A stretch of DNA of 64,000 nucleotides, from the NCBI GenBank assembly GCA_005223125.1, contig NJBH01000011.1, positions 43,570 to 107,569 of the forward strand. The letters run 5' to 3'. The stretch is from Promethearchaeota archaeon Loki_b32. Lineage in GTDB: Archaea > Asgardarchaeota > Lokiarchaeia > Sigyniarchaeales > SOKP01. The notes under the pieces are model-generated. The model was given only the letters and a program-made list of their open reading frames with translations. It was not told the origin of the DNA and searched no databases. Below, piece after piece: positions 1-64,000 of the stretch. Each line of letters begins with the position of its first letter. Position 1 is the stretch's first letter. A program made the position numbers and the translations under genes.

Positions 1-561
1 ATAGATTTTTAATATTTTAATTCAGAAATATTTATTTCAAATCTAAATTACAACACTTTTGGTTTAAATATTAAGAAATTTACCAATAATATTGATTCTC
101 TCCTTAATGTGATATAAAAATAATTTTTGAAAAAATAGAAATTGAATTTTATGATAAGATAGAACTAAAATTTATAATCCATATAAAGAAAATTAGAAAA
201 GGCATTTTAACGAGTAAAGAACACTAAAATTAAAGATTTGAAAAAATGAACTAGCAATCCGTGGGAGATATATACTGTTCATTATAATATGGATTTCCCA
301 AAGGAAGAATTTGTCTTAGAAAACATACCCCTCAGATATTGGGTTAATATTATCTAAGTGTTGGTGATAAACTTAGTTCCCAATATAGGCATTTTTTGAC
401 AGGTGATGATTAAAATGCAAAATTTCTAGTCATTTACATTACTCACAAAAAACCACCCCTCAAAATTTATGAGTAGACGCTTTCTTTTCATCAATTATTT
501 TTTGAGGAAAATGCATAAAAAGGGTAGTCCTCATTTTATGTTAATTAGGTAAATAAAAGAA

Positions 562-1798
562 GTGATCAAAGCATTGGCGACATATAAAACACTTCAAGAG
601 AGTGGACTATTCCCTACTATATCACATCTCAATTGCGATATTTGTGGATCTTCTAATATTATAGAAAATCTTGAGGGATATGTGTGCCGGGATTGTGGAA
701 TTGTATTAGGAAATTCAAAAATTACAATACGATAGACCTTATAATGAAGATTTAATCCAATATGCCAAGGGTGTAGGCAAAACACAGATAGGAACGAGGC
801 GAGAAAGAATAATCTCGCCTCTTTCTATCAAATTACAAAGAATAAACAAATACAATTCTATAACCACCAGTGAACGAGCAGTAATTGAGGGAGCCCGTAT
901 TGAAGTAGCGAGGATCTTTAATTATTTAGGTTTAGATGGATATGATGCTTTAAAAGAAATGGTTCTAGATAAGTTCAAAAAAATTAGAGCGAAATTTAGA
1001 CAGGGTTCAAAATATAAAAACATAGAAAAGCTAGTTTCAATTACGATTTATTTCTGTCTTAAGCTTAGGAATGTATCTATTAATCCATACGAATTGATTG
1101 AAATTTCTAAAATTTCAAAAAAAGAGTTCAATGATTTCATTTTGCAGCTTCAAAAGTTCTTACCAGAATATGGTGAACGTAATAGACAGGAATATATTTC
1201 CCAGAGAATTCTCGAAATTTCTGAACATTTTGATTTAGGAATGCCATTTTACTTTCTTTCGAAGAAGATTTTGTATAGGTTATGGCAAGGAATTAAAAAT
1301 ACAACTGATAATGTAGTTGCTGGATTAATAAGTTCAATCTCTATTTTATGTTCGTATAAAGAAAAGGTAAGTGTAAGTTCCATTTGTAATCGTTTAGGTA
1401 TTAGAATGAGTACTGTCTAGGCACAGGTTAAGAAAAAGATTTTTCAGAGGTTTAAAGTTGTGGGATTTGTAAGTTTAATAAAATCGTCCGATTTCTTAGT
1501 GAAAATAATAAATAAATTAGGGATTTTAGAAGAACCAGGATTAAGAGATTAGGAAGATGGAGGAGAAATCATTCTCGGAAATGCTTCGAAAATATTTAAT
1601 ATTCATAATGATTTAGATTACTATTATTTTGCACTACCAGGAAAAGAAAAATACCCTATATTTCTTTTTCTTAAGGTTTATGATTCTCCGTTAGATTTTA
1701 ATTATGAAAGACGTCCTAAAATTAAAGGTGATTCATTACTCGATTTTGAATTATATAAGTATTATACATCTAAAGACCCTCCTTTATTAGGGATTTAA
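562..1798 (+). pseudogene. TFIIB/TFB-family protein, disrupted by one +1 frameshift (~709-721) and in-frame TAG at 1418 and 1550
   Basis: Frame 1 encodes a Zn ribbon CDICGS...YVCRDCGIVL; frame 2 continues LQYDRPY...ARIEVARIF...cyclin-like region (ORF 959..1420); the frame stays open past both TAGs to TAA at 1796-1798. Confidence 0.75.
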
Positions 1799-1918
1799 CT
1801 TTTCCTTAGTGTTTTACTATAAACTATAAACTCTAATTTTTCACTTTTTTTTTTATTTCCTTTTCTATAAATTTGAGTTAATGCATTATTCTTTTTTTAT
1901 TTAAATTTACATGTTCTA

Positions 1919-2614
1919 ATGGAAAACATCCATATCCGTACAAGAAAAGATGAAGATGTAAAGAAATATCTCAAACCAATGTATATTTACAAAATTGGAG
2001 TCGATCTAACAAGTTTAATGGAAGACGTTTATAAGTTAATAACTATGGTTCTCGAAGAACGATTACACTATCTTTCTCAGTTAAACTTTTTAGAAACTAA
2101 AGGAGAACATTTACATACTAATATCATACGAAAAGATTTACTCAAATTAAATACAGAGTTAGTAAGGCTATTACAGAGTAATGGGGATAAAACCGGAGTA
2201 TATAGTGCCCTCTCTATCAATGCTCAAGCATTAATCCTTTACCACATGCTAGAATTAGTAGAGCAACAAGGTTTAGATGTTTTATTAGATTATTTTATAA
2301 AACTTAGCAAGGATGCAAAAAAGAAAAATAGCTCAAAAGCTGCCAAGATATTAGCTTCTGATGGACGATTGCAAAGAATTTATTTAGAATTAAAAAAAAA
2401 TGTTGAATTTTCTCCTGAAAACCTTATTCATCCGAAGTATCATGTATTAGTTAAGATAATTTCAGAACAATTACAGAATAATCCCTCCTCTCGGATTTTA
2501 GTATGTGTAAAATTAAGAAATTCAGTAAAAAATATCGTAAATAGACTAAAAGAAATAAAAACGATAAAACCAAAACGTTTTGTAGGTCAAGCAACAAAAT
2601 TTTTACATATCTGA
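1919..2614 (+). pseudogene. Internal fragment of Hef/FANCM (ERCC4-like) SF2 helicase
   Basis: HPK...RILVCVKLRNSV...RFVGQA matches the Hef helicase insertion and second RecA domain start; lacks the N-terminal Walker/DEAH region and everything after RFVGQAT. Confidence 0.75.
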
Positions 2615-2786
2615 AAAATAATCCTTTTTTGATTGCTTCTTTTTGGATCTCACGTAGTTGAAATATTTTTCCTTCAAAAAGTACACGTAGAATACGCTTA
2701 TCATTAATAAATTTAAAAATATCTCTGTTTGTGGAACATTCTATTTTTTCTTTCTCAAGTTTATCAGAAAAATCTCCTAGAGTTAT
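2610..2786 (-). pseudogene. N-terminal stub of a Ski2/Hel308-like SF2 helicase
   Basis: Minus strand reads TLGDFSDKLEKE...IFQLREIQKEAIKKGLFFR (Q-motif-like) after an AGGTGA RBS; truncated at the junction with the Hef fragment. Confidence 0.55.
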
Positions 2787-3195
2787 TATATATCACCTAT
2801 TAGTATGGATTTGTCCATTTTTTCATAATTTCTGAAAACGTCTCTGAATCTCTCGATATCTCTATACTTTTAATGACTCCTATATTTCTAACTTTTAACT
2901 CTAAATTAATATAACAGATTAAACTATGAAGAGGTTCTCCATGTAAATGAATATGAGGGAAATATATATTCGGATTCCCTTGTTTTAAGATATAATATTC
3001 AATTCCAAGCTCAATTTCTTTATTACATAGCGGACATATAACCTTTTGTGCCTGTCGTTTAACTTTTCTGAGATCCTTAATTCTACCAAAAACGATAACG
3101 ATTGTATATCACTTTCTATTTTTTATGAATACAACAAATATCAAGGAAATTTAAAGGAAAAAAATATGAAAATATTCTTATTTTTAAGAAAAGGT

Positions 3196-3311
3196 CACTC
3201 CCGCCCCATTAACGCAAGTATGCGTCGAAAATATTTTAGGAGGAGGGCGAAATCAGAGTGTAGAAAACTACACTACCAAAAGACAAAAATCCAGGGTATA
3301 GGGTGGGAGTG
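3196..3311. ncRNA. Candidate structured RNA or GC-rich multi-stem element
   Basis: Closing stem CACTCCCGCCC/GGGTGGGAGTG plus hairpins ACGCA-agta-TGCGT (3212-3225) and AGTGTAG-aaaa-CTACACT (3257-3274) in an AT-rich spacer. Confidence 0.35.
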
Positions 3312-3469
3312 GAATTTATTTTAAATTCATATTGAATATTCTTGAAAATTCTTGCCATTACATGTATAATGAACTCAATTTAACATTTATATATGTTGTT
3401 TATAATTAGAAAATTCCAAGACTCTATTTTTTTCTTTATAAATACTAAGTTTAATCTTCATCAATACAC

Positions 3470-6400
3470 ATGACGGAACAAAATCTTCTAGAAAAGAAAC
3501 AAAATCACAAAGATGAAAAATCTGATACCATCAATTCTAGTGTATCTGAAAAATTACTTACTCCTAGTATTGTTAAAGAAGGATTTACAGTGATCAAAGG
3601 AATTGGACCTTCTGTGGCGAAAAAGTTGACTGAAGCTAAAATCGATTCAATAGAAAAGTTAGCACATCTCTCACCAAACACACTTACATCTTCAATTAAT
3701 GGTATTGGTGTAGCGTCAGCTCAGAAGATCATAAATGGCGCAAAGGGGCATTTATCTTTAAAAAAATTAAATGATTTTTCACCATCGACTGAAGATGATG
3801 ATAATAACGAAATAGAGAGTTCTAAACTCGAAGTTTATAAAGAAACTAAAGATGATGACATTAATAAAAGCCATTCTAACGATCTGAAAGGACCTCAAGG
3901 AAGATCTAATCGATGGTTCGAAGATAAATTTAAAAAGTTAAAGACAGCAACATGGTACCCTCCGGCTAATTTAGCTCCAGATATAGAGATTATGGCTGAG
4001 GAATTATTAGAAGATGAAGAATTAATAGAGATTAAAGATAGGGAGGAATTGAAACTGACAAGATTGGAGAGTGTTAGAAATTTTCTCGAATCAGATACAG
4101 GTGTACCGTTAATAGAATCAATAAAAAGACCTAGAGTAGATGAAATATCAATACATTTGGATGAACCAGCAGACTTTATAGAAAGTATGAATCATGAACA
4201 AATCAATAATTTAAAAGATAATATAACTACGATTCTTGAATCCGGTGAATTTCACATTATTACAAGGCTTCCTTCATTAAAGCCTGTTTTTATGAGGATT
4301 GACTTATTAGCTTTAAAACTCATCAATGTTGATGATTTCTTAGAATTAATCTGTATTATACCTGTAAAGATTTGTTCTTTAAAGGGACCTCTAATAGTCT
4401 CGGAAGATGACATTAGTTATCATCCACTAGAAGACTATGAAAAAAATATCCACATTGATAATCAATTATTAATTGGATTGAAGATGGTTAACCTAAAGTA
4501 TATTTATCGATCACCTTTTTGTTTGTTTGGGAAATTTCTTGAGAGTCTTAATAATCATAAGATCTCCTATAGCTACACGTTAAAAAATCAACCAATTAAC
4601 TATCATGAGTTCTATAAATTTGGATTAAAACACATTCATGAAAAATTAAAAGACTTTATTTTATTTAGTTCCGAGCATGGAATAAAAAGTGAAGCTGATG
4701 CAGAACAATGGCTTGGATATCGCTCTGGAATGTGGTACAGCACATTAACACTTACCGTTAATTCATACACATTTAAAAAATCTATCAATGATTGTAATTT
4801 CGACCAATTGGAAGAAGATTTATCTAATAAAATTGATACTCTCAGGGGGGCATTTAACTCAAACTTTCAAAATTATGAAATTGAAGATTTAAACTCACAG
4901 GTGTTAATATCGGGATACCTTTTTACTGCCCTGAAAAATAACTATTTTAGGCTAAACGGTTCACATCTTAATTATTTGATGGTTCAAGGAGCAAATCTTT
5001 CACCATTGACAACTATAGCGGATATCCTTAGAAAAGGAATTGATACAATGATAGCTGCTGAATTTAATACCCCATTATATTTAGAGAATTTTATAACCAT
5101 AGGACATACGAGAAATACGGAAGTGTTAGAAAATGAAGTTAACTTTGGATTTACGAGAGAACAGACAAAAAATCTTTTAATTGTGAATGGTACGACAATA
5201 AGTAGGGATTATGCTGCCATGAAGATTGTCTCTGAATTAATAAAAGCTCAAATCCCTTCTTTGGTATTTGATTTTAATGGCACATGGTCAACCTTAATTA
5301 GCTATTTCAAAAATTCAGACTTTCAAAAAGAAATTTTGCATTTTAAATTAGGGAGTGCGTTTACAATAGATCCTTTAGTCTCTGATATAGCATATGATAC
5401 TGATAATACCGGATTCCTAGAATATATGCTTGACGCTTATGGAATGGCTTTTAAAAAGGATCAAAGAATTATTGATATGTTTCGAAATACAATAAAGAAA
5501 AATCCTGGATTGGATCTTCCATCAATGAATTTAGATTTGCAGACTCAAAAAGATTGGGAAAAAAGCCCAATAAATGATTCATTACTGAATCTTTTTTCAG
5601 ATTTCACTCAGCAAGATCTTACTTTTTTTCAAGGATTTCAAGGAGATATTAAAAATAAAATAACCAGTCATGATTTTGTTACCAATAATAAAACTGTTAT
5701 TATCGACCTATCAATTATACGAGATCTTGATAAGAAACTATTCTTTGTATTTCTAATTCTCTCAAAAATAATTCATTATATCAAAAATGATGAGCAATTT
5801 ATCAAAAAAACTATTGTAATTCCAAATATTGATATCTATTTTGATTCTCGCTATTTAGATCTAAAAATGAACTATGGAAAAATCAATTTATTTTTAGATC
5901 CCCTCATTGAACGCGAATTTGGCTTAATTTTTCTCGCAAACCAAATTAGGTATCTCCATCCCAATTTATTTAATTATTTTACTAACATCATGACATTCCG
6001 AGCAACAGATCATCGTGATGTTACAACTTTAGGCAGTTTGTTAAACCTGCAGGAGCTTGAAGGAATTGGGTATTATACACTAACCAGAAATCAGACCTAT
6101 CAGATAAAATATCTAAAAAGCTTGAAGAATAATGAAGTGATTGTAAGAAGAGATGATATCTACCAGCCTTTTCCGGCAATAATTGATTGGGAAGATATTA
6201 AAAAGATAAAAAAACTAACATATGAAGAGATTGTACTATTTATGGAACAACATGGTTATAATTTAAAATATACTGAAAGGAAGATATTAGAACAAGCAAA
6301 AAAAACAATATTTGATATAGATTTAGGACATTATATTTTATATTTAGAAGAAGTGATCAAGTTTTTAGATGAGGTACAGAATTTTGACCAAGTTGGGAAT

Positions 6401-7156
6401 CTTTATGCTTCAAAGCTTAAAAAACAATTAAAAGAAATTGTATATCCTAAAATTTCACAGAAAACCCAAAACAAAGAACGAATAAAGAATATTAGAGATA
6501 GATTGTTTGAGATTTTAATAAAGCATGGATATTTAGTTGAAAACCATCCTAGACGCGCTAGCGGTTCTGAAGCCCTCAGAACTTCGTATTCTGTAGGACT
6601 TCGCTATCAGGAAGCACTCAAGGATTACTATAAGATTAAAGGAAAAGCTTCTGCAAATATTAATGTAGAAGTACTGGAAAAAGGTATTGGAGAGCAAGAT
6701 GACTTAACTCATTTGTTTCAGGAACAACCCTCCCGAAAATATATTATTCAAAAGGAAAACCTAAAGCAAGCCTTGGCTCGTGAGTTTAGTGATCTTAACT
6801 ATGATATTTTCAATATCTATCTATTTATCAAGAAAAATGATTACCAAAATGCATTAAGAATTGAACATGGGTTAATTAATAAATTTCTGATGAATGTCTA
6901 TAAGCATTTTTATAATATTGATATCTCACCAGAACCGGAGAAACTAACCACTTTCTTAACTCATTTAACAAATATTGAAGGATTCCCTTTCACAGACCAT
7001 GAACTTATGGAATATGTCGAGAAATATCAAGTCATTGAGATCGAATCTGAAAGCATAGAAGCACGAGTCGAACAAGTATATCATCAAATTTATAATTTCT
7101 TTATTAAAATACAGAATTATATCTATGAAAATGATGAAAAAAATGGAAGATTCTAA
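3470..7156 (+). CDS. Large protein: N-terminal helix-hairpin-helix domain plus degenerate HerA/VirB4-like ATPase fold and wHTH-like C-terminal region
   Basis: IKGIGPSVAKKL...NGIGVASAQKII (HhH); LVFDFNGTW, KTVIIDLS, REFGLIFLANQ, NIMTFR follow HerA/VirB4 motif order, but Walker A/B are degenerate. Confidence 0.6.
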   Translation: MTEQNLLEKKQNHKDEKSDTINSSVSEKLLTPSIVKEGFTVIKGIGPSVAKKLTEAKIDSIEKLAHLSPNTLTSSINGIGVASAQKIINGAKGHLSLKKLNDFSPSTEDDDNNEIESSKLEVYKETKDDDINKSHSNDLKGPQGRSNRWFEDKFKKLKTATWYPPANLAPDIEIMAEELLEDEELIEIKDREELKLTRLESVRNFLESDTGVPLIESIKRPRVDEISIHLDEPADFIESMNHEQINNLKDNITTILESGEFHIITRLPSLKPVFMRIDLLALKLINVDDFLELICIIPVKICSLKGPLIVSEDDISYHPLEDYEKNIHIDNQLLIGLKMVNLKYIYRSPFCLFGKFLESLNNHKISYSYTLKNQPINYHEFYKFGLKHIHEKLKDFILFSSEHGIKSEADAEQWLGYRSGMWYSTLTLTVNSYTFKKSINDCNFDQLEEDLSNKIDTLRGAFNSNFQNYEIEDLNSQVLISGYLFTALKNNYFRLNGSHLNYLMVQGANLSPLTTIADILRKGIDTMIAAEFNTPLYLENFITIGHTRNTEVLENEVNFGFTREQTKNLLIVNGTTISRDYAAMKIVSELIKAQIPSLVFDFNGTWSTLISYFKNSDFQKEILHFKLGSAFTIDPLVSDIAYDTDNTGFLEYMLDAYGMAFKKDQRIIDMFRNTIKKNPGLDLPSMNLDLQTQKDWEKSPINDSLLNLFSDFTQQDLTFFQGFQGDIKNKITSHDFVTNNKTVIIDLSIIRDLDKKLFFVFLILSKIIHYIKNDEQFIKKTIVIPNIDIYFDSRYLDLKMNYGKINLFLDPLIEREFGLIFLANQIRYLHPNLFNYFTNIMTFRATDHRDVTTLGSLLNLQELEGIGYYTLTRNQTYQIKYLKSLKNNEVIVRRDDIYQPFPAIIDWEDIKKIKKLTYEEIVLFMEQHGYNLKYTERKILEQAKKTIFDIDLGHYILYLEEVIKFLDEVQNFDQVGNLYASKLKKQLKEIVYPKISQKTQNKERIKNIRDRLFEILIKHGYLVENHPRRASGSEALRTSYSVGLRYQEALKDYYKIKGKASANINVEVLEKGIGEQDDLTHLFQEQPSRKYIIQKENLKQALAREFSDLNYDIFNIYLFIKKNDYQNALRIEHGLINKFLMNVYKHFYNIDISPEPEKLTTFLTHLTNIEGFPFTDHELMEYVEKYQVIEIESESIEARVEQVYHQIYNFFIKIQNYIYENDEKNGRF

Positions 7157-7520
7157 CATAAATCAGCAAAATCTTAATGAAATACTAGAAAAGTTAGTAT
7201 TTGATGATGGAGATCTTACAAATCTGAAGGTTTCAATTGATAAGATGATTACTGGCCAAATTTCGAGAAGACAATTTCGAGAAACAATCATTGAAAGTAG
7301 ATCAAGAATTATTGAGAGAATAACTGAATTTATTCCTTTTTATCTCAGACAAAAGAAAAAAGATGATGCCCTAAATAAATTCGCAGAACCCGACAATCAT
7401 ATGAATAATTCAGAATTAGAGGAGCAGTTAAACGAGAAGAATAGATTCATTGAAGAAGTGGGAATAAAAATTAGTAATATTTACGAGAAGATGAGACATA
7501 AATTTAAGATCAATGTCTAA
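7125..7520 (+). CDS. Hypothetical protein (helical), probably co-transcribed with the upstream gene
   Basis: 131-aa ORF overlapping the end of the upstream CDS. Confidence 0.6.
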   Translation: MKMMKKMEDSNINQQNLNEILEKLVFDDGDLTNLKVSIDKMITGQISRRQFRETIIESRSRIIERITEFIPFYLRQKKKDDALNKFAEPDNHMNNSELEEQLNEKNRFIEEVGIKISNIYEKMRHKFKINV

Positions 7521-7693
7521 GTTCTTAGTTTTATACTGATAAAGGCTAATTTTTCGAGGCCTTTTTCTTAAATATTTAAAGGAAAAAAAGACTGACTTCT
7601 CTAACCTTTTTTATTTAAATATACTTGCGAATTTTGTAGTTAAATCGTTATTAGACTCTCAAAACAAAGAAAAAACTAAAAAAAGTATATATT

Positions 7694-9631
7694 ATGTTAT
7701 CAGAAGAAATTATTACAACCTCGACAGTATCACTAAACGAATTATTCCCTAATTTTATAAATCAATTCATAAAACCCTTTGAGAACGTTATTGATCCAGA
7801 TATTCATAATGGGATGTATCTTGATTTTGAACTTTGTGATAGGGCTCAAAAACACAAAGTAAATCCTATTCTTCGACTTGCGAGAGTAGATGATGCTGAA
7901 GAACTTGTTGGAATTTATAAGGAATTATATAATGGTACATACCCTTACAAAGAAATGGAAGATCTTGATGAAGTCAGAAAAATGATTCGAGATCCTTCTA
8001 TACAATGGATAATTTACCAAGATCCTTCGTTGAATATAGCAGGTTTTATTACATTTGTGTTAGATTTTGATAATAAAAGGGGGTATATTCGAGGGTTTAT
8101 GCTCAAAAAAAAATATCAGGGGCATGTTGATATCACAAAAGCGATGATCGGTTCTATGATCGGGATGATTCATAAGTTTAAAGATGATATTTATGTGTGG
8201 TATGTAGAAAATCGAACTGCTCATTCAAAATCACAGTATTCAATGTACGTCTGTGGAATCGCTCCAATTGGTTTTTATCCAAATAAAGATGTGTTTTTAG
8301 GTAAAGTAGAGTCTGACTTGATGCAAATTTGTTATGATGTACGAGTATTGAAAAATCTTCGTGCAACCTCAACTCCAACAATAATATCTCAAGTTGAAGA
8401 TTGTTATTTATATTCCGATGCGAGATATAACTTAGGTAATTATGAAATCCAAGTACCAGGAATTATTTTAGATCATAAAAAAATTTCTCATCTTAAGAAA
8501 AATATAAAGAAGAGCGTTAAGAAAGATAAATTTGGATATGAGACAATTACGTTTACCATTCCTGAGTCAGATTCATTTTTTGAGTTTCTTTATACTCCTC
8601 AAGTACAAAACTTTGAGAAGTCCAAGTATCATGTCAATAATCTCGAAGAATTATATGTGTTTATTAAAGAATTTATGAAGACTGGTAAGAGATTAGGAAT
8701 TCGCTATTGCGAAGCATTTATTTCTGCTTACGAACCTGCTCATCAAAATATATTTTATAATGCGGGACTAGCTCCAAGAGGATATATCCCAAGTTGGATT
8801 TATAATAAAAGTACAGGTGTTTTTGAAGACCAAATTTTATTTAATTGGTTTGATGGTAAGATAAGTGAAAGTATTCAGCTTATTGATGAGGGTTTAGAAC
8901 TTTTGGATGTATTGAACTTAGATAATATAGAACCCGTTAGGAATGTTCTTGAAGAGAGAGAGTTCCTAGATAAATTTCCCTTATTTTATTCGTTTAAAGA
9001 GAAGATCTCTAATGTATGGAATTATCCTAAAACCATAAAAATATCATTAATGACAGGGCTAATGATATACCTTGCGATGCTTATAGGAAGTATAGTAGTT
9101 GCAGATTTCTTTGGATTTAATATCGTATCTCATACGATAAGTAAACTTGGTACTATCTATTCAACTCCTGTGCCAATGATGTTCGATAGTGCTTGTGTGT
9201 TAGGCGGACTTACTACAATGTTGCTATATTGCTATTTATCTATGAAAATTCGGCTTTCTACTGAGAATATAAAAGAAGGGTGGTTCTTTCTTAGGGCATC
9301 TCGATATGCAACAATTATTGGGGTTATTGGTAGTATTGGAATAATGCTTGTTGGGATATTTAGCTTAGATCGTAAAGGTCCACATGGAATTTATCATAGC
9401 TTTTCCACAATAATCGCTTTTGGAGGGTTTGCAATCGCATTACTTACATTCGGAGTAATAATTTTCCGGCGATATACCAAGATGCTTAAGTTACTAGGAT
9501 TAAACGGGATTATACCTCTCGCTATGTTCATTTTTAACTGTTTGCTTCCCTCTCCGGTGTTAGAGTGGATATTACTATTTTCCATTCTAACAACATTAAT
9601 TCCCTTGTTTTGTTGGGTATCTTTTTGGTAA
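7694..9631 (+). CDS. GNAT-family N-acetyltransferase fused to a C-terminal DUF998-like membrane domain
   Basis: LRLARVDDAEELVGIY...YIRGFMLKKKYQG GNAT pattern; ~5 TM C-terminus with HTISKLG and GIFS...YH. Confidence 0.65.
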   Translation: MLSEEIITTSTVSLNELFPNFINQFIKPFENVIDPDIHNGMYLDFELCDRAQKHKVNPILRLARVDDAEELVGIYKELYNGTYPYKEMEDLDEVRKMIRDPSIQWIIYQDPSLNIAGFITFVLDFDNKRGYIRGFMLKKKYQGHVDITKAMIGSMIGMIHKFKDDIYVWYVENRTAHSKSQYSMYVCGIAPIGFYPNKDVFLGKVESDLMQICYDVRVLKNLRATSTPTIISQVEDCYLYSDARYNLGNYEIQVPGIILDHKKISHLKKNIKKSVKKDKFGYETITFTIPESDSFFEFLYTPQVQNFEKSKYHVNNLEELYVFIKEFMKTGKRLGIRYCEAFISAYEPAHQNIFYNAGLAPRGYIPSWIYNKSTGVFEDQILFNWFDGKISESIQLIDEGLELLDVLNLDNIEPVRNVLEEREFLDKFPLFYSFKEKISNVWNYPKTIKISLMTGLMIYLAMLIGSIVVADFFGFNIVSHTISKLGTIYSTPVPMMFDSACVLGGLTTMLLYCYLSMKIRLSTENIKEGWFFLRASRYATIIGVIGSIGIMLVGIFSLDRKGPHGIYHSFSTIIAFGGFAIALLTFGVIIFRRYTKMLKLLGLNGIIPLAMFIFNCLLPSPVLEWILLFSILTTLIPLFCWVSFW

Positions 9632-9640
9632 TAAGAATAG

Positions 9641-9805
9641 TTAAACATCAATACATAAATCTTTCGAGATTAGAAGCAATGCGATCTTATTAGAGATCGA
9701 TCTTTTAATTTGACTTTTTTTAAGTTTAATCATTTGATAAATCTCATCTCGAGAGAGACCAGTATCCTTAATTATTATTAAAATGGAATCCTTAAATTTC
9801 ATCAT
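9641..9805 (-). CDS. Small DUF2240-like protein (54 aa), absent from the ORF track
   Basis: MMKFKDSILIIIKDTGLSRDEIYQMIKLKKSQIKRSISNKIALLLISKDLCIDV resembles the TGLSxxEI...ISxxxAxxxIAKxLGID helical domain. Confidence 0.55.
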   Translation of the reverse strand: MMKFKDSILIIIKDTGLSRDEIYQMIKLKKSQIKRSISNKIALLLISKDLCIDV

Positions 9806-10015
9806 TACATTGAGATAGCAATAAATCTAAATTTTGTCGTGTGTTTCATACCAACATTTATTTATTTAACAATGGATACTGTTTTGATTTATTAAATTTT
9901 ATGTATAAAATTATTTATATCTACTATTCGCTTGTATTACCCTAAATATAATTAATTATTTAGTAGATATGCAAAAAGAAAGGTTTCTTTCAAAATAACA
10001 TTTTATAGAATTCCC

Positions 10016-10834
10016 TTAGTTCTTTCTTTTGTATAAACCAAAGAAGATTATTAAAAAAACAAAAATGTCTACTAATTCAGCTAATATGATATACATTGCA
10101 ACTTCACCTAAAATAAGTTGTATTATTGGTCTAAGAATGTTTGAGAGTAAATATAAAAAAAAACCAATTGCTAAAATTCCTGGCTTGACGACCTTAAGAC
10201 GCTTTAATCTGTATGCTAAGAAAAAAATATATACAATTCCTATCAATGAGGGAATAACAATTCCAGGTAGAATCCTACCTATAATTGTAGTATTTGGAGC
10301 TATAATAACTACAAATGATTCAATACAAACAATAATTAGTATTATTACCATTCGCAATTTATTCATATATTCTGTATTTTTTAATATTTGAAACCTATCT
10401 TCCAAATTGAAAAAGATAATTTCAAGACCAAGGAAAATTAAAGGGGCTACTTCGAATATAATAATAAAAAATCTGAATTTTAAAAATATTAAAACAACAT
10501 CGTCATTAAAAGTAAAAAAGGTAAGATCCCAAAGTAAATCAATTGCCTTTCCAAAAATTAGAATAAGGAAGAACAATCCTAATAAGAAGGGGATATCTGA
10601 CAAATATTGAGCTTCTTGTTTAAACCATTTATGAAATAAATAAAAAACTGTTATAGATAAGATCAAAATTCTAATGGATATTACCAATAGGACTTCAAAT
10701 GCGCCTTCATAGGCTTGAAAGGCTTGGATAATAAGTGACCAATTAATAAAATATAAAACAATAACCCCAATAATCGCTAAAATAAAGCATGTGAGTAATA
10801 TTAATTTATAACGTTCCTTTTTTGATAATTCCAT
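10016..10834 (-). CDS. Multi-pass membrane protein
   Basis: 272 aa with ~7-8 hydrophobic segments. Confidence 0.7.
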   Translation of the reverse strand: MELSKKERYKLILLTCFILAIIGVIVLYFINWSLIIQAFQAYEGAFEVLLVISIRILILSITVFYLFHKWFKQEAQYLSDIPFLLGLFFLILIFGKAIDLLWDLTFFTFNDDVVLIFLKFRFFIIIFEVAPLIFLGLEIIFFNLEDRFQILKNTEYMNKLRMVIILIIVCIESFVVIIAPNTTIIGRILPGIVIPSLIGIVYIFFLAYRLKRLKVVKPGILAIGFFLYLLSNILRPIIQLILGEVAMYIILAELVDIFVFLIIFFGLYKRKN

Positions 10835-10911
10835 ATTTATTGATTTAGATTGCTCCTTTTAAATTGAACTAAAAAAAAAAAGTAAATTAAAAAAGAAAAA
10901 AAAACAGTATT

Positions 10912-12081
10912 TTATTGTGGAACTGCCTTAACTTGTTTAGTTCTTCTTTTTTTCCTGAACATATTGATATTAGTCTCAATTTGTTCCCGATTAGGATCTT
11001 TTTCCAACTGTTCTTGGATATGATTTAACATCTCTTCTTGAGACACTCCTATCTGATTGAAAAAGGCGGTGACTTCTCTATGCTTAAATTTATTTTCAAG
11101 AATTAAGGGTGCAGATATTTTCAAAGTTCTTACCCATTTTTTTCGTTCTTCGGGATTTTGGCGTACAAGCTCAGCATATTGGTATGCATAGAGAATTCCA
11201 CTGTATCGATTGAAATCATAGAAGGTTGCGGCATGGACCACGTTGCAATTAGTAAGGAGCGGATCGGCATGTCCCCTTTTGATATAATTTTTAGATTCAA
11301 CAAGTTCAATAATATCTTGTTCCCGATATGGTATTACATGGTAAGGAAGTAAGACTCGTGGAAGGTCTCCATTTTCAATCTCTTCGTCAGTTAAATACCA
11401 TTGATTATCACTATCATCAAAGAATGGAGTATCGAGAATTTCGGGTTTCCATTCTTTTATGACCTCCTCTTGAGGCATTTCATAAAAGTATCTGAAGATC
11501 TGGTCCGGTGAATATCCAAATAGCACATAAGGAATCTCTCTTCTTATCGCTTCTTTCACCACGATACTATGAATCAAGTCAGAACAATAATCGCAGATAT
11601 ACCGTGCTAAGAATGTTTCATTCGAATTATGGTTAAAAAAGTGGTATTTATATAACTTGGTAAAGGTGGGTATACATTCTTCAATTAGTACATGATCCAC
11701 ATTTATTTGAGTTAGAGTATCTTTCATATTATCCTTAGCAATATCTGTCATAAAACCTGTATCTGAAGTTACTGCTAGAGGGTTCAATCCCAAATCATTT
11801 ACCAGATGATCTAAAAGAGCTGTAGAATCTTTTCCACCTGAATATCCTAAAATGCAATCATAGGGTATCTTTCCATGATTTTGCTGCATTTGTACCACAA
11901 CTATATTCCAGTTTTCGAGGGCAGTTTGTCTTCTCTCAGTACCAATTACTTTACGAGACCAATTAATATTTTTATGGTCAGGATCGCTACAAAAATCGCA
12001 CATACCCTCAGGATTTAAATTAACCCCCAAAAATCCATCAGGAAGAATGCATTTAATACATATTTTTTGTTGTTCAATCAT
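10912..12081 (-). CDS. PP-loop ATPase, N-acetyl sugar amidotransferase (WbpG-like) family
   Basis: N-terminal CIKC...CDFC, YDCILGYSGGKDS, CDYC. Confidence 0.75.
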   Translation of the reverse strand: MIEQQKICIKCILPDGFLGVNLNPEGMCDFCSDPDHKNINWSRKVIGTERRQTALENWNIVVVQMQQNHGKIPYDCILGYSGGKDSTALLDHLVNDLGLNPLAVTSDTGFMTDIAKDNMKDTLTQINVDHVLIEECIPTFTKLYKYHFFNHNSNETFLARYICDYCSDLIHSIVVKEAIRREIPYVLFGYSPDQIFRYFYEMPQEEVIKEWKPEILDTPFFDDSDNQWYLTDEEIENGDLPRVLLPYHVIPYREQDIIELVESKNYIKRGHADPLLTNCNVVHAATFYDFNRYSGILYAYQYAELVRQNPEERKKWVRTLKISAPLILENKFKHREVTAFFNQIGVSQEEMLNHIQEQLEKDPNREQIETNINMFRKKRRTKQVKAVPQ

Positions 12082-12146
12082 TAAATCACAGTTTTTTACA
12101 AAATTTTATTCCTAGTTGTAATGAACGTATTTAAAGGAAAAATAGG

Positions 12147-13803
12147 TCCATTTTTTTGATTGGATACAAAATTCAGTGATGGTGAATTGATCTGATCATA
12201 ATTTGCACCATAATCATTGAGAATAAGAATTTCCCAAAGGGAATGAATTGGAACACCTTGATTTCCGATGGAAAATAATTTAGAGATGGCGAAAGATTTA
12301 TAGGGAGCTTTTCCCTTAATATAATTATGCTAGTAACCAAATTAAGAGAAAGATTAGCTCCCATTAAGATAGAACAACCCACCCTAAATAAATTTTTTCC
12401 TAATTTACCTAAACTTAAAAATAATAGTCTACTGGCAGAATTGGAAAGGAGAGAAGCATTATCTAATGATAAAGGATATACGATAAGATTGAGAAGGAGT
12501 GGAATGATATATATTAAAGAAACACATTGCCTTACATGTGGTTCCCGATTGATTAAAAATGGATATAATGACAGGATTGCGATTTTAGATAATGGGCTAG
12601 GGAAACATGAGTTTCGCATTCAGAGAAAGCGTTGTCCTAGATGTGGAGAAATCAAACCTGACTATTCGAAGATTGTGCCAAAATATGGCAATTACCATGA
12701 GAATTATAGACGAAGGGCACGACAACATTATATGGAAGGATTGATGCCCTCTCAAATTCAACGAGTGTTCAAAATTGATTTTGGTATAGAGACTTCATTA
12801 ACCACTCTTGTTAATTGGATAAATGGGGTTGCCAAACCACTTAGAAAGACATTAAAAGAGACCCCCGTGCCATCTAGTGGATATTGGGGATATGACGAGA
12901 TCCATTTAAGAATTAACAAAGAAAGGATGTATGCCATTGATACTGTGGATGTGAACACCCGATTTGTTCCAGTGGCTAAAATTTCACCTAATATGGGGCG
13001 CAATGAGGGAAGAGAAGTGTTAATGGAGGGAAGGAGGGGTAAAAACCTGTGGATAAATGGATTAATGAAAGATTGTACCACAAACTTAGGCAGACTCTTT
13101 AAAACTAAAAGTTTTAAGCATATAATTCAACAGAATTGCTTAACACATGTAAAGTGGACAGTTTCTAAGCATGTGAAAGCGTTTGCGGGATTGTCTAAAC
13201 AATCAAAAAAACCTGTACCTAAAGAATGGCGCTGGCTCTTGAAACGATTCTATGATCTAATTGATTCTAAAGATGAGACAGATGCGTATATTAAATTAGA
13301 GATCATACGTAGAACAGTGGAACGATTGAAAGGAAAGAAATTAAAAGAGCTTCATACTGCATTAAAGCAGCTGGAATCATGGTTTCCGAAAATTATTGCC
13401 CATCAACGGAATCCCTTCATATCAACCACGAATAACCTCTTAGAAGCGTTCCATAAGAAATATACCTATTATCCATCGTTTAAACGGAGCATGATGACTC
13501 CTGAAGGAGCGCAGAGAGTACTTGATTATCGTGTATTTAGACACAATTTTGGTGAATTTCCCGAATATAAAAAGTTGTTACAAACAAAGTATGAAAACTT
13601 CAAGATAATTTTAACAGAAATTCCTGATGGTCGAGTAATGGGAGGGCACCATCATTATTTTAAGAGCGAATTTAGAAAATTTGATAAGTGGTACGGAAAT
13701 TACCAACAACTTTGGCACGAGTATTTCGCAATTTTTTAAGAAAATGGGCTTTGGAAAGATTTAAATCATATCACTGGGTTTTGTAACTACCCAAAAAAAT
13801 GGA
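12147..13803 (+). mobile_element. Insertion sequence with 34-bp imperfect terminal inverted repeats
   Basis: 12147-12180 and the reverse complement of 13770-13803 match at 28/34 positions and enclose the transposase; no target duplication seen. Confidence 0.75.
12327..13739 (+). CDS. DDE transposase with N-terminal Zn finger and CxxH motif (Mutator/IS256-like or ISL3-like lineage)
   Basis: CLTC...CPRC; HTH; YWGYDE (D1), MKDC (D2), QNCLTH, TNNLLE (E). Confidence 0.85.
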   Translation: MLVTKLRERLAPIKIEQPTLNKFFPNLPKLKNNSLLAELERREALSNDKGYTIRLRRSGMIYIKETHCLTCGSRLIKNGYNDRIAILDNGLGKHEFRIQRKRCPRCGEIKPDYSKIVPKYGNYHENYRRRARQHYMEGLMPSQIQRVFKIDFGIETSLTTLVNWINGVAKPLRKTLKETPVPSSGYWGYDEIHLRINKERMYAIDTVDVNTRFVPVAKISPNMGRNEGREVLMEGRRGKNLWINGLMKDCTTNLGRLFKTKSFKHIIQQNCLTHVKWTVSKHVKAFAGLSKQSKKPVPKEWRWLLKRFYDLIDSKDETDAYIKLEIIRRTVERLKGKKLKELHTALKQLESWFPKIIAHQRNPFISTTNNLLEAFHKKYTYYPSFKRSMMTPEGAQRVLDYRVFRHNFGEFPEYKKLLQTKYENFKIILTEIPDGRVMGGHHHYFKSEFRKFDKWYGNYQQLWHEYFAIF

Positions 13804-13981
13804 TGCTTACAAAATTAAGTGATACTGAGGGATGGTAATTGCAAATTTTCTCTCTATAAGCATTAGTAACAGCTTGAATGAAGACAATTATTCTAAAAAA
13901 AATAATTTTTGAGATAATTGAGAATTTTAAAAAAAAAAATAAAGTGTAATTTAAATTAATTCTTGGAATTTTATAAGATAT

Positions 13982-15919
13982 TTATTCCCCTGTAATTGCT
14001 CGTCTCCTTTTACGCAAAGCAAATATTGCTATACCAACTCCTACTACACCGGCTATTGACACAACAATAATTACGATCATTATGACATTATCAGAAGGAC
14101 CTGTATCCACTAATTCAACTATAAGTGTATTTTGTTCCTCAATATTATCTACTTCATCGATTGCTTGATACGAGATAAGAATATCGCCATATGTATATTG
14201 AGATAAGTTAAAGGGGGTACTATACTCAAACCAATCGGAATCATTAAATTTATATCTAATCACAGACACACCAGATCCACCCCCATCATCAGCGGTTAAT
14301 GTAAAAGTTGTCGATTTATTCACCATATTAGGTTCTTTATGTACAATGTATGATATCGATGAGGTTGGCGCAATAGTATCTTTACGGACAGTTACTTCAG
14401 CATACCCCTCATTACCTAAGGTATCATTCCCAGAGAATCTAATGGTCACCGTGCCATCTCCTTTCTTGTCCCATTCTGTTTGATTGATTATTCCAGTTAA
14501 TCCGCTAAATATAATATTGGTTATTCCTCCATCTAAAGTATACCAAGTAGTTTTTAATAACGGTTCAATAATGGAAATATTGAAGTTTGGGCTTACACTT
14601 CCAATAAATTCATTTGGAGTAGGAGAATTTATTATAATGGTTGGAACTACATCGTCGATGAATGTATACATTATCTCATAATCGGTACCCCACGGACCAG
14701 CAGTATCATCATCCCACACCACATGAACGTTTCCTAGACTATCTACTGCAATTGAAGGGTAACCACTATAACCATCATTCCAATATACACCCCCAAATCC
14801 ATCGGAGATCACTGTCGCATTAGACCACCCAGCTGAAGAAGAATAGTTCACATACATTATCTCTGAATCGGTACCCCATGGACCATCAGTATAATCATAC
14901 CATACCACATGAACGTTTCCACTATTATCTATAGCAATTGAAGGGCATTCACTCCAGCCATCATTCCAATATACACCCCCAAATCCATCCGAAATTACTG
15001 TCGCATTAGACCACCCAGCTGAAGAAGAATAATTCACATACATTATCTCAGTATCAATTCCCCATGGACCATCAGTATAATCATACCATACCACATGAAC
15101 GTTTCCATTATTATCCACCGCAATTGAAGGCCTCTCACTATTACCATCATTCCAATATACACCCCCAAATCCATCCGAAATTACTGTCGCATTAGACCAT
15201 CCAGCTGAAGAAGAATAATTCACATACATTATCTCAGTATCAATTCCCCATGGACCAACAGTAAGATCCTCCCATACCACATGAACGTTTCCATTATTAT
15301 CAATGGCAATTGAAGGGTAATAACTATTACCATCATTCCAATATACACCCTCAAATCCATCCGAAATTACTGTCGCATTAGACCATCCAGCTGAAGAAGA
15401 ATAATTCACATACATTATCTCTGAATCGGTACCCCATGGACCATCAGTATAATCATGCCATACCACATGTAAATTCTCGCTATTATCAATGGCAATTGAA
15501 GGGTAACAACTATCACCATCATTCCAATATACACCCCCAAATCCATCCGAAATTACTGTCGCATTAGACCACCCAGCTGAAGAAGAATACTTTACATACA
15601 TTATTTCATCATCGGTACCCCATGGACCAGCAGTAGGATCCCACCATACCACATGAACGTTTCCATTATTATCAATGGCAATTGAAGCGTCATAACTATA
15701 ACCATCATTCCAATATACACCCCCAAATCCATCCGAAATTACTGTAGCATTGGCATAATTCGAAGAACTTGTTTTAACAGTAATAGATTCACCAAAACCA
15801 CCAATTTTATATGGAGGTTCCGATATATCAAATTTAACTATCGAAAAAACACCGAAAATGAATACTAGATATATTAAAATAGATATGGATCTAACTTTAT
15901 GTTTCATTTTTTTATTCAA
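13982..15919 (-). CDS. Cell-surface protein: signal anchor, 6-blade beta-propeller repeats, two Ig-like domains, C-terminal TM and basic tail
   Basis: Six 62-aa repeats NATVISDG...PSIAxDxxGNVHVVW...EIMY; DDVVPTIII and DTIAPTS Ig-like starts; TM then RKRRR. Confidence 0.85.
   Translation of the reverse strand: MNKKMKHKVRSISILIYLVFIFGVFSIVKFDISEPPYKIGGFGESITVKTSSSNYANATVISDGFGGVYWNDGYSYDASIAIDNNGNVHVVWWDPTAGPWGTDDEIMYVKYSSSAGWSNATVISDGFGGVYWNDGDSCYPSIAIDNSENLHVVWHDYTDGPWGTDSEIMYVNYSSSAGWSNATVISDGFEGVYWNDGNSYYPSIAIDNNGNVHVVWEDLTVGPWGIDTEIMYVNYSSSAGWSNATVISDGFGGVYWNDGNSERPSIAVDNNGNVHVVWYDYTDGPWGIDTEIMYVNYSSSAGWSNATVISDGFGGVYWNDGWSECPSIAIDNSGNVHVVWYDYTDGPWGTDSEIMYVNYSSSAGWSNATVISDGFGGVYWNDGYSGYPSIAVDSLGNVHVVWDDDTAGPWGTDYEIMYTFIDDVVPTIIINSPTPNEFIGSVSPNFNISIIEPLLKTTWYTLDGGITNIIFSGLTGIINQTEWDKKGDGTVTIRFSGNDTLGNEGYAEVTVRKDTIAPTSSISYIVHKEPNMVNKSTTFTLTADDGGGSGVSVIRYKFNDSDWFEYSTPFNLSQYTYGDILISYQAIDEVDNIEEQNTLIVELVDTGPSDNVIMIVIIVVSIAGVVGVGIAIFALRKRRRAITGE
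14665..15751 (-). repeat. Six tandem 186-bp coding repeats
   Basis: TACATTAT recurs at 14667, 14853, 15039, 15225, 15411 and 15597. Confidence 0.95.
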
Positions 15920-16192
15920 CTCTTATATAGACAATAAATATTGTAATTAATAAGCCTACAAAATATTAGGCTTAGGCATTGAAATTTTAATGTCGATAAT
16001 TTTATGTTATAGTAATTCAAATTTAAATATTTTTATATTTTTGTCAAATTTGAGGTGGTATTTAAAAAAGGAGTATTTTATTTTGGTATATCTCTCATCA
16101 CTGAATTTTGCACCCACCCGGGTTTTTTTCTTTAAATAGAAATAGTCCGGTATAATCTCAATATTTTAATTAATATCTGATGAGAGAATATA

Positions 16193-17350
16193 ATGGTTCA
16201 AGTAGTTGAAAAAATAGATATTGACCATGTAAAAATAAAAGAATCATACAATCTATGTGAAATTAAGGAAGCATTAGAATGTCTACTTTATGTCCCTGAT
16301 ATTCTGGTAAAGTCCAAAGTAATTTCTGAGCTTCTACGATATATAGAATCTGGATTTTCAGATCCAAATTATACCATTATCCCGTTTATAGGTTATTATA
16401 ACTCAGAGATGGTTGGATTTGTTGTTGCTCACATTGATCCTTATTATACAAGCTATAGTCGAAAAATTGGAACATTCGGATGGCTTCATGCCGATACATT
16501 AGATGTATGTAGAGCGTTGATGAGGGAATGTAAGAGGGTCCTTAAGGAAAATAGAATAAGAAAGATCAGAGGAAGCATTAACTTTCCTAAAAACTTGGGA
16601 GGTTTTGGTATTCAATTTAAAGGGTTTGAGGAGCAAATACTTTATGGTGTGGCTTATAGCGATCCTAATTCGCAAACAATAGATTATTTAGGTTCACTCG
16701 GATTTCAAAGAGAATCAGAATATTCATGTGTGTATGTCGCCCAGAAAACTTGGAACAAAGGAAAACAAATTGATAAGAATATTGAGTTTAGGTACGTATC
16801 ATTAAAGGACCTATATGACTATGCTGATGAAATACGAGACCTTGCAAATAACTCCTTTCATGAAATATTACCTGATGCATCAGGAAGGAATAGGATTATC
16901 GAATTTTATAAAGCTTTTGAGGAAATTCCCCGATCTTTTTATAAAATTAATACCAATTTCAACCCACATTTATATTCTGATGTTCCCCAATTTATCGAGG
17001 CATGGGAAACGTGTGATCTTAACAGAATAGAGCCGTTTGCCCCAATGGCATTTGACAAAAAAACGGGAGAATTAGTCGGAATATTGTTAGGTTTGCCTGA
17101 TTTATTTGAAGCTTGGAAGGGTAAAGCGATTACACGATGTAACGTAGATACTGCAATGGTAAAGGAGGGATACTTTGGAAAAGGGATCTTCTCAGCTCTT
17201 AATAATATTGGGCAATTAACATGTAGTTTATATGGTGTAGATTATTTTGAAGGAACAGCAATCTGGACAAACAATTCGCGCGCAATTGACACAATCTTTC
17301 CTCATTGTGAACCAATTAGAAAACATTATGTAATGCAAAAAAGGTTGTAA
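16193..17350 (+). CDS. GNAT-fold N-acetyltransferase (YghO-like)
   Basis: GTFGW...IRGSINF; C-terminal VKEGYFGKGI...IWTNN. Confidence 0.7.
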   Translation: MVQVVEKIDIDHVKIKESYNLCEIKEALECLLYVPDILVKSKVISELLRYIESGFSDPNYTIIPFIGYYNSEMVGFVVAHIDPYYTSYSRKIGTFGWLHADTLDVCRALMRECKRVLKENRIRKIRGSINFPKNLGGFGIQFKGFEEQILYGVAYSDPNSQTIDYLGSLGFQRESEYSCVYVAQKTWNKGKQIDKNIEFRYVSLKDLYDYADEIRDLANNSFHEILPDASGRNRIIEFYKAFEEIPRSFYKINTNFNPHLYSDVPQFIEAWETCDLNRIEPFAPMAFDKKTGELVGILLGLPDLFEAWKGKAITRCNVDTAMVKEGYFGKGIFSALNNIGQLTCSLYGVDYFEGTAIWTNNSRAIDTIFPHCEPIRKHYVMQKRL

Positions 17351-17506
17351 TTTTTCTCTTTATTTTGAATTGTTATTAAAAAAAAATCAAGAATTTAATA
17401 AGTAGAGTTTCAAATCACTAACTTTCACCTTATCTTAAATATGGTTTTAATTAAATAGAAAGTATCCTAAATAATCTCTATCACAATTTTTTCTTACTGA
17501 AATATT

Positions 17507-18646
17507 ATGGTAGAAAAAGCAATAGAACAAGCGCAACAACGTTCATCAGATGATATTCTATATATTAAAGCTGATATTCTCAAGAGTTTTATGAAAGATG
17601 TTTTTATAAGTCTCAAAGTTCCAGAACAACATGCTGAAATTATTGCAGATGTACTTATAACATCAGATTTAGAAGGCATTGACTCTCATGGAATCCAGCG
17701 ATGTAAAATGTACTATGATCGGATACGAGAGGGAATTTATAATCCTAAAACAGAGATAGAAATTGTTAATGATAACAAATCTACTGCCGTTATTGATGGA
17801 AAATGTGGTATGGGACATGTAATTGCTTATAAAGCTATGAAATTAGCAATTGAAAAAGCAAAAAAATACGGTCTTGGTGCTGTAGCAGTTCGCAATAGCA
17901 CTCACTTTGGGATTGCCGGATATTATTCACTAATGGCAATAAAAGAAGGAATGATAGGTTTTGTTACTACAAATACACGACCATCAGTTCCACCTACATT
18001 TGGTGTTGAGCCAATGTTGGGTACAAATCCTCTAACATACGGAGCACCTACTGATGAGAGTTTTCCTTTTTTATTAGATTGTGCTACATCAATTATTCAA
18101 AGAGGTAAAGTGGAGGTTTATAATCGTATTCACAAACCACTTCCAAGTGGAGTAATCATTTCTAATAATGGTAATTCTAAAACAGATCCTAATGTAGTTT
18201 TAGATAAATTGGTTAAACGTTCTGCTGCATTATTGCCTCTAGGAGGCGAAGGTGAGGATACTTCTGGTCATAAAGGATATGGATATGGTACTTTTGCGGA
18301 GATCTTATCTTCAGCATTACAAGATGGAGTATATCTTAAAGACACTGCAGGGGTCATTGAAGATGGTCAAAAAAAGTTAAAAGTAGGACATTTCTTCTTA
18401 GCTATTAATATCCAAAATTTCATTCCAATTGAGAAATTTCAGAATATATCTGGTAATATCATGCGAGATTTGAGAAGTTCTAAGAAAGCGCCAGGGAAAG
18501 AAAAAATCTACACTGCCGGGGAAAAAGAATATAATACTGAAGCTGAAAGAAGAAAAAATGGTATTCCGGTAAATAAAAGCATACAAAAAGATATTAAAAC
18601 TATGCAAAACGAACTGGGATTGAATAATTATAATTTTTCATTTTAA
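17507..18646 (+). CDS. Ldh_2 family (malate/L-lactate/sulfolactate) dehydrogenase
   Basis: GIDSHG, RNSTHFG, GTNP, HKGYG. Confidence 0.9.
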   Translation: MVEKAIEQAQQRSSDDILYIKADILKSFMKDVFISLKVPEQHAEIIADVLITSDLEGIDSHGIQRCKMYYDRIREGIYNPKTEIEIVNDNKSTAVIDGKCGMGHVIAYKAMKLAIEKAKKYGLGAVAVRNSTHFGIAGYYSLMAIKEGMIGFVTTNTRPSVPPTFGVEPMLGTNPLTYGAPTDESFPFLLDCATSIIQRGKVEVYNRIHKPLPSGVIISNNGNSKTDPNVVLDKLVKRSAALLPLGGEGEDTSGHKGYGYGTFAEILSSALQDGVYLKDTAGVIEDGQKKLKVGHFFLAINIQNFIPIEKFQNISGNIMRDLRSSKKAPGKEKIYTAGEKEYNTEAERRKNGIPVNKSIQKDIKTMQNELGLNNYNFSF

Positions 18647-18659
18647 TTTACAGTAGATA

Positions 18660-20099
18660 TCAAAAGAAGATTCCTTTTTTTTGTTCTTCAATTGGCTCAG
18701 AATGAAGAAAGATCGTATCTAAATTATCAATCCCCAATTTATCTCTTATTTTAGTTTCTAATTCAGAAATATATTCATGAGCTTGTGAAATATTTAATGA
18801 ACCATCAAAAAATACATGAAGCTCTAAAACACAATAATCTAATGTGGCCCAAAATTCTAATTCATGATATCCCTTAACATGAGAATGAGCTCTTAAAACT
18901 TCTTCTACATTCTCGCTTATTTGTTGTATCATTTCTGGTCCTACATCCGCACATTTTATTTGATCTGGTATAGAAACTTCACTTTGAGTATGACCTTCTA
19001 TATGTGTGATAACTCTTGATATAAGAGGTGCTTGTTTTTTTATCTCATCTTCAAAATGAGAGGATAGCTTATGAGCTTCCATAAGTGAAAGCTTTTCATC
19101 GACCAACACAACTAAAGAAATAAAGTATTCATTTTTAATACGAAAAATGTTAAGATCTTTAAAGTTTATTATTTTTGGGTATTCAGATTTCATTGAGAAA
19201 ATCAAATTTATTAATCCTTCACCAATTGATTTTTCACTTGCTATAGGATTCATCTCAACGATACAATCCACTTCATATAGAGGAAAGATCTTTTCATTCA
19301 TGGTTCTTATGGACTTAATAATTTCATTGGCATGGACAATAGAAATATGATCCTCCACAGATAAATGTACCTCTAAAAATAATGATTTACCACTCGTTCG
19401 TATTTTTATATCATGTACACCAATAACATGATCTAAAACAAAGATTTTTTGCCTTAATTCTTCAATAATTAATAAATTTATAGGATTTGTATCAGTAAGT
19501 TCTTTTACTCCTGTTTTGGCTAATTTAAATGCTCCAAATATAATCCAAATAGATATTATTATACTAAGTACAGGATCGACAAATGATACATTAAAAAAAG
19601 CAAATATAAGACTTAATATTACAATAATTGCTCTCATTGAATCTTGAAACAGATTTAACCCTTGAATCTCCATAGTCAAGCTTTTTTGTTGTTTTCCTTT
19701 TGAAATAAGAATTCTTGAGAATACCAAATTAACCATAAAGGAGATTATTAATATAATTAAACCAATTTCTGGGTTTACAATTTCATATTTACTTGTCAAT
19801 ATTGCTTGAATAGCGTTGTAAATTAATAAAACATAAATATTCATTAGGATGATTCCTTGAATTAGGGCACCTAAAGAATCTGTTTTCTTATGACCATACA
19901 TATGTTCATAATCCGCAGGTTTTTGACTGTGATACAAAGAATATAAAGTTATACAGACGAATAATATATCAGTAAGAGTATCTGCTGTCTCAGAGAGAAA
20001 ACTTAAACTCCCGGTAATTAAAACACCAATTACTTTTAATAAAGACTGAAAAAGCACTACAAAAACAGTTAAAAATCCAAATTTGATTTTAATATCCAT
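18660..20099 (-). CDS. Cation diffusion facilitator with three tandem C-terminal ZT_dimer-like domains
   Basis: KPADYEHMYGH; three repeats of the LxxAH...HxE pattern. Confidence 0.85.
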   Translation of the reverse strand: MDIKIKFGFLTVFVVLFQSLLKVIGVLITGSLSFLSETADTLTDILFVCITLYSLYHSQKPADYEHMYGHKKTDSLGALIQGIILMNIYVLLIYNAIQAILTSKYEIVNPEIGLIILIISFMVNLVFSRILISKGKQQKSLTMEIQGLNLFQDSMRAIIVILSLIFAFFNVSFVDPVLSIIISIWIIFGAFKLAKTGVKELTDTNPINLLIIEELRQKIFVLDHVIGVHDIKIRTSGKSLFLEVHLSVEDHISIVHANEIIKSIRTMNEKIFPLYEVDCIVEMNPIASEKSIGEGLINLIFSMKSEYPKIINFKDLNIFRIKNEYFISLVVLVDEKLSLMEAHKLSSHFEDEIKKQAPLISRVITHIEGHTQSEVSIPDQIKCADVGPEMIQQISENVEEVLRAHSHVKGYHELEFWATLDYCVLELHVFFDGSLNISQAHEYISELETKIRDKLGIDNLDTIFLHSEPIEEQKKGIFF

Positions 20100-20407
20100 C
20101 TCTCAACAGTTTTTAATGAGTATTGAATTTTTAATTTATTAGAAATTAATAATAAAAAAGGTTTATAAATAATTATCTTTAACTAAAATCTACTCATCGT
20201 AGATATTACATATTGGAAATTTCATGCTTTTTTTAAGTTTTAAAACAAAAAGTCATTTTATTAAATCAAATAACTAAATAGACATTTATGTTGATAATAT
20301 TTTAGTATTTTCACTCTTTTTAAAAATTGGACTAATGAAGTTATAAATGAAGTATTTATTTTCTATTAATTATACAAATTTCAGCAATTTAAAAGTAAAA
20401 GAAAATT

Positions 20408-21526
20408 ATGGTGGATCATAAGAATTCCAAGTTTGTAGATCGGACTTTGAATAAGGTTGACCCAAAAATGGCAAAAATTTTCATGCCTTGGATTTTAAAA
20501 CATCCAAAAAGTATGTATACAATGTTACGATTAGCAAAGGCATATAGAAAATCTCGTAATAAAAGGGCTGAAGAATTTCTTAAGGGTCTAAAAGTACCTC
20601 CATTCTTGATTTTAAGTATTACATCAAATTGTAATCTTAAATGTGCTGGTTGTTACGCTGCTGCAACAGGAACACTATCTAACCAAAAAACTAATAATAA
20701 TTTAGATTTAGAAAAGTGGGAACAAATTATTCAAGAAGCAAGGGAATTAGGAGTATTTGCTTTTATAATAGCAGGTGGTGAACCTTTCTTAATGCCAGAT
20801 TTATTAAAAATATGTGAGAAAATCAAAGATAGATTATTTTTAATATTTACAAATGGAACAATCTTAAAAAATAAAGATATTGAAAAGTTAATACGATTAA
20901 GAAATACAATAATTATTGTAAGCATTGAAGGAGATCAGTATTTGACTGATAAACGCAGAGGAACGGGGGTTTATGAAAAAATAATTAACACATTAGACGA
21001 ATTAAACAGCAAGGGAGTTATTAGTGGCATATCAGTAACAATTAACCGAAATAATGTTAAGTTTTGGATGGATTCGAATAATATTGATGATTTAATATCT
21101 AAGGGTATTCGACTTGCTTTCCTTCTGGAATATATTCCAGTAGATAACGATACCGAATTAATGCTCACTAAGGGAGAAAGTATTGCCTTTAGACAAAGAG
21201 TTTTAAATTTCCGTGAATCAAAACAAATATTTCTCATTCATTCACCTGGAGATGAGGTGTATATGGGGGGTTGTGTTTCAGCAGGTAGGGGATTTGCTCA
21301 TATCACACCTTCAGGAGATTTGACCCCTTGCCCAGTTTCTAATATTGCAACTCATAACTTATCTAAATCAACGTTAAGAGAAGGATTAAATAGTCAATTA
21401 TTTAAAATCATAAGGGAAAATGAGCATCTTTTAGAGACAAATGGATCTCCATGTGCTTTATTCTCTCACACTGAAGAAGTAAATGCAATTGTCAAAAAAG
21501 TAAAGGCGTACAGGACTAGTATTTAA
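20408..21526 (+). CDS. Radical SAM protein with SPASM/twitch domain
   Basis: CNLKCAGC, GGEPF, GCVSAGRG...GDLTPC. Confidence 0.9.
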   Translation: MVDHKNSKFVDRTLNKVDPKMAKIFMPWILKHPKSMYTMLRLAKAYRKSRNKRAEEFLKGLKVPPFLILSITSNCNLKCAGCYAAATGTLSNQKTNNNLDLEKWEQIIQEARELGVFAFIIAGGEPFLMPDLLKICEKIKDRLFLIFTNGTILKNKDIEKLIRLRNTIIIVSIEGDQYLTDKRRGTGVYEKIINTLDELNSKGVISGISVTINRNNVKFWMDSNNIDDLISKGIRLAFLLEYIPVDNDTELMLTKGESIAFRQRVLNFRESKQIFLIHSPGDEVYMGGCVSAGRGFAHITPSGDLTPCPVSNIATHNLSKSTLREGLNSQLFKIIRENEHLLETNGSPCALFSHTEEVNAIVKKVKAYRTSI

Positions 21527-21560
21527 AAAATTTGATAATTTTTATGTAAATCTGAAATAT

Positions 21561-22439
21561 TTATGTTAATTCTCCCTGAGCAACAATAAATGATTTTCCT
21601 CCTACGGATACACTAATTTTTCCCTCGTCACCTTCTTCTGCTCTTAAATAAAGCAATGAAGGACGTCCTACTTCATATCCCTGCTCAACTCTAACATCTA
21701 TTTTATTTTTAATAAAATACTGATGTTTAACCAAATATGCTGCTAGACATCCGTTGCCACTTCCTGTAGCAGGGTCTTCTGGTATGCCATGATAATGAGC
21801 AAACACACGAACACTCAAATCATTTCCTTTATTTCGAGTTTCTGGACAGAAAATTAATATTGATTTTGCATCAGTTTTTTCTAAAAGTTCTAAACATTTA
21901 TCCACATCTACTTTTGCTCTTTTTAAAGCATCTAAAGTCTTCAACGGAACAATAATGAATGGTCCTCCTGTAGATACTTCTTGAATTGGAAACCTATCAT
22001 CAATATCAAACTCGTCTAGGTTTAATATCTGTGATATTAATTCTATATCAAAAAACCTTCCAAACGTGGGAGGATTTTGTTCCATCCAGATGACATCAAC
22101 TTTTCCTGATTTATATTTGAACAGGACTGGAATTGGCCCAATCTTAAGATTTAGTAGGATTGTTTTTATATTTCCTTTAATTAATTCTTGTTGAATTACA
22201 AGAGCAGTACCAATTGTTGGATGTCCTGCAAATGGTAATTCTACTTCAGGGGTAAAAATACGTACGTCATAATTTTCTTTTGAAGTAATAAAAGTTGTCT
22301 CAGAATAATTCATTTCTTTTGCAATTTTTTGCATTTCCGCTTCAAAGAGTACATCTTCGCAAATGAAAACAGCAAGCTGATTACCTTCAAATTTTCTTTC
22401 AGCAAATACATCTACTATATAAAATTTACATTTTGGCAT
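21561..22439 (-). CDS. PhzF/PhzC family isomerase
   Basis: GNQLAV, SETTF, RIFTPEVELPFAGHP, EDPATGS. Confidence 0.92.
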   Translation of the reverse strand: MPKCKFYIVDVFAERKFEGNQLAVFICEDVLFEAEMQKIAKEMNYSETTFITSKENYDVRIFTPEVELPFAGHPTIGTALVIQQELIKGNIKTILLNLKIGPIPVLFKYKSGKVDVIWMEQNPPTFGRFFDIELISQILNLDEFDIDDRFPIQEVSTGGPFIIVPLKTLDALKRAKVDVDKCLELLEKTDAKSILIFCPETRNKGNDLSVRVFAHYHGIPEDPATGSGNGCLAAYLVKHQYFIKNKIDVRVEQGYEVGRPSLLYLRAEEGDEGKISVSVGGKSFIVAQGELT

Positions 22440-22644
22440 GAAAATACCTCTAAATTGGTTATGACATCAATATTAATTTATATATAATATAAAAATTGAA
22501 GTCTTTTTAATATGTAATTATTTTGGTTTTTCTTTAATAATCAATATTCTATTAATACTTATAATTATATTTTTTATTTAAATGATTAAATTATAGTAGA
22601 TTACACAAATATTTATCTGGTACATGAAAGGGGTAATTCATATA

Positions 22645-23535
22645 TTATCTCTTTGCTGGAGAAGCATAACAATAATCACAATTATGTTTACACCGAAAGA
22701 TTCCTGAATAGCCCCCTATATCTTTGGACTTGAAACAGCCGCAATCTTTTCTCTGGCCTGTATCTTTTATTTTTGGAATTTTCTCATTAATTAATTGTTC
22801 AATTTTATATGCGTCTATACAATGTGCTTGTTCAATACCTTCAATTTCTAGTAAATTTGGTTGACAACATGCTTTCATCTGAATATCAAACTTAGTGCAT
22901 ATTTGCATTAATTTATTTAGAATCTCTTTTTTTTTCTTTAATGGTGGATCAATGGGAATATATCCTCTAGCATTCATTCTATTCTTTACCTTAGAGTAAA
23001 TTGTCGCAAATGAAAAAATCATTTCCCTAATTCCAATCTTTGATACATTCTCAATAATAAGTTTGAACTTTCCTAGATTATTTAATATGTTATTTGAGTC
23101 CTTTTTCTTATAAAAAATTATAGGATCATGTCTATAATTAACGGCTAATAAGCTAAACTCTTTGGTTAACCATTCTAATTGCTTGAATCGATCGTCTAAA
23201 GAAACACCAATATTCTTTTCTAATTCTGAAGGAGAATTAATTGTAAATTGAAAACTATGTCCTTTAAAAGAATTAAAAAGATCAATGTTATTTTCATAGG
23301 CCTTAATCCATTCTCCGAAATTTTTACTCCACCAGACCCAACATTTTACATCATCAGGATTTAATGATATTCTTGAAATTTGGTTACGATTAAATGGATT
23401 GATTACGTCTACATATCCTATTTCAACTGCTTTTATTACCCAATACATTAAAAAAGCAGGAATATCCGTTCTACGAGAACATGAGATTATTGGAGATCTT
23501 ATAATAGGTCTCTTCTCACTTAACGCTATATCCAT
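22645..23535 (-). CDS. DUF1848 family protein
   Basis: IISCSRRTDIPAF; QRKDCGC...DIG...CKHNCDYCYA. Confidence 0.85.
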   Translation of the reverse strand: MDIALSEKRPIIRSPIISCSRRTDIPAFLMYWVIKAVEIGYVDVINPFNRNQISRISLNPDDVKCWVWWSKNFGEWIKAYENNIDLFNSFKGHSFQFTINSPSELEKNIGVSLDDRFKQLEWLTKEFSLLAVNYRHDPIIFYKKKDSNNILNNLGKFKLIIENVSKIGIREMIFSFATIYSKVKNRMNARGYIPIDPPLKKKKEILNKLMQICTKFDIQMKACCQPNLLEIEGIEQAHCIDAYKIEQLINEKIPKIKDTGQRKDCGCFKSKDIGGYSGIFRCKHNCDYCYASPAKR

Positions 23536-23764
23536 TTTAAAATATTAGATTATTATTTCATATTTAAATCCATTATCTAACTCAAATTTTTTCCTTGAAT
23601 TAATTCTAATTCAATATTAACTTTTTCTTCTACTCTAATCCTTAAATTTTCGTTTTCTAGAATTATTTCAGATATTTTAAACACCGATGTTTAGAATACT
23701 ATTTTTCTTGAACTTATACAAAATCTAATTTAATTTTTTAAAGCTTGCAATATTTTAAATTATT

Positions 23765-24787
23765 ATGATTCCATCGATAGAATGGACAGAGGAAAATAAA
23801 GTTAAAATGATTGATCAAACTATATTGCCCCATGCATTAAAATTCTTAGAGTTTGATGACTATAGAGATGTTGCTACCTCAATTAAAGTAATGAATATTC
23901 GTGGTGCTCCTGCCATAGGTGTTGCAGCTGCAATGAGTATGGCTTTAGCCACACTTGAATTTAAAGATCTTCCAAAAGAAACATTCCTTGAAGAAATAGA
24001 AAAAGCTGCAGATGTAATTAGAAATACTAGACCTACTGCTTCAAACTTATTTTGGGCAATAGATAGAATATGGAAGATTATTAGTTCTTATCCCGATAAT
24101 CCTTCAAATTTATCTGAACTTGTAATTGAAGAAGTGAAATTAATGGCTCAGGAAGATATTAATGTAAATAAAAATATCGGCAAAAATGGAGCAACTTTAT
24201 TGGAGAATGGAGATGTGGTTTTAACTCATTGTAATGCAGGATCGCTTGCCACCGTCCAATATGGAACTGCATTAGCTCCTGTTAGAACAGCTATAGAACA
24301 AGGAAAAAATATTAGTGTAATAGCGGATGAAACTAGACCGAGATTACAGGGTGCTAGATTAACAGCTTATGAATTACAATACGATAAAATTCCAGTTAAA
24401 GTAATTTCAGATACTTCTTCTGGATTAATAATGAGACTTGGAAAAATAAATAAAGTTATTGTTGGAACGGATAGAGTAACTTCTGATGCGGTATTTAATA
24501 AGATTGGCACATATTTAGTTGCTTTAGCTGCAAAGGATAATAATATCCCATTTTATGTAGCGGCTCCTACATCCACATTATCTCTTCATGAAACGATTAA
24601 AGATGTTACAATTGAGCAGAGAGATAGTACAGAAGTTAGTAAAGTATTAGGAAAAGTTCAAATTGTTCCCGATGGAGTAGAATGCTTGAATTATGCATTT
24701 GATATCACTCCATTTAGGCTAGTCACTTCAATTATAACTGAAGATGGAGTTTATAGTCCTAAAGAACTTTTAAATAAATATAAATAA
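23765..24787 (+). CDS. mtnA: S-methyl-5-thioribose-1-phosphate isomerase (eIF2B alpha-like family)
   Basis: IRGAPAIG, RPTA, THCNAG, ETRP, NKIGTY, AFDITP. Confidence 0.85.
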   Translation: MIPSIEWTEENKVKMIDQTILPHALKFLEFDDYRDVATSIKVMNIRGAPAIGVAAAMSMALATLEFKDLPKETFLEEIEKAADVIRNTRPTASNLFWAIDRIWKIISSYPDNPSNLSELVIEEVKLMAQEDINVNKNIGKNGATLLENGDVVLTHCNAGSLATVQYGTALAPVRTAIEQGKNISVIADETRPRLQGARLTAYELQYDKIPVKVISDTSSGLIMRLGKINKVIVGTDRVTSDAVFNKIGTYLVALAAKDNNIPFYVAAPTSTLSLHETIKDVTIEQRDSTEVSKVLGKVQIVPDGVECLNYAFDITPFRLVTSIITEDGVYSPKELLNKYK

Positions 24788-24822
24788 AAAACCAAAAAAT
24801 GATGTATCCTTTTTCTTATTTC

Positions 24823-25806
24823 TTATTCAATTCTTTCTATAATTGTTTTCAACTGTAGAATATTTTTTACTTTACTTAAATCACGTCTAACAGGTGTAGA
24901 ATTTCTAATATTTTTGGTTAACCATATTGCATTTCTTTTTAACTCTTTAAACTTAATTTCTTCATTATTGATTAGATATGAAATTCCATTAAGAAAATCA
25001 TCAATTAAATCCTCGTATATCTTAATATATTTTCTAAATAAGGCAAAGTCATTTTTAAAGGGTATTTCTTCACCTTTTGTGAAATATTCATGGATTTGAT
25101 TAAAAATTTCTGGATTCCCTATAGATTCTCTGCCAATCATTAAAGCATCAACATTTGTATAATCTATAAAATGTTTAGCGCTAATGGGATTGATGATGTC
25201 TCCATTTCCAACTAACGGAATTGTTAATTTTTCTTTTAACCTCTTCACAGTGTCTAAATCTAAAGCATGTTCATGAAAGTTACTTTTAACAGTACGAGCA
25301 TGAATTATAGCAAAATCAATTCCAGAATCATTTATAATTTTTGCCATCTCTTTAATATTAACTGAGATTTCAAAGCCCGTTCTAATTTTAAGTGAAACAG
25401 GTTTAGCGGAGTATTTTACTGCAACTTTAACTAATATCTTTAATGTATTTAAATCCTTCATTAAATATCCTCCCTCTTTGGCTTTGATTGCCCTTTTAGA
25501 TGGGCATCCTGCATTTAAATCTAATGTCTCAAACTTATAGCTTTCAATGTAATCTATAGACTTTTTCAATGCTTCTGGATCAGAGCCAATTAGCTGAATG
25601 CCTATAGGATTTTCTCGTTCTATTTTATATAAATCTGTTTCAATAGATTTTGGATGCTTTTCAATCTTTTTAGTGTATAACATTGGAACATAAACTAGAC
25701 CAATGTTAAAAAAATACCTACAAAATCTTCTAAAGGGGTTTGTGGTTACATTTAGCATTGGAGCTAAAAGATATCGATTTTTCAAATTAAGTGATCCTAA
25801 TTTCAT
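24823..25806 (-). CDS. dus: tRNA-dihydrouridine synthase
   Basis: LAPM, QLIG, LNAGCP, KIRTG, HART, NGD, MIGR. Confidence 0.88.
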   Translation of the reverse strand: MKLGSLNLKNRYLLAPMLNVTTNPFRRFCRYFFNIGLVYVPMLYTKKIEKHPKSIETDLYKIERENPIGIQLIGSDPEALKKSIDYIESYKFETLDLNAGCPSKRAIKAKEGGYLMKDLNTLKILVKVAVKYSAKPVSLKIRTGFEISVNIKEMAKIINDSGIDFAIIHARTVKSNFHEHALDLDTVKRLKEKLTIPLVGNGDIINPISAKHFIDYTNVDALMIGRESIGNPEIFNQIHEYFTKGEEIPFKNDFALFRKYIKIYEDLIDDFLNGISYLINNEEIKFKELKRNAIWLTKNIRNSTPVRRDLSKVKNILQLKTIIERIE

Positions 25807-25915
25807 ATGCTATGTTTATGTCTCTTAACTTTAACTTACAAATTAAAATCATGAAGTTTTTTTATTAAATGCAATTTAGTATAATTAAATAACTCTATTA
25901 TATATAAGAAGAAAG

Positions 25916-26425
25916 ATGTCAGAATTACTCAAGGAATTCACATTTGAAAAATCTCCTTCCAAAATTATATATTTAGATAAAGAACCTTTAAAATTAAGTA
26001 ATGAATTTATGTTTTTTCACAATAAAAGCAAATTTCGAAAGGATTTAGTTCGACTTCAAAATTTGATTAAATCATATACTAATGCACCTTTACATGCTGC
26101 GGGTATAAGAGATTCATACTTAAAGGAAGAATTTTCTGAAGAATATTTGATAACGATTTTTGCTACGCCAGAAACAATAAAAAAAGCTAATGAAATTATT
26201 GAAAATCATTCCAACATAGAAGTAAATAAAGGATGCTTTTTTCTTAAAGCAGATACAAACTTTGTACTCCTCTTATCAAGAGATATGGAAGGGTTGATTT
26301 TAGGGATTGATACTATTGAAGTAATTTTAAAACAAATCCTAGAAGACTACATATATCAAGAGAAATTCGATGATTACATAAAAATCTGTGCTTTTGAATT
26401 ATATGATTGTAGTAAATCTACCTAA
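25916..26425 (+). CDS. Standalone GH20 domain-2-like (hexosaminidase N-terminal) protein
   Basis: KGCFFLKA...LLSRDMEGLILGIDTIEVIL resembles the EGYxL...GLFYGxQTL signature. Confidence 0.5.
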   Translation: MSELLKEFTFEKSPSKIIYLDKEPLKLSNEFMFFHNKSKFRKDLVRLQNLIKSYTNAPLHAAGIRDSYLKEEFSEEYLITIFATPETIKKANEIIENHSNIEVNKGCFFLKADTNFVLLLSRDMEGLILGIDTIEVILKQILEDYIYQEKFDDYIKICAFELYDCSKST

Positions 26426-26460
26426 ATGAAAAAATTAGAAAAAGTAAAAAGATAAACTAA

Positions 26461-28179
26461 TTATACAACATATTTCCATGGTCTTTGTCTTTTTAATCCA
26501 TAAGCTTTTTCAGCATATTCCTCAACCATGCGATGCGTATTGAAAAAAGCAGCTAGGGAAATAGCACATTGCATCTTGTAGAGCCACTCATCGTGATTCA
26601 TATATGTCGGGATAACTTGGTTTTCTAAAATATCATAAAGAGCGTTTGAATCAATATCCCAACTATTTGAAACTCCAGGGTCATCTGGATTTGAATCATC
26701 GGGTCCAATAGCCCAACCAGCTAAATGATTCTTCTTATATCCTTCTAACCACCAACCATCTTGGACTGATAAATTCAATATTCCATTTAACGCGGCCTTC
26801 ATTCCACTTGTACCACTTGCTTCCCGATATCTATTAGGAGTGTTGAGCCAGACATCTACTCCTGATACGAGCATATGGGAAAGATCCATGTTATAATTCT
26901 CCATGACAACAACCTTTACACCATAATTATCATATAGATATTCGCCCGCTTCATGGATTTTCTTAATATAATCTTTTCCCATTTGGTCTTTTGGATGAGC
27001 TTTTCCTGCGAATATGAATTGAATGTGATCTTTCGCAATTTTACCCAATCTGTCAATATCGTGAAAGATTAGTATAGCTCTTTTGTAAGTTGCAAATCGT
27101 CTAGCAAATCCGATTGTAATTAATTCCTCATCAAGTAAATTCCAACTATGACCTTTTTGGTAATTTATCAGATTGAATTTATTCTCAATGTGGTTATCAA
27201 AGAGATCTAGTGGATCTAATTCTATCGCATTTTCAAGCACAGCGGGATTTGCCCTCCAATTTGGCCATTTTTTAGTAAACATTTTCCTAAACGGTTTAGA
27301 TACCCAGAATGGTAAGTGAATACCATTGGTAATATAGTCAATTTCATATTGGGGGAACATTTGTCTACTTATGTCACCATGCTTTCGGGCAACAGCATTT
27401 CTGTATCTAGAAAGAGCCATACCCAGAAATGTCATATTTAATTCTCCATTGTCATTTGCTAGATCTCTAATTTCCTTCGGCATTCTATTTCCAAATACTT
27501 TTTTAACCAAATCTTGTTTGAATCTATCATGACCTGCAGGTACAGGGGTGTGAGTTGTAAAAGCAACTTTTTCTTTAACTTTTTCAATGCTTCCCAATCG
27601 ATTATACAATTCTAAAGTAGCAAAAGAACCATGTCCTTCATTAAGATGATAAGTTTCAATATTATTGTAGCCTAAAGATTCCAGAAGTTTTACACCTCCA
27701 ATCCCTAATATCATTTCCTGTACGATTCTATTCCAACGACTTGTGCTATCATATAAAGAACCAGTCATTTTTTTCATCCAATCTTCATTTCCTGGAATAT
27801 CTGTGGTTAAAAGATAAATTGGAAGAATATGTCCTGATTGCCCTATTACTCGATAGAGCCACGCGCTTACAAGAACGTCTTTGTCCTCAATTCTCATTGT
27901 AATTGGTTTTTCTACTTTTTCAAATTCATAGTAAAAGTTCCAAGCAATTTCTTTTTCTTTTTGTTCACCAAATTCATTAAAAAATTGATAAAAATATCCA
28001 GCACTATAGCATAAACAAAGTCCAACCATTGGGATTTCCAAATCTGCAGCTGACCGAACAGTGTCCCCTGATAATACACCTAAACCCCCACTATACGTAG
28101 GAATATTTGAATCTACAGCTATTTCCATAGAAATATATGCTACATTGGTATTTGATTTTAAATCTTCATCGATTTCCAT
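26461..28179 (-). CDS. glgP: Alpha-glucan phosphorylase
   Basis: YSGGLGVL, HLNEGH, FTTHTP, ARRFATYKR, EASGTSGMK. Confidence 0.95.
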   Translation of the reverse strand: MEIDEDLKSNTNVAYISMEIAVDSNIPTYSGGLGVLSGDTVRSAADLEIPMVGLCLCYSAGYFYQFFNEFGEQKEKEIAWNFYYEFEKVEKPITMRIEDKDVLVSAWLYRVIGQSGHILPIYLLTTDIPGNEDWMKKMTGSLYDSTSRWNRIVQEMILGIGGVKLLESLGYNNIETYHLNEGHGSFATLELYNRLGSIEKVKEKVAFTTHTPVPAGHDRFKQDLVKKVFGNRMPKEIRDLANDNGELNMTFLGMALSRYRNAVARKHGDISRQMFPQYEIDYITNGIHLPFWVSKPFRKMFTKKWPNWRANPAVLENAIELDPLDLFDNHIENKFNLINYQKGHSWNLLDEELITIGFARRFATYKRAILIFHDIDRLGKIAKDHIQFIFAGKAHPKDQMGKDYIKKIHEAGEYLYDNYGVKVVVMENYNMDLSHMLVSGVDVWLNTPNRYREASGTSGMKAALNGILNLSVQDGWWLEGYKKNHLAGWAIGPDDSNPDDPGVSNSWDIDSNALYDILENQVIPTYMNHDEWLYKMQCAISLAAFFNTHRMVEEYAEKAYGLKRQRPWKYVV

Positions 28180-28434
28180 TTTTCTTCACTTTTTGAATTT
28201 TAATTCGCTATTTTTATAGTAGTTAAGAATTTTATATAATACTTTTAAAATCCATAGTATAAAATCTTATCTTAAAATAGTATTGATAAAAAGTAATGTT
28301 CAGAATAGAGTAATAAATCTTATAATAATAAGTTAAAAAAATAAAAAATCCAACCGGAACTACAAAAAACAGGACTTAAGAGAGATACAGTTCAAGATAT
28401 AATTAATGAAATTAAAAAAAAAAAATTTAAAATT

Positions 28435-29112
28435 TTAGATTTTTAGGGGTTTGCCACCTTCTTCTAATATTTCTACTTTTATGCTTGGATCCTTTTTCTC
28501 AAGTAATTCCCTGAATTTGCTGAGATCTTTGCCCCAATTTTGCCTTTATACATTATTTATGCATAAATTATGCATTGGAATTGCGATCTTAGGTTTCACA
28601 TCAACAACAGAATCAGTAGCTTCATCAAAATCCATAGTGTACGTTCCACCGCAAGGCATCATAGCAACAGTTATATTTCTACTTGCTAGATCTTTCATTT
28701 CAGGGATTCGTTCAGTATCTCCCGCATGATATACACTCTTGTCTTCTGCTGTTACTATTATACCTGCCCATTCATTTCTTTTGGGATGATTTGGCTTCTT
28801 AATATTGTATGCTGGAACTAACTCGATAGAAAGATCTTTATAGTCAAATGAATCCCCTAACTTCAACGGTGTTCCATCAAATTTTTGTAAACTGCTAGCA
28901 ATACTTTCAGGACCGATTACAACCGTATCATCCTTCATAAGATTTTGTATACTACTTGAATCAAAATGATCACTGTGTGAATGTGTTGAAACAATTATAT
29001 CTGCTTTCTCTTCTCCTTTTTTAATTTGGTAAGGATCAAGGTAAATAATTCTTCCACTTGGTGTTTTTATTTTAAAGGCAGCATGACCAAGCCATGTAAT
29101 TTCCATAGTCAT
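28435..29112 (-). CDS. MBL-fold metallo-hydrolase (UPF0173/UlaG-like), 215 aa after removing a 30-nt insert at 28539-28568
   Basis: WLGHA, THSHSDH, HAGDT, IPMH; the same frame resumes after the insert as WGKDLSKF...KPLKI* (TAA 28435-28437). Confidence 0.85.
28539..28568 (-). other. Candidate BHB-type mRNA intron (30 nt, contains in-frame TAA)
   Basis: Outer helix UUCCAA/UUGGGG, central UGCA/GGCA (3 of 4 paired), bulges UAA and AAA, inner helix UUUAUGCAU/AUGUAUAAA. Confidence 0.7.
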
Positions 29113-29241
29113 TTTTTATCACCACGTTAAATTATTTCAAAAAAGGATTTATATTTTATTATTATAACTAAATGCTTTATATTTATAACTTAGAATTGAT
29201 AAATTAAAGAGAAAACACGATGAGAAATTTTAAGTAAAAAT

Positions 29242-29604
29242 TTAATCTTCTTCTTCAAATTTCCATTCGGGACTTACGAGATAAATTTTTTTAGTTATTC
29301 CATGATTGTCTTCTTTGACTAAATCGAGTTCTTTAAATCTTTCGAAGAATAATTTATTTCTAAAATTAGGGATTTCATTAATAAAACGAGGTTTGGGTAT
29401 GTAATTCGGAGTATTTAGACTGGTTTTTTTAGATGTTATTTCATTTATTAGTTTTTTCTCTAAATTTTTATTATTCTTAAAGGTAGGGTGTTCAATTTTC
29501 AGGAAATTTGTATTTTTTAGACTAAGTTCCTTTATTGGTGTGGTAGATTTTAAAATTCGACAAGTGGGGCAATTAATCTCATCCAAACCGTGAATACACG
29601 TCAT
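29242..29604 (-). CDS. Hypothetical protein with N-terminal CxH...CxxC
   Basis: MTCIHGLDEINCPTCR. Confidence 0.65.
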   Translation of the reverse strand: MTCIHGLDEINCPTCRILKSTTPIKELSLKNTNFLKIEHPTFKNNKNLEKKLINEITSKKTSLNTPNYIPKPRFINEIPNFRNKLFFERFKELDLVKEDNHGITKKIYLVSPEWKFEEED

Positions 29605-29745
29605 TTTTTCAATAGTAGTTATTTTTACAAATTCTAAGTATTTCGAATTAATTGTTTCATTTAATTTTTGTTATTATAATTTTTACATACTTTAAAAAAA
29701 TAGAGTTCTCTAGAGAATTTAATAGAATTATAATAAATTAAGATT

Positions 29746-30459
29746 ATGCTGTTAAAAGGAGTGTTTTTTGATCTTTATGGAACATTATTAGTGCCTAAAA
29801 ACAGTAAGAAAGCATGGAAAAATTGGTTCATTACATTTTATGACCTTATGAGAAGGTATGGATTAAAATTATTAAAAAATGATTTTGCAGATGCATGTAA
29901 CGGGTTTTTCACGAGAGCAGAACCTGAAAAAACCCATGATGAATTAACTAATTATGAAAATAAGATAAGACAGTTTGCTTTTGATTTAAATGTAAGACTC
30001 AAAATAACTGAAATTAAACAAATTGGACAAGATACTATTAATGCTTGGCATAAATATATAAAAATTGACCCAGAAACAATTCCATTATTAGAAGTATTAA
30101 AAAGTAAGAAATCTCTCGCCTTAATTACTAATTTCGATCATCCACCACATATTTACACAATTTTATCTAAATATGAACTTGATAAATACTTTGAATTTAT
30201 TGCAATTTCTGGAGAAATTGGGTTTAAAAAACCTGATCCTCAGATTTTCCATATTACTCTTAAAAATATAGGATTAGAGCCTTCGGAGGTAGTATTTATA
30301 GGGGATAGTAAAGAAGACATTGAGGGTGCTAACAAAGTGGGTATTAAACCAATTTTCATTCAACGACAAAGCTCCAAACAAATATTAACTGGTAATGATT
30401 ATTTTTCTAAAAATATAGCTAAAAAACTCAATACACAAAATTCAAGGATAAATCCCTGA
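29746..30459 (+). CDS. HAD-superfamily hydrolase (frame continues past TGA to 30507)
   Basis: FFDLYGTL, ITN, KKPDP, GDSKED. Confidence 0.9.
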   Translation: MLLKGVFFDLYGTLLVPKNSKKAWKNWFITFYDLMRRYGLKLLKNDFADACNGFFTRAEPEKTHDELTNYENKIRQFAFDLNVRLKITEIKQIGQDTINAWHKYIKIDPETIPLLEVLKSKKSLALITNFDHPPHIYTILSKYELDKYFEFIAISGEIGFKKPDPQIFHITLKNIGLEPSEVVFIGDSKEDIEGANKVGIKPIFIQRQSSKQILTGNDYFSKNIAKKLNTQNSRINP

Positions 30460-30669
30460 AAAATTATCTCAAATTTAAGAGATTTATATAAAATCATTAA
30501 CATATAAGGAATTTTGGAAAAAGTACTTATTGAGTATAACTAGAAAACAAGAAAGAATCTAAATTTTTATAAAATTTTTAAATCTAAAGCAATTTATTTT
30601 AATATTTAAAATTATTAATAAATAAAAATTTGAAATCTTATTAAAAAACGACTTTAAAAGTGAGAAAAG

Positions 30670-32436
30670 ATGTCAGAATGGCAAGTTAAAGAAGATAAAG
30701 CATGGTTTAAAAAATGGTGGCCAAAAAAAACTCCGAAAAATCATAAATTTGAAAAGATTTCATTAGGAGAGTTTTTTGAAAGGCAGAGAGAGAAATATGG
30801 CAATGAAAAGATGATGTGGTTTATTGAATCATGGATGACTTACGAAGAAACTGGACAAGCAATAGATTCCTTAGCAACTTCACTCCATAAATTAGGAGTG
30901 AAAAAAGGAGATGTTGTTGCATTTTTAATGCCAAATTGTTTTCAATACGTAATTAGCTTTTATGCAACAGTAAAATTAGGAGCGATTGCGACTGGTATTA
31001 ATCCTACTTACAAGCCTTTAGAAGTATTACATCAACTTAAAATGACAAATTCAAAGGTTTTAATTACCTTGGACGCATTATACGGAGAATTAGCACGTCC
31101 AATCATGAATAAGGCTAATGTTGAGATGGTTATTTACACAAATATAGCTGATTTAGCTTCAGGTTTATCAGGAATAAAGAAAACATTAGGAAAAATGATT
31201 GGTAAAATACCAAAAGGAAAAGTTGATTTTCCGAGTGCAATTAACTTTATGGATCTTCTTAATACTGAGGGCAATCTTCCAAAAGTGGATTTTGATCCTA
31301 CCGAGCATACAGCTACATTTATTATGACCGGTGGAACTACGGGAGTTCCTAAAGCAACAGTTTTAACACATTTCAACTTAGTGTCTAATGCATATCAATG
31401 TGTTTTATGGGTAGGTGGTGAAGATCCAGGAATAGGTGATATTGGGGCAATTCCATTGTATCATTCATTTGCAATGACAGCAGTTATGAATGCAGCTATA
31501 GGCTTGGGAGGTTGGATGATGCTCTTTCCAAGACCACCACCAACAGGTGAATTTTTAAAAGAAATTACACATATCGATGCTCCAAAAGGTCTTTTTTATG
31601 CGGGTGCTGAAATATTATTCAAGAGGATAGCAGATTTTCCAAATTTAGAAAAGTTTCCGAATTTAATGGGTAGGTTAAAACTCTGCATTTCAGGTGCTGG
31701 ACCTTTGCATGCTCCTGTACAAAAATCATTCCAAGAAAATACTCGTGGAAGAATTGTAGAAGGATATGGGCTTTCAGAAGCAAGTCCTGTAGTAAGTGCA
31801 GGGAATCTTTTCGGTGAGAGCCCAGTTGGAACCATTGGGATGCCAATGACGGGTACGGATTGGGGAATTTTTGATGCAGAAGAATTTGAGAAAGGATCCA
31901 TAGCAGATGGTTCATCAGGGTCAAAATATGGAGAGGAAAATACTGGTGAAATTTGTGTTTGTGGTCCTCAAGTTATGAAAGGATATTTAAACCAACCAGA
32001 AGAAACGGCAGACACATTGAAAAAATGGGATGGTCGATTATGGCTTCTAACTGGTGACATTGGATTTATGAATAAAGATGGAACAATAGCTATAAGAGAC
32101 AGAAAGAAGCAATTAATTAAAGTTGCAGGTCATTCGGTCTTCCCAGCAGAAGTTGAGACCATGCTTATGAGCCATGAAGCAGTTTCCGAAGCTGCTGTTG
32201 CAGGTTTACCCGATCCTAAGGGTAAAGTTGGTGAAATCACAAAAGCATGGGTCGCTTTAAAACCTGAATATAAGGGTAAAATTACCGAAGATGAATTAAT
32301 AGCATGGACAGAAAAGAATATGACAAAATGGAAATGTCCGGCCATCATCGATTTTATTGATGATATACCGAAAAATATTATGGGAAAAATTCAGAGACGC
32401 GTCCTACAGGAAGCAGATCCATTGTTCAAGAAATAA
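30670..32436 (+). CDS. Long-chain fatty acid-CoA ligase (AMP-binding)
   Basis: MTGGTTGVPK, EGYGLSE, TGDIG, DRKK, GKIQRR. Confidence 0.92.
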   Translation: MSEWQVKEDKAWFKKWWPKKTPKNHKFEKISLGEFFERQREKYGNEKMMWFIESWMTYEETGQAIDSLATSLHKLGVKKGDVVAFLMPNCFQYVISFYATVKLGAIATGINPTYKPLEVLHQLKMTNSKVLITLDALYGELARPIMNKANVEMVIYTNIADLASGLSGIKKTLGKMIGKIPKGKVDFPSAINFMDLLNTEGNLPKVDFDPTEHTATFIMTGGTTGVPKATVLTHFNLVSNAYQCVLWVGGEDPGIGDIGAIPLYHSFAMTAVMNAAIGLGGWMMLFPRPPPTGEFLKEITHIDAPKGLFYAGAEILFKRIADFPNLEKFPNLMGRLKLCISGAGPLHAPVQKSFQENTRGRIVEGYGLSEASPVVSAGNLFGESPVGTIGMPMTGTDWGIFDAEEFEKGSIADGSSGSKYGEENTGEICVCGPQVMKGYLNQPEETADTLKKWDGRLWLLTGDIGFMNKDGTIAIRDRKKQLIKVAGHSVFPAEVETMLMSHEAVSEAAVAGLPDPKGKVGEITKAWVALKPEYKGKITEDELIAWTEKNMTKWKCPAIIDFIDDIPKNIMGKIQRRVLQEADPLFKK

Positions 32437-32438
32437 CT

Positions 32439-32461
32439 CTTTTTTTTTATCTTTTTTTTTT
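32439..32461 (+). terminator. Archaeal oligo-T terminator
   Basis: Two T-runs immediately after the acyl-CoA ligase stop. Confidence 0.5.
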
Positions 32462-32545
32462 AAATTTAAACAAAGATTCAAGATATTTAGAATAATCAAT
32501 TGCTAATTTCATAAACTTTTGAAATAATCATTAATTTATTTTTCC

Positions 32546-33841
32546 ATGGAGCCAACAGCTTCTGGACACACCTTCGTTCACTATTTATTTTTCTGGGGGG
32601 GTCAATTATTTTCGATATTAGGCTCCTCTATTATTCGTTTTGTTATCATCTGGTGGATTGCTAAAGAAACCCTAAATCCGATAACAGTATCAATTGCATT
32701 TTTCTTAGGTTCACTTCCAATGGTCATCATCCCACCTATCGTAGGAGTGTTTATTGATAGATGGAACAGAAAAATTGTTATTGCATTAGCTGATTCCCTA
32801 CAAGCGTTTATAACTTTTTTAATAATATTGTTCTTTTTTACCGGTATTGCCAATGTCTGGCTTGTAATAATTATGAATATTTTCCGGGGAATTTGTCAAG
32901 CAATTCATTTCCCTACAGTGAATGCTATTATCCCAATAATGATCCCTAAGAAATATCTAAGTAGAATGAACGCTATTAACTACTTATTCACAGGTGTTAT
33001 TCAAGTAATTGGACCTATAGTAGGAGCAACCTTATTAGCTTTCTTTGAAATTGAGCAAATACTTTGGGCTGATATTTTCACTTTTTTTATAGCAATCATT
33101 CCATTATTATTAATTAAAATTCCCTCGATCCTGTCAAAATCGGAACAAACTAAAAAAGTTTCATATTTTAAGGATTTTAAAGATGGCATAAAGATTTTAA
33201 AGTCCGTTAAAAGTTTTCTTATCTTAATTATATTTATTTCTGTTATTAATCTCTTAAACATGCCCTTTACAACCCAAATGCCATTGTTTGTTTTAATAAA
33301 TCACTCTGGTGGAGAACTTGATTTTGCTCTGGTAAGTGCATTTTTACAAATTGGAATCGTTATAGGTGCTATAATAGCCTTAACAAAAAAACATTGGAAA
33401 CATAAGGAATTAATAATATTATATTCTGTGTTTATTGGAATTGGGGGGTATTTAATTACAACGCTAGCTCCAACAGGTAATTTTCTATTAATGGGCATTG
33501 GTGCATTAATTCATGCTTCCATGATCCCTATAGCAAATACTATGTTTCTTACAATATTGCAAACAAAAATACCTACAGAAACACAGGGTAGAGTCTTTTC
33601 ATTCGTTATTAGTATTGCAGCAGCTGTTACCCCCCTCGGAATGATAATCTCTGGCCCTTTAGCAGTGATTTTTGGAATTAGGTTACTTTTCATAATAGTT
33701 TTGTATTTACAATTTGTAAGTGTTATGGTAATCTGGTTTTTTACTAATCTTAAAAATGTGATACGCACAGAATCTAAAGATGAATCAAGAGAGAAACCAG
33801 AAGAAGTAAGTCTAAGGCCAGAACAAATTGAATTACAATAA
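32546..33841 (+). CDS. MFS transporter (DHA3/MefA-like)
   Basis: GQLFS, GVFIDRWNRK, QGRVFS; ~12 TM. Confidence 0.88.
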   Translation: MEPTASGHTFVHYLFFWGGQLFSILGSSIIRFVIIWWIAKETLNPITVSIAFFLGSLPMVIIPPIVGVFIDRWNRKIVIALADSLQAFITFLIILFFFTGIANVWLVIIMNIFRGICQAIHFPTVNAIIPIMIPKKYLSRMNAINYLFTGVIQVIGPIVGATLLAFFEIEQILWADIFTFFIAIIPLLLIKIPSILSKSEQTKKVSYFKDFKDGIKILKSVKSFLILIIFISVINLLNMPFTTQMPLFVLINHSGGELDFALVSAFLQIGIVIGAIIALTKKHWKHKELIILYSVFIGIGGYLITTLAPTGNFLLMGIGALIHASMIPIANTMFLTILQTKIPTETQGRVFSFVISIAAAVTPLGMIISGPLAVIFGIRLLFIIVLYLQFVSVMVIWFFTNLKNVIRTESKDESREKPEEVSLRPEQIELQ

Positions 33842-33942
33842 TTTTTTATTCATTTAGACCATTAGGCAATAAATTTTAATTAGTATTTTAATTCTTTAAA
33901 AATATCCTAAAAGATTTTTAGTACAATCACTTAATTCTTACA

Positions 33943-35079
33943 ATGACAAGAGGAATCATAATATCAGGTGGCTGGGGAACTCGTTTACGACCATTAACTT
34001 GTACAATCCCTAAATCCTTGATTCCAATAGTTAATAAGCCTGTTATTGAGCGCCAAATCTTATTATTAAAATCCGCGGGGATAAAGGATATTATTTTAGC
34101 TGTGAGTGTAATGAGTGATGTATTGAGAAAATATTTTGGAGATGGAGATAAACTTGGTATAAATATCCAATACACGGATGAAAAAACCCCACTGGGAACA
34201 GCTGGTGCTATTAAGTTAGCGGAAGATTATCTTAAAGAAGAAAACTTTTTTATGTTGAATGGTGATGTCATTTTAAATTTTGATTTTAAAGAATTGATTC
34301 AAGCTCATGCCAGATATGAAGGGTTAGGTGTAATTGCTAGTAAAGTTGTTCCTGATCCGTCAAGATATGGTGTTATAATTGCTGAAGAAAAATCAAACAA
34401 AATTTTAAAATTTCTTGAAAAATCGGAATATACGCCTCCGGACGGAAAGCATATTCCAATGCCTATCAATGCTGGAGTTTATATTTTAGAACCTGACATT
34501 TTTCAATATATTAAACCTAATAAAAAAGTTTCAATTGAACATGATATTTTTCCGATTCTCGTAAGTGAAGAGAAATTGTATCATTATTCTATTCCAGGAG
34601 TTTGGAAAGATATCGGTAAACCTGAAGAATTATTAGAAGGTAATATTCAATTAATGAATGATATGTTAAAAAACCTACAAACGAAAAAAGAAAATTTAAT
34701 TGATGAGAATTTAGATGTTGAGGGTAAAGTTTTAATAAAACCTCCTGTTACTATTGGAGAAAATGTTGTTATTAGAAAAAATTGTCAAATAGGACCAAAT
34801 GTAATAATTGGAGATAAAGTGTATATAGGAGCAAATACAGAAATTAAAGATTCTTTGATTTATAACGAAACGTACATTTCAGAGAATGTCAAATGTGAAA
34901 AAACAATTATAGCAGATAATTGCCTACTTCACGATGGAGTTCAATTAATCGGAAATAATCAAAATTTAGTTATTCTTTCTTCATATGTAGAAGTTTTAGA
35001 TAACATAAAGTTAATTGCTCCTTACAATAACTCACTTGCTATATGTCATCATGAAGTAGTTAGATTGGATGTATCCTAA
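33943..35079 (+). CDS. NDP-sugar synthase (mannose-1-phosphate guanylyltransferase-like) with left-handed beta helix
   Basis: GGWGTRLRPLT...PKSL, PLGTAG, NGD, hexapeptide repeats. Confidence 0.9.
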   Translation: MTRGIIISGGWGTRLRPLTCTIPKSLIPIVNKPVIERQILLLKSAGIKDIILAVSVMSDVLRKYFGDGDKLGINIQYTDEKTPLGTAGAIKLAEDYLKEENFFMLNGDVILNFDFKELIQAHARYEGLGVIASKVVPDPSRYGVIIAEEKSNKILKFLEKSEYTPPDGKHIPMPINAGVYILEPDIFQYIKPNKKVSIEHDIFPILVSEEKLYHYSIPGVWKDIGKPEELLEGNIQLMNDMLKNLQTKKENLIDENLDVEGKVLIKPPVTIGENVVIRKNCQIGPNVIIGDKVYIGANTEIKDSLIYNETYISENVKCEKTIIADNCLLHDGVQLIGNNQNLVILSSYVEVLDNIKLIAPYNNSLAICHHEVVRLDVS

Positions 35080-35341
35080 TTAAAGTGGTTATATCTCTTC
35101 ACGGAGTTTTATAATTATTTCTTTCTTGTATTTGGTTTAACATAGCCCAACAAGCCTTTAGATTTTTAGATAAAAAACTATTTGAAAGATACTAAGGGGG
35201 AATATTTAAAAATTTAAATTAACAAATATAATCTCAGTTCAAAGATAAATATTTATCAAGAAATAGAACTTTAAAGATCGTGAATTAGAGGAAAAAAACC
35301 TAGAAATGGATTTTAGCTAAAATTATGAGGTTTATTTTGAA

Positions 35342-36817
35342 TTGAAAGATTACCGAATTGATGATGATTGGATATTAAATCGAATTTCGGGGCAAAGTAA
35401 TAGTTTTAGTCAATGGCTTTCTAATATAATGAATTCCGTTGAAAAAACTTTAGAAGAAGTACATCCTGAAGCACTTGAAGAATTCAAAAAAGATAAAAAC
35501 TTGGTATCATTCAAAGATTTGGATAAGGAATTAAGCGAAGCACAAAAAGAATTGGATAAGTTAGGATTTTTTGGAAAAAGCATTTCAAACTTTACCACGA
35601 AAATTCTTAGCGGGATTCAAAAACCAATTGAAAAACATATTAAAAAATCTTTAAAGGATATTGAGGGCTTAGATCTTGATTTAGATTTTATAACTGGAAA
35701 GAAAAAAGATTTATCTACTGCTCTTTTTGATGTATCTAAAGAAAGGGGAATAGAATCTGAAGGTTTACTATATCTTATACGAGCTTTACCCGACCTTGAG
35801 GCATTTCTTTATAGTACCAGTGTGAGAAAATATTATCGAGATCATACGGAGCATGCTCTCCGTGTTGCTGTTTTAGGAGATTTTCTTTTAGAACAAGATT
35901 TAGGACAAGGATCTCTAGAAGGCATGATTTCTGAATTAACAGAACTAGACAAGAATTTATTAAAGGATAAATTTTGGTGGATCACGGGGTTACTTCATGA
36001 TATCGGTTATCCTTTAGGAAAAATGACAACAGCAGTTAACTATTCACTTCTTAACCAATTATTAAAGTGTTATCCTACTCTTGATTTAGAATTCATCCCT
36101 TTTGAAATAAATTTAGCATGGAAAGGCGAACAAGAAGAGTATCTGAAAATTATAGAAGAAGGACTTTCTAAAGAAGCTCGTGAATTATTAAGGCAAGGAG
36201 CTGGCTTTAAATATCAAAGCAGTTCTGCTCAAGATATACAGACTTTCTTAAATCAGCCAAATGGACATCCTGAATTTAAATATAAGAACCCTGTAGAATT
36301 AGATCATGGTGTCATTTCTGCGCTTTCTCTTTTGAAGGGTCTTGGAACTCCGCACGAAATTAAACAAAATGATGAATATGTCGGATATATTCTATGTGCA
36401 AGAGCAATGGCATTACATAATTTTAAAGCATCTCTTAAAGACTATGTTTTTAAAGAGCAACCATTAGCATTTTTCTTAATGTTAATAGATGAATTGCAGG
36501 AGTGGGGGAGACCTATTCCTGTTCAAATACGTGATACATATTTTACCACTGAATTGACAAAAGTAACATTGTTAGATGAACTTTTACTTAGTTTAGATGA
36601 ATTTTCATGGTTAATGCAGTTTAAAAATCAACAAGCTAAAGACTTAATGAAATTTAATTTTAATTTATTTTCAAATGATAAGAAAAAAACATTCGGACGG
36701 TTAAAAAGTGGAGACCTGTTTCCTGAAACTACAATCAACCTTCAAGATATTAAAATAATTAAAGAAAAAAAGGAAAAGAAGGAAAACATCATAGCACAAG
36801 ATACAATTATTATTTGA
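35342..36817 (+). CDS. HD-superfamily phosphohydrolase
   Basis: YRDHTEHALRV, LLHDIGYP, LDHG, LHN, DELQEW. Confidence 0.75.
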   Translation: MKDYRIDDDWILNRISGQSNSFSQWLSNIMNSVEKTLEEVHPEALEEFKKDKNLVSFKDLDKELSEAQKELDKLGFFGKSISNFTTKILSGIQKPIEKHIKKSLKDIEGLDLDLDFITGKKKDLSTALFDVSKERGIESEGLLYLIRALPDLEAFLYSTSVRKYYRDHTEHALRVAVLGDFLLEQDLGQGSLEGMISELTELDKNLLKDKFWWITGLLHDIGYPLGKMTTAVNYSLLNQLLKCYPTLDLEFIPFEINLAWKGEQEEYLKIIEEGLSKEARELLRQGAGFKYQSSSAQDIQTFLNQPNGHPEFKYKNPVELDHGVISALSLLKGLGTPHEIKQNDEYVGYILCARAMALHNFKASLKDYVFKEQPLAFFLMLIDELQEWGRPIPVQIRDTYFTTELTKVTLLDELLLSLDEFSWLMQFKNQQAKDLMKFNFNLFSNDKKKTFGRLKSGDLFPETTINLQDIKIIKEKKEKKENIIAQDTIII

Positions 36818-36825
36818 AGTGAGAT

Positions 36826-37110
36826 ATGATTATGGAAAGTATTAAAAAAAATGGTATAACAATATATAGTGCTCTATTTGAACGAAAAAAAGTTGTTGAA
36901 ATCGATGACATTGAATATCCAATTAAGAGATTTTCAAGTGGTATTCGATATGTAGATCTTTTTGGATATAGATACATCGAACAAAATCGCAATAAAAAAT
37001 CAGAATGGGGTAAAAAAGCAAGAGAGGGTCATAAGATCATGTGGGTTATTAAAGGTAGACGCTATATGGCAAGGATAATGGATGGAGAATATGTAGATTT
37101 AAAAAAATAA
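36826..37110 (+). CDS. Hypothetical protein
   Basis: 94-aa ORF with AAGTGA RBS just after the HD gene. Confidence 0.65.
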   Translation: MIMESIKKNGITIYSALFERKKVVEIDDIEYPIKRFSSGIRYVDLFGYRYIEQNRNKKSEWGKKAREGHKIMWVIKGRRYMARIMDGEYVDLKK

Positions 37111-37247
37111 TGTTTAACTCTTTTAATTCTTAGGTTATTTTTTACATAAAAATTGGTCTCCATTTTGTTATTATACTATTATATTCATTTTGTAATTAGT
37201 GATACAAAGAAAATTAGATAATATGGTATTACCTTTTCCATTTCCAT

Positions 37248-37277
37248 AATGGGTGTATTTTTAAAAATATACCCATT
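37248..37277. terminator. 30-bp near-perfect palindrome between convergent genes
   Basis: AATGGGTGTATTTTT/AAAAATATACCCATT, one mismatch, followed by a T-run. Confidence 0.45.
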
Positions 37278-37285
37278 TTTTTCCT

Positions 37286-37885
37286 TTATTCTCCCTTAAA
37301 CTTATCTGATATCAGTTCTAAGTAAGACTTTCTTATAGATTCTTCCTTTTTAATATCAAATATAGTTAAAAATTCAAATAGAACTTCTCTAGAACTGTTG
37401 AGGTTTTCAGCTGATTCTACTAAATATTCAACTTCAATAAAATACTGTTCTAAAATTGGGATGTAATCAATTAACGCTTCGATATGGTAGGTTTGAAATT
37501 CGAATTCAAATAATTCTCTTTCTTTCTTAACAGTAAAAATTTCTTGAAATCCTAATAGCTTTAACATATGTCTTATTTTTTCAATATCTTCTATTTTAAC
37601 ATCAATTTCTTCACGCGTTTTTGTAGTTATATCTATTTTTTTCCCCTTATAGGTTATATAATAATTAATTGTTTTCTCGATGGGTTTGTCAAATTTATCA
37701 ATCTCGACAGATTTCCTCAATCTTAAAGCTTCATCAGTCTCTTTAAAATCTCTTAATCCTTTTGGCATATTAAAGTAAGTGTCTTCATGATATAATGATA
37801 ATTTGTATATACCTCCATGATCCTTAAACTTATTTATCATGACCTCTGGATCTGAGATTTTTACCTTAATTTCTACCTCAATCAC
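37286..37885 (-). CDS. cyaB: CYTH-domain protein (class IV adenylate cyclase-like/triphosphatase)
   Basis: IEVEIK, DTYF, ALRLR, TYKG, REE, VKKER, FIEVE, SYLEL. Confidence 0.88.
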   Translation of the reverse strand: MIEVEIKVKISDPEVMINKFKDHGGIYKLSLYHEDTYFNMPKGLRDFKETDEALRLRKSVEIDKFDKPIEKTINYYITYKGKKIDITTKTREEIDVKIEDIEKIRHMLKLLGFQEIFTVKKERELFEFEFQTYHIEALIDYIPILEQYFIEVEYLVESAENLNSSREVLFEFLTIFDIKKEESIRKSYLELISDKFKGE

Positions 37886-38933
37886 GTTTCTAATATTTAC
37901 TCTGATAACAATTATAATTTATAATTTTTTATTAGTATTAATAGAATGGAATCGAGTTGATATATCTATTTCACAAATACAAGAAGATGCTAGAAAACTC
38001 GCAGAAAAATATGGTTATCTCCCCTATATGGTACAAAGATATATTCAATTCCTCGGGTTAGATGACACATTAAAATTGTTAAAGGCAAATGAGCAACCAC
38101 TAACACCGTCAATCCGAGTTAACACTCTTAAGATATCTGTATTAGAATTAAAAAATCGATTAGAAAAAAAAGGATTTGAGTTAGAGCAAATTGACTGGGT
38201 TCCAAATGGATTTAAAGTAATTAAAGAAGCTTTCAATTTGGGATCTTCACACGAATTCCTACAAGGATATTATTATTTACAAAACATTGCTTCAATGTTA
38301 TCCGCAGTTATTCTCAATCCTAAGCCAAATGACATTGTAATCGATATGTGTGCTGCTCCAGGAAGTAAATCAACACACCTAGCTCAACTCATGGGTAATA
38401 ATGGAACACTCATTTTAATTGATAAAAATAAAAACCGAATTCCTGCTCTAGAAACTAATTTACGCCGAATGGGAATTATTAATTCAATTTTACTTAATAT
38501 AGATGCCATTAATTTACCAAATCTGAATGTTAAAGCTAATAAAATTTTATTAGACGCCCCATGCACAGGAGAAGGATTAATAAGACAAGATCCAAGTAGA
38601 AAAGTTAGTAAAAAAATGAAAGATATTGAAAAAATGGCTCCAATTCAAAAAAAACTATTAAAAGCAGGATTGAACTCATTAAAATCGGAAGGTGTGTTAC
38701 TTTATTGTACGTGTTCAATCGCTCCTGAAGAGAATGAACTAGTTGTAAATGAAGTAGTGGATAAACTAGACAATTTTACTATAAGTGAAATATCTAAGAA
38801 TTACGGTGTGAATGGCTTAACGGAAGTTTTTGGAATTAAACTATTAGAAGATTTAAGATTCTCACAACGCTTGTATCCTCATATTCATGATACTATAGGT
38901 TTTTACTTCTGCCTAATAAAAAATTTAGATTAA
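37839..38933 (+). CDS. RsmB/NOP2/NSUN RNA m5C methyltransferase (true start probably ~37962-37968)
   Basis: IRVNTLK, DMCAAPGSK, LLDAPCTG, YCTCS...ENE. Confidence 0.9.
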   Translation: MTSGSEIFTLISTSITFLIFTLITIIIYNFLLVLIEWNRVDISISQIQEDARKLAEKYGYLPYMVQRYIQFLGLDDTLKLLKANEQPLTPSIRVNTLKISVLELKNRLEKKGFELEQIDWVPNGFKVIKEAFNLGSSHEFLQGYYYLQNIASMLSAVILNPKPNDIVIDMCAAPGSKSTHLAQLMGNNGTLILIDKNKNRIPALETNLRRMGIINSILLNIDAINLPNLNVKANKILLDAPCTGEGLIRQDPSRKVSKKMKDIEKMAPIQKKLLKAGLNSLKSEGVLLYCTCSIAPEENELVVNEVVDKLDNFTISEISKNYGVNGLTEVFGIKLLEDLRFSQRLYPHIHDTIGFYFCLIKNLD

Positions 38934-39366
38934 TTTTTTTTTTGTAGAATTTTAGTCCATATGATTTTATAGGAGAATTTGTATTATTTAATATGTATTA
39001 ATCTTTGAAATTCAACATTTTTCTGTAAAAATGACTTCTATTACTATTTTTAATGAGAAAATAAAAGATAGTATAACAATGTCTAATACTTTAGATAATA
39101 TAGAAGCGATAATCTTAAAGTATGAGTGTACATTTAAAATACTACTTAGAAAAAGATCCTGGTTATTAAGACTTTCAAGAAAATTGTGTCCCACTTCCAA
39201 GATTTTGTTCTTAAAAGAAGATTTATATTTATATTTATTAAGAAACAATCTTTATATAAAAAACACCACCATTAGGAAATTAATAAAACCAGAAATTCTT
39301 AAAGCCCCCGAATTTCGAGTATACTGTTTATATCTCAATTATATAATACAATTGGTTATCTCTATT

Positions 39367-40083
39367 ATGAAAATCCAGATTTTATCTAAGTCTATAGGAT
39401 TCGAGCATCCTAGTGTGAAGAGAGTTATAGAGATAGCTGAGGATATTATGAGTAAGAACAAAATATTAAATGTGGAAACTCTCTACAACGTGGCAAAAAA
39501 AATATTGAAATTACCTAGAAACGGACTCTTATTTATAATACAATTTTTAATAAATAAAAAAATTCTAATTGAAGGTTCAAAATTCTCCAAGGAAACAGTT
39601 CTTTTAAATTCCATTAGAAAAAGTGTTTATAATTATATTAGATTGAACCCGGGAGTACATTTTTCTATTTTAAGAAGAAAGGCGCTATCTGATAAATCAG
39701 GAAGTTCGGGACAATTAGTATGGCATTTAGAAATGTTGCTAAAATTTAACTACATTAATAAAATTAAAGTGGGTAATTATACAGTTTTCCTTCCTTTTGA
39801 TATGTCTGAGGATATTGGAAAATTAATTTTTCTTCTAAGAGATCAAATAACAAATAAAATAGTTCATTTATTAGTTGGTAAGGAAACTTTAGTTAAAGCT
39901 GAGATATATAAACAATTAGAAGAAAAAAGAGAAAATGTCTATTATCGCATTAACAATTTACAAGATCATGATGTAATTGCTATAAGTGAGAGTTCAGATA
40001 AAGAAATATGCTTAAACTCGAATAAAAAGGAGATTATTATTGACATTTTAAAATCATTAAAATTAAATACTGAAAATAAATAA
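39367..40083 (+). CDS. Winged-helix transcriptional regulator (tandem wHTH)
   Basis: RKSVYNYIRLNPGVHFS...GQLVWHLEML; YYRINNL; start placed at MKIQILS because the upstream extension looks non-coding. Confidence 0.7.
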   Translation: MKIQILSKSIGFEHPSVKRVIEIAEDIMSKNKILNVETLYNVAKKILKLPRNGLLFIIQFLINKKILIEGSKFSKETVLLNSIRKSVYNYIRLNPGVHFSILRRKALSDKSGSSGQLVWHLEMLLKFNYINKIKVGNYTVFLPFDMSEDIGKLIFLLRDQITNKIVHLLVGKETLVKAEIYKQLEEKRENVYYRINNLQDHDVIAISESSDKEICLNSNKKEIIIDILKSLKLNTENK

Positions 40084-40108
40084 CGGTGAATTAGGAAGAG
40101 GTATTAAA

Positions 40109-41422
40109 ATGATATTAAATTGGAATATTGAGGTTATTGTTAATTTTCTGGTAGCTGCTGTTGGATTAATTTTTACGATAACTACTTACTATTCTCCACA
40201 AGTTAAGAAAATTAAATCATTATTTTATATTAGATTAGGATTTACCGGTTTTTGGGTTTTCATGCTATTAGATGGATTAGCATTTCTATTTTTGAGTGAA
40301 TTCCTTGGATTAATTAACTGTATAAATATATTTCTCGCAACTATATTTATAATTATTGGTGTAAATTATACAATCAAAGAAACTTTTTATTCTATTGGGT
40401 TAATTATAGCTATTGGCTTAGGCGTACTACTTTTTTATGTGGGAACACAACCTGGTGCTGTTGATATAGAATTACAATCCGGGTATCTAAGAGTGAGATG
40501 GTTGGGATTATTTAATACCTTGGCGATGATATTGAGTGGTGTTGCATTGTATTATTTATTCTATTGGGGAATAAAGACATACAAACATGCACCATTTTTA
40601 ATTAAGAAGGAAGCATCCATATTTTTTATAGGGATTTTAATAGCTTCTCCTTTAAGTCTTACCTTTTATTTCCTTTATATTTTTGAACCCATTTTAATTC
40701 TAGCAAACGCCATAGCCATGTTGGTTGGTGCTATAATCATTACCCTTACAGTTATTAGTGAACCAAAATTGTTATATATATTACCTTTTACAATTCATCG
40801 AATAGTTGTGAAAGATAAAGATGGTCGACCATTATATGATCATGACTGGTCTGAATCGAATATAACTGAAACTATTTTTACTGGATTCTTAAACGCTGTA
40901 CAACTAATGAGTGAAGAGGTAATGCATATAGGAGGATTACTGGATATTCAATTAGAAGAGGGCATTTTAATTTTAAAAGAATCTAATCGAATAACAGTAG
41001 GGCTTGTATCTTCAAAATCATCAAAATTATTAAGAGATTCAGTAATTAAGTTCACTGAAGATTTTGAGAAAAAATTTGACCGTGAATTAAAGAGATCAGA
41101 AACGGAGATGTCTCACTATGATGGAGCATTTGAACTCATAGAAAAATACTTTTCTAACTTTCCTTATAAGATTATTAAAAGTAAAACAGAACCACTATTA
41201 TTGAAGGGAAAGTATTTAAAAATTCCATTAGAATTAGAAACCAAACTCCGAAGTGTATTCCCAGATGATAAAGAATATGAGGCAATTAAAGCTGAATTAT
41301 TGAAAGCTCCCCTTTCTTTCGCCTCTGATTTTTTCAAACTCCATGATGATTTGAAAGATGAGATGGAACGAATTTCAGGTGAAGAAGTTAAATATTTAGA
41401 TGAAAATTATGAGGAAAATTAG
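40109..41422 (+). CDS. 7-TM membrane protein with C-terminal longin-like domain
   Basis: Seven hydrophobic helices, then VKDKDGRPLY...FTGFLNAV...ITVGLVS...FTEDFEKKF. Confidence 0.6.
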   Translation: MILNWNIEVIVNFLVAAVGLIFTITTYYSPQVKKIKSLFYIRLGFTGFWVFMLLDGLAFLFLSEFLGLINCINIFLATIFIIIGVNYTIKETFYSIGLIIAIGLGVLLFYVGTQPGAVDIELQSGYLRVRWLGLFNTLAMILSGVALYYLFYWGIKTYKHAPFLIKKEASIFFIGILIASPLSLTFYFLYIFEPILILANAIAMLVGAIIITLTVISEPKLLYILPFTIHRIVVKDKDGRPLYDHDWSESNITETIFTGFLNAVQLMSEEVMHIGGLLDIQLEEGILILKESNRITVGLVSSKSSKLLRDSVIKFTEDFEKKFDRELKRSETEMSHYDGAFELIEKYFSNFPYKIIKSKTEPLLLKGKYLKIPLELETKLRSVFPDDKEYEAIKAELLKAPLSFASDFFKLHDDLKDEMERISGEEVKYLDENYEEN

Positions 41423-41584
41423 TAATTTTATTTTGAATTTGACTTAAATCGCTTTTTCCATAATTTTAATTTTTTTGTAAAAATTTGGTCCTAGTAATTT
41501 TAAATATCTTGAAGATAAAAAGATTCATAATCTATTTTTATTATTGATTATAGGGGAGATTTGGGCGAAATTCTCCCTTTTAAT

Positions 41585-42163
41585 TTATTGACTTACTCTT
41601 AAATAAATACCTTTATCAATTAAATTAATAGCAATAATATCTTTTGGTTTAACTTCCTGAATGTCTTGATAATCAAATTTAGACCTAATTAATGCCAGGA
41701 CTTCCTCATATTTATTGATAACTAATAAGAGATCTTTCTTTCTTAAAGAAATAGGAAATTTAATTATCATATTTTTCAAAATATTATTTCCATAAAGAAT
41801 TGATTTTTCTCCTTTATCATTCACATAGATTCTTCTAAAACTAGAAAGTTTATTGTTTTTATATAAAAATTCAGCGCCTTCTAAACTTATATGGAAATTT
41901 CCTTTCTTAATAAAACCAAAATATAAACCTGCTGAGATTATTCTATCACTTTTCAAAGATTGTAATAAGGTATATTGATCTTTTGAAATTAGAAAAATAT
42001 TTGGGAATATACTTCTTGATGTTAAACTTTCTGTTGAAAAATATAAAAATTTTTTAAAATTATTAATAATTTGCTGGAAATCTGAAGAGATTTTAGTAAG
42101 TGAAGTAATTATTATTTTCTCTTCAATTTCATTGATCCTTCTAAACTCCAATGTTTCACTCAT
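41585..42163 (-). CDS. NIP7-like PUA-domain ribosome biogenesis protein
   Basis: SAGLYFG...FHISLEG, GEKSILYGN, IDKGIYLR; near the Nop2 homolog. Confidence 0.75.
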   Translation of the reverse strand: MSETLEFRRINEIEEKIIITSLTKISSDFQQIINNFKKFLYFSTESLTSRSIFPNIFLISKDQYTLLQSLKSDRIISAGLYFGFIKKGNFHISLEGAEFLYKNNKLSSFRRIYVNDKGEKSILYGNNILKNMIIKFPISLRKKDLLLVINKYEEVLALIRSKFDYQDIQEVKPKDIIAINLIDKGIYLRVSQ

Positions 42164-42242
42164 AATTAATTAAAATAAAAAGAAATAAGAGGTTTTATTA
42201 TTATTAATCTATAAAGGTATTAAAAAATAGTGTTATCTAAAA

Positions 42243-42956
42243 ATGGGTATTCGTAAGATAGAAGATGAGATTGATTTAAAAGAAGCGATGAAAAAAAAAG
42301 CAACAGAGCTAAAGATGAAAGATATGCAAGCAAAAGCCTCTGTTGAAAAATTTACGAAAGATAAGCTTAGAGAATTAGCTAAGCAACATGGTATTTTATT
42401 AGCTCTTACACCAGAATTAAGACAAGAAGTAAAAGAGTTGCAGAAAAAGTACAATATTCCATCTTCAAAAATTATTACTGAACAAATTACTGAGCATGAC
42501 GTATTGAGAAAATTCTCTAAAATTGATTACCAAAAATTGGGAATGTTAGCATATCAGAGAGTTTTAATGAGTAAAGAAGAAACTGGAGGAATAATCCCTT
42601 TATCAGAAGTGTTTGAATTAGTGAGTACTGGAATCTTGAAAGGCAATCTTGATGTGAAAGATGTGGAAAAATCTTTAAAACTACTGAAGAAAACAAGAGT
42701 TATTGAAGACGTAACTGAATTAGATTCTGGTGCTATTATTGTTCGGTTTTTTCCGATTCAATATACAGGGGATGAAGCGAAAGTTGTTAATTTGGCTAAA
42801 GAAAAAGGCGTCCTTACTTTAGAAGATGTATGTAGTAATTTAAACTGGTCACAAGATCGTGCTATAAGAGCATTAAAGTCGCTCGAAATAAGTGGTATTA
42901 CAAAATTTAGAGAAAATCTCTTAACAGGGAAACAATGGTATTTCCCATCATTATAA
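42243..42956 (+). CDS. vps22: ESCRT-II Vps22/Vps36-like (EAP30 domain)
   Basis: LRELAKQHG...PELR, TGGIIPLSEV, LNWSQDRA...WYFPSL. Confidence 0.82.
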   Translation: MGIRKIEDEIDLKEAMKKKATELKMKDMQAKASVEKFTKDKLRELAKQHGILLALTPELRQEVKELQKKYNIPSSKIITEQITEHDVLRKFSKIDYQKLGMLAYQRVLMSKEETGGIIPLSEVFELVSTGILKGNLDVKDVEKSLKLLKKTRVIEDVTELDSGAIIVRFFPIQYTGDEAKVVNLAKEKGVLTLEDVCSNLNWSQDRAIRALKSLEISGITKFRENLLTGKQWYFPSL

Positions 42957-42971
42957 TAATAGCATAATTTT

Positions 42972-43877
42972 TTATTCTAATTCAATTTTAAACGCTAATT
43001 TTCCATTTTCTAACTTTAGGATTTTAGCTCTACGATTCTTTGCTAAAATCTTGAAAATCTCCTCCAAATCTTCAAGGGGAAGTGTACTAAAATCTTCTTG
43101 TTTTGCTTCTCTTAATTCATATATCATAATAGGTTCGATTTTACCGTTATCATAAGCCCATTTCCATATCTCATCAGACCATACTTCAAGAGTTTTCCAG
43201 TATACTCTTAATCCTTCTTTTTTTTTTGATAACCACTTAGCTTGTTTTTGGCTAATTAATTCTTCAGCAATTTCTATTATATATTGTTCACGTTTGGTGA
43301 AATTTACAAATGGTTTATGTGTAATTACCTCTCTGGTGTATAATATATGAAGAACAGCAAATCTTACATAATCAAAAAGAACTTTTGCCCATTCTGTTTT
43401 CCATGAAATATAATCGTTTTTATTTTTATTTTTATCAGGCATTGTATACATGAATTTTTTCCTTTCTTCCTCTATCCATGGATAAGCAGTTAATAAATTT
43501 TCATAAGCAGTTAATTTTTTTTCTAATAAACCCTTTTCTCCGATAATTTCTTCTTCTAGAGTTTGCAATTCGGCTTCAACTTGCTCTGCATGCTTTTGAT
43601 AAACTTTATGATCGATCTCTCCTAATTTTGAAGATAATATATCTTCTAGTTTTTCAAATTGATCTTCTATATAATCTAACTCAGTAGATTTAATTTCATC
43701 TTCTTTTATGATTTGCTTTTGAGCAGCTTCTATTTCTAACTGTTCTTTTTCTTGTTTTAATTTTCTTAATCTTGCTAATTCTTTCCTTAATTCCTCTAGC
43801 TCTTTTTCAGCTTGTTCCTTAACTTCTTTAGGAATTTCTGTAGATTTTTCTCTCTGTCTTTCCATAGTAATCCTCAA
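42972..43877 (-). CDS. vps25: ESCRT-II Vps25-like protein with N-terminal coiled coil
   Basis: WAKVLFDY, YWKTLEVWSDEIWKWA...IYEL match the Vps25 winged helices. Confidence 0.8.
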   Translation of the reverse strand: MRITMERQREKSTEIPKEVKEQAEKELEELRKELARLRKLKQEKEQLEIEAAQKQIIKEDEIKSTELDYIEDQFEKLEDILSSKLGEIDHKVYQKHAEQVEAELQTLEEEIIGEKGLLEKKLTAYENLLTAYPWIEEERKKFMYTMPDKNKNKNDYISWKTEWAKVLFDYVRFAVLHILYTREVITHKPFVNFTKREQYIIEIAEELISQKQAKWLSKKKEGLRVYWKTLEVWSDEIWKWAYDNGKIEPIMIYELREAKQEDFSTLPLEDLEEIFKILAKNRRAKILKLENGKLAFKIELE

Positions 43878-43883
43878 AATTTA

Positions 43884-45095
43884 TTATACTTCTCCGAATT
43901 CCTCTGCCCAATCGTTATATTGTTTTAGTAGTGCTGGATGTGTCATTGGTTTTACTTTTTTGAGTGTTTTTTTGAAATCTTTCAAATTAATATCTCTAAC
44001 ATTAACTTCTTTATTAGAATCTTCTAAAAGACCACTCATATCTAATTCACGTACTGGCAACATTATTACCTCACGACATACATTTGCAATATCTCTACCG
44101 GAATAACCCTCACTTCTAACAGCTAATTCAACGTAATCTTCATTGGATAATGCTGAATCTACTCCTTCAGTATGAATCTTAAAGATTCCAGCTCTAGCTT
44201 TTAAATCTGGAAGAGGAACATGCACTCTTTTTTCAAATCTACTTAACATAGCATTGTCTATATCCCAAGGGCGATTTGTTGCCCCTAATACCAATAATAT
44301 TTTGTCATGAGTTGATTTCAATCCTTGTATTTCACTTAATAACTGTGTTTTAACTCTTCGCTCGCCACCACTCTCAGAACCCTCTCCCCGTTTTGTTGCT
44401 ACTGAATCTATTTCATCCATAAATATTAAACTAGGTGCTTTTAATCTCGCAACTTTAAACAAAGAACTGATTAATTTTTCACTTTCACCTAACCATTTGC
44501 TTAGTAAATCAGCAGAAGATGCACTAAAAAATGTAGCATTACATTCAGTTGCAGCTGCTTTCGCTAATAATGTTTTACCACATCCAGGAGGTCCAAAGAG
44601 TAATATCCCGGACCAAGGCCTTCTCGCTCCGGTAAATAATTCTGGTTTTGCTATTGGTAAAACTATAGCTTCTCTTACAGCTTGTTTAACATTTTCTAAA
44701 CCTGCAATATCATTCCATTTTACATTAGGAGATTCTGTAACAATTGTACCCGATATCATATCTATGAGTTCTTGTTCTTCGGATGATACTCCAGCTTCAG
44801 CTTTCGATTTATCATCACCCCCTGACACACCCGGTCTTCTAGAGAGTCTCGCGCTTCTAGGTCCACCAAGCTGAGATTTCAATATTTTTGCGCGATCAAC
44901 ATATTCTTCGATATTTTTTTGACATAACATTCTCATCTGAGGGTTCTTATTATATTTCATAAATTGCATCAATATTTCAGCTGCACGTTGATATTTGTTT
45001 ATAGCTTGTCTGTATTTGCCCTGACTATCTAGAGCAACTGCCTCCTTTGCTGTCGATACAGCATATTGATAAAGTTTCGAATCTACCGACGACAT
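43884..45095 (-). CDS. vps4: Vps4 AAA+ ATPase (MIT plus AAA)
   Basis: MIT AVALDSQGKY..A; PNVKWNDIAGL, GPPGCGKT, SKWLGESEK, FMDEID, ATNRPW. Confidence 0.93.
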   Translation of the reverse strand: MSSVDSKLYQYAVSTAKEAVALDSQGKYRQAINKYQRAAEILMQFMKYNKNPQMRMLCQKNIEEYVDRAKILKSQLGGPRSARLSRRPGVSGGDDKSKAEAGVSSEEQELIDMISGTIVTESPNVKWNDIAGLENVKQAVREAIVLPIAKPELFTGARRPWSGILLFGPPGCGKTLLAKAAATECNATFFSASSADLLSKWLGESEKLISSLFKVARLKAPSLIFMDEIDSVATKRGEGSESGGERRVKTQLLSEIQGLKSTHDKILLVLGATNRPWDIDNAMLSRFEKRVHVPLPDLKARAGIFKIHTEGVDSALSNEDYVELAVRSEGYSGRDIANVCREVIMLPVRELDMSGLLEDSNKEVNVRDINLKDFKKTLKKVKPMTHPALLKQYNDWAEEFGEV

Positions 45096-45113
45096 GATAA
45101 CTTTATAAAAACA

Positions 45114-45191
45114 ATTTTATTATTTATAGCTATTCTAATTTAACAATCAGTAATATTAATAATTCTAACCGTATATATCAAATTTACTCTT
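45114..45191. repeat. Left copy of 78-bp imperfect direct repeat
   Basis: 71/78 identical to 49223-49300; starts 19 bp upstream of the vps4 start. Confidence 0.9.
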
Positions 45192-45395
45192 AGAAAGAAA
45201 GATAAAATATTCAACATTTATATTATTGACATATTTTAAATATAATGGAAGAAAAAGAAAAGAATTTACGCATGAACCTTTCTAGAATTCTGTTGTCAAT
45301 TTAACAATTAAGTTTTATGGAATTATAAAATGTAATTATATATTTATATTTTTGAATTACCTTTATTATTTTAAAAGACAAATATAAGAAGTGAA

Positions 45396-46586
45396 ATGGT
45401 AGAGTTCAAGATCAATAAATATATTACATTAAAACTTGAATGGAAAAAGACTAATATCTACGTAAATAACAGACTATTTAATCAGTGTAAATACATATTA
45501 ACAAGAAAAAAGATCTCTGATTTAGAAGATCTCCTTGAAATGGAATCAGTCGATGAATTATCGGAAAGTTCAATAGACTCTTTTTTAGAGAATTCATGGG
45601 ATGACCTTAGGGATTTTGAGCCTGAATTCATAGACATCCCAATAGAAACAAGATTCTGGGTTCATTGTTCAAATTTACAAGTCTGGGCAGAAAATAATTA
45701 TGATACAAGATTACTTCATAGTAACCTCTCATTTCCCTTATTGAAGCGATTGGCGAAAGCAGGTGATCCTACTGCTAAAATGGTATTCAAAGAAGAAATT
45801 GCTAAAAGATTTGCATCAAACTACCCTTCAGTGATAAACTTTCTCACTGAAAAGGGGTATGATGAATATTTGAGTAGGGAAGAGTTTTTTAATAGTATTC
45901 TTTCTAATAATCAAGCCGATACTATGATTGAATTAGAAAAAGTAGTGAATATGAGATACAGTCTGAATGATACTGTCAATAAACCACTTAGGGAAGATAA
46001 TGGAGAAGAAGTATACTTTGCTATAGATAATAGAAATGTCGTAGAACTTGAACTTTATTACAATGAAACACATCCAGAATATTTATTAGATTTAATTCAT
46101 AATTTCAATAAGCTAAAAGTACTATATTTATATCTTAGTGAATATACTGAAATATTTCCTAAAACATCACGGAAGTTCAATTCTTTGTTAGAATTAAAAG
46201 TTGCGATATATGGTTGGACAAAGATTCCAGATATATTTGATAAATTTCCAAATTTGAAGACTTTAGAGATTCATGGAGAAGGAATTGTGAATGAACTAAA
46301 TTCAATTACCAAACTCAAACAATTAGAAACCTTAAAACTGATCTATGTGAATATAGATAAGCTTCCAGACTCATTAGGAGACCTAAAATCGTTAAAAAAT
46401 TTATTAATAAGTAATACAAATATTGATACTCTTCCAGATTCAATTGGAACCTTAAAAAATTTATCTTATCTTAGGCTATTAAGAAACCCGTTAAAAGAAT
46501 TACCGAGTTCAATAAAAAATCTAAAAAATCTAAAAAAAATAAAGTTAGATAAAAATCTTCTAGAAAATCTCAGACAAGAGAAATAA
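45396..46586 (+). CDS. Leucine-rich repeat protein with Loki-type N-terminal domain
   Basis: FKINKYITLKL...FWVHCSNLQVW...LLHSNLSFPLLKRL; LPDSIGTLKNLSYLRL repeats. Confidence 0.85.
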   Translation: MVEFKINKYITLKLEWKKTNIYVNNRLFNQCKYILTRKKISDLEDLLEMESVDELSESSIDSFLENSWDDLRDFEPEFIDIPIETRFWVHCSNLQVWAENNYDTRLLHSNLSFPLLKRLAKAGDPTAKMVFKEEIAKRFASNYPSVINFLTEKGYDEYLSREEFFNSILSNNQADTMIELEKVVNMRYSLNDTVNKPLREDNGEEVYFAIDNRNVVELELYYNETHPEYLLDLIHNFNKLKVLYLYLSEYTEIFPKTSRKFNSLLELKVAIYGWTKIPDIFDKFPNLKTLEIHGEGIVNELNSITKLKQLETLKLIYVNIDKLPDSLGDLKSLKNLLISNTNIDTLPDSIGTLKNLSYLRLLRNPLKELPSSIKNLKNLKKIKLDKNLLENLRQEK

Positions 46587-46836
46587 TCTAATCCTCAAGA
46601 AAGATATCTCTTATCGTCTTATCGTATTTAGTAGTCCCATTCTTGATTTTATGCATATAATTTCTTATAATAACTACTTTTGAATTCGTAAAATTAATTC
46701 TATAATAATATTCTCTATATATTATTCAATCTAATAATTTGATTTATAAATTAATTTAATAGAAAAGTTAAACTCTCAAAAAATATATCAAAATTTATTA
46801 ATTTTTGTTTAAAAAGTTTGGATTGGATACTATTCT

Positions 46837-47610
46837 ATGCTAAGTAAAATACAAAAAATTACTCTGGGTACTAAAGAGTGGGCAGATAGCAATGTAAACT
46901 GCTACTTAGGCTGTTCAAATAATTGTCGATATTGTTATGCGAAAAAAATGGCAATAAGATTTAATAGGAGGACTGAGGATACGTGGAGAATAATGATCCC
47001 TAATCAAAAAAACATTAAAAAAGGGTATGCTAAGAGAAAAGGGAGGGTCATGTTCCCCAGTTCTCATGATATTACATATGAAAGTTTAGAAGGCTGCATT
47101 ATTGTATTAGAGAAACTTTTAAATGCAGGAAACGATGTGTTGATTACTACTAAACCTAGATTAAAATGTATTAAAAAGATTTGCAGGCTTTTTTTTAAAA
47201 AAAAAGAATTAATCCAATTTAGGTTTACCATAACTTCACTTTCAAATGAACTATTAAAATTTTGGGAGCCCTTTGCTCCTTTATTTGAGGAAAGAATCAA
47301 TGCATTGAAATTTGCATTTAATAAGGGTTATATGACTAGTGTCTCAATTGAGCCCTTTTTAGATGAAGACCCTTTTACCTTGGTCGAAACTCTATATCCT
47401 TATATAACTGAATCAATATGGATTGGGAAAATGAATTATGTTTTCACCAAGAATATAAAGTCTAAATTCATCAATTTTTATAACCATATTGAAAAGATAA
47501 ACTCTAAAGAAAATCTGTTAAGGATCGTAAAGAGAGCAAAAAATTATGATGAATCTATTATTAGAATTAAGGATAGCATTCATAATTTTTTAAATAAAAA
47601 CAATATATAA
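46837..47610 (+). CDS. Radical SAM protein (DUF5131/Gp37Gp68- or SPL-like)
   Basis: EWADSNVN...GCSNNCRYCYAKKMA, ITTK, VSIEP, WIG. Confidence 0.8.
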   Translation: MLSKIQKITLGTKEWADSNVNCYLGCSNNCRYCYAKKMAIRFNRRTEDTWRIMIPNQKNIKKGYAKRKGRVMFPSSHDITYESLEGCIIVLEKLLNAGNDVLITTKPRLKCIKKICRLFFKKKELIQFRFTITSLSNELLKFWEPFAPLFEERINALKFAFNKGYMTSVSIEPFLDEDPFTLVETLYPYITESIWIGKMNYVFTKNIKSKFINFYNHIEKINSKENLLRIVKRAKNYDESIIRIKDSIHNFLNKNNI

Positions 47611-47785
47611 TAATTAAATCAAGATTTAAAATATTTAACAAAAAATTACTAAACTTATTATCATTGGGAAATTAAAACAATTATTATTTTTAAATTCTAT
47701 AAAGTAAAAATCGAATCTTTATGTCGGTTTTTGTCGGTTTTTATGTAATTTATACAATAATTACCTAATAATTTTATTTATAAAG

Positions 47786-48814
47786 GTGTTCCTTAACATT
47801 ATTCATCAAATGGCTAATACTAAGAAGAAAACCAATTTTGAATTTCATCTGCAAAATATAAAGAAGTTAGATAATGATTGGAGATTTTTAGAAAAAATTC
47901 CAAATTTTCCTTATAAAAATCCAAATTTTTACTATTCTAGGGGTGATAATAGCGGATGGTGGATGGCTATCAAGCAAACCGCTTTCAGAGGATATATAAC
48001 CGCATATCTCTCAATTTTGGGGAAAGTAAGTGACCGGAAACTTTATTTTATTGATCCTTTAAGTAGTTATGGTTTGGTTAGAGTTACGAAAAATCAGGGA
48101 AAAGATAGATTTACATTCCCTGGTACTTCTATTAATGCTGAATTAATATCTAATCGTAAAAAAAAAGGATTTGATGGTTTTTATATAAATGATTTAAAGC
48201 CTACAGAAAGAAAAATATTAAACGAGAGAATGTTGTCAATTAAAAATTATTATAAAAGTAATAGTGAAATCAACATTGACTTAAGTAACGATAGAATTGA
48301 TTCTAATAAATGGCTCATTGATACAATGAGAGTTATCGATGAGGAAAATAGTTTTTATCATTGTTTGATCATAATTGATAATCAAGCTATGGATATCTAT
48401 TATGATACTATTCAGCAAGTTAGAGAAATCAGTGAATTTAGTGATGTTATAATTACTTTTCAAGACGCTAATATTGCTCGAGCAGTTCCCTCAGGAACTC
48501 CAAAGATTAAGAAGTTTTTTGGATGTGAAATTCCCACTGACACAAAAGATCCAAGAAAAGTCTTATGTAATATATATTGTTCCCAATTAAGCAAAGTTAA
48601 TTTACCTAAAATTCAGAAAATGAAAGTGGCTTCTGAAAATAAATTTTACTATACATTATTATTTTGTTGTCGACAGAAAGCCACAGGAAAATGGTTTAAA
48701 ATAATCAAATATTACAATGATGAAAGATTTAAGAACTTCACAGATAGAGATCAAAAAAGAATGTGGGACATTAAGGAAGGTAAACAGCTAAGTCTTACTC
48801 ATGATTGGAATTGA
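47786..48814 (+). CDS. Three-Cys-motif partner (TcmP)-like methyltransferase-fold protein
   Basis: K...YITAYLSIL, LYFIDPLSSYG, PGTSI, IIID, YYTLLF, KQLSL tail; next to a DUF5131-like radical SAM gene. Confidence 0.6.
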   Translation: MFLNIIHQMANTKKKTNFEFHLQNIKKLDNDWRFLEKIPNFPYKNPNFYYSRGDNSGWWMAIKQTAFRGYITAYLSILGKVSDRKLYFIDPLSSYGLVRVTKNQGKDRFTFPGTSINAELISNRKKKGFDGFYINDLKPTERKILNERMLSIKNYYKSNSEINIDLSNDRIDSNKWLIDTMRVIDEENSFYHCLIIIDNQAMDIYYDTIQQVREISEFSDVIITFQDANIARAVPSGTPKIKKFFGCEIPTDTKDPRKVLCNIYCSQLSKVNLPKIQKMKVASENKFYYTLLFCCRQKATGKWFKIIKYYNDERFKNFTDRDQKRMWDIKEGKQLSLTHDWN

Positions 48815-49016
48815 AACGTTTTAATGATTTTTTACTATTATCCTCCTTTTTATGTTATGAAATTTGTATTATAATGTAAAAAAAATTTCGATTAAAGAGT
48901 ATCATATGACAATTTTTCCTATTTATTATTAAAATCTAATTCCCTTATTTATTAAATCATTAAAAGAACTTCATAAAATAAATATAACATTAAGTTCATT
49001 CTTATTATTTGAGATA

Positions 49017-49223
49017 ATGCATAAAATTTTCTTTCGGAATCAAGGTCAAGGAAAAGAGATCTCATTATCTGAAGATCATCTTCTAAATATACTTATCAAT
49101 GAGTTTCAATTTGCTAATGATATTGAAATTAACTTATGTTTGTTCGGGAATCTAGGGAATGAACTTTTTCTTGACCCTCACCTAGAAAGGAAATTAGAAA
49201 ATGAAATTAAAGATAGAAGCTGA
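49017..49223 (+). CDS. Small hypothetical protein or gene remnant
   Basis: 68-aa ORF whose stop abuts the right direct repeat. Confidence 0.3.
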   Translation: MHKIFFRNQGQGKEISLSEDHLLNILINEFQFANDIEINLCLFGNLGNELFLDPHLERKLENEIKDRS

Positions 49224-49300
49224 TTTTACTATTTATAGCTAATCTTATTTAACAATCAGTAATATTAATAGTTTTATCAGTATATATCAAATTTACTCTT
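49223..49300. repeat. Right copy of 78-bp imperfect direct repeat
   Basis: 71/78 identical to 45114-45191. Confidence 0.9.
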
Positions 49301-49392
49301 TAAATGAATGAGAATAAAGAATGGTCTCCAAAAAATTAAATACCCATCATAGCATTTATATATTATATAATTACTAATTAGATTTGATAAAT

Positions 49393-50028
49393 ATGGGTTT
49401 TCTAAAGGATATTTCAAAATGGTTGTCTGGTGGTAAGAGTAAAGATGGTCCCCGCTCTGCTGCGATTAAATTGAAAGTATTTAATAAAAGATTGATGAGA
49501 CAAACAAAAAAATTAGAAATTAGCGCAAAACTTGCAAGAGATAAAGCCGTAAATTTAAGAAAACAGGGAGATTTAGACGGTTCAAAATTTCATGCGAGGA
49601 ATTACCTTCAAGTAAAGAAGCAAGCGAGAGCTGTGGAAATGTTTCGCACCAATTTGGAAGGGCTCCTTTTCAAATTAGAACAAGCAAATGCAGTTAAAGA
49701 CGTATCTCAAATCATGACAGGTATTGCCCAGTCTCTAGCAACTTTAAAAAGCCAGCTTTCGGTGCCACAAATGACACAATTGATGAGTCAAATCGACATT
49801 GACATGGAAGAATTTGCCGTTACTGCTGATATCGCAACAGACGGTATGGATAGTATCAGTATTGATACTGCTGTGATGGATTCAGACGTATCTGAGGTTC
49901 TCGGAGAAATTGATGCCGAAATCCAGGTAGAAATGGGAGTTGCTTTACCAAGTGCGGCTTCTGGTGCTTCTGATGAGAAGATAGCTGAATTAGAGAAAGA
50001 ATTAAAGCGATTGAAATCTGACGAATAA
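49393..50028 (+). CDS. ESCRT-III Snf7-domain protein (Vps2/24/46-like)
   Basis: Basic helical N-half, acidic C-half, C-terminal MIM1-like IAELEKELKRLK; start placed at MGFLKD. Confidence 0.88.
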   Translation: MGFLKDISKWLSGGKSKDGPRSAAIKLKVFNKRLMRQTKKLEISAKLARDKAVNLRKQGDLDGSKFHARNYLQVKKQARAVEMFRTNLEGLLFKLEQANAVKDVSQIMTGIAQSLATLKSQLSVPQMTQLMSQIDIDMEEFAVTADIATDGMDSISIDTAVMDSDVSEVLGEIDAEIQVEMGVALPSAASGASDEKIAELEKELKRLKSDE

Positions 50029-50221
50029 AGTTAGTCTTTTTATTATTCACTTAATTTAATCACTCGGCAAAATTGAGGCAAGTTTGATTTTTATATTCAA
50101 TTTTTAATCAATAATCAAGATCTTTTTTCAAAAGATAAGAAATAATAAAAAATATAAGTATTTCCTTTAGATTAAATTTAAAAAGATACTAAATAATTAT
50201 TGATTTAATTATATAACTATT

Positions 50222-50782
50222 TTGAGCAGAATGGATTTTAACTTTAAAGTTATTATTATTGGACCTCCTGCTGTGGGTAAGACAAGCCTTCTAAATAGAT
50301 TTATACATAACGACTTTAAATTGAGTTATAAAATGACTGTTGGTGTTGATTTTTTAACTAAAGCTTTGGAATATGAACCATCCAAATTTGTTAAACTCCA
50401 TATTTGGGATATAGGAGGTCAAGAAAAATTTAAATTTCTCCATCGTAGCTTTTACGAAGGCGCATTTGGTGCATTTATTGTATTTGATCTCTTAAGACAT
50501 CAAACATTTTCAAGTATGAAAACTTGGCTTTCAGAAATGCGTAGCATTGTAATTGATGATATTCCTAAAGTAATAATAGGAAATAAGTCCGATTTAATAC
50601 CTGAAATTGGTCAGATTATAGATAGGAGTGAAGTAGAAGAATATGCAAAAAAAAAAGGCTGTTTTTATGTTGAAACATCAGCTAAAACCGGAGAAAATGT
50701 TGAAAATGCTTTTCTCGAACTTACAAATCGCATGATAGAGAAAATGGGGAAGATTATTAACAATAATAAAGAAAATCTATAA
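50222..50782 (+). CDS. Rab-like small GTPase
   Basis: GPPAVGKT, TVGVDF, WDIGGQE, GNKSD, ETSAK; no C-terminal Cys. Confidence 0.92.
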   Translation: MSRMDFNFKVIIIGPPAVGKTSLLNRFIHNDFKLSYKMTVGVDFLTKALEYEPSKFVKLHIWDIGGQEKFKFLHRSFYEGAFGAFIVFDLLRHQTFSSMKTWLSEMRSIVIDDIPKVIIGNKSDLIPEIGQIIDRSEVEEYAKKKGCFYVETSAKTGENVENAFLELTNRMIEKMGKIINNNKENL

Positions 50783-50912
50783 AATCAATTAAATAAAACC
50801 AAGAATTAAAGCTATTTTTTCAATTCTCTAAACAGCATTTCTTAGCAAAATTATTAAAAGACTTATTTCTATTTTAAACTTATTCTACAAATCAAAATTT
50901 TGTATTTATTAA

Positions 50913-51935
50913 GTGATAATTATGAATTTACCAGAATTAATTACAATTGGAAGTAATACCTTAGATATAATAATCGACATCGATGACATATTACGCTTCG
51001 AGCTATTCGATAAAGATATAATAAAAAAATATACTGCAATTGAATACTCTCGTAAATTAAATGTAAAAAACGTCCGGTTTATTCCAGGAGGGTCGGGGGC
51101 TAATATAGCTGCAAATTGTTCTATGCTTGGTTTAAATAGTACATATATTGGAGTAATGGGGAATGATTTTTCGGCAGAAATTTGCTTAACTGACTTAAAG
51201 AAACGAGGTGTAGATCTCTCTCAAGTGATTCAAACTGATGCGGATACTACAGCATTATCAATAATTTTAAGGACACCTTGGGGAAAAGATCGTAGTATAC
51301 TTGCTTATAAAGGTGCTAATAATTTATTAAAACCTTCAGACGTTAAAGAAGAACTATTTAATAATATTAGAGCGTTCGCATGGACATCCTTAACAACAGA
51401 GGATAGTTGTAAAGCTATAGAAAAAGCAATAACTCTTACAAAAAACAAGGGAGGTATGGTGTTTGCAGCACCTAGCATGTCAATTATAAAAAATGCTCCA
51501 AATTGGGCAAAAATCTTGATTTCCAATTCTGATGTTGTTTCACTAAATTTAGAAGAAGCCCAAGAGTTTACAGGAGAAAGTAAAAAAACTCTTATGATTA
51601 AAATTTTCTTAGATATGGGAATAAAACTGATTTCTATCACTGATGGACCAAATGGATCAATTATTTCTGATGGTAAAACCATTATCAATAGTGGAGTTTA
51701 TAGCGCAGGTAAGGTCGAAGATACGACAGGCGCAGGTGATGCTTTCTTAACTGGAATCTTAATTTCTCGTCTTAACAATATTTCTCTTGAAAAAACTTCA
51801 AAGATAGCTACTGCTATGTCTTTCTTAGAAAGTAAAGAAATTGGAGTTCGTGAAGGATTACCCAATAGCATACAAGAACTTGAAGATTTTGTAAGTAATT
51901 ACACTATCAAACAAGTTATTTCGGAAATTGTATAA
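50913..51935 (+). CDS. PfkB family carbohydrate kinase
   Basis: PGGSGANIA, DTTGAGDAF. Confidence 0.9.
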   Translation: MIIMNLPELITIGSNTLDIIIDIDDILRFELFDKDIIKKYTAIEYSRKLNVKNVRFIPGGSGANIAANCSMLGLNSTYIGVMGNDFSAEICLTDLKKRGVDLSQVIQTDADTTALSIILRTPWGKDRSILAYKGANNLLKPSDVKEELFNNIRAFAWTSLTTEDSCKAIEKAITLTKNKGGMVFAAPSMSIIKNAPNWAKILISNSDVVSLNLEEAQEFTGESKKTLMIKIFLDMGIKLISITDGPNGSIISDGKTIINSGVYSAGKVEDTTGAGDAFLTGILISRLNNISLEKTSKIATAMSFLESKEIGVREGLPNSIQELEDFVSNYTIKQVISEIV

Positions 51936-52001
51936 ACAATTAGAATTTCTAAGAATCATTAAATTTTAATTTTTTAATATATTCTTATTATTATTAAAAA
52001 T

Positions 52002-52073
52002 GCGCTCTTAGTATAGTGGTTAGTATGCCAGGTTGCCAACCTGGCGACCCGGGTTCAATTCCCGGAGGGCGCA
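52002..52073 (+). tRNA. tRNA-Gly(GCC)
   Basis: Acceptor GCGCTCT/AGGGCGC, anticodon arm CCAGG-TTGCCAA-CCTGG, T arm GGTTCAATTCC. Confidence 0.95.
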
Positions 52074-52108
52074 TTTTAAACTATTAATCTAAAATTAAGG
52101 AGTCTAAT

Positions 52109-53125
52109 ATGAGTATAGATATATCAGATGGTATTGAAAGTGGTAATTTAACGATTAGAATTTTAACAACAAATACAGTTATTTCAACTTTATTGACCGA
52201 TGAAAAATTTGAAGGAAAAATTATACAACCTCATACAAATGGAAGTAAATATTTAGCAGAACATGGACTTGCTATGAGTATAGAAATAAAGCAAGGAGAA
52301 GAGATAAAAAAATATCTTTTGGATGCAGGAGGGCTTAAGAATTCTATAATAATGAACGTAGAAGCTATGGGCTTAGATTTCAAGGATTATGACAAATTGA
52401 TATTAAGTCATGGTCATGTTGATCATTATGGTGGTTTAATGAATGTCCTTCCTAAATTAAAGGAAGGATGTGAGATAATGTTGACACCCAGTTCCTATAA
52501 TCAAAATATAATCTTAGTTCCAAAATCAGGTCAAGCATTTTATTCACCTGAAGTTTTAACAGAAAAATTCCGTGATTTACAAAAAGAAAACAAATTTCTT
52601 TTAAATATTAAATTGCCTTCAATGAACAAATCTATAATTGAAAACTTAGTCAATCAAAATAATCTTAAAATTATAGAGATAAATAAACCAATAAAACTAA
52701 CATCAGGAATTACTACAAGTGGAGAAATTGAAATATTTGACGAAAAAGAACTTACCAAAGGTTTTTATCTAATGAAAAGTAGAAAAGAATTTGAAAAAAA
52801 TACGTTTAGAGACGAAATATCAATCTATATTAATGTTAAGGATAAAGGACTTGTAGTAATTACAGGATGTGGACACACAGGGATAGTAAATACCATAAAA
52901 CATGGGCAACAATTAACTGGGATTAACAAAATTTATGCTTTAATCGGCGGATTTCATAAGGAATGGGAAAAAACTGAAGATATTGAAGAATCAGTTCGTT
53001 TTATTGAAGGATTAAATCCAGAAATAACGTGTGGAATGCATTGCACTGGTTTTGAGTTTAATAAAATCATGTCGAGACATCCATCTCATACTTTTGGAAT
53101 AGTTGGAACTGAGTTTCACTTATAA
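52109..53125 (+). CDS. MBL-fold metallo-hydrolase (COG1237-like)
   Basis: AEHGL, LSHGHVDHYGG, TGCGH, GGFH, MHCTG. Confidence 0.88.
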   Translation: MSIDISDGIESGNLTIRILTTNTVISTLLTDEKFEGKIIQPHTNGSKYLAEHGLAMSIEIKQGEEIKKYLLDAGGLKNSIIMNVEAMGLDFKDYDKLILSHGHVDHYGGLMNVLPKLKEGCEIMLTPSSYNQNIILVPKSGQAFYSPEVLTEKFRDLQKENKFLLNIKLPSMNKSIIENLVNQNNLKIIEINKPIKLTSGITTSGEIEIFDEKELTKGFYLMKSRKEFEKNTFRDEISIYINVKDKGLVVITGCGHTGIVNTIKHGQQLTGINKIYALIGGFHKEWEKTEDIEESVRFIEGLNPEITCGMHCTGFEFNKIMSRHPSHTFGIVGTEFHL

Positions 53126-53267
53126 ATACATTTAATTTAATTAGATATATATTTGTTTAAAGAAATCAATTAAGTAAATTTAAACTAAATAAATTTTGAG
53201 TGAAATAAATTCTGACAAGAGATATTTAAAAAGTATAAAAAAAAGCAACAAAATTCATTTTCAAATT

Positions 53268-53522
53268 TTATGTCCCTTTTTGGATATCAAAGCACCACAT
53301 ATTTTTACAATCTTTAGAACAAAAATTATGTATCGTTGTTGTTTGGCATATATTTATATGTTGCTTTAATCTTTTACCGCGTAATTTTCTACCGCAATAA
53401 TCACAATCATTATGATTTATGCTTAAGAAAGTTTTCAATACAGGTTGTTCCTCAGTTAAACCTTCAATAATTTCTTGATAGTTTACTAAAGGCATTCTTG
53501 GATAATCATTATGAAATTTCAT
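53268..53522 (-). CDS. Small TRASH/FCS-type Zn-finger protein
   Basis: CDYCG...HNFCSKDC. Confidence 0.65.
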   Translation of the reverse strand: MKFHNDYPRMPLVNYQEIIEGLTEEQPVLKTFLSINHNDCDYCGRKLRGKRLKQHINICQTTTIHNFCSKDCKNMWCFDIQKGT

Positions 53523-53848
53523 TTTTAAAAATGAATTGAATTATGAATACAAGAGATAATAAGGAAATGTTCTATAAATATATTTGTTTATAAGGAAACA
53601 TTTCCTTTTTCCTCACATCCATAAAAGTCCTATAGTGAATGCTGTATTTCCTTATTATTTAAATAATATTTAGAAATTGTTAAAATAATAATCGAAAAAA
53701 ATAGATTCTTTTTATGAGAGAAAAGAAGAACTAAAAAAGTTCAAATGATTAATGTTATATTCCGGAGATAATACCAACATAATACCCCGAAATATATAAC
53801 AACACGTGAAAGGTCTGTTTCACGAAAGTTTAAAAAATTGATCATGAA

Positions 53849-54097
53849 TTTTTATATGATACTCTTCAGTATGTAAAAAACAGAAACCTCGCTCTTAATG
53901 AATGTATAAGAGTTCTTAAGGGTGATGGTGTAATTGTAGTTATAGAATGGAACAAAAAGCAAATTGAAAAAGTGTACAAGAAATATGGCTACAAAATTGA
54001 ATTTATGGACCCTAGAGGTTATCTTAAAAGGAATGATATTTCATTTGATGTTTTAAAAGGAGATATAGTAAACATATACCTACTTTGGAAAAAATAG
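53849..54097 (+). pseudogene. C-terminal remnant of class I SAM methyltransferase
   Basis: FLYDTLQYVKNRNLALNECIRVLKGDGVIVVIEW...KK*; no start codon or motif I upstream. Confidence 0.6.
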
Positions 54098-54127
54098 CAG
54101 AATATATTTAGAAATATAGGTAATTTT

Positions 54128-54763
54128 TTAGGGATCTATATCTCTTAATTTATTGAAAAATTCATCGGGATCATCTATTCCCGACCTTAATAGCACACAT
54201 TCCTTATGTATATCAAGTTTTTTGCTATTTAATTCTAGATAATCCTTATCTAATTCATTTTCAAAACGTAACCAACACCCCAAAGCATCAGAATAATCTT
54301 GCCACCCTCCAAATACTAGTTTACTCAATATGTAATCTTCTTTTGAGGCGACCCAACACTCAATTCCGGCAAAATTAATTTTAAGCCTTCTCTTTAGACC
54401 TAGTGGTCCAATTTTTTTATAATTACTAAGGCTTTTTTGATCAATGATATAATTATCAAATTTAATAATTTGTTGCTTATCTAAAAATTGTAATAAATGG
54501 ATATCCTTAGCAAGTTTTGCAGCTGAATCCCAGTCTTGTATAGGAAAAAATTCATTTTTTTTTAATATTGTTATATATGTATCTAAATTATGATTAACTG
54601 AATAAATATCAACAACGAAATCAATATCTTGAGTTGTTCTCGTTTCAGAATAAATGCTCACTAAAATTCCCCCAACTAAATAATATTTAATACCAAATTC
54701 TCTCTCAATTTTTTCTAAAAAATTAACAATTTGAAAAAAAGCTTTTTCATATCGTATTTCCAT
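54128..54763 (-). CDS. Nucleotidyltransferase (AbiEii/DUF6036-like)
   Basis: YYLVGG...RTTQDIDF, EDYILSKL, QDYSDA. Confidence 0.75.
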   Translation of the reverse strand: MEIRYEKAFFQIVNFLEKIEREFGIKYYLVGGILVSIYSETRTTQDIDFVVDIYSVNHNLDTYITILKKNEFFPIQDWDSAAKLAKDIHLLQFLDKQQIIKFDNYIIDQKSLSNYKKIGPLGLKRRLKINFAGIECWVASKEDYILSKLVFGGWQDYSDALGCWLRFENELDKDYLELNSKKLDIHKECVLLRSGIDDPDEFFNKLRDIDP

Positions 54764-54766
54764 AAT

Positions 54767-55000
54767 TCATTTTCTCCTTTTCATTTTTTCATTGATTTTA
54801 AACATTTTGATAATGATATCTTTAATAGATTTATTCGGATATCTCTCCTTTTCTATATTAATGTAATTATTTAAATTAAAATTACATAGTTCAAAAAAAA
54901 GCGATATAGAAGCTTCAGTTGGTATTTTTTTCATCAATTCTATTCTTCCTTTAAAATTTCGTGCTATTTTTCTAAAATTTTTGTTTGAGTCAATTGTCAT
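54767..55000 (-). CDS. Small partner protein of the nucleotidyltransferase (putative antitoxin)
   Basis: 77-aa ORF ending 3 bp upstream of the NTase start. Confidence 0.55.
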   Translation of the reverse strand: MTIDSNKNFRKIARNFKGRIELMKKIPTEASISLFFELCNFNLNNYINIEKERYPNKSIKDIIIKMFKINEKMKRRK

Positions 55001-55125
55001 TTATTCTTTCATCTAAGATTTTATCTTTATAATGTTGATTCCTTTAAATATAATAATAGGAAAAAGGTTTATTAATATTTTAGAAACCTTTAGATTTTCA
55101 TTATCCTTACTTGTTAATTTATATT

Positions 55126-55974
55126 TTAAAGGAATCCTAAAAGATTTGTTACTCCATCAATTTTAGGAACTTCTACTTTAAAATAATAGCGAACAATATC
55201 AATTAAATAATTTAAATAGGGCCTTTGTATTTTTTCTTCATGTTTTTCAGAGACTAGATCAATAAGTATTTTGGAGGTTATCGGTTTTCCCTTTTGACTC
55301 TCAATAAATTCAGCTATAGTTTTAGAAAATTCAAAAATTTTATTTAACTCGTTTCTTAATATGATCAAACCAGCCATTAAATCATATTCGGCAAAAAATT
55401 TATGTACAATAGCTTGCTCCGTTTCTAATTTTTTTGGATTAATAAATTTATTTTTATCTCTTACAATTTCAAGCTTTTTAAAAACAAGATGTTCTTTATA
55501 TTGTCCCTTATTTATTTTATAGTCTTCTTCTGATATAATATCTATATCAAAATCGAATGATTTATCAAAAATATATCGAAAGAAATTATTAATGTGATTA
55601 TAAAGAAATTCCTCATCTAATATAATAACAATTTTCCTTCCTAAAAAAACGGCTCTAACAACATAAACCAGCAATACTTCAGGTATATTTAATTTAATCA
55701 AATCAAATTTGATAGCATCTGTTTCAGGAGTAACAACTTCTTCAGCTTCCTCAGTGGGAATACTTTCTGGAAGCTCAATTTTAAAGTCTGCTACTAAACA
55801 ATCCCTAACAATTAAATTTTTGTCTACATAAGCGATAAATGAATGTTCACATATCATTCCTGCTGCTATATTGATTGCTAAAAGTCCTTTTGCAACATTT
55901 TTGGTCGCATCATCTGCAACCTCGATGTATTCCCATTGTGAGCAAATTGGACAACGTATTTCGAGCCTTGCCAT
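55126..55974 (-). CDS. Hypothetical protein with N-terminal Zn ribbon
   Basis: CPIC...CEH. Confidence 0.7.
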   Translation of the reverse strand: MARLEIRCPICSQWEYIEVADDATKNVAKGLLAINIAAGMICEHSFIAYVDKNLIVRDCLVADFKIELPESIPTEEAEEVVTPETDAIKFDLIKLNIPEVLLVYVVRAVFLGRKIVIILDEEFLYNHINNFFRYIFDKSFDFDIDIISEEDYKINKGQYKEHLVFKKLEIVRDKNKFINPKKLETEQAIVHKFFAEYDLMAGLIILRNELNKIFEFSKTIAEFIESQKGKPITSKILIDLVSEKHEEKIQRPYLNYLIDIVRYYFKVEVPKIDGVTNLLGFL

Positions 55975-56102
55975 ATTATATCAAAAACAAATATCTTTGA
56001 AAATAATTTACACAATTGAATTTTAAATTTATATAATAAATGTTGCATTATTACTTAATAAATTTGCTCAATAATGATAGGTAGTTTAAATTAGAGCATT
56101 CC

Positions 56103-56582
56103 TTAAAATCTTTTAACTCGACCGTAATTTCTCTCTATTAAATTGGCAATAAGTAGACAAAAAGTCGCACTTAGGATCTCTGCAGCTAAAAATGCCATAG
56201 AATTATGTAAAAATAATGTAGAGATAAAGAATGTACTAAAGAAAAATATGTTAAAAACAATGAAAATTATTAATAAAGGCTTTGTTATTGGAAAATTTAA
56301 GAACCTTTTCAAGGTTGATCCTTTCGAGGTTTTTTTGCCAAATCTTCTTCTTAATCGTTCTCTTCTCTCGACTTGAGCATAACTTTCAAAGACAATAAGC
56401 GCAGCAAAGAAGATAGCCACCCAAACTCCAACTGGAATTAAAACTACTATAATATGATTTCCCATCGCCAAGAAGTATTGACCCACAAATATAAAAAACA
56501 ATTGGAACATTCCGCTCATCCCCAATAATAGTAAACCAATACCAAAGTACTCCTTAGATGTCCAGCGAATTCTTATCGGCAT
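56103..56582 (-). CDS. Membrane protein (4 TM)
   Basis: Hydrophobic segments separated by a basic loop. Confidence 0.7.
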   Translation of the reverse strand: MPIRIRWTSKEYFGIGLLLLGMSGMFQLFFIFVGQYFLAMGNHIIVVLIPVGVWVAIFFAALIVFESYAQVERRERLRRRFGKKTSKGSTLKRFLNFPITKPLLIIFIVFNIFFFSTFFISTLFLHNSMAFLAAEILSATFCLLIANLIERNYGRVKRF

Positions 56583-56609
56583 AATAATCTTATTTTAATT
56601 GTATTTTAG

Positions 56610-56712
56610 TGGGCCCGGCGCGATTTGAACGCACGACCTTCCGCACGTCAAGCGGACGTCATACCGAGTTTTCCGAAACTCAGAAAATGAGTTTCCTCTA
56701 GACCACGGGCCC
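56610..56712 (-). tRNA. tRNA-Val(GAC) with ~31-nt D-loop intron
   Basis: GGGCCCG/CGGGCCC acceptor, TCCGC-TTGACGT-GCGGA anticodon arm, GTTCAAAT T loop; 103 nt total. Confidence 0.88.
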
Positions 56713-56847
56713 AGTGTAATTTTGAAATTTAAAATCTATTTGTATTAATTTATGGTATTAAAAAATAAATATTTTATTAAAAATGTTAATTTCTACTATA
56801 CTTTCGAATACTTAAGAATAAAATAAAAAAGTAAAAAGAATAATTAT

Positions 56848-58083
56848 TTAAGCTTTCTTTTCCCTTAAAGCTCTTATCATTGGTAAATCTTTTCCAGATA
56901 GAATTTCCAACATTGCACCACCTGCAGTTGAAATAAAGGAAACCTCATCTGCTTTTCCTGCCATTGAAGCTGCAGCTCCCATTTCACCGCCACCTATTAT
57001 TGTAAGTGCCTTATTTTTCTTGGTAGCGTTTACCATTGTGTTTACAATTTCATTTGTTGCTTTTCTAAAAACCTCCTTCTCAAAAATTCCAGGTGGACCA
57101 TTAGCAATAATGGTTTTACATTTCATCAGAACCTCGTTAAATTTATCTATAGTTTTTTCACCAATATCTCCAGTCGTTGTATTATAAGTACCAGCTTCAT
57201 CGATTCCAATGGTTTTTCTATTACCATTATCATCAATAATCAAATCTTCTGGGAGAATGATCTTATCTTTATATTTCTCATAAGTACCTATTATCATATC
57301 TTTATTTACTTCTAAATCTTCAGCTATTATTTTATGATTTGGTTCTCCCATGTTTTTTCCTAGTGCTTCAAAGATTAAAATTGCTGTTAATCCTGAGCAC
57401 AAAGCATAATCTAATTTTTCATTATCAAAATTAAATCTCATAGCTTTAAATTTATCTATTGCTTTTGCTCCTCCAATTAACATTGCCATTGGTTTCTCAG
57501 GATCCTGTATGATTTTCTTCAATACACCTAATTCCTTATCAGTTATAGGACCTGCCATCATTTTTGGCCACCCTACAATTGAGGCATGAGCTCGGTGAGC
57601 GGCTCCAAAAGCATCCACAATCACATAATCAACTAATGGAAAAAGCGACTTCACCATTTCAGTATTCTCTGCTTCAGAAAAATCTTCATAATTTTTCATT
57701 TCTCCTTCAAATTTTCGAACATTATTAAGTACCAAAACCTCTCCAGGGTTAAGATCTTTAATTGCTTGAGTAGCTTGATATCCAAAAATGTCTTTTACAA
57801 ATTTCACTGGACGACCAAGATATTTTTCAATTTCTCTTGTATGTATATCTAGGTCTGTAAAATCTTCTCTTCCTGGACGTGACTGATGAGCTAAAATTAT
57901 TACGGCGCTTTTATTAAAATGTTCATTTAAGGCTGAAACTAGTGTTCGAATTCGAGGAGAATCTCTTATCTCCATTTTTTCTAAATCAATATTAGAGTTT
58001 ATATCAACTCGCATTAAGATTTTTTTTCCCTTTAGCTTCACATCCTTATATGAAGTATAATCAATTTTCATTTGTAGTTTCAC
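56848..58083 (-). CDS. pgk: Phosphoglycerate kinase
   Basis: RVDIN, AHQSRP, DAFGAAHRAHAS, GGAK, NGPPGIFE, STAGGA. Confidence 0.95.
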   Translation of the reverse strand: MKLQMKIDYTSYKDVKLKGKKILMRVDINSNIDLEKMEIRDSPRIRTLVSALNEHFNKSAVIILAHQSRPGREDFTDLDIHTREIEKYLGRPVKFVKDIFGYQATQAIKDLNPGEVLVLNNVRKFEGEMKNYEDFSEAENTEMVKSLFPLVDYVIVDAFGAAHRAHASIVGWPKMMAGPITDKELGVLKKIIQDPEKPMAMLIGGAKAIDKFKAMRFNFDNEKLDYALCSGLTAILIFEALGKNMGEPNHKIIAEDLEVNKDMIIGTYEKYKDKIILPEDLIIDDNGNRKTIGIDEAGTYNTTTGDIGEKTIDKFNEVLMKCKTIIANGPPGIFEKEVFRKATNEIVNTMVNATKKNKALTIIGGGEMGAAASMAGKADEVSFISTAGGAMLEILSGKDLPMIRALREKKA

Positions 58084-58228
58084 ATTAAGTTAGGATTTAT
58101 AATTGATATAATAGTAATTTATAATTATTGTGAGTAGTTATTATTTTTTTTTAAAAATTAGTAAAATACAAAATTTATGTAATGTTAATGATTTTTATGA
58201 AACTACATTATATACTTAAAGGAGCCAA

Positions 58229-59008
58229 ATGAGTGAGATAAAAAATATTCTCCAAAAATTACTTGAAAAGAAAATTTCTCTAAATGACGCGGAAAAATTA
58301 CTAAAGGCGAATTTAATTGAGGAAATTGGAGATGTAGCAAAATTAGACATATTTCGTAAAACAAGGACAGGAACACCTGAAGTTATTTTTGCTCACAATA
58401 AAGATCCTCAAATTTTAATTGATATTATTTCAGGCTTTCTAAAAAATAAGCAGTTTGCTATTATTTCGCGTTATAATGAGGAACAAAAAAAGAAAATTTT
58501 TGAAAATTTTTCCAGCAATAAAGATTACGTTATTGATGTGAATGATTTGGGTAAAATAATTGTTATTAAAGAAACTACCTACGCATTCACTAAAAAGGGA
58601 GGAATTGTCGGTATAATCACAGCAGGAAGTTCTGATATACCCATTGCCACTGAAGCTGAAGTAATAATAAAATCTATGGGATGTGAAGTTATCTCGAGTT
58701 ACGATGTAGGGATAGCAGGGATACATCGAATTTTTTCTCCATTAATTAAGATGATAAAAATTGGTGTTCATGTGATAATTGTATGTGCTGGTATGGAAGG
58801 GACATTACCGGGAGTTGTGGCGGCTCTAGTTGATATACCAGTAATAGGTGTTCCAATTTCAAGTGGTTATGGAATAGGTAAAAAAGGAAAAGGAGCGTTA
58901 ATCACAATGCTGCAATCTTGTTCTCCAGGATTACTAGTGGTAAATATAGATAATGGTTTTGGAGCAGGTGCTTCTGCATCTATTATAGCCAATAAAATTG
59001 CTGAATAA
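58229..59008 (+). CDS. larB: Nickel pincer cofactor biosynthesis protein LarB
   Basis: PEVIF, AGSSD, DVGIAGIHR, AGMEG, VNIDNGFGA. Confidence 0.92.
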   Translation: MSEIKNILQKLLEKKISLNDAEKLLKANLIEEIGDVAKLDIFRKTRTGTPEVIFAHNKDPQILIDIISGFLKNKQFAIISRYNEEQKKKIFENFSSNKDYVIDVNDLGKIIVIKETTYAFTKKGGIVGIITAGSSDIPIATEAEVIIKSMGCEVISSYDVGIAGIHRIFSPLIKMIKIGVHVIIVCAGMEGTLPGVVAALVDIPVIGVPISSGYGIGKKGKGALITMLQSCSPGLLVVNIDNGFGAGASASIIANKIAE

Positions 59009-59164
59009 ACTTGATTAGAATTTCTAGATAATTTACATATCTTATTATTTACAAAATTATTAAATCCCTTAAATTCATTTCTGTACAACCTCATGGAGAA
59101 AAATTATTTAAATATTCGAGTTTAAATTTCTTTAAATAATTATAAAAAATACAAATAAAAAAAA

Positions 59165-59839
59165 GTGAAATTTATGGCACCAACAGCAGCTTCCTTAGAA
59201 GCATTATCTAAGCTTCGTGAACTAAATTCTGAAAATGGATGGTATATCATTCCATTACTCGCTATAGTGTTATATATTTATGGCACCGAAATCAAGGCAG
59301 CAAGAGAAACAGGGAATTGGAGCATAGTTTTTGCTGGGTTAACTGTGCTAGGGTTAGATTTAATTAATGAAATATGGAATGGACTTGTATTTGTTGCTAC
59401 AAACTACTCTGCTTTTTGGACTACGCCTGGAGCAAGCGCTTATATCATTTTAATTGGATGGAATATTGAAATTGCATTTATGTTTTCAATTGCGGGGATA
59501 ACATTTGCTAAGTTTTTATCAGAAGATAAAAGTAAAAAAATACTTGGACTTCCTAATCGATGGGCTATGGCAATTGGTTTTACACTCTTCTGTGTAATTG
59601 TTGAAATTTTCTTGAATGTTGGTAATTATTTAATTTGGGAGTATTGGTGGTGGCATTGGTATAATCCAATTCTAATCTTTCTCATAGGATATTTTCATTT
59701 CTTTGTAGGGGCTTTTTATGTATATGATTTACCAGAAAAAAAGAAAAAAGTAAGAGTAGTTGGATTAATCTATGCCATAAGTATTGTGCTATTATGTATC
59801 TTTCTCCCTCTCGGGCTCGCTGGAATAATCAACTTTTAA
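59165..59839 (+). CDS. Conserved membrane protein
   Basis: NEIWN, LIGWNIEIAFMF; multiple TM. Confidence 0.75.
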   Translation: MKFMAPTAASLEALSKLRELNSENGWYIIPLLAIVLYIYGTEIKAARETGNWSIVFAGLTVLGLDLINEIWNGLVFVATNYSAFWTTPGASAYIILIGWNIEIAFMFSIAGITFAKFLSEDKSKKILGLPNRWAMAIGFTLFCVIVEIFLNVGNYLIWEYWWWHWYNPILIFLIGYFHFFVGAFYVYDLPEKKKKVRVVGLIYAISIVLLCIFLPLGLAGIINF

Positions 59840-60144
59840 ATTATTTTAATCTAATTTTTTTTTTATAGAGTATCATTCAAATGTAAAGGGTATAACTCTT
59901 TTTTATTAAACGTATTTTTATTTAAAAAAGCTAATATTTAAGTAAATTTTTTGCTTGAAGAGCATGATAATAATTTCCTAATTCTCATCCCATTTCAAGA
60001 AATGGTTGGCTCTTAAAGTCCAAAAACACTTAGATTTTAAGATAGATAAGTATAAATATCTAAATTAATATAATTAATATTGAACTTATTTTTCACTTAA
60101 TAAAATCTAAAAAAAAACTCTAAGAATAAGTAGTTGAGACCCAG

Positions 60145-60687
60145 ATGGTCGCATCTATAAATCATACAGAATTTTTTGAAAAATCTAGAAAGTTTTTTGA
60201 AGATGGTGACATCCTTAATACTTTAGAAAACTATCAAAAAGCAATAGAACGCATTGATCGGACGCAATTAGAAAACAAATCAGAATATATTCAATTTCTC
60301 GAATCTATTTTAAAACATTGTCATGATAATAATTTACCCGAAGAAGAAGCACTCGTTTTAAGAGCATTAGGAAGAACTTACTCTCTTTTTAAACAACATG
60401 CTGAAAGTATGAAGTATCACTACCTGTCATTAAAAATTCAGAAAAAACTGGGTAAAAAATTGGAAACCGCTGAAGGTTTGGTATTTATGGCTGAAGATCT
60501 TGAAGTATCAGGAAACTTTGACAAAAGTATCGAAACATTCCAAGAAGCAGCAGAAATATTTCAAGATTTGGGAAAATTGAGAAACATCAGTGAAATTAAT
60601 AAAGAAATCTCGAGATTACAAGAATTCTCAAGAGAAATGGTTGAAGATGAGTATATAATGCAAAAGTTTAACGTTGATAAATATTAA
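60145..60687 (+). CDS. Tetratricopeptide repeat protein
   Basis: ALGRTY...SMKYH..SLKI and GNFDKSIETFQEAAEIF TPR patterns. Confidence 0.75.
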   Translation: MVASINHTEFFEKSRKFFEDGDILNTLENYQKAIERIDRTQLENKSEYIQFLESILKHCHDNNLPEEEALVLRALGRTYSLFKQHAESMKYHYLSLKIQKKLGKKLETAEGLVFMAEDLEVSGNFDKSIETFQEAAEIFQDLGKLRNISEINKEISRLQEFSREMVEDEYIMQKFNVDKY

Positions 60688-60754
60688 ATAATACAACTTT
60701 AGAGCATATTTTTCAACTCTATTTTTTTTCTATTTATTATTTTTAAAAATGTTT

Positions 60755-62053
60755 CTAGAAGTTATTATATCTCTCTTTTATTTTTGACAGAGCAATTAAT
60801 CGAATTTTTCTAACAGCTAAACCAGTGAGCTCACTTATCTTTTTTAAGTCATCAAATTCAGGCTTGATGTTAACGATTTCTATTCCTTTATCTGATTCTA
60901 TAAATGAAATTTTATAATTTATCTCATATATGTTTTCCTTTATTTCAATGTTTTTCTTTTCAAATCTTCTATTAACACAAACTCGGTTAAAAATGTTAAA
61001 TCTTACTCCTAAGCTTCCTAATTCATGTACAATTTTTTCAATTAACTCAAAAATTTGCTCTGGATAACAAAGAATTTTAATTATATACGCAGGTCTATTT
61101 TTTTTGGTTATACTTGGAAAAATTTGGATGTCTAAAATTTTTTCTTTCTCAAATTTACTAATAAAACTTCCAAGAATTTCCCCTGATACATCATCAACAT
61201 CAGTTTCCAATATAGCAACCTGTTCAGTGTATTTTTGTAATGGATGACTTAAATCAGAATAAGTTATATCCTCTGATTCACCATAAAATATTCTCAAGAT
61301 ATTAGGAAAATTCTTGAACTTTTTTTGTCCGGTGCTATAAATCGATTTCTTAATTTTCATTTCATTAAGATATTGAAGAAATTTTGGATTTAAATTTGCT
61401 AATAATGCAGCTCCCGTGGGAGTAACTAACTCAGAATCTATAGGACCTCCAAAAGTGATAAATTCAGATTTCTCTATGATATTTAAAGTAGCAGGGGCAG
61501 GAATTGCTAGGATGCCATGTTTTGTATTAACTTTTCCTCCACCTAGGGGGATTTTACTACAAAAAATGCCTGTATCTTTTTCAAAAGCATTAATTTTATC
61601 AAGAGCAATAGCAACTCCGATAATATCTATTAGAGTGTCAACAGAACTAAGTTCATGTAAATGTATATTCTCCGCTAATTTTCCATGTACCTCAGACTCC
61701 GCCTCAATTAATGAATTTAAAACATTATTAGCATAATTTTTTGCTTGCTTAGAGATTTTAGAATTAGCAAGAAAGTCATTTAATGATTTTTGCAATATTT
61801 TTGGAGTTCTATGTTCTTTAGATTCTTTTATTTCTATTTGTAATTGATTTAATTGAATTCCATTACGTTCAGTGTGAACTAATTTAATATTTAATTTTGA
61901 AACACCAGACAAATAACTTTTTAGATCTTCTAATTCAGTCAAAATGCTATTATCATCTGGAACTAATCCTAAAAGAGAAGCGAGGAACATATCCCCTGAA
62001 ATTCCAGAGTTATTCATATCAATATATAATATTCTCATTTTAACCTTTATCAA
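60755..62053 (-). CDS. larC: Nickel pincer cofactor biosynthesis protein LarC
   Basis: SGISGDM, AESEVHG, HLHE, HG...PAPAT, TPTGAA, ETDVDD, KPEFDD. Confidence 0.92.
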   Translation of the reverse strand: MIKVKMRILYIDMNNSGISGDMFLASLLGLVPDDNSILTELEDLKSYLSGVSKLNIKLVHTERNGIQLNQLQIEIKESKEHRTPKILQKSLNDFLANSKISKQAKNYANNVLNSLIEAESEVHGKLAENIHLHELSSVDTLIDIIGVAIALDKINAFEKDTGIFCSKIPLGGGKVNTKHGILAIPAPATLNIIEKSEFITFGGPIDSELVTPTGAALLANLNPKFLQYLNEMKIKKSIYSTGQKKFKNFPNILRIFYGESEDITYSDLSHPLQKYTEQVAILETDVDDVSGEILGSFISKFEKEKILDIQIFPSITKKNRPAYIIKILCYPEQIFELIEKIVHELGSLGVRFNIFNRVCVNRRFEKKNIEIKENIYEINYKISFIESDKGIEIVNIKPEFDDLKKISELTGLAVRKIRLIALSKIKERYNNF

Positions 62054-62345
62054 ATTGTAGTATGATACACTAACAATATTATTTTTTTTTATTTATAGCT
62101 AATTTAATTTAGCTATTAAGAAGGGATTTTAATAAATTTTATTAGTTTTTTAAGGAAATAAAAATATTTAATACTAATGTCAAGTAATATTATTAATGGA
62201 AATATTGATATTAGTAGAAAAGCTGAAATATTAATATATTAAACATTAAAAAAGATTCATTTCTTCATCATTTCAAGCTCATAAAAAAACTTTTCCATTA
62301 TGATAATTATTTTTTGTGAAAAAATTTTAAAAATCAAAATTATAA

Positions 62346-63338
62346 ATGAATAATATGAGTAAAATAATAAAATGGGGAATTTTAGGTAGTGGAAGGATAG
62401 CACATAAATTTGCTGGAGGATTAAAGGTACTTCCTGACGCAATATTGGAGGCTGTTTCTTCTAGAACAGAGGGAAAAGCTGAAAGTCTTGGTAAAATGTT
62501 TGGTGTGAAAAAAATTTATAATAATTATGAAGAATTGGTGAAGAATCCCGCTGTGGATGTTATATATATTGCGACTACTCATAATTTCCATTATGAAAAT
62601 GCATTACTCTGTCTAAATCACGGTAAACCAGTTCTCTGTGAAAAACCTCTTACATTGAATGCTATACAAGCTGAAGGGTTAATTAACACTGCCCGTAACA
62701 ATAATTTATTTTTAATGGAAGCAATGTGGACAAGATTTTTACCTTGTATTGTAAAATTAAATGAATTGTTAGATCAGGGAATATTAGGAGAAATTCAACA
62801 TTTTAAGGCTGACTTTGGAATTAAACAGGAATTAAACCTTAAAGGACGTTCATTCAATCCCGATCTAGGAGGGGGTGCATTGCTTGATCTAGGTGTCTAT
62901 CCTATTTCATTTGCAAGAATGATTTATAAACAATCTCCTTCAAAAATTAAAAGTAGCGCATATATTGGAAAAACAAAAGTGGATGAAAAATCTTGTTATT
63001 TATTTGAATATGAAAATGGACAAACTGCTATGCTTTCTTCTTCAAATAGACTGATTATGCCGCATGATGCTTTCATCTTTGGAACTAAAGGATATCTGGA
63101 AATTCCTAACTTTTTTCATCCATTAAAAATGATTTTGAGATCAGAAGGAAAACGAAAAAAAACGATTAAAAAACCTTTTAAATCAACTGGTTATAATTAT
63201 GAAGCAAATGAAGTAATGTATTGTCTAAATACGGGTAAACTTGAAAGTAAAATCATGCCATTAGATGAAACTTTAGAAATAATGAAAACTATGGATATTT
63301 TACGCTCTCAATGGCATTTTAAATATCCTGGAGAATAA
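62346..63338 (+). CDS. Gfo/Idh/MocA oxidoreductase
   Basis: WGILGSGRIA, CEKP, MEAMWTRF, GGGALLDLGVY. Confidence 0.92.
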   Translation: MNNMSKIIKWGILGSGRIAHKFAGGLKVLPDAILEAVSSRTEGKAESLGKMFGVKKIYNNYEELVKNPAVDVIYIATTHNFHYENALLCLNHGKPVLCEKPLTLNAIQAEGLINTARNNNLFLMEAMWTRFLPCIVKLNELLDQGILGEIQHFKADFGIKQELNLKGRSFNPDLGGGALLDLGVYPISFARMIYKQSPSKIKSSAYIGKTKVDEKSCYLFEYENGQTAMLSSSNRLIMPHDAFIFGTKGYLEIPNFFHPLKMILRSEGKRKKTIKKPFKSTGYNYEANEVMYCLNTGKLESKIMPLDETLEIMKTMDILRSQWHFKYPGE

Positions 63339-63686
63339 AAATTGATTACATTGGAATTTTAAAAATAGATAGTAAAGTAAAAAAGAAAGAGGATGTAGTA
63401 ACCAAAAATATTGAGATTGGTTATTAGCATCTATGAATAATTTTATCATTTTAAAATTAGAAGGGTACGAAAAAAACTAATTCACCGGGATTTATTATAG
63501 AGATACTTAAATCAATAAATTTCATTTTAGGACCTTTCTAGCTTTTAAATTAGAGTATAAATTTGGTTTTAAATTTTTCAGGTCGTCCTTTATAGATCAA
63601 GGGGCCTACCAAATGATAACCTTCTAGCAAGATTTATGATCTCAAATATTTGAATAAAAAAAATCATGTGTAATAAAGCAATTAAA

Positions 63687-64000
63687 TTATCTCACTATGA
63701 AACCTTGATAGAATTCATCATCCATTGAATATTTTGCTTTAGCATCCTTTTTCTTATAGTAATACCCAATTACTAGTCCAACTATACTCCCAATAACAAG
63801 TCCAGTTAAATTTAATATAGCTAAATAAGGAAAATACCAATCAATGGACAACTGAGATACTGCACATATATATATAGTAGGGGCAATAGTAGATAAGAAT
63901 CCTCCAATAATACCTACCATGATACCTATTTTTAAAGGAGATTGATCAGGTTTCCTCTTTTTCAAAGCAAAAATTACGCTGATAATTGATCCAAGTAAGA
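63687..64000 (-). CDS. Membrane protein, 5' end outside the window
   Basis: Frame open to the window edge; Gly-rich TM helices. Confidence 0.6.
   Translation of the reverse strand, partial: LLGSIISVIFALKKRKPDQSPLKIGIMVGIIGGFLSTIAPTIYICAVSQLSIDWYFPYLAILNLTGLVIGSIVGLVIGYYYKKKDAKAKYSMDDEFYQGFIVR

Follow-up and report, generated by a model that had tools for sequence, protein, structure and literature searches.

A 30-nucleotide insert in a hydrolase gene of Asgard archaea is very probably an mRNA intron of the bulge-helix-bulge type

Splicing of mRNA outside the spliceosome is familiar from eukaryotic XBP1/HAC1, in which IRE1 cuts at stem-loops and a tRNA-ligase joins the exons in a stress-regulated manner; RtcB is the ligase family used in XBP1 splicing. 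In archaea, the cbf5 pre-mRNA of Desulfurococcales and Sulfolobales carries an intron of 16 to 44 nucleotides (nt), for which there is cDNA and in vitro support (PMC2738675). Intron predictions in other genes were mentioned in 2009 as unconfirmed (PMC2738675), and as of 2020 the archaeal mRNA cases comprised only cbf5 and an intron in a Haloferax 5′ untranslated region (UTR) (PMC7714728). Within the searchable literature, cbf5 is the only confirmed case of splicing in an archaeal coding sequence (PMC2738675, PMC7714728), and the same literature, which covers few subscription papers, yielded no report of mRNA introns in Asgard archaea. What has been described for Asgard archaea is a set of noncanonical tRNA introns, which are short bulge-helix-bulge (BHB) inserts gained repeatedly by an unknown route, together with a splicing endonuclease (EndA) of the (alpha-beta)2 form (bioRxiv 10.64898/2026.10.13.758758).

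The window analyzed here is a stretch of 64,000 nt from Promethearchaeota archaeon Loki_b32, an Asgard host as presumed from the start, since all of its named close relatives are Asgard archaea, mostly Promethearchaeota/Lokiarchaeota. At 28435-29112 on the reverse strand lies a gene for a metallo-beta-lactamase (MBL)-fold hydrolase (PF13483, E = 4e-28 in the Pfam scan), whose UPF0173-like product matches the solved family members TM_1162 (PDB 3x2z) and 3kl7 with E values of 1e-20 to 3e-25. The unspliced frame reads PMHN, 6 more codons and TAA, followed by RQNWG and 31 codons, one frame throughout. A sequence-only reading of this DNA had proposed that the segment at 28539-28568 is a BHB intron removed from the mRNA. 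Direct re-reading of the sequence confirmed its BHB layout, letters and coordinates, and reproduced the consequences of the 30-nt removal: the in-frame TAA is lost, the junction becomes PMHNWG, and the product is a 215-amino-acid (aa) hydrolase with a 33-aa exon 2 instead of 188 aa with the segment left in. We conclude that the insert is very probably an mRNA intron, and we infer from its sequence that EndA would cut it and RtcB would join the exons. The features of the locus are as follows.

29118-29123, reverse strand: Shine-Dalgarno-like GGTGAT upstream of the hydrolase start codon, as read from the sequence
28569-29112, reverse strand: exon 1, codons 1-181 and base 1 of Asn182, with the conserved PMH motif at its end
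28539-28568, reverse strand: candidate BHB-type intron of 30 nt with an in-frame stop
28435-28538, reverse strand: exon 2, bases 2-3 of Asn182, 33 codons (W183-I215) and the stop
28580-28575 paired with 28537-28532, reverse strand: outer (exon-exon) helix, 4 Watson-Crick and 2 G-U pairs
28571-28574, reverse strand: 5′ strand of the central helix, UGCA (exon)
28541-28544, reverse strand: 3′ strand of the central helix, GGCA (intron), 3 Watson-Crick pairs and an A.G mismatch
28568-28570, reverse strand: 5′ bulge UA^A, cut predicted at 28569/28568 from the BHB rule and an allele starting with G
28538-28540, reverse strand: 3′ bulge AA^A, cut predicted at 28539/28538 from the BHB rule and alleles ending with G
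28545-28567, reverse strand: inner hairpin, 9-bp stem (28559-28567 with 28545-28553, 1 G-U pair) and 5-nt loop
28546-28548, reverse strand: in-frame TAA within the intron, TAA or TAG in all 30-nt alleles seen
28523-28527 with 28585-28589, reverse strand: possible extension of the outer stem, in the minimum free energy (MFE) fold only
Predicted spliced exon-exon junction of the hydrolase mRNA: ATGCATAATTGGGG

A neighboring gene (29242-29604, reverse strand) encodes a 120-aa protein with no Pfam match and an N-terminal CxH...CxxC zinc-type motif, and it adjoins the hydrolase gene in 20 of the 21 loci checked.

As in XBP1/HAC1, removal of a short intron by an endonuclease and a ligase would change the protein that is made, but the endonuclease is a different one, and the hydrolase intron bears no sign of a common origin or of regulation. 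The likeness to the cbf5 intron is closer in kind: both are short, BHB-like and placed in coding sequence at a conserved active-site motif, both have an unconventional BHB with cuts (here predicted) between the second and third bulge bases, and in both a hetero-oligomeric EndA and loss in some lineages are found (PMC2738675). Nevertheless, this is not the cbf5 intron itself, which lies in a catalytic Asp codon; the host here is an MBL-fold hydrolase, and the two introns are of the same kind, not homologs. Haloferax volcanii HVO_1309 has a BHB intron in its 5′ UTR that is likewise an mRNA substrate of the tRNA splicing endonuclease, but this intron lies outside the coding sequence, restores no reading frame and is handled by a euryarchaeal enzyme (PMC7714728). 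The noncanonical Asgard tRNA introns share with the hydrolase insert the short length, the position at a BHB and the repeated gain, while the preprint describing them covers tRNA genes only and does not contain the word mRNA (bioRxiv 10.64898/2026.10.13.758758).

The insert region folds with a z score of −4.56, which was reached by 0 of 200 shuffles, and a central helix plus an inner stem at the junction were both present in only 8 of 200,000 shuffled inserts. All 16 genome alleles and all 8 metagenome alleles presented below accommodate a pair of 3-nt bulges, one on either strand. The MFE fold lacks the central helix, which has a pair probability of about 0.07, costs 2.7 kcal/mol relative to the MFE and, owing to its A.G mismatch, is expected to be largely open. 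A strict 4-bp central helix is not formed in the window allele (three pairs plus A.G, a state common to 13/15); four other alleles, L142 among them, have a perfect UGCA 3′ strand, and one has a C.A mismatch inside the helix. Thus, the window insert is a predicted relaxed BHB motif, not a canonical one. A relaxed motif keeps at least one flanking helix, and here the outer helix is 98.9% and the inner helix 96.3% paired, with covariation. Loose BHB shapes of this score number about 3,400 in this genome of 30% GC, and the same in reversed DNA; since they are so abundant by chance, the case rests on comparative data. Two further features of the fold were set aside: resemblance to an anticodon loop is uninformative, as every hBHBh′ motif leaves a 7-nt loop, and conservation of the stop codon as a regulatory sign is inseparable from the constraint on the stem. 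A group I, group II or homing intron was also rejected, given a length of only 30 nt, too little for a ribozyme core, and no endonuclease or reverse transcriptase of such introns in the open reading frame (ORF) list or in the Pfam scan of flanking genes.

The hydrolase gene occurs in 113 of 135 genomes of the family. We excised and read 66 gene copies, of which 15 carried a 30-nt insert, 1 carried a 29-nt insert, and 50 were intronless. The 30-nt inserts occupy the identical junction in 15 genomes, 13 from the genus of the window and 2 from a second one, and the 29-nt insert, which shifts the frame, occupies the same junction in a paralog of a third genus (the 16th genome) and has a perfect UGCA/UGCA central helix. 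This 29-nt allele (L040:1529-1593, a tandem paralog in G141, with the same allele in L086) has a weak inner stem, and the adjoining copy is intronless. Exactly this segment is missing from all 50 intronless copies, whose exon 2 is of equal length (31-33 aa) and which nearly all read PMHNW. The sequence-only reading had expected either intronless alleles or variable inserts keeping the BHB among orthologs, and the alignment contained both, the former being precise. A pattern search of metagenomes added eight contigs of the hydrolase gene with 29- or 30-nt inserts; the outer helix is paired and the central helix has 3 or 4 pairs in all eight, a combination absent from the 72 unrelated chance matches of the search. 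An apparent early end of the gene in G102 was dismissed, as it arises only from the end of the contig. One further observation concerns a second hydrolase copy in G081 (L208, at G081:C151:3928-3976), which lies near the G082 allele, has an intron starting with G and may be bin contamination.

The duplication of AATT at the borders, in a metagenome-assembled genome (MAG), had raised the alternative of an assembly error or a private insertion mutation. Since diverged versions of the insert recur across 15 genomes and 8 metagenome contigs, an insertion unique to this assembly is refuted, and we put the chance of such an error or mutation close to zero.

The inner stem covaries. Five of its nine pairs have changed on both sides, and the whole structure has six such pairs among 15 alleles. 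Across these alleles, 93% of cells pair, a level reached by 0 of 500 shuffles and compared with 24-58% in slid controls; relatedness may inflate the covariation signal, but the pair count is more robust. Full pairing of the outer helix was seen in 15/16 bearers versus 26/50 intronless copies (Fisher p = 0.003, with kin that are not independent), so that constraint on silent exon positions seems confined to copies with the insert. The position of the cuts can also be read from the alleles. In the window allele, the AATT repeat makes five 30-nt deletions equivalent, but the intron begins with G in one allele (L208) and ends with G in four (G071, G141, L097 and L142), and therefore the only deletion that fits all of them is the one produced by cuts after the second bulge base. 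The product of this rule matches the intronless alleles.

These data bear on two other ways in which an intact protein could arise. One is excision at the DNA level, by a miniature mobile element or by AATT slippage, such that the working gene would be an intronless copy in part of the population; it would account for the direct repeat at the borders and for intronless alleles in near-identical populations. However, five alleles retain the BHB although their AATT repeat is shortened or interrupted, and the G-U-tolerant covariation points to RNA. Furthermore, a covariance-model search detected no second copy of the intron in this genome, and its extra matches in 151 genomes were only L208, in the same gene, and a weak hairpin (L207, E = 0.002) showing no homology, so that no convincing copy was found outside the gene family. 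We consider DNA-level excision extremely unlikely. The other is translational recoding. Ribosomes hop in T4 gene 60 and at mitochondrial byps elements, and a ribosome might here hop from AAT (Asn) to the matching AAT 30 nt downstream, or else read through the stop. The insert of the window allele is indeed flanked by AAT codons with a hairpin between them, and a hop would yield the same protein. Yet the take-off codon is AGT in L208 and the landing codon is GAT in G071, G141, L097 and L142, whereas the BHB product stays AAT in all five variant alleles; the stop stands 7 codons past the take-off codon rather than directly after it; and the exon-exon pairing enriched in bearers is not something hopping requires. 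Read-through could not mend the 29-nt allele and would insert 10 variable residues beside a conserved His. Recoding of either form is thus very unlikely, and we return to an intron removed from the mRNA.

None of the 16 bearers has an internal stop or a frameshift within exon 2. The pN/pS of this exon was 0.21 between intron-bearing sisters (neutrality p = 5e-7) versus 0.14 in intronless pairs, both from pairwise comparisons in which the lineage separating two bearers may have lacked the intron for some of the time. By this measure, which may partly reflect intronless ancestors, exon 2 is under purifying selection in bearers. Exon 2 is predicted to form a helix (187-197) and short strands in an intronless ortholog modelled with high confidence (pLDDT 94.6), and the solved family members align with this exon. 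The PF13483 match, on the other hand, stops at residue 181, and the truncated 188-aa form retains all metal-binding motifs. The latter fits an insert that is retained or poorly removed, which would give a 188-aa protein or a dead allele spread by recombination and mended by exchange with intronless copies; the patchy distribution, the mosaic flanks (see below) and a hydrolase gene not known to be essential fit it as well. Such an account is hard to reconcile with an exon 2 that is intact and selected in bearers of 66 to 91% exon identity and that corresponds to a confidently modelled helix aligning with solved members, with a stem that covaries and a central-helix partner that is kept, or with core genes of the same genome that require the same kind of repair. 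We therefore judge retention improbable.

Contigs from RNA runs were also inspected. In runs X18 and X19 the alignment breaks off at 28566, after which the X18 contig goes on with letters like those of exon 2, i.e., in the joined form. However, the same study includes a run, X12, that looks like DNA (its depth stays flat across intergenic regions, and it has a 93-kb contig); its dominant contig is 33 nt shorter at the site and has variants in common with X18. The joined form in the RNA contigs is thus explained by an intronless DNA allele, and it was not counted as support for splicing; no spliced transcript from an intron-bearing allele was present in the RNA contigs examined, the joined form matching the intronless allele. 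The X12 population is identical to the window over 28940-29145, yet lacks the intron and differs in exon 2. Both states, with and without the intron, may therefore occur within a species or among its near kin.

The genome contains two EndA paralogs, alpha with the catalytic Tyr/His/Lys and beta without the His. The genes of this pair lie on C18 (around 184.5 kb) and on C2 (around 78.6 kb). The loop region of alpha (CSL/L1-like) aligns gaplessly to the Aeropyrum catalytic subunit (E = 2e-35), and RtcB is encoded as well (E = 1e-170). The Asgard EndA is an (alpha-beta)2 enzyme with an L1 loop that allows relaxed motifs (PMC5829648). By homology, the genome encodes an (alpha-beta)2 EndA with a predicted broad-specificity loop, plus an RtcB ligase. 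A 28-nt D-arm tRNA intron in this genome (C48, near 141.2 kb) has a clean BHB and the same anatomy as the hydrolase insert. D-arm inserts were seen in several of its tRNAs, and ARAGORN found only 15 tRNA genes in this 95%-complete genome, with 21 Rfam matches over the cutoff; many tRNA genes are probably hidden by introns.

Inserts of similar character interrupt other protein genes of the genome, and in each of the following cuts by the BHB rule restore a conserved motif: rpl11 (C57:12438, forward strand, 28 nt), gyrB (C56:37059, reverse, 53 nt), psmA (C4:22685, forward, 29 nt), a histone gene (C27:38088, reverse, 30 nt) and a paralog of EF-2 (C3:75804, forward, 30 nt). The L11 Pfam profile divides into 1-26 and 27-58 exactly at the rpl11 insert, and rpl11 and gyrB are the sole copies found in the genome. 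A cell in which these two genes are interrupted almost certainly splices mRNA, which raises the odds for the hydrolase intron. A ubiquitin-conjugating E2 gene has a 31-nt insert (C30:11080-11110, forward) in its FPxxYPF motif with a perfect CCAG/CTGG central helix, where the Pfam UQ_con profile divides into 17-55 and 51-139. The genome-wide BHB scan suggested by the sequence-only reading was productive in one respect: the E2 insert was the top match of the de novo search (BHB plus ORF joining) and was confirmed separately. The scans, however, gave no excess over shifted or reversed controls and therefore cannot count introns. Four de novo leads of 29-34 nt that join two long ORFs, from a scan at control level, lie on the reverse strand at C49:121163-121194, C67:62917, C67:65577 and C4:82105. 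A 21-nt "EF2" match at C3:70967 was discarded as an artefact of the motif test, and this test, which may miss such introns, recovered none of BHB type in the RNase HII gene. The hydrolase insert may well belong to a population of very short introns that EndA removes from ordinary protein genes in Loki-type Asgard archaea, with at least seven in this genome.

Bearers are scattered over the gene tree and often adjoin intronless sisters, and a single bearer clade was rejected (p-AU = 5e-44). Presence and absence are cleanly separated even between sequences about 96% alike (L097 versus G022). Around the site, out to about 15 codons, the third codon positions of bearers resemble each other more than expected from the remainder of the gene (permutation p = 0.0006 downstream and 0.005 upstream, with two control windows not significant). 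The likeness of G082 to G081, for instance, rises from less than 76% in exon 1 to 95% in early exon 2, whereas that of G064 to the intronless G065 falls from 96% to 80% between the same two segments. These patterns are most simply read as the intron having been gained or lost repeatedly through homologous recombination, with short tracts co-converted and the flanks travelling along; the mosaic flanks could alternatively come from selection for a longer outer stem or from MAG chimeras, and all genomes are MAGs, in which strain chimeras could add to the mosaic pattern. No likeness was seen between the hydrolase intron and the tRNA introns displayed. The hydrolase intron differs from that of cbf5, which belongs to another phylum and has one ancestral gain and a few losses: the former occurs patchily among close species, seems to carry its flanks along when it moves and is accompanied by others in its genome, at least seven in all. 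The cbf5 intron has experimental support, whereas the present one is known here from sequence alone.

Taken together, the sharing of the insert across species, the intronless alleles, the covarying stem, the selected exon 2 and the presence of the enzymes support the proposal of an mRNA intron. In the proposed mechanism, the pre-mRNA would fold into a relaxed hBHBh′ motif, the (alpha-beta)2 splicing endonuclease of the host would cut after base 2 of each bulge, and RtcB would ligate the exons to give the full 215-aa hydrolase, while mRNA left unspliced would yield the 188-aa product devoid of the C-terminal helix. With less confidence, we suggest that the intron may be a tolerated passenger, repeatedly gained or lost by DNA recombination with short flanks, rather than a dedicated switch.

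Gain, loss and splicing of archaeal mRNA introns are directly testable here, as close relatives have natural alleles with and without the intron, the substrate measures 49 nt and the enzyme is known. The expectation of the sequence-only reading that such genes are miscalled as truncated holds for Asgard proteomes, in which 188-aa products have been deposited as NCBI proteins (UCD01726.1, MFX1366627.1 and MFX1575009.1). Should introns of this sort prove common, mRNA introns with exons joined by RtcB would already have been tolerated in the lineage closest to eukaryotes.

Follow-up and report, generated by a model that had tools for sequence, protein, structure and literature searches.

Why do vps4 and the ESCRT-III gene of Promethearchaeota archaeon Loki_b32, arranged head to head (vps4 on the minus strand, the Snf7 family gene on the plus strand), stand 4288 nt apart, when the closest relatives mostly keep 177–205 nt between them? 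The gap holds four genes and is bordered by a direct repeat, which raises the question of what was inserted there and by which route. The locus lies in a 64,000-nt stretch of DNA, analysed as a whole and called here the window, and reads from left to right as follows.

42972–43877, minus strand: ESCRT-II (Vps25-like) gene, to the left of vps4 and arranged with it as in an operon (Pfam PF05871, E 9.8e-10)
43884–45095, minus strand: vps4, with MIT, AAA and Vps4_C domains (Pfam PF00004 5e-40, PF04212 8e-15, PF09336 1e-5)
45096–45113: 18 nt from the vps4 ATG to the left repeat; native leader or TSS region of vps4, which aligns without a break to the empty site of relatives
45114–45205: left repeat copy; homology to the empty site is firm to 45191 and weak for 45192–45205
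45206–45395, plus strand: non-coding left end of the cargo, present once in the genome; an AT-rich, TATA-like sequence precedes the LRR gene
45396–46586, plus strand: leucine-rich-repeat (LRR) protein, 396 aa, from a large paralogous family of the genus (Pfam LRR_14, 4e-16)
46837–47610, plus strand: three-Cys radical-SAM-like protein, 257 aa, DUF5131-like (Pfam Radical_SAM 1e-7, DUF5131 1e-5)
47786–48814, plus strand: TcmP-like partner protein, 342 aa (PADLOC PDC-M41A, 7.7e-12)
49017–49223, plus strand: orphan ORF, 68 aa, whose stop codon abuts the right repeat
49223–49314: right repeat copy, running on into the remaining native spacer; near the genus consensus
49315–49392, plus strand: ESCRT-III-proximal part of the spacer, with the conserved block GGTCTCCAAAAAATTA and a proximal TATA-like block (conservation profile of 48 unique congeneric spacers)
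49393–50028, plus strand: ESCRT-III, Snf7 family (Pfam PF03357, 1e-13); the ATG at 49393 is the most likely start, rather than the TTG at 49384, and the start is corrected here

The two repeat copies (45114–45205 and 49223–49314) align without a gap, with 80 of 92 positions identical (87%). Realignment of their first 78 nt gives 71 identities (91%), the very figure of the initial annotation of this DNA, and the longest exact run common to both copies is 23 nt. They start 4109 nt apart, and subtracting one such period from the gap leaves 179 nt; collapsing the repeats had been said to leave about 190 bp, and the computed spacer matches those of the closest relatives. The insert proper, from about 45192 or 45206 to 49222, amounts to 4.0 kb. 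When the left copy was compared by BLAST with the whole 4.13-Mb assembly, a check proposed at the outset, only the second copy was recovered (E 8.8e-26); the remaining matches are AT-rich noise of 24–50 nt with E above 0.002, so that the repeat is neither a dispersed multi-copy element nor a product of chance. The left copy carries the vps4 TATA box (about 45121–45130, minus strand) and is changed at four positions that are 80–99% conserved in the genus; the right copy is 97% identical to a copy in the congener G050. Private differences number one in the right copy, at its left end, and four in the left copy, in its right two-thirds.

The empty site is readily found in relatives. A single contiguous match spans vps4, spacer and ESCRT-III in 40 of 53 congeneric genomes, and the match is split, with query ranges that overlap, only in the studied genome (G000) and in G050. 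All 19 congeners having both genes on one contig show a gap of 177–269 nt, and the gap is short in 60 of the 64 informative metagenome loci and 74 of the 80 genome loci. The nearest relative is a metagenome contig, L025, whose vps4 is 97.2% identical at the DNA level: its gap is 180 nt, and its homology to G000 stops exactly at 45191 on the left and restarts at 49223. The comparison with related genomes that the initial annotation recommended thus favours its insertion reading, the uninterrupted spacer being present in those 40 congeners, about 60 metagenome contigs and L025, and relatives being devoid of the four genes at this place. We conclude that the insertion is lineage-specific and the insertion/deletion polymorphism genuine.

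Within the spacer, conserved over 48 unique congeneric sequences, the repeat corresponds to positions 22–99 (113), i.e. to the most conserved block, hereafter block 1, which extends from the vps4 TATA box to the motif TATATATCAAATTTACTCTT; both junctions fall in less conserved stretches. The repeats copy target sequence and the empty site contains one copy, as expected from an insertion that duplicates its target; the sequence comparisons indicate that the repeat is target-derived and not borne by an element. The duplication of the probable vps4 promoter region, suggested earlier, is likewise recognised in the empty sites of relatives, which hold this conserved core with the vps4 TATA box. The duplicated block stands in front of both vps4 and ESCRT-III, so that both genes retain the conserved core. 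We infer a promoter function for the spacer blocks, and antisense transcription from the right copy into the cargo is plausible because the TATA box of this copy is intact.

What the cassette carries is host-like: its composition is that of the host and its gene families are host-typical. The four ORFs are all on the plus strand and without an integrase, as initially described, no integrase or transposase family being matched in Pfam. The LRR protein yields 39 tblastn segments in its own genome, and the DNA for its N-terminal part has matches of 72–80% identity at many loci of every congener. The radical-SAM-like protein matches PADLOC PDC-M41B (1.4e-6) and NCBIfam rSAM_mob_pairB (1e-11), the latter at 44.5 bits, below the cut-off of 410. 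The 342-aa protein has no match in Pfam, nor in NCBIfam at E up to 0.1; its homologues at 46–50% identity bear the NCBI name “three-Cys-motif partner protein TcmP”. Neither protein reaches the cut-offs of the curated NCBIfam models for the three-Cys-motif/TcmP pair, and the matches of these adjacent genes to both PDC-M41 models (A 7.7e-12, B 1.4e-6) are weak and partial. Paralogues of the two occur on contig C40 of the same genome (78% aa identity for the radical-SAM-like protein, 79% for the TcmP-like one). Among proteins of similar or greater length, the 68-aa ORF has no homologue beyond its own 90% cluster; copies 97–99% identical to it lie in two other assemblies. All four cargo proteins are found together, 97–99% identical, on an independent 13,144-nt JGI contig, and LRR copies 90–95% identical exist in two NCBI assemblies, i.e. 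this protein diverges by up to 10% aa between assemblies. Judging from these sequences, the cassette is real and established. Its cargo is probably an accessory set unrelated to ESCRT function, possibly related to defence.

Does a dedicated element explain the insertion? The Pfam scan reveals no recombinase among the four cargo ORFs, and PF00589 has only three matches genome-wide (contigs C36, C3 and C21), none in the window. The junctions match neither a tRNA nor an Rfam family; the closest tRNA, a tRNA-Gly, is at 52001–52074. A tRNA or gene 3' end as the target of an integrative element is ruled out: the target is an intergenic promoter block. The repeats are no more stable in folding than their shuffled sequences (z +0.8 to +2.0), and contain no hairpin or inverted-arm structure. 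An integron gene cassette was rejected for want of an attC-type palindrome and an integrase. The list of inverted repeats has no pair at the cargo ends; a transposon or insertion sequence was rejected as well, since the cargo has no transposase family and no terminal inverted repeats and the duplication measures 78–92 nt.

The spacer has received other insertions. In the metagenome locus L027, on a single contig, one SBBP beta-propeller gene stands between 73-nt repeats of 90% identity that cover spacer positions 30–102. This insert of 1481 nt is essentially the gene alone, with flanks of 33 nt and 68 nt, and the gene starts 33–42 nt past the duplicated vps4 TATA box. In G050 the duplication is 237 nt, and an AhpC/TSA-TPR gene and a B-box-like ORF are found at two contig ends; this insertion is pieced together from two contigs, in a MAG whose contamination is about 7%. 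L042 and L047 have a serpin, an FMN reductase and an actin fragment in the spacer and lack repeats; their breakpoints are at the same two places as in G000 and L027. Compared as att cores, the boundaries agree within about 8 nt between L027 and G000, while the duplication of G050 extends over 237 nt and repeats are missing from L042 and L047. The initial annotation had considered the ESCRT locus as an integration hotspot taking the place of a tRNA. What stands of this proposal is that different cargo recurs in the same spacer, 4 of 64 metagenome loci (about 6% of lineages) having it interrupted. On the other hand interruptions are about equally frequent (3 of 55) at the neighbouring junction between ESCRT-II and the next gene, and similar insertions are scattered over the genome, so that a special hotspot is only weakly supported.

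This scattering is seen in a genome self-BLAST: repeat pairs of 50–400 nt, at least 80% identical and 0.2–15 kb apart, are direct in 63 cases and inverted in 2. In 27 of the pairs one copy is largely in an ORF and the other non-coding, and about 16 of these 27 ORF copies are gene 3' ends. The radical-SAM-like/TcmP-like pair of C40 is itself enclosed by 74-nt repeats matching the 3' end of a neighbouring gene, and this segment is absent from relatives; an example on C21, compared with relatives, offered no clean empty site.

The two flanks of the cassette do not have the same history. Between G000 and L025, 10 of 155 four-fold sites differ in vps4 (6.5%) versus 18 of 76 in ESCRT-III (23.7%), and DNA identity is 97.4% on the left flank versus 90.3% on the right. 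This jump places a recombination breakpoint at the insertion. The figures are those expected if one flank has the history of the donor and the other that of the recipient, although in this generally mosaic locus an unrelated recombination, in the lineage of G000 or of L025, could also account for them; vps4 of L029 is itself a mosaic, with a 3' half 95.5% identical and a 5' half 80.7% identical.

Altogether, the islet is most likely the product of ordinary, integrase-free recombination and not a dedicated mobile element. We lean, with little more than even confidence, towards an accessory gene islet imported from a diverged congener by one-sided homologous import (homology-facilitated illegitimate recombination), or by a single crossover closely akin to it. 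The 4.0-kb islet would have entered the divergent promoter region through host recombination, without an integrase of its own. The incoming DNA would have comprised, in this order, the cargo, the spacer from position 22 onwards and ESCRT-III; homology would have anchored its ESCRT-III end, and its other end would have been joined illegitimately to the variable spacer immediately beyond block 1. The two repeats of 78–92 nt would then be two versions of the native block 1: the left copy that of the recipient, staying with vps4, and the right copy joined to the remaining spacer and ESCRT-III. In the close alternative, a re-circularised fragment carrying block 1 would have integrated by a Campbell-type single crossover. 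Selection would keep only insertions whose junctions lie in poorly conserved spacers and which leave block 1 before both genes; such selection on junction position would lead the independent L027 insertion to duplicate nearly the same segment. Recombination between the repeats would permit precise loss of the cargo, hence presence/absence polymorphism among close relatives. We infer which side acted as the anchor, what the donor was, and that selection had a part in fixing the boundaries. The two copies differ at 7 of 78 nt, versus 3–5 expected from the 3.7–6.5% silent-site divergence to L025. The divergence of the LRR protein between assemblies, up to 10%, suggests that the insertion may be older than the G000/L025 split, the empty site of L025 being then a secondary loss. 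As to the DNA involved, no donor sequence was found in which the illegitimate junction and its microhomology could be read. Of the two routes proposed by the initial annotation, the homology-driven one fits.

Taken by itself, the Campbell-type crossover is unlikely. A circle from a related cell, either a re-circularised fragment or an excised loop, with the cargo and one block 1, would have recombined with the chromosomal block 1 and generated two hybrid copies. Such an event yields direct target repeats of any length without integrase, imperfect wherever donor and recipient differ, and the private changes are distributed as a crossover near the left end predicts. However, both flanks should then have remained those of the recipient; the ESCRT-III flank is 3–4 times more diverged from L025 at silent sites, so that a second event is needed, besides an earlier one bringing the cargo beside block 1 in the donor.

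We regard a staggered break as improbable. The two strands would have been nicked at points some 78 nt from each other, perhaps where the DNA melts just downstream of the divergent TATA boxes; the long overhangs so formed would have been joined to foreign DNA and filled in, leaving a perfect 78-nt duplication that later decayed. The 9–13% divergence of the repeats is also compatible with such an old duplication formed in situ, and the divergence of the LRR protein suggests that the cassette is old enough for decay. Both junctions are shortly downstream of outward-facing TATA-like boxes, the boundaries of the two independent insertions nearly coincide, and L047 and L042 are broken at those same two places. 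Selection explains this agreement equally well, the boundaries being variable spacers; moreover the 237-nt duplication of G050 has quite different ends, the discordance of the flanks is left unexplained, and we know of no archaeal target duplication of this length (~78 nt), which also counts against the break.

That the 75–78-nt core of the vps4/ESCRT-III promoter could be a genuine docking site of Lokiarchaeia, where a trans-acting recombinase or promoter-associated breaks repeatedly insert single genes or small cassettes and duplicate the core, is a long shot; if true, accessory genes end up under copies of cell-division promoters. In its site-specific form we think it very improbable: block 1 would be att-like, the ESCRT promoter a dedicated docking site, and a recombinase encoded elsewhere in the genome or by a helper element would mobilise the cassettes in trans. 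A segment of roughly 75 nt is indeed duplicated around unrelated cargo in both G000 and L027, the length of the repeat is within the range of archaeal att sites, and the cargo resembles the content of defence islands. But no recombinase is present in or near any cassette, and the copies, 87–91% identical with at most 23 nt in an exact run, form no inverted arms or hairpin. G050 has other boundaries, L042 and L047 have no repeats, the L027 insert leaves no room for element-specific ends, and repeat-flanked insertions elsewhere in the genome use unrelated targets. The att-like option of the initial annotation is thus disfavoured, the three repeat-flanked insertions of the spacer differing in cargo and one of them in boundaries. 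Finally, a misjoining of the cargo into the ESCRT locus through similar AT-rich sequence is hardly credible: the genome is a MAG of 71 contigs with 4.6% estimated contamination, but 23 identical consecutive bases at most are too few to mislead an assembler at both ends, composition and gene families are those of the host, the four proteins recur together on the independent 13-kb JGI contig, and L027 has an analogous structure on one metagenome contig.

How does the locus compare with known systems? By its cargo, it recalls PDC-M41, a candidate defence system of PADLOC, or the DUF5131-TcmP three-Cys-motif pair: matching genes are adjacent (46837–47610 and 47786–48814). The difference is that the matches are weak here and the NCBIfam models not reached, PDC systems being themselves only candidates; a literature search found no paper on anti-virus activity of PDC-M41.

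By its structure, and under the import from a congener that we prefer, the islet is close to the scars of homology-facilitated illegitimate recombination, or gene-end “displacement”. Bacterial cases of this process have been documented (de Vries & Wackernagel 2002; Prudhomme et al. 2002; Meier & Wackernagel 2003, as cited in PMC5361080), namely in Acinetobacter, S. pneumoniae and P. stutzeri, and PMC5361080 invokes it for displaced gene arrays, those of Vibrio T6SS effector-immunity genes; displacement of Rhs C-termini is comparable. In all, integrase-free foreign DNA lies beside a conserved anchor, the recipient version is left as a diverged direct repeat, the flanks have unlike histories and the cargo at one place varies by lineage. 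Here, however, what has been duplicated is not a gene end but a bidirectional promoter block without coding function, and the host is an Asgard archaeon, in which neither DNA uptake nor the mechanism is known to occur.

Campbell-type insertion-duplication, e.g. by suicide plasmids, also brackets the insert with direct target repeats whose recombination restores the empty site exactly, but here there is no vector or replicon, the repeats are 9–13% diverged and the flanks discordant. Integrase-borne archaeal elements with att repeats (SSV-type, pNOB8-type, tRNA-targeting islands, and the aloposons of Heimdallarchaeia, which carry giant genes and integrate at tRNA genes; PMC8813620) have direct repeats of tens of nt that duplicate host sequence and preserve the interrupted function. 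They differ from our case, where integrase and tRNA target are both absent, the repeats are imperfect and the occurrences have no element backbone in common. Finally, the flexible genomic islets of marine bacterial and haloarchaeal populations show the same presence/absence and replacement of cargo between conserved genes within a species or genus, with surface, repeat or defence-type genes as cargo; the site here is distinct in being a regulatory spacer of ~180 nt, common to two cell-division genes, whose core block has been duplicated.

In Asgard archaea, vps4 and ESCRT-III form the hallmark eukaryote-like module for membrane scission, the layout of which is usually taken as fixed. In the window, however, the two divergent genes are 4288 nt apart and four genes stand between them, enclosed by two copies of a direct repeat:

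42972-43877, - strand: ESCRT-II (Vps25-like), gene call confirmed
43884-45095, - strand: Vps4, gene call confirmed
45114-45205: left repeat copy
45396-46586, + strand: LRR protein, gene call confirmed
46837-47610, + strand: radical-SAM-like protein, gene call confirmed
47786-48814, + strand: 342-aa protein, without Pfam match
49017-49223, + strand: 68-aa ORF, gene call confirmed
49223-49314: right repeat copy
ATG at 49393, + strand: ESCRT-III, Snf7-family, followed by a Ras-like GTPase and a PfkB kinase

The ORF finder begins ESCRT-III at TTG 49384 (window 49384-49395), but alignments to relatives begin at the in-frame ATG 49393, which is the more likely start. The repeat copies align without gap, with 80/92 identical positions, and 71/78 over the first 78 nt, as read in the initial annotation, which had also asked for further copies. 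Searching the whole 4.13-Mb assembly (a MAG of 71 contigs, in which the window is C64:43570-107569) with the left copy returned the right copy as the sole real match (E 8.8e-26), the rest being short AT-rich noise. With two copies only in the genome, a dispersed repeat is ruled out. We also note, 2 kb downstream of ESCRT-III, a tRNA-Gly(GCC) at window 52001-52074, which is no part of the cassette and uninvolved.

Comparison with relatives establishes that the cassette is an insertion. In all 19 congeneric genomes that have vps4 and ESCRT-III on a single contig, the two genes are head to head, 177-269 nt apart; ESCRT-III lies at most 269 nt from vps4 in 74/80 genome contigs. A 979-nt probe taken from a congener and spanning vps4, the spacer and ESCRT-III finds a contiguous match in 40/53 other species genomes of the genus; the match is split in two, with overlapping query ranges, only in the source genome and in G050, another congener. 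Of 80 metagenome contigs with a vps4 relative, 64 were informative; the gap is 167-304 nt in 60 of them. The nearest relative, contig L025 (JABUBL010006881.1), whose Vps4 and ESCRT-III proteins are both 97% identical to those of the window, has a gap of 180 nt; its homology with the window stops exactly at 45191 and restarts at 49223, and subtracting the repeat period (4109 nt) from the gap of the window leaves 179 nt. The insertion with promoter duplication proposed from the sequence is thus right, since relatives have the empty site and the repeat is a block of the spacer; both the empty site and other cargo, which the initial annotation suggested looking for, were found. Besides, in two congeners the contigs (G001:C396 and G058:C95) terminate at the same point, about 64 nt inside ESCRT-III, which could reflect another rearrangement or a repeat-induced assembly break; G001 has no second ESCRT-III match at E up to 1e-10.

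To place the repeat we aligned 48 unique congeneric spacers (Vps4 at least 84% identical), in collapsed coordinates counted from the vps4 start codon. The spacer is unusually well conserved and organised in blocks:

positions ~26-99: block 1, from the TATA box facing vps4 through the motif TATATATCAAATTTACTCTT
positions 100-113: variable stretch
positions 114-141: block 2, including GGTCTCCAAAAAATTA
positions 150-172: block 3, a TATA-like box preceding the ESCRT-III ATG by 25-40 nt

The segment duplicated in the window covers positions 22-99 (to 113 with a weak tail), i.e. block 1, with both ends falling where conservation is lower. It follows that the repeat comes from the target and does not represent an element end. 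The right copy stays near the genus consensus; the left one has retained both TATA box and 3' motif and carries four private changes at positions conserved at 80-99%. The junctions match no Rfam family and no tRNA, on which ground a ncRNA or tRNA target is rejected, and the repeats show no more folding than shuffled sequence does, with no attC-like structure. Genus-wide, the spacer (45096-45113 plus 49223-49392 here; loci L025-L184) is much better conserved than the adjoining coding DNA: it is 93% identical to that of the congener G005, whose genes are only about 78% identical. The three blocks, including GGTCTCCAAAAAATTA and TATATATCAAATTTACTCTT, are on this pattern of conservation candidate regulatory sites of the Lokiarchaeia ESCRT genes.

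The spacer is used repeatedly as an insertion site. In metagenome contig L027 (Ga0209427_10042710, L027:608-2234) a single gene, encoding a secreted SBBP beta-propeller protein, lies between two 73-nt copies, 90% identical, of spacer positions 30-102, nearly the segment duplicated in the window; the insert has no space for anything besides this gene. Its GTG start is 33-42 nt past the duplicated vps4-type TATA box, so that it probably borrows the vps4 promoter. As no derived bases are common to the left copies, nor to the right copies, of the two loci, we reject a common ancestry of their duplications and treat them as independent, although gene conversion could mask such an ancestry. In G050 (JAZGEW01), contig C44 (L022:6832-8513) carries vps4, a complete spacer copy and an AhpC/TSA-TPR gene at the contig end, and contig C21 (L023:5213-6173) a B-box-like ORF, 51 nt of the vps4 5' end, a second spacer copy and ESCRT-III. 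The duplication would total 237 nt (the whole spacer plus 51 nt of vps4), the join across separate contigs being inferred; the cargo is unrelated. A recent transfer between the source genome and G050 is not needed to explain their 97% identical spacer copies, because the spacer is generally far better conserved than coding DNA. Finally, two related metagenome contigs (L042:2100-8000 and L047:3112-6808) hold between ESCRT-III and vps4 a serpin, an FMN reductase and an actin fragment (202 aa, matching the C-terminal part of actin only), inserted at about spacer positions 97-112, with no repeats detected around the insertion. L042 has two further genes, one with a PRTase-CE domain, and in both contigs a small zinc-ribbon gene (double-zinc-ribbon in L047) stands between the promoter and vps4. 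Elsewhere the gap reaches 781 nt in L072, and the upstream sequence available in L093, L099, L151 and L155 contains no ESCRT-III.

Repeated use of the spacer does not make it a special hotspot. The junction of ESCRT-II with the next gene is interrupted about equally often (3/55 loci, versus 4/64 for vps4/ESCRT-III), so that the ESCRT-dedicated hotspot put forward in the initial annotation is unsupported; the ESCRT-III/Ras junction, with 5 syntenic loci only, is too few for a control. The boundaries in the window and in L027 nevertheless agree at both ends within about 8 nt, which random junctions would be unlikely to produce (roughly 1%). As these boundaries coincide with variable stretches of the spacer, selection against damage to the conserved blocks is enough to explain the agreement.

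The cassette itself is real and established. All four cargo proteins are found together, 97-99% identical, on a 13,144-nt JGI contig, and two NCBI assemblies have copies of the LRR protein at 90% and 95% identity, the former on a 5,176-nt contig together with the 68-aa ORF; an NCBI MAG contig of 69,448 nt also carries cassette protein. Its occurrence in other assemblies, with the empty site of L025, amounts to a presence/absence polymorphism among close relatives. The divergence of the LRR copies suggests that the insertion is not very young; the empty site of L025 may thus be ancestral, or result from a precise repeat-mediated loss, or have been imported as an empty allele. The LRR protein is a member of a large family of paralogues in the genus. 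Radical_SAM and DUF5131 match the radical-SAM-like protein weakly; it also hits PADLOC PDC-M41B (1.4e-6), and its 342-aa partner hits PDC-M41A (7.7e-12); homologues of the partner at 46-50% identity bear the NCBI name 'three-Cys-motif partner protein TcmP'. The pair does not reach the NCBIfam models, and a PDB sequence search gave no match for the TcmP-like protein; the pair is a candidate module for defence or nucleic-acid modification. The 68-aa ORF, an orphan, has no relatives beyond its own cluster. No cargo relatives were found in viral contigs, and nothing in the cargo ties its function to ESCRT.

Direct repeat pairs are frequent in this genome: self-BLAST gives 63 direct against 2 inverted pairs with copies 50-400 nt long, at least 80% identical and separated by 0.2-15 kb. 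Both copies are non-coding in 20 pairs, 16 pairs are coding paralogues, and in 27 one copy is largely inside an ORF and the other non-coding, the ORF copy being the 3' end of the gene in about 16 of the 27. Four pairs (on C48, C38, C21 and C2), with repeats 90-99% identical, each enclose one main gene, of unrelated functions: a Kre9/KNH Ig-like protein, a GNAT acetyltransferase, a PEMT-like protein and an MFS transporter. The C21 example (152-nt repeats, 99% identical) showed no clean empty site in relatives, because its flanking genes are non-syntenic there and its cargo has a 90% paralogue on C25. At C40:36188-39896 (L021:6189-9897), a paralogue of the radical-SAM-like/TcmP-like pair, at 79% DNA identity, is flanked by 74-nt direct repeats, 84% identical, which are the 3' end of a neighbouring 236-aa gene; the segment is absent from several congeners.

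How the cassette entered can be approached from its flanks. On the side of vps4 the DNA is 97.4% identical to L025 over 2.8 kb, against 90.3% on that of ESCRT-III, and divergence at four-fold sites is 10/155 (6.5%) in vps4 versus 18/76 (23.7%) in ESCRT-III, both proteins being ~97% identical. This abrupt change across the insertion argues for a recombination breakpoint in or at the cassette; the 9-13% divergence of the repeat copies is within the range between the two flank lineages. Mosaicism being general at this locus, the argument is suggestive, short of proof: in metagenome contig L029 (Ga0114921_10012546) the 3' 600 nt (half) of vps4 is 95.5% identical to the window and the 5' 600 nt 80.7%, which indicates recombination inside the gene. 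The simplest single event covering all observations would be a one-sided homologous import from a diverged congener: incoming DNA of the form 'cargo - spacer from position 22 - ESCRT-III' would have been anchored through homology at its ESCRT-III end, with an illegitimate joint immediately beyond the recipient's block 1 at the other. A close alternative, a Campbell-type single crossover of a re-circularised fragment, fits the arrangement of the private differences in both repeat copies but requires a second event for the discordant flanks. The repeats may otherwise derive from a long target duplication made in situ and later decayed; silent divergence to L025 then predicts 3-5 differences per 78 nt, and 7 are seen. 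The att-like element first envisaged is unsupported, as a family scan finds no recombinase or transposase in the cargo (the three PF00589 matches of the genome are all outside it) and the repeats are not structured.

Thus a shared ESCRT promoter can be split by accessory genes if a defined conserved block remains before both genes. What is duplicated differs between variants (78 nt in the window, 73 nt in L027, the whole spacer in G050, nothing in L042 and L047), and these natural variants map the dispensable and the probably regulatory parts of the spacer, providing testable candidates for ESCRT regulation in organisms not yet genetically manipulable. The locus is also a clear case, controlled by empty sites, of integrase-free gene gain and loss leaving repeat scars in Lokiarchaeia, and as such bears on how these genomes acquire genes.

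Aloposons, which carry giant genes and integrate at tRNA sites (PMC8813620), are unrelated to the cassette. One-sided import, as the simplest single event, would be of the type of homology-facilitated illegitimate recombination, documented in bacteria by references given in PMC5361080. The vps4/ESCRT-III cassette adds a case to an event type already known, the insertion-duplication made by recombination; what is notable is its location, and what the natural variants show of the conserved blocks of the ESCRT promoter.
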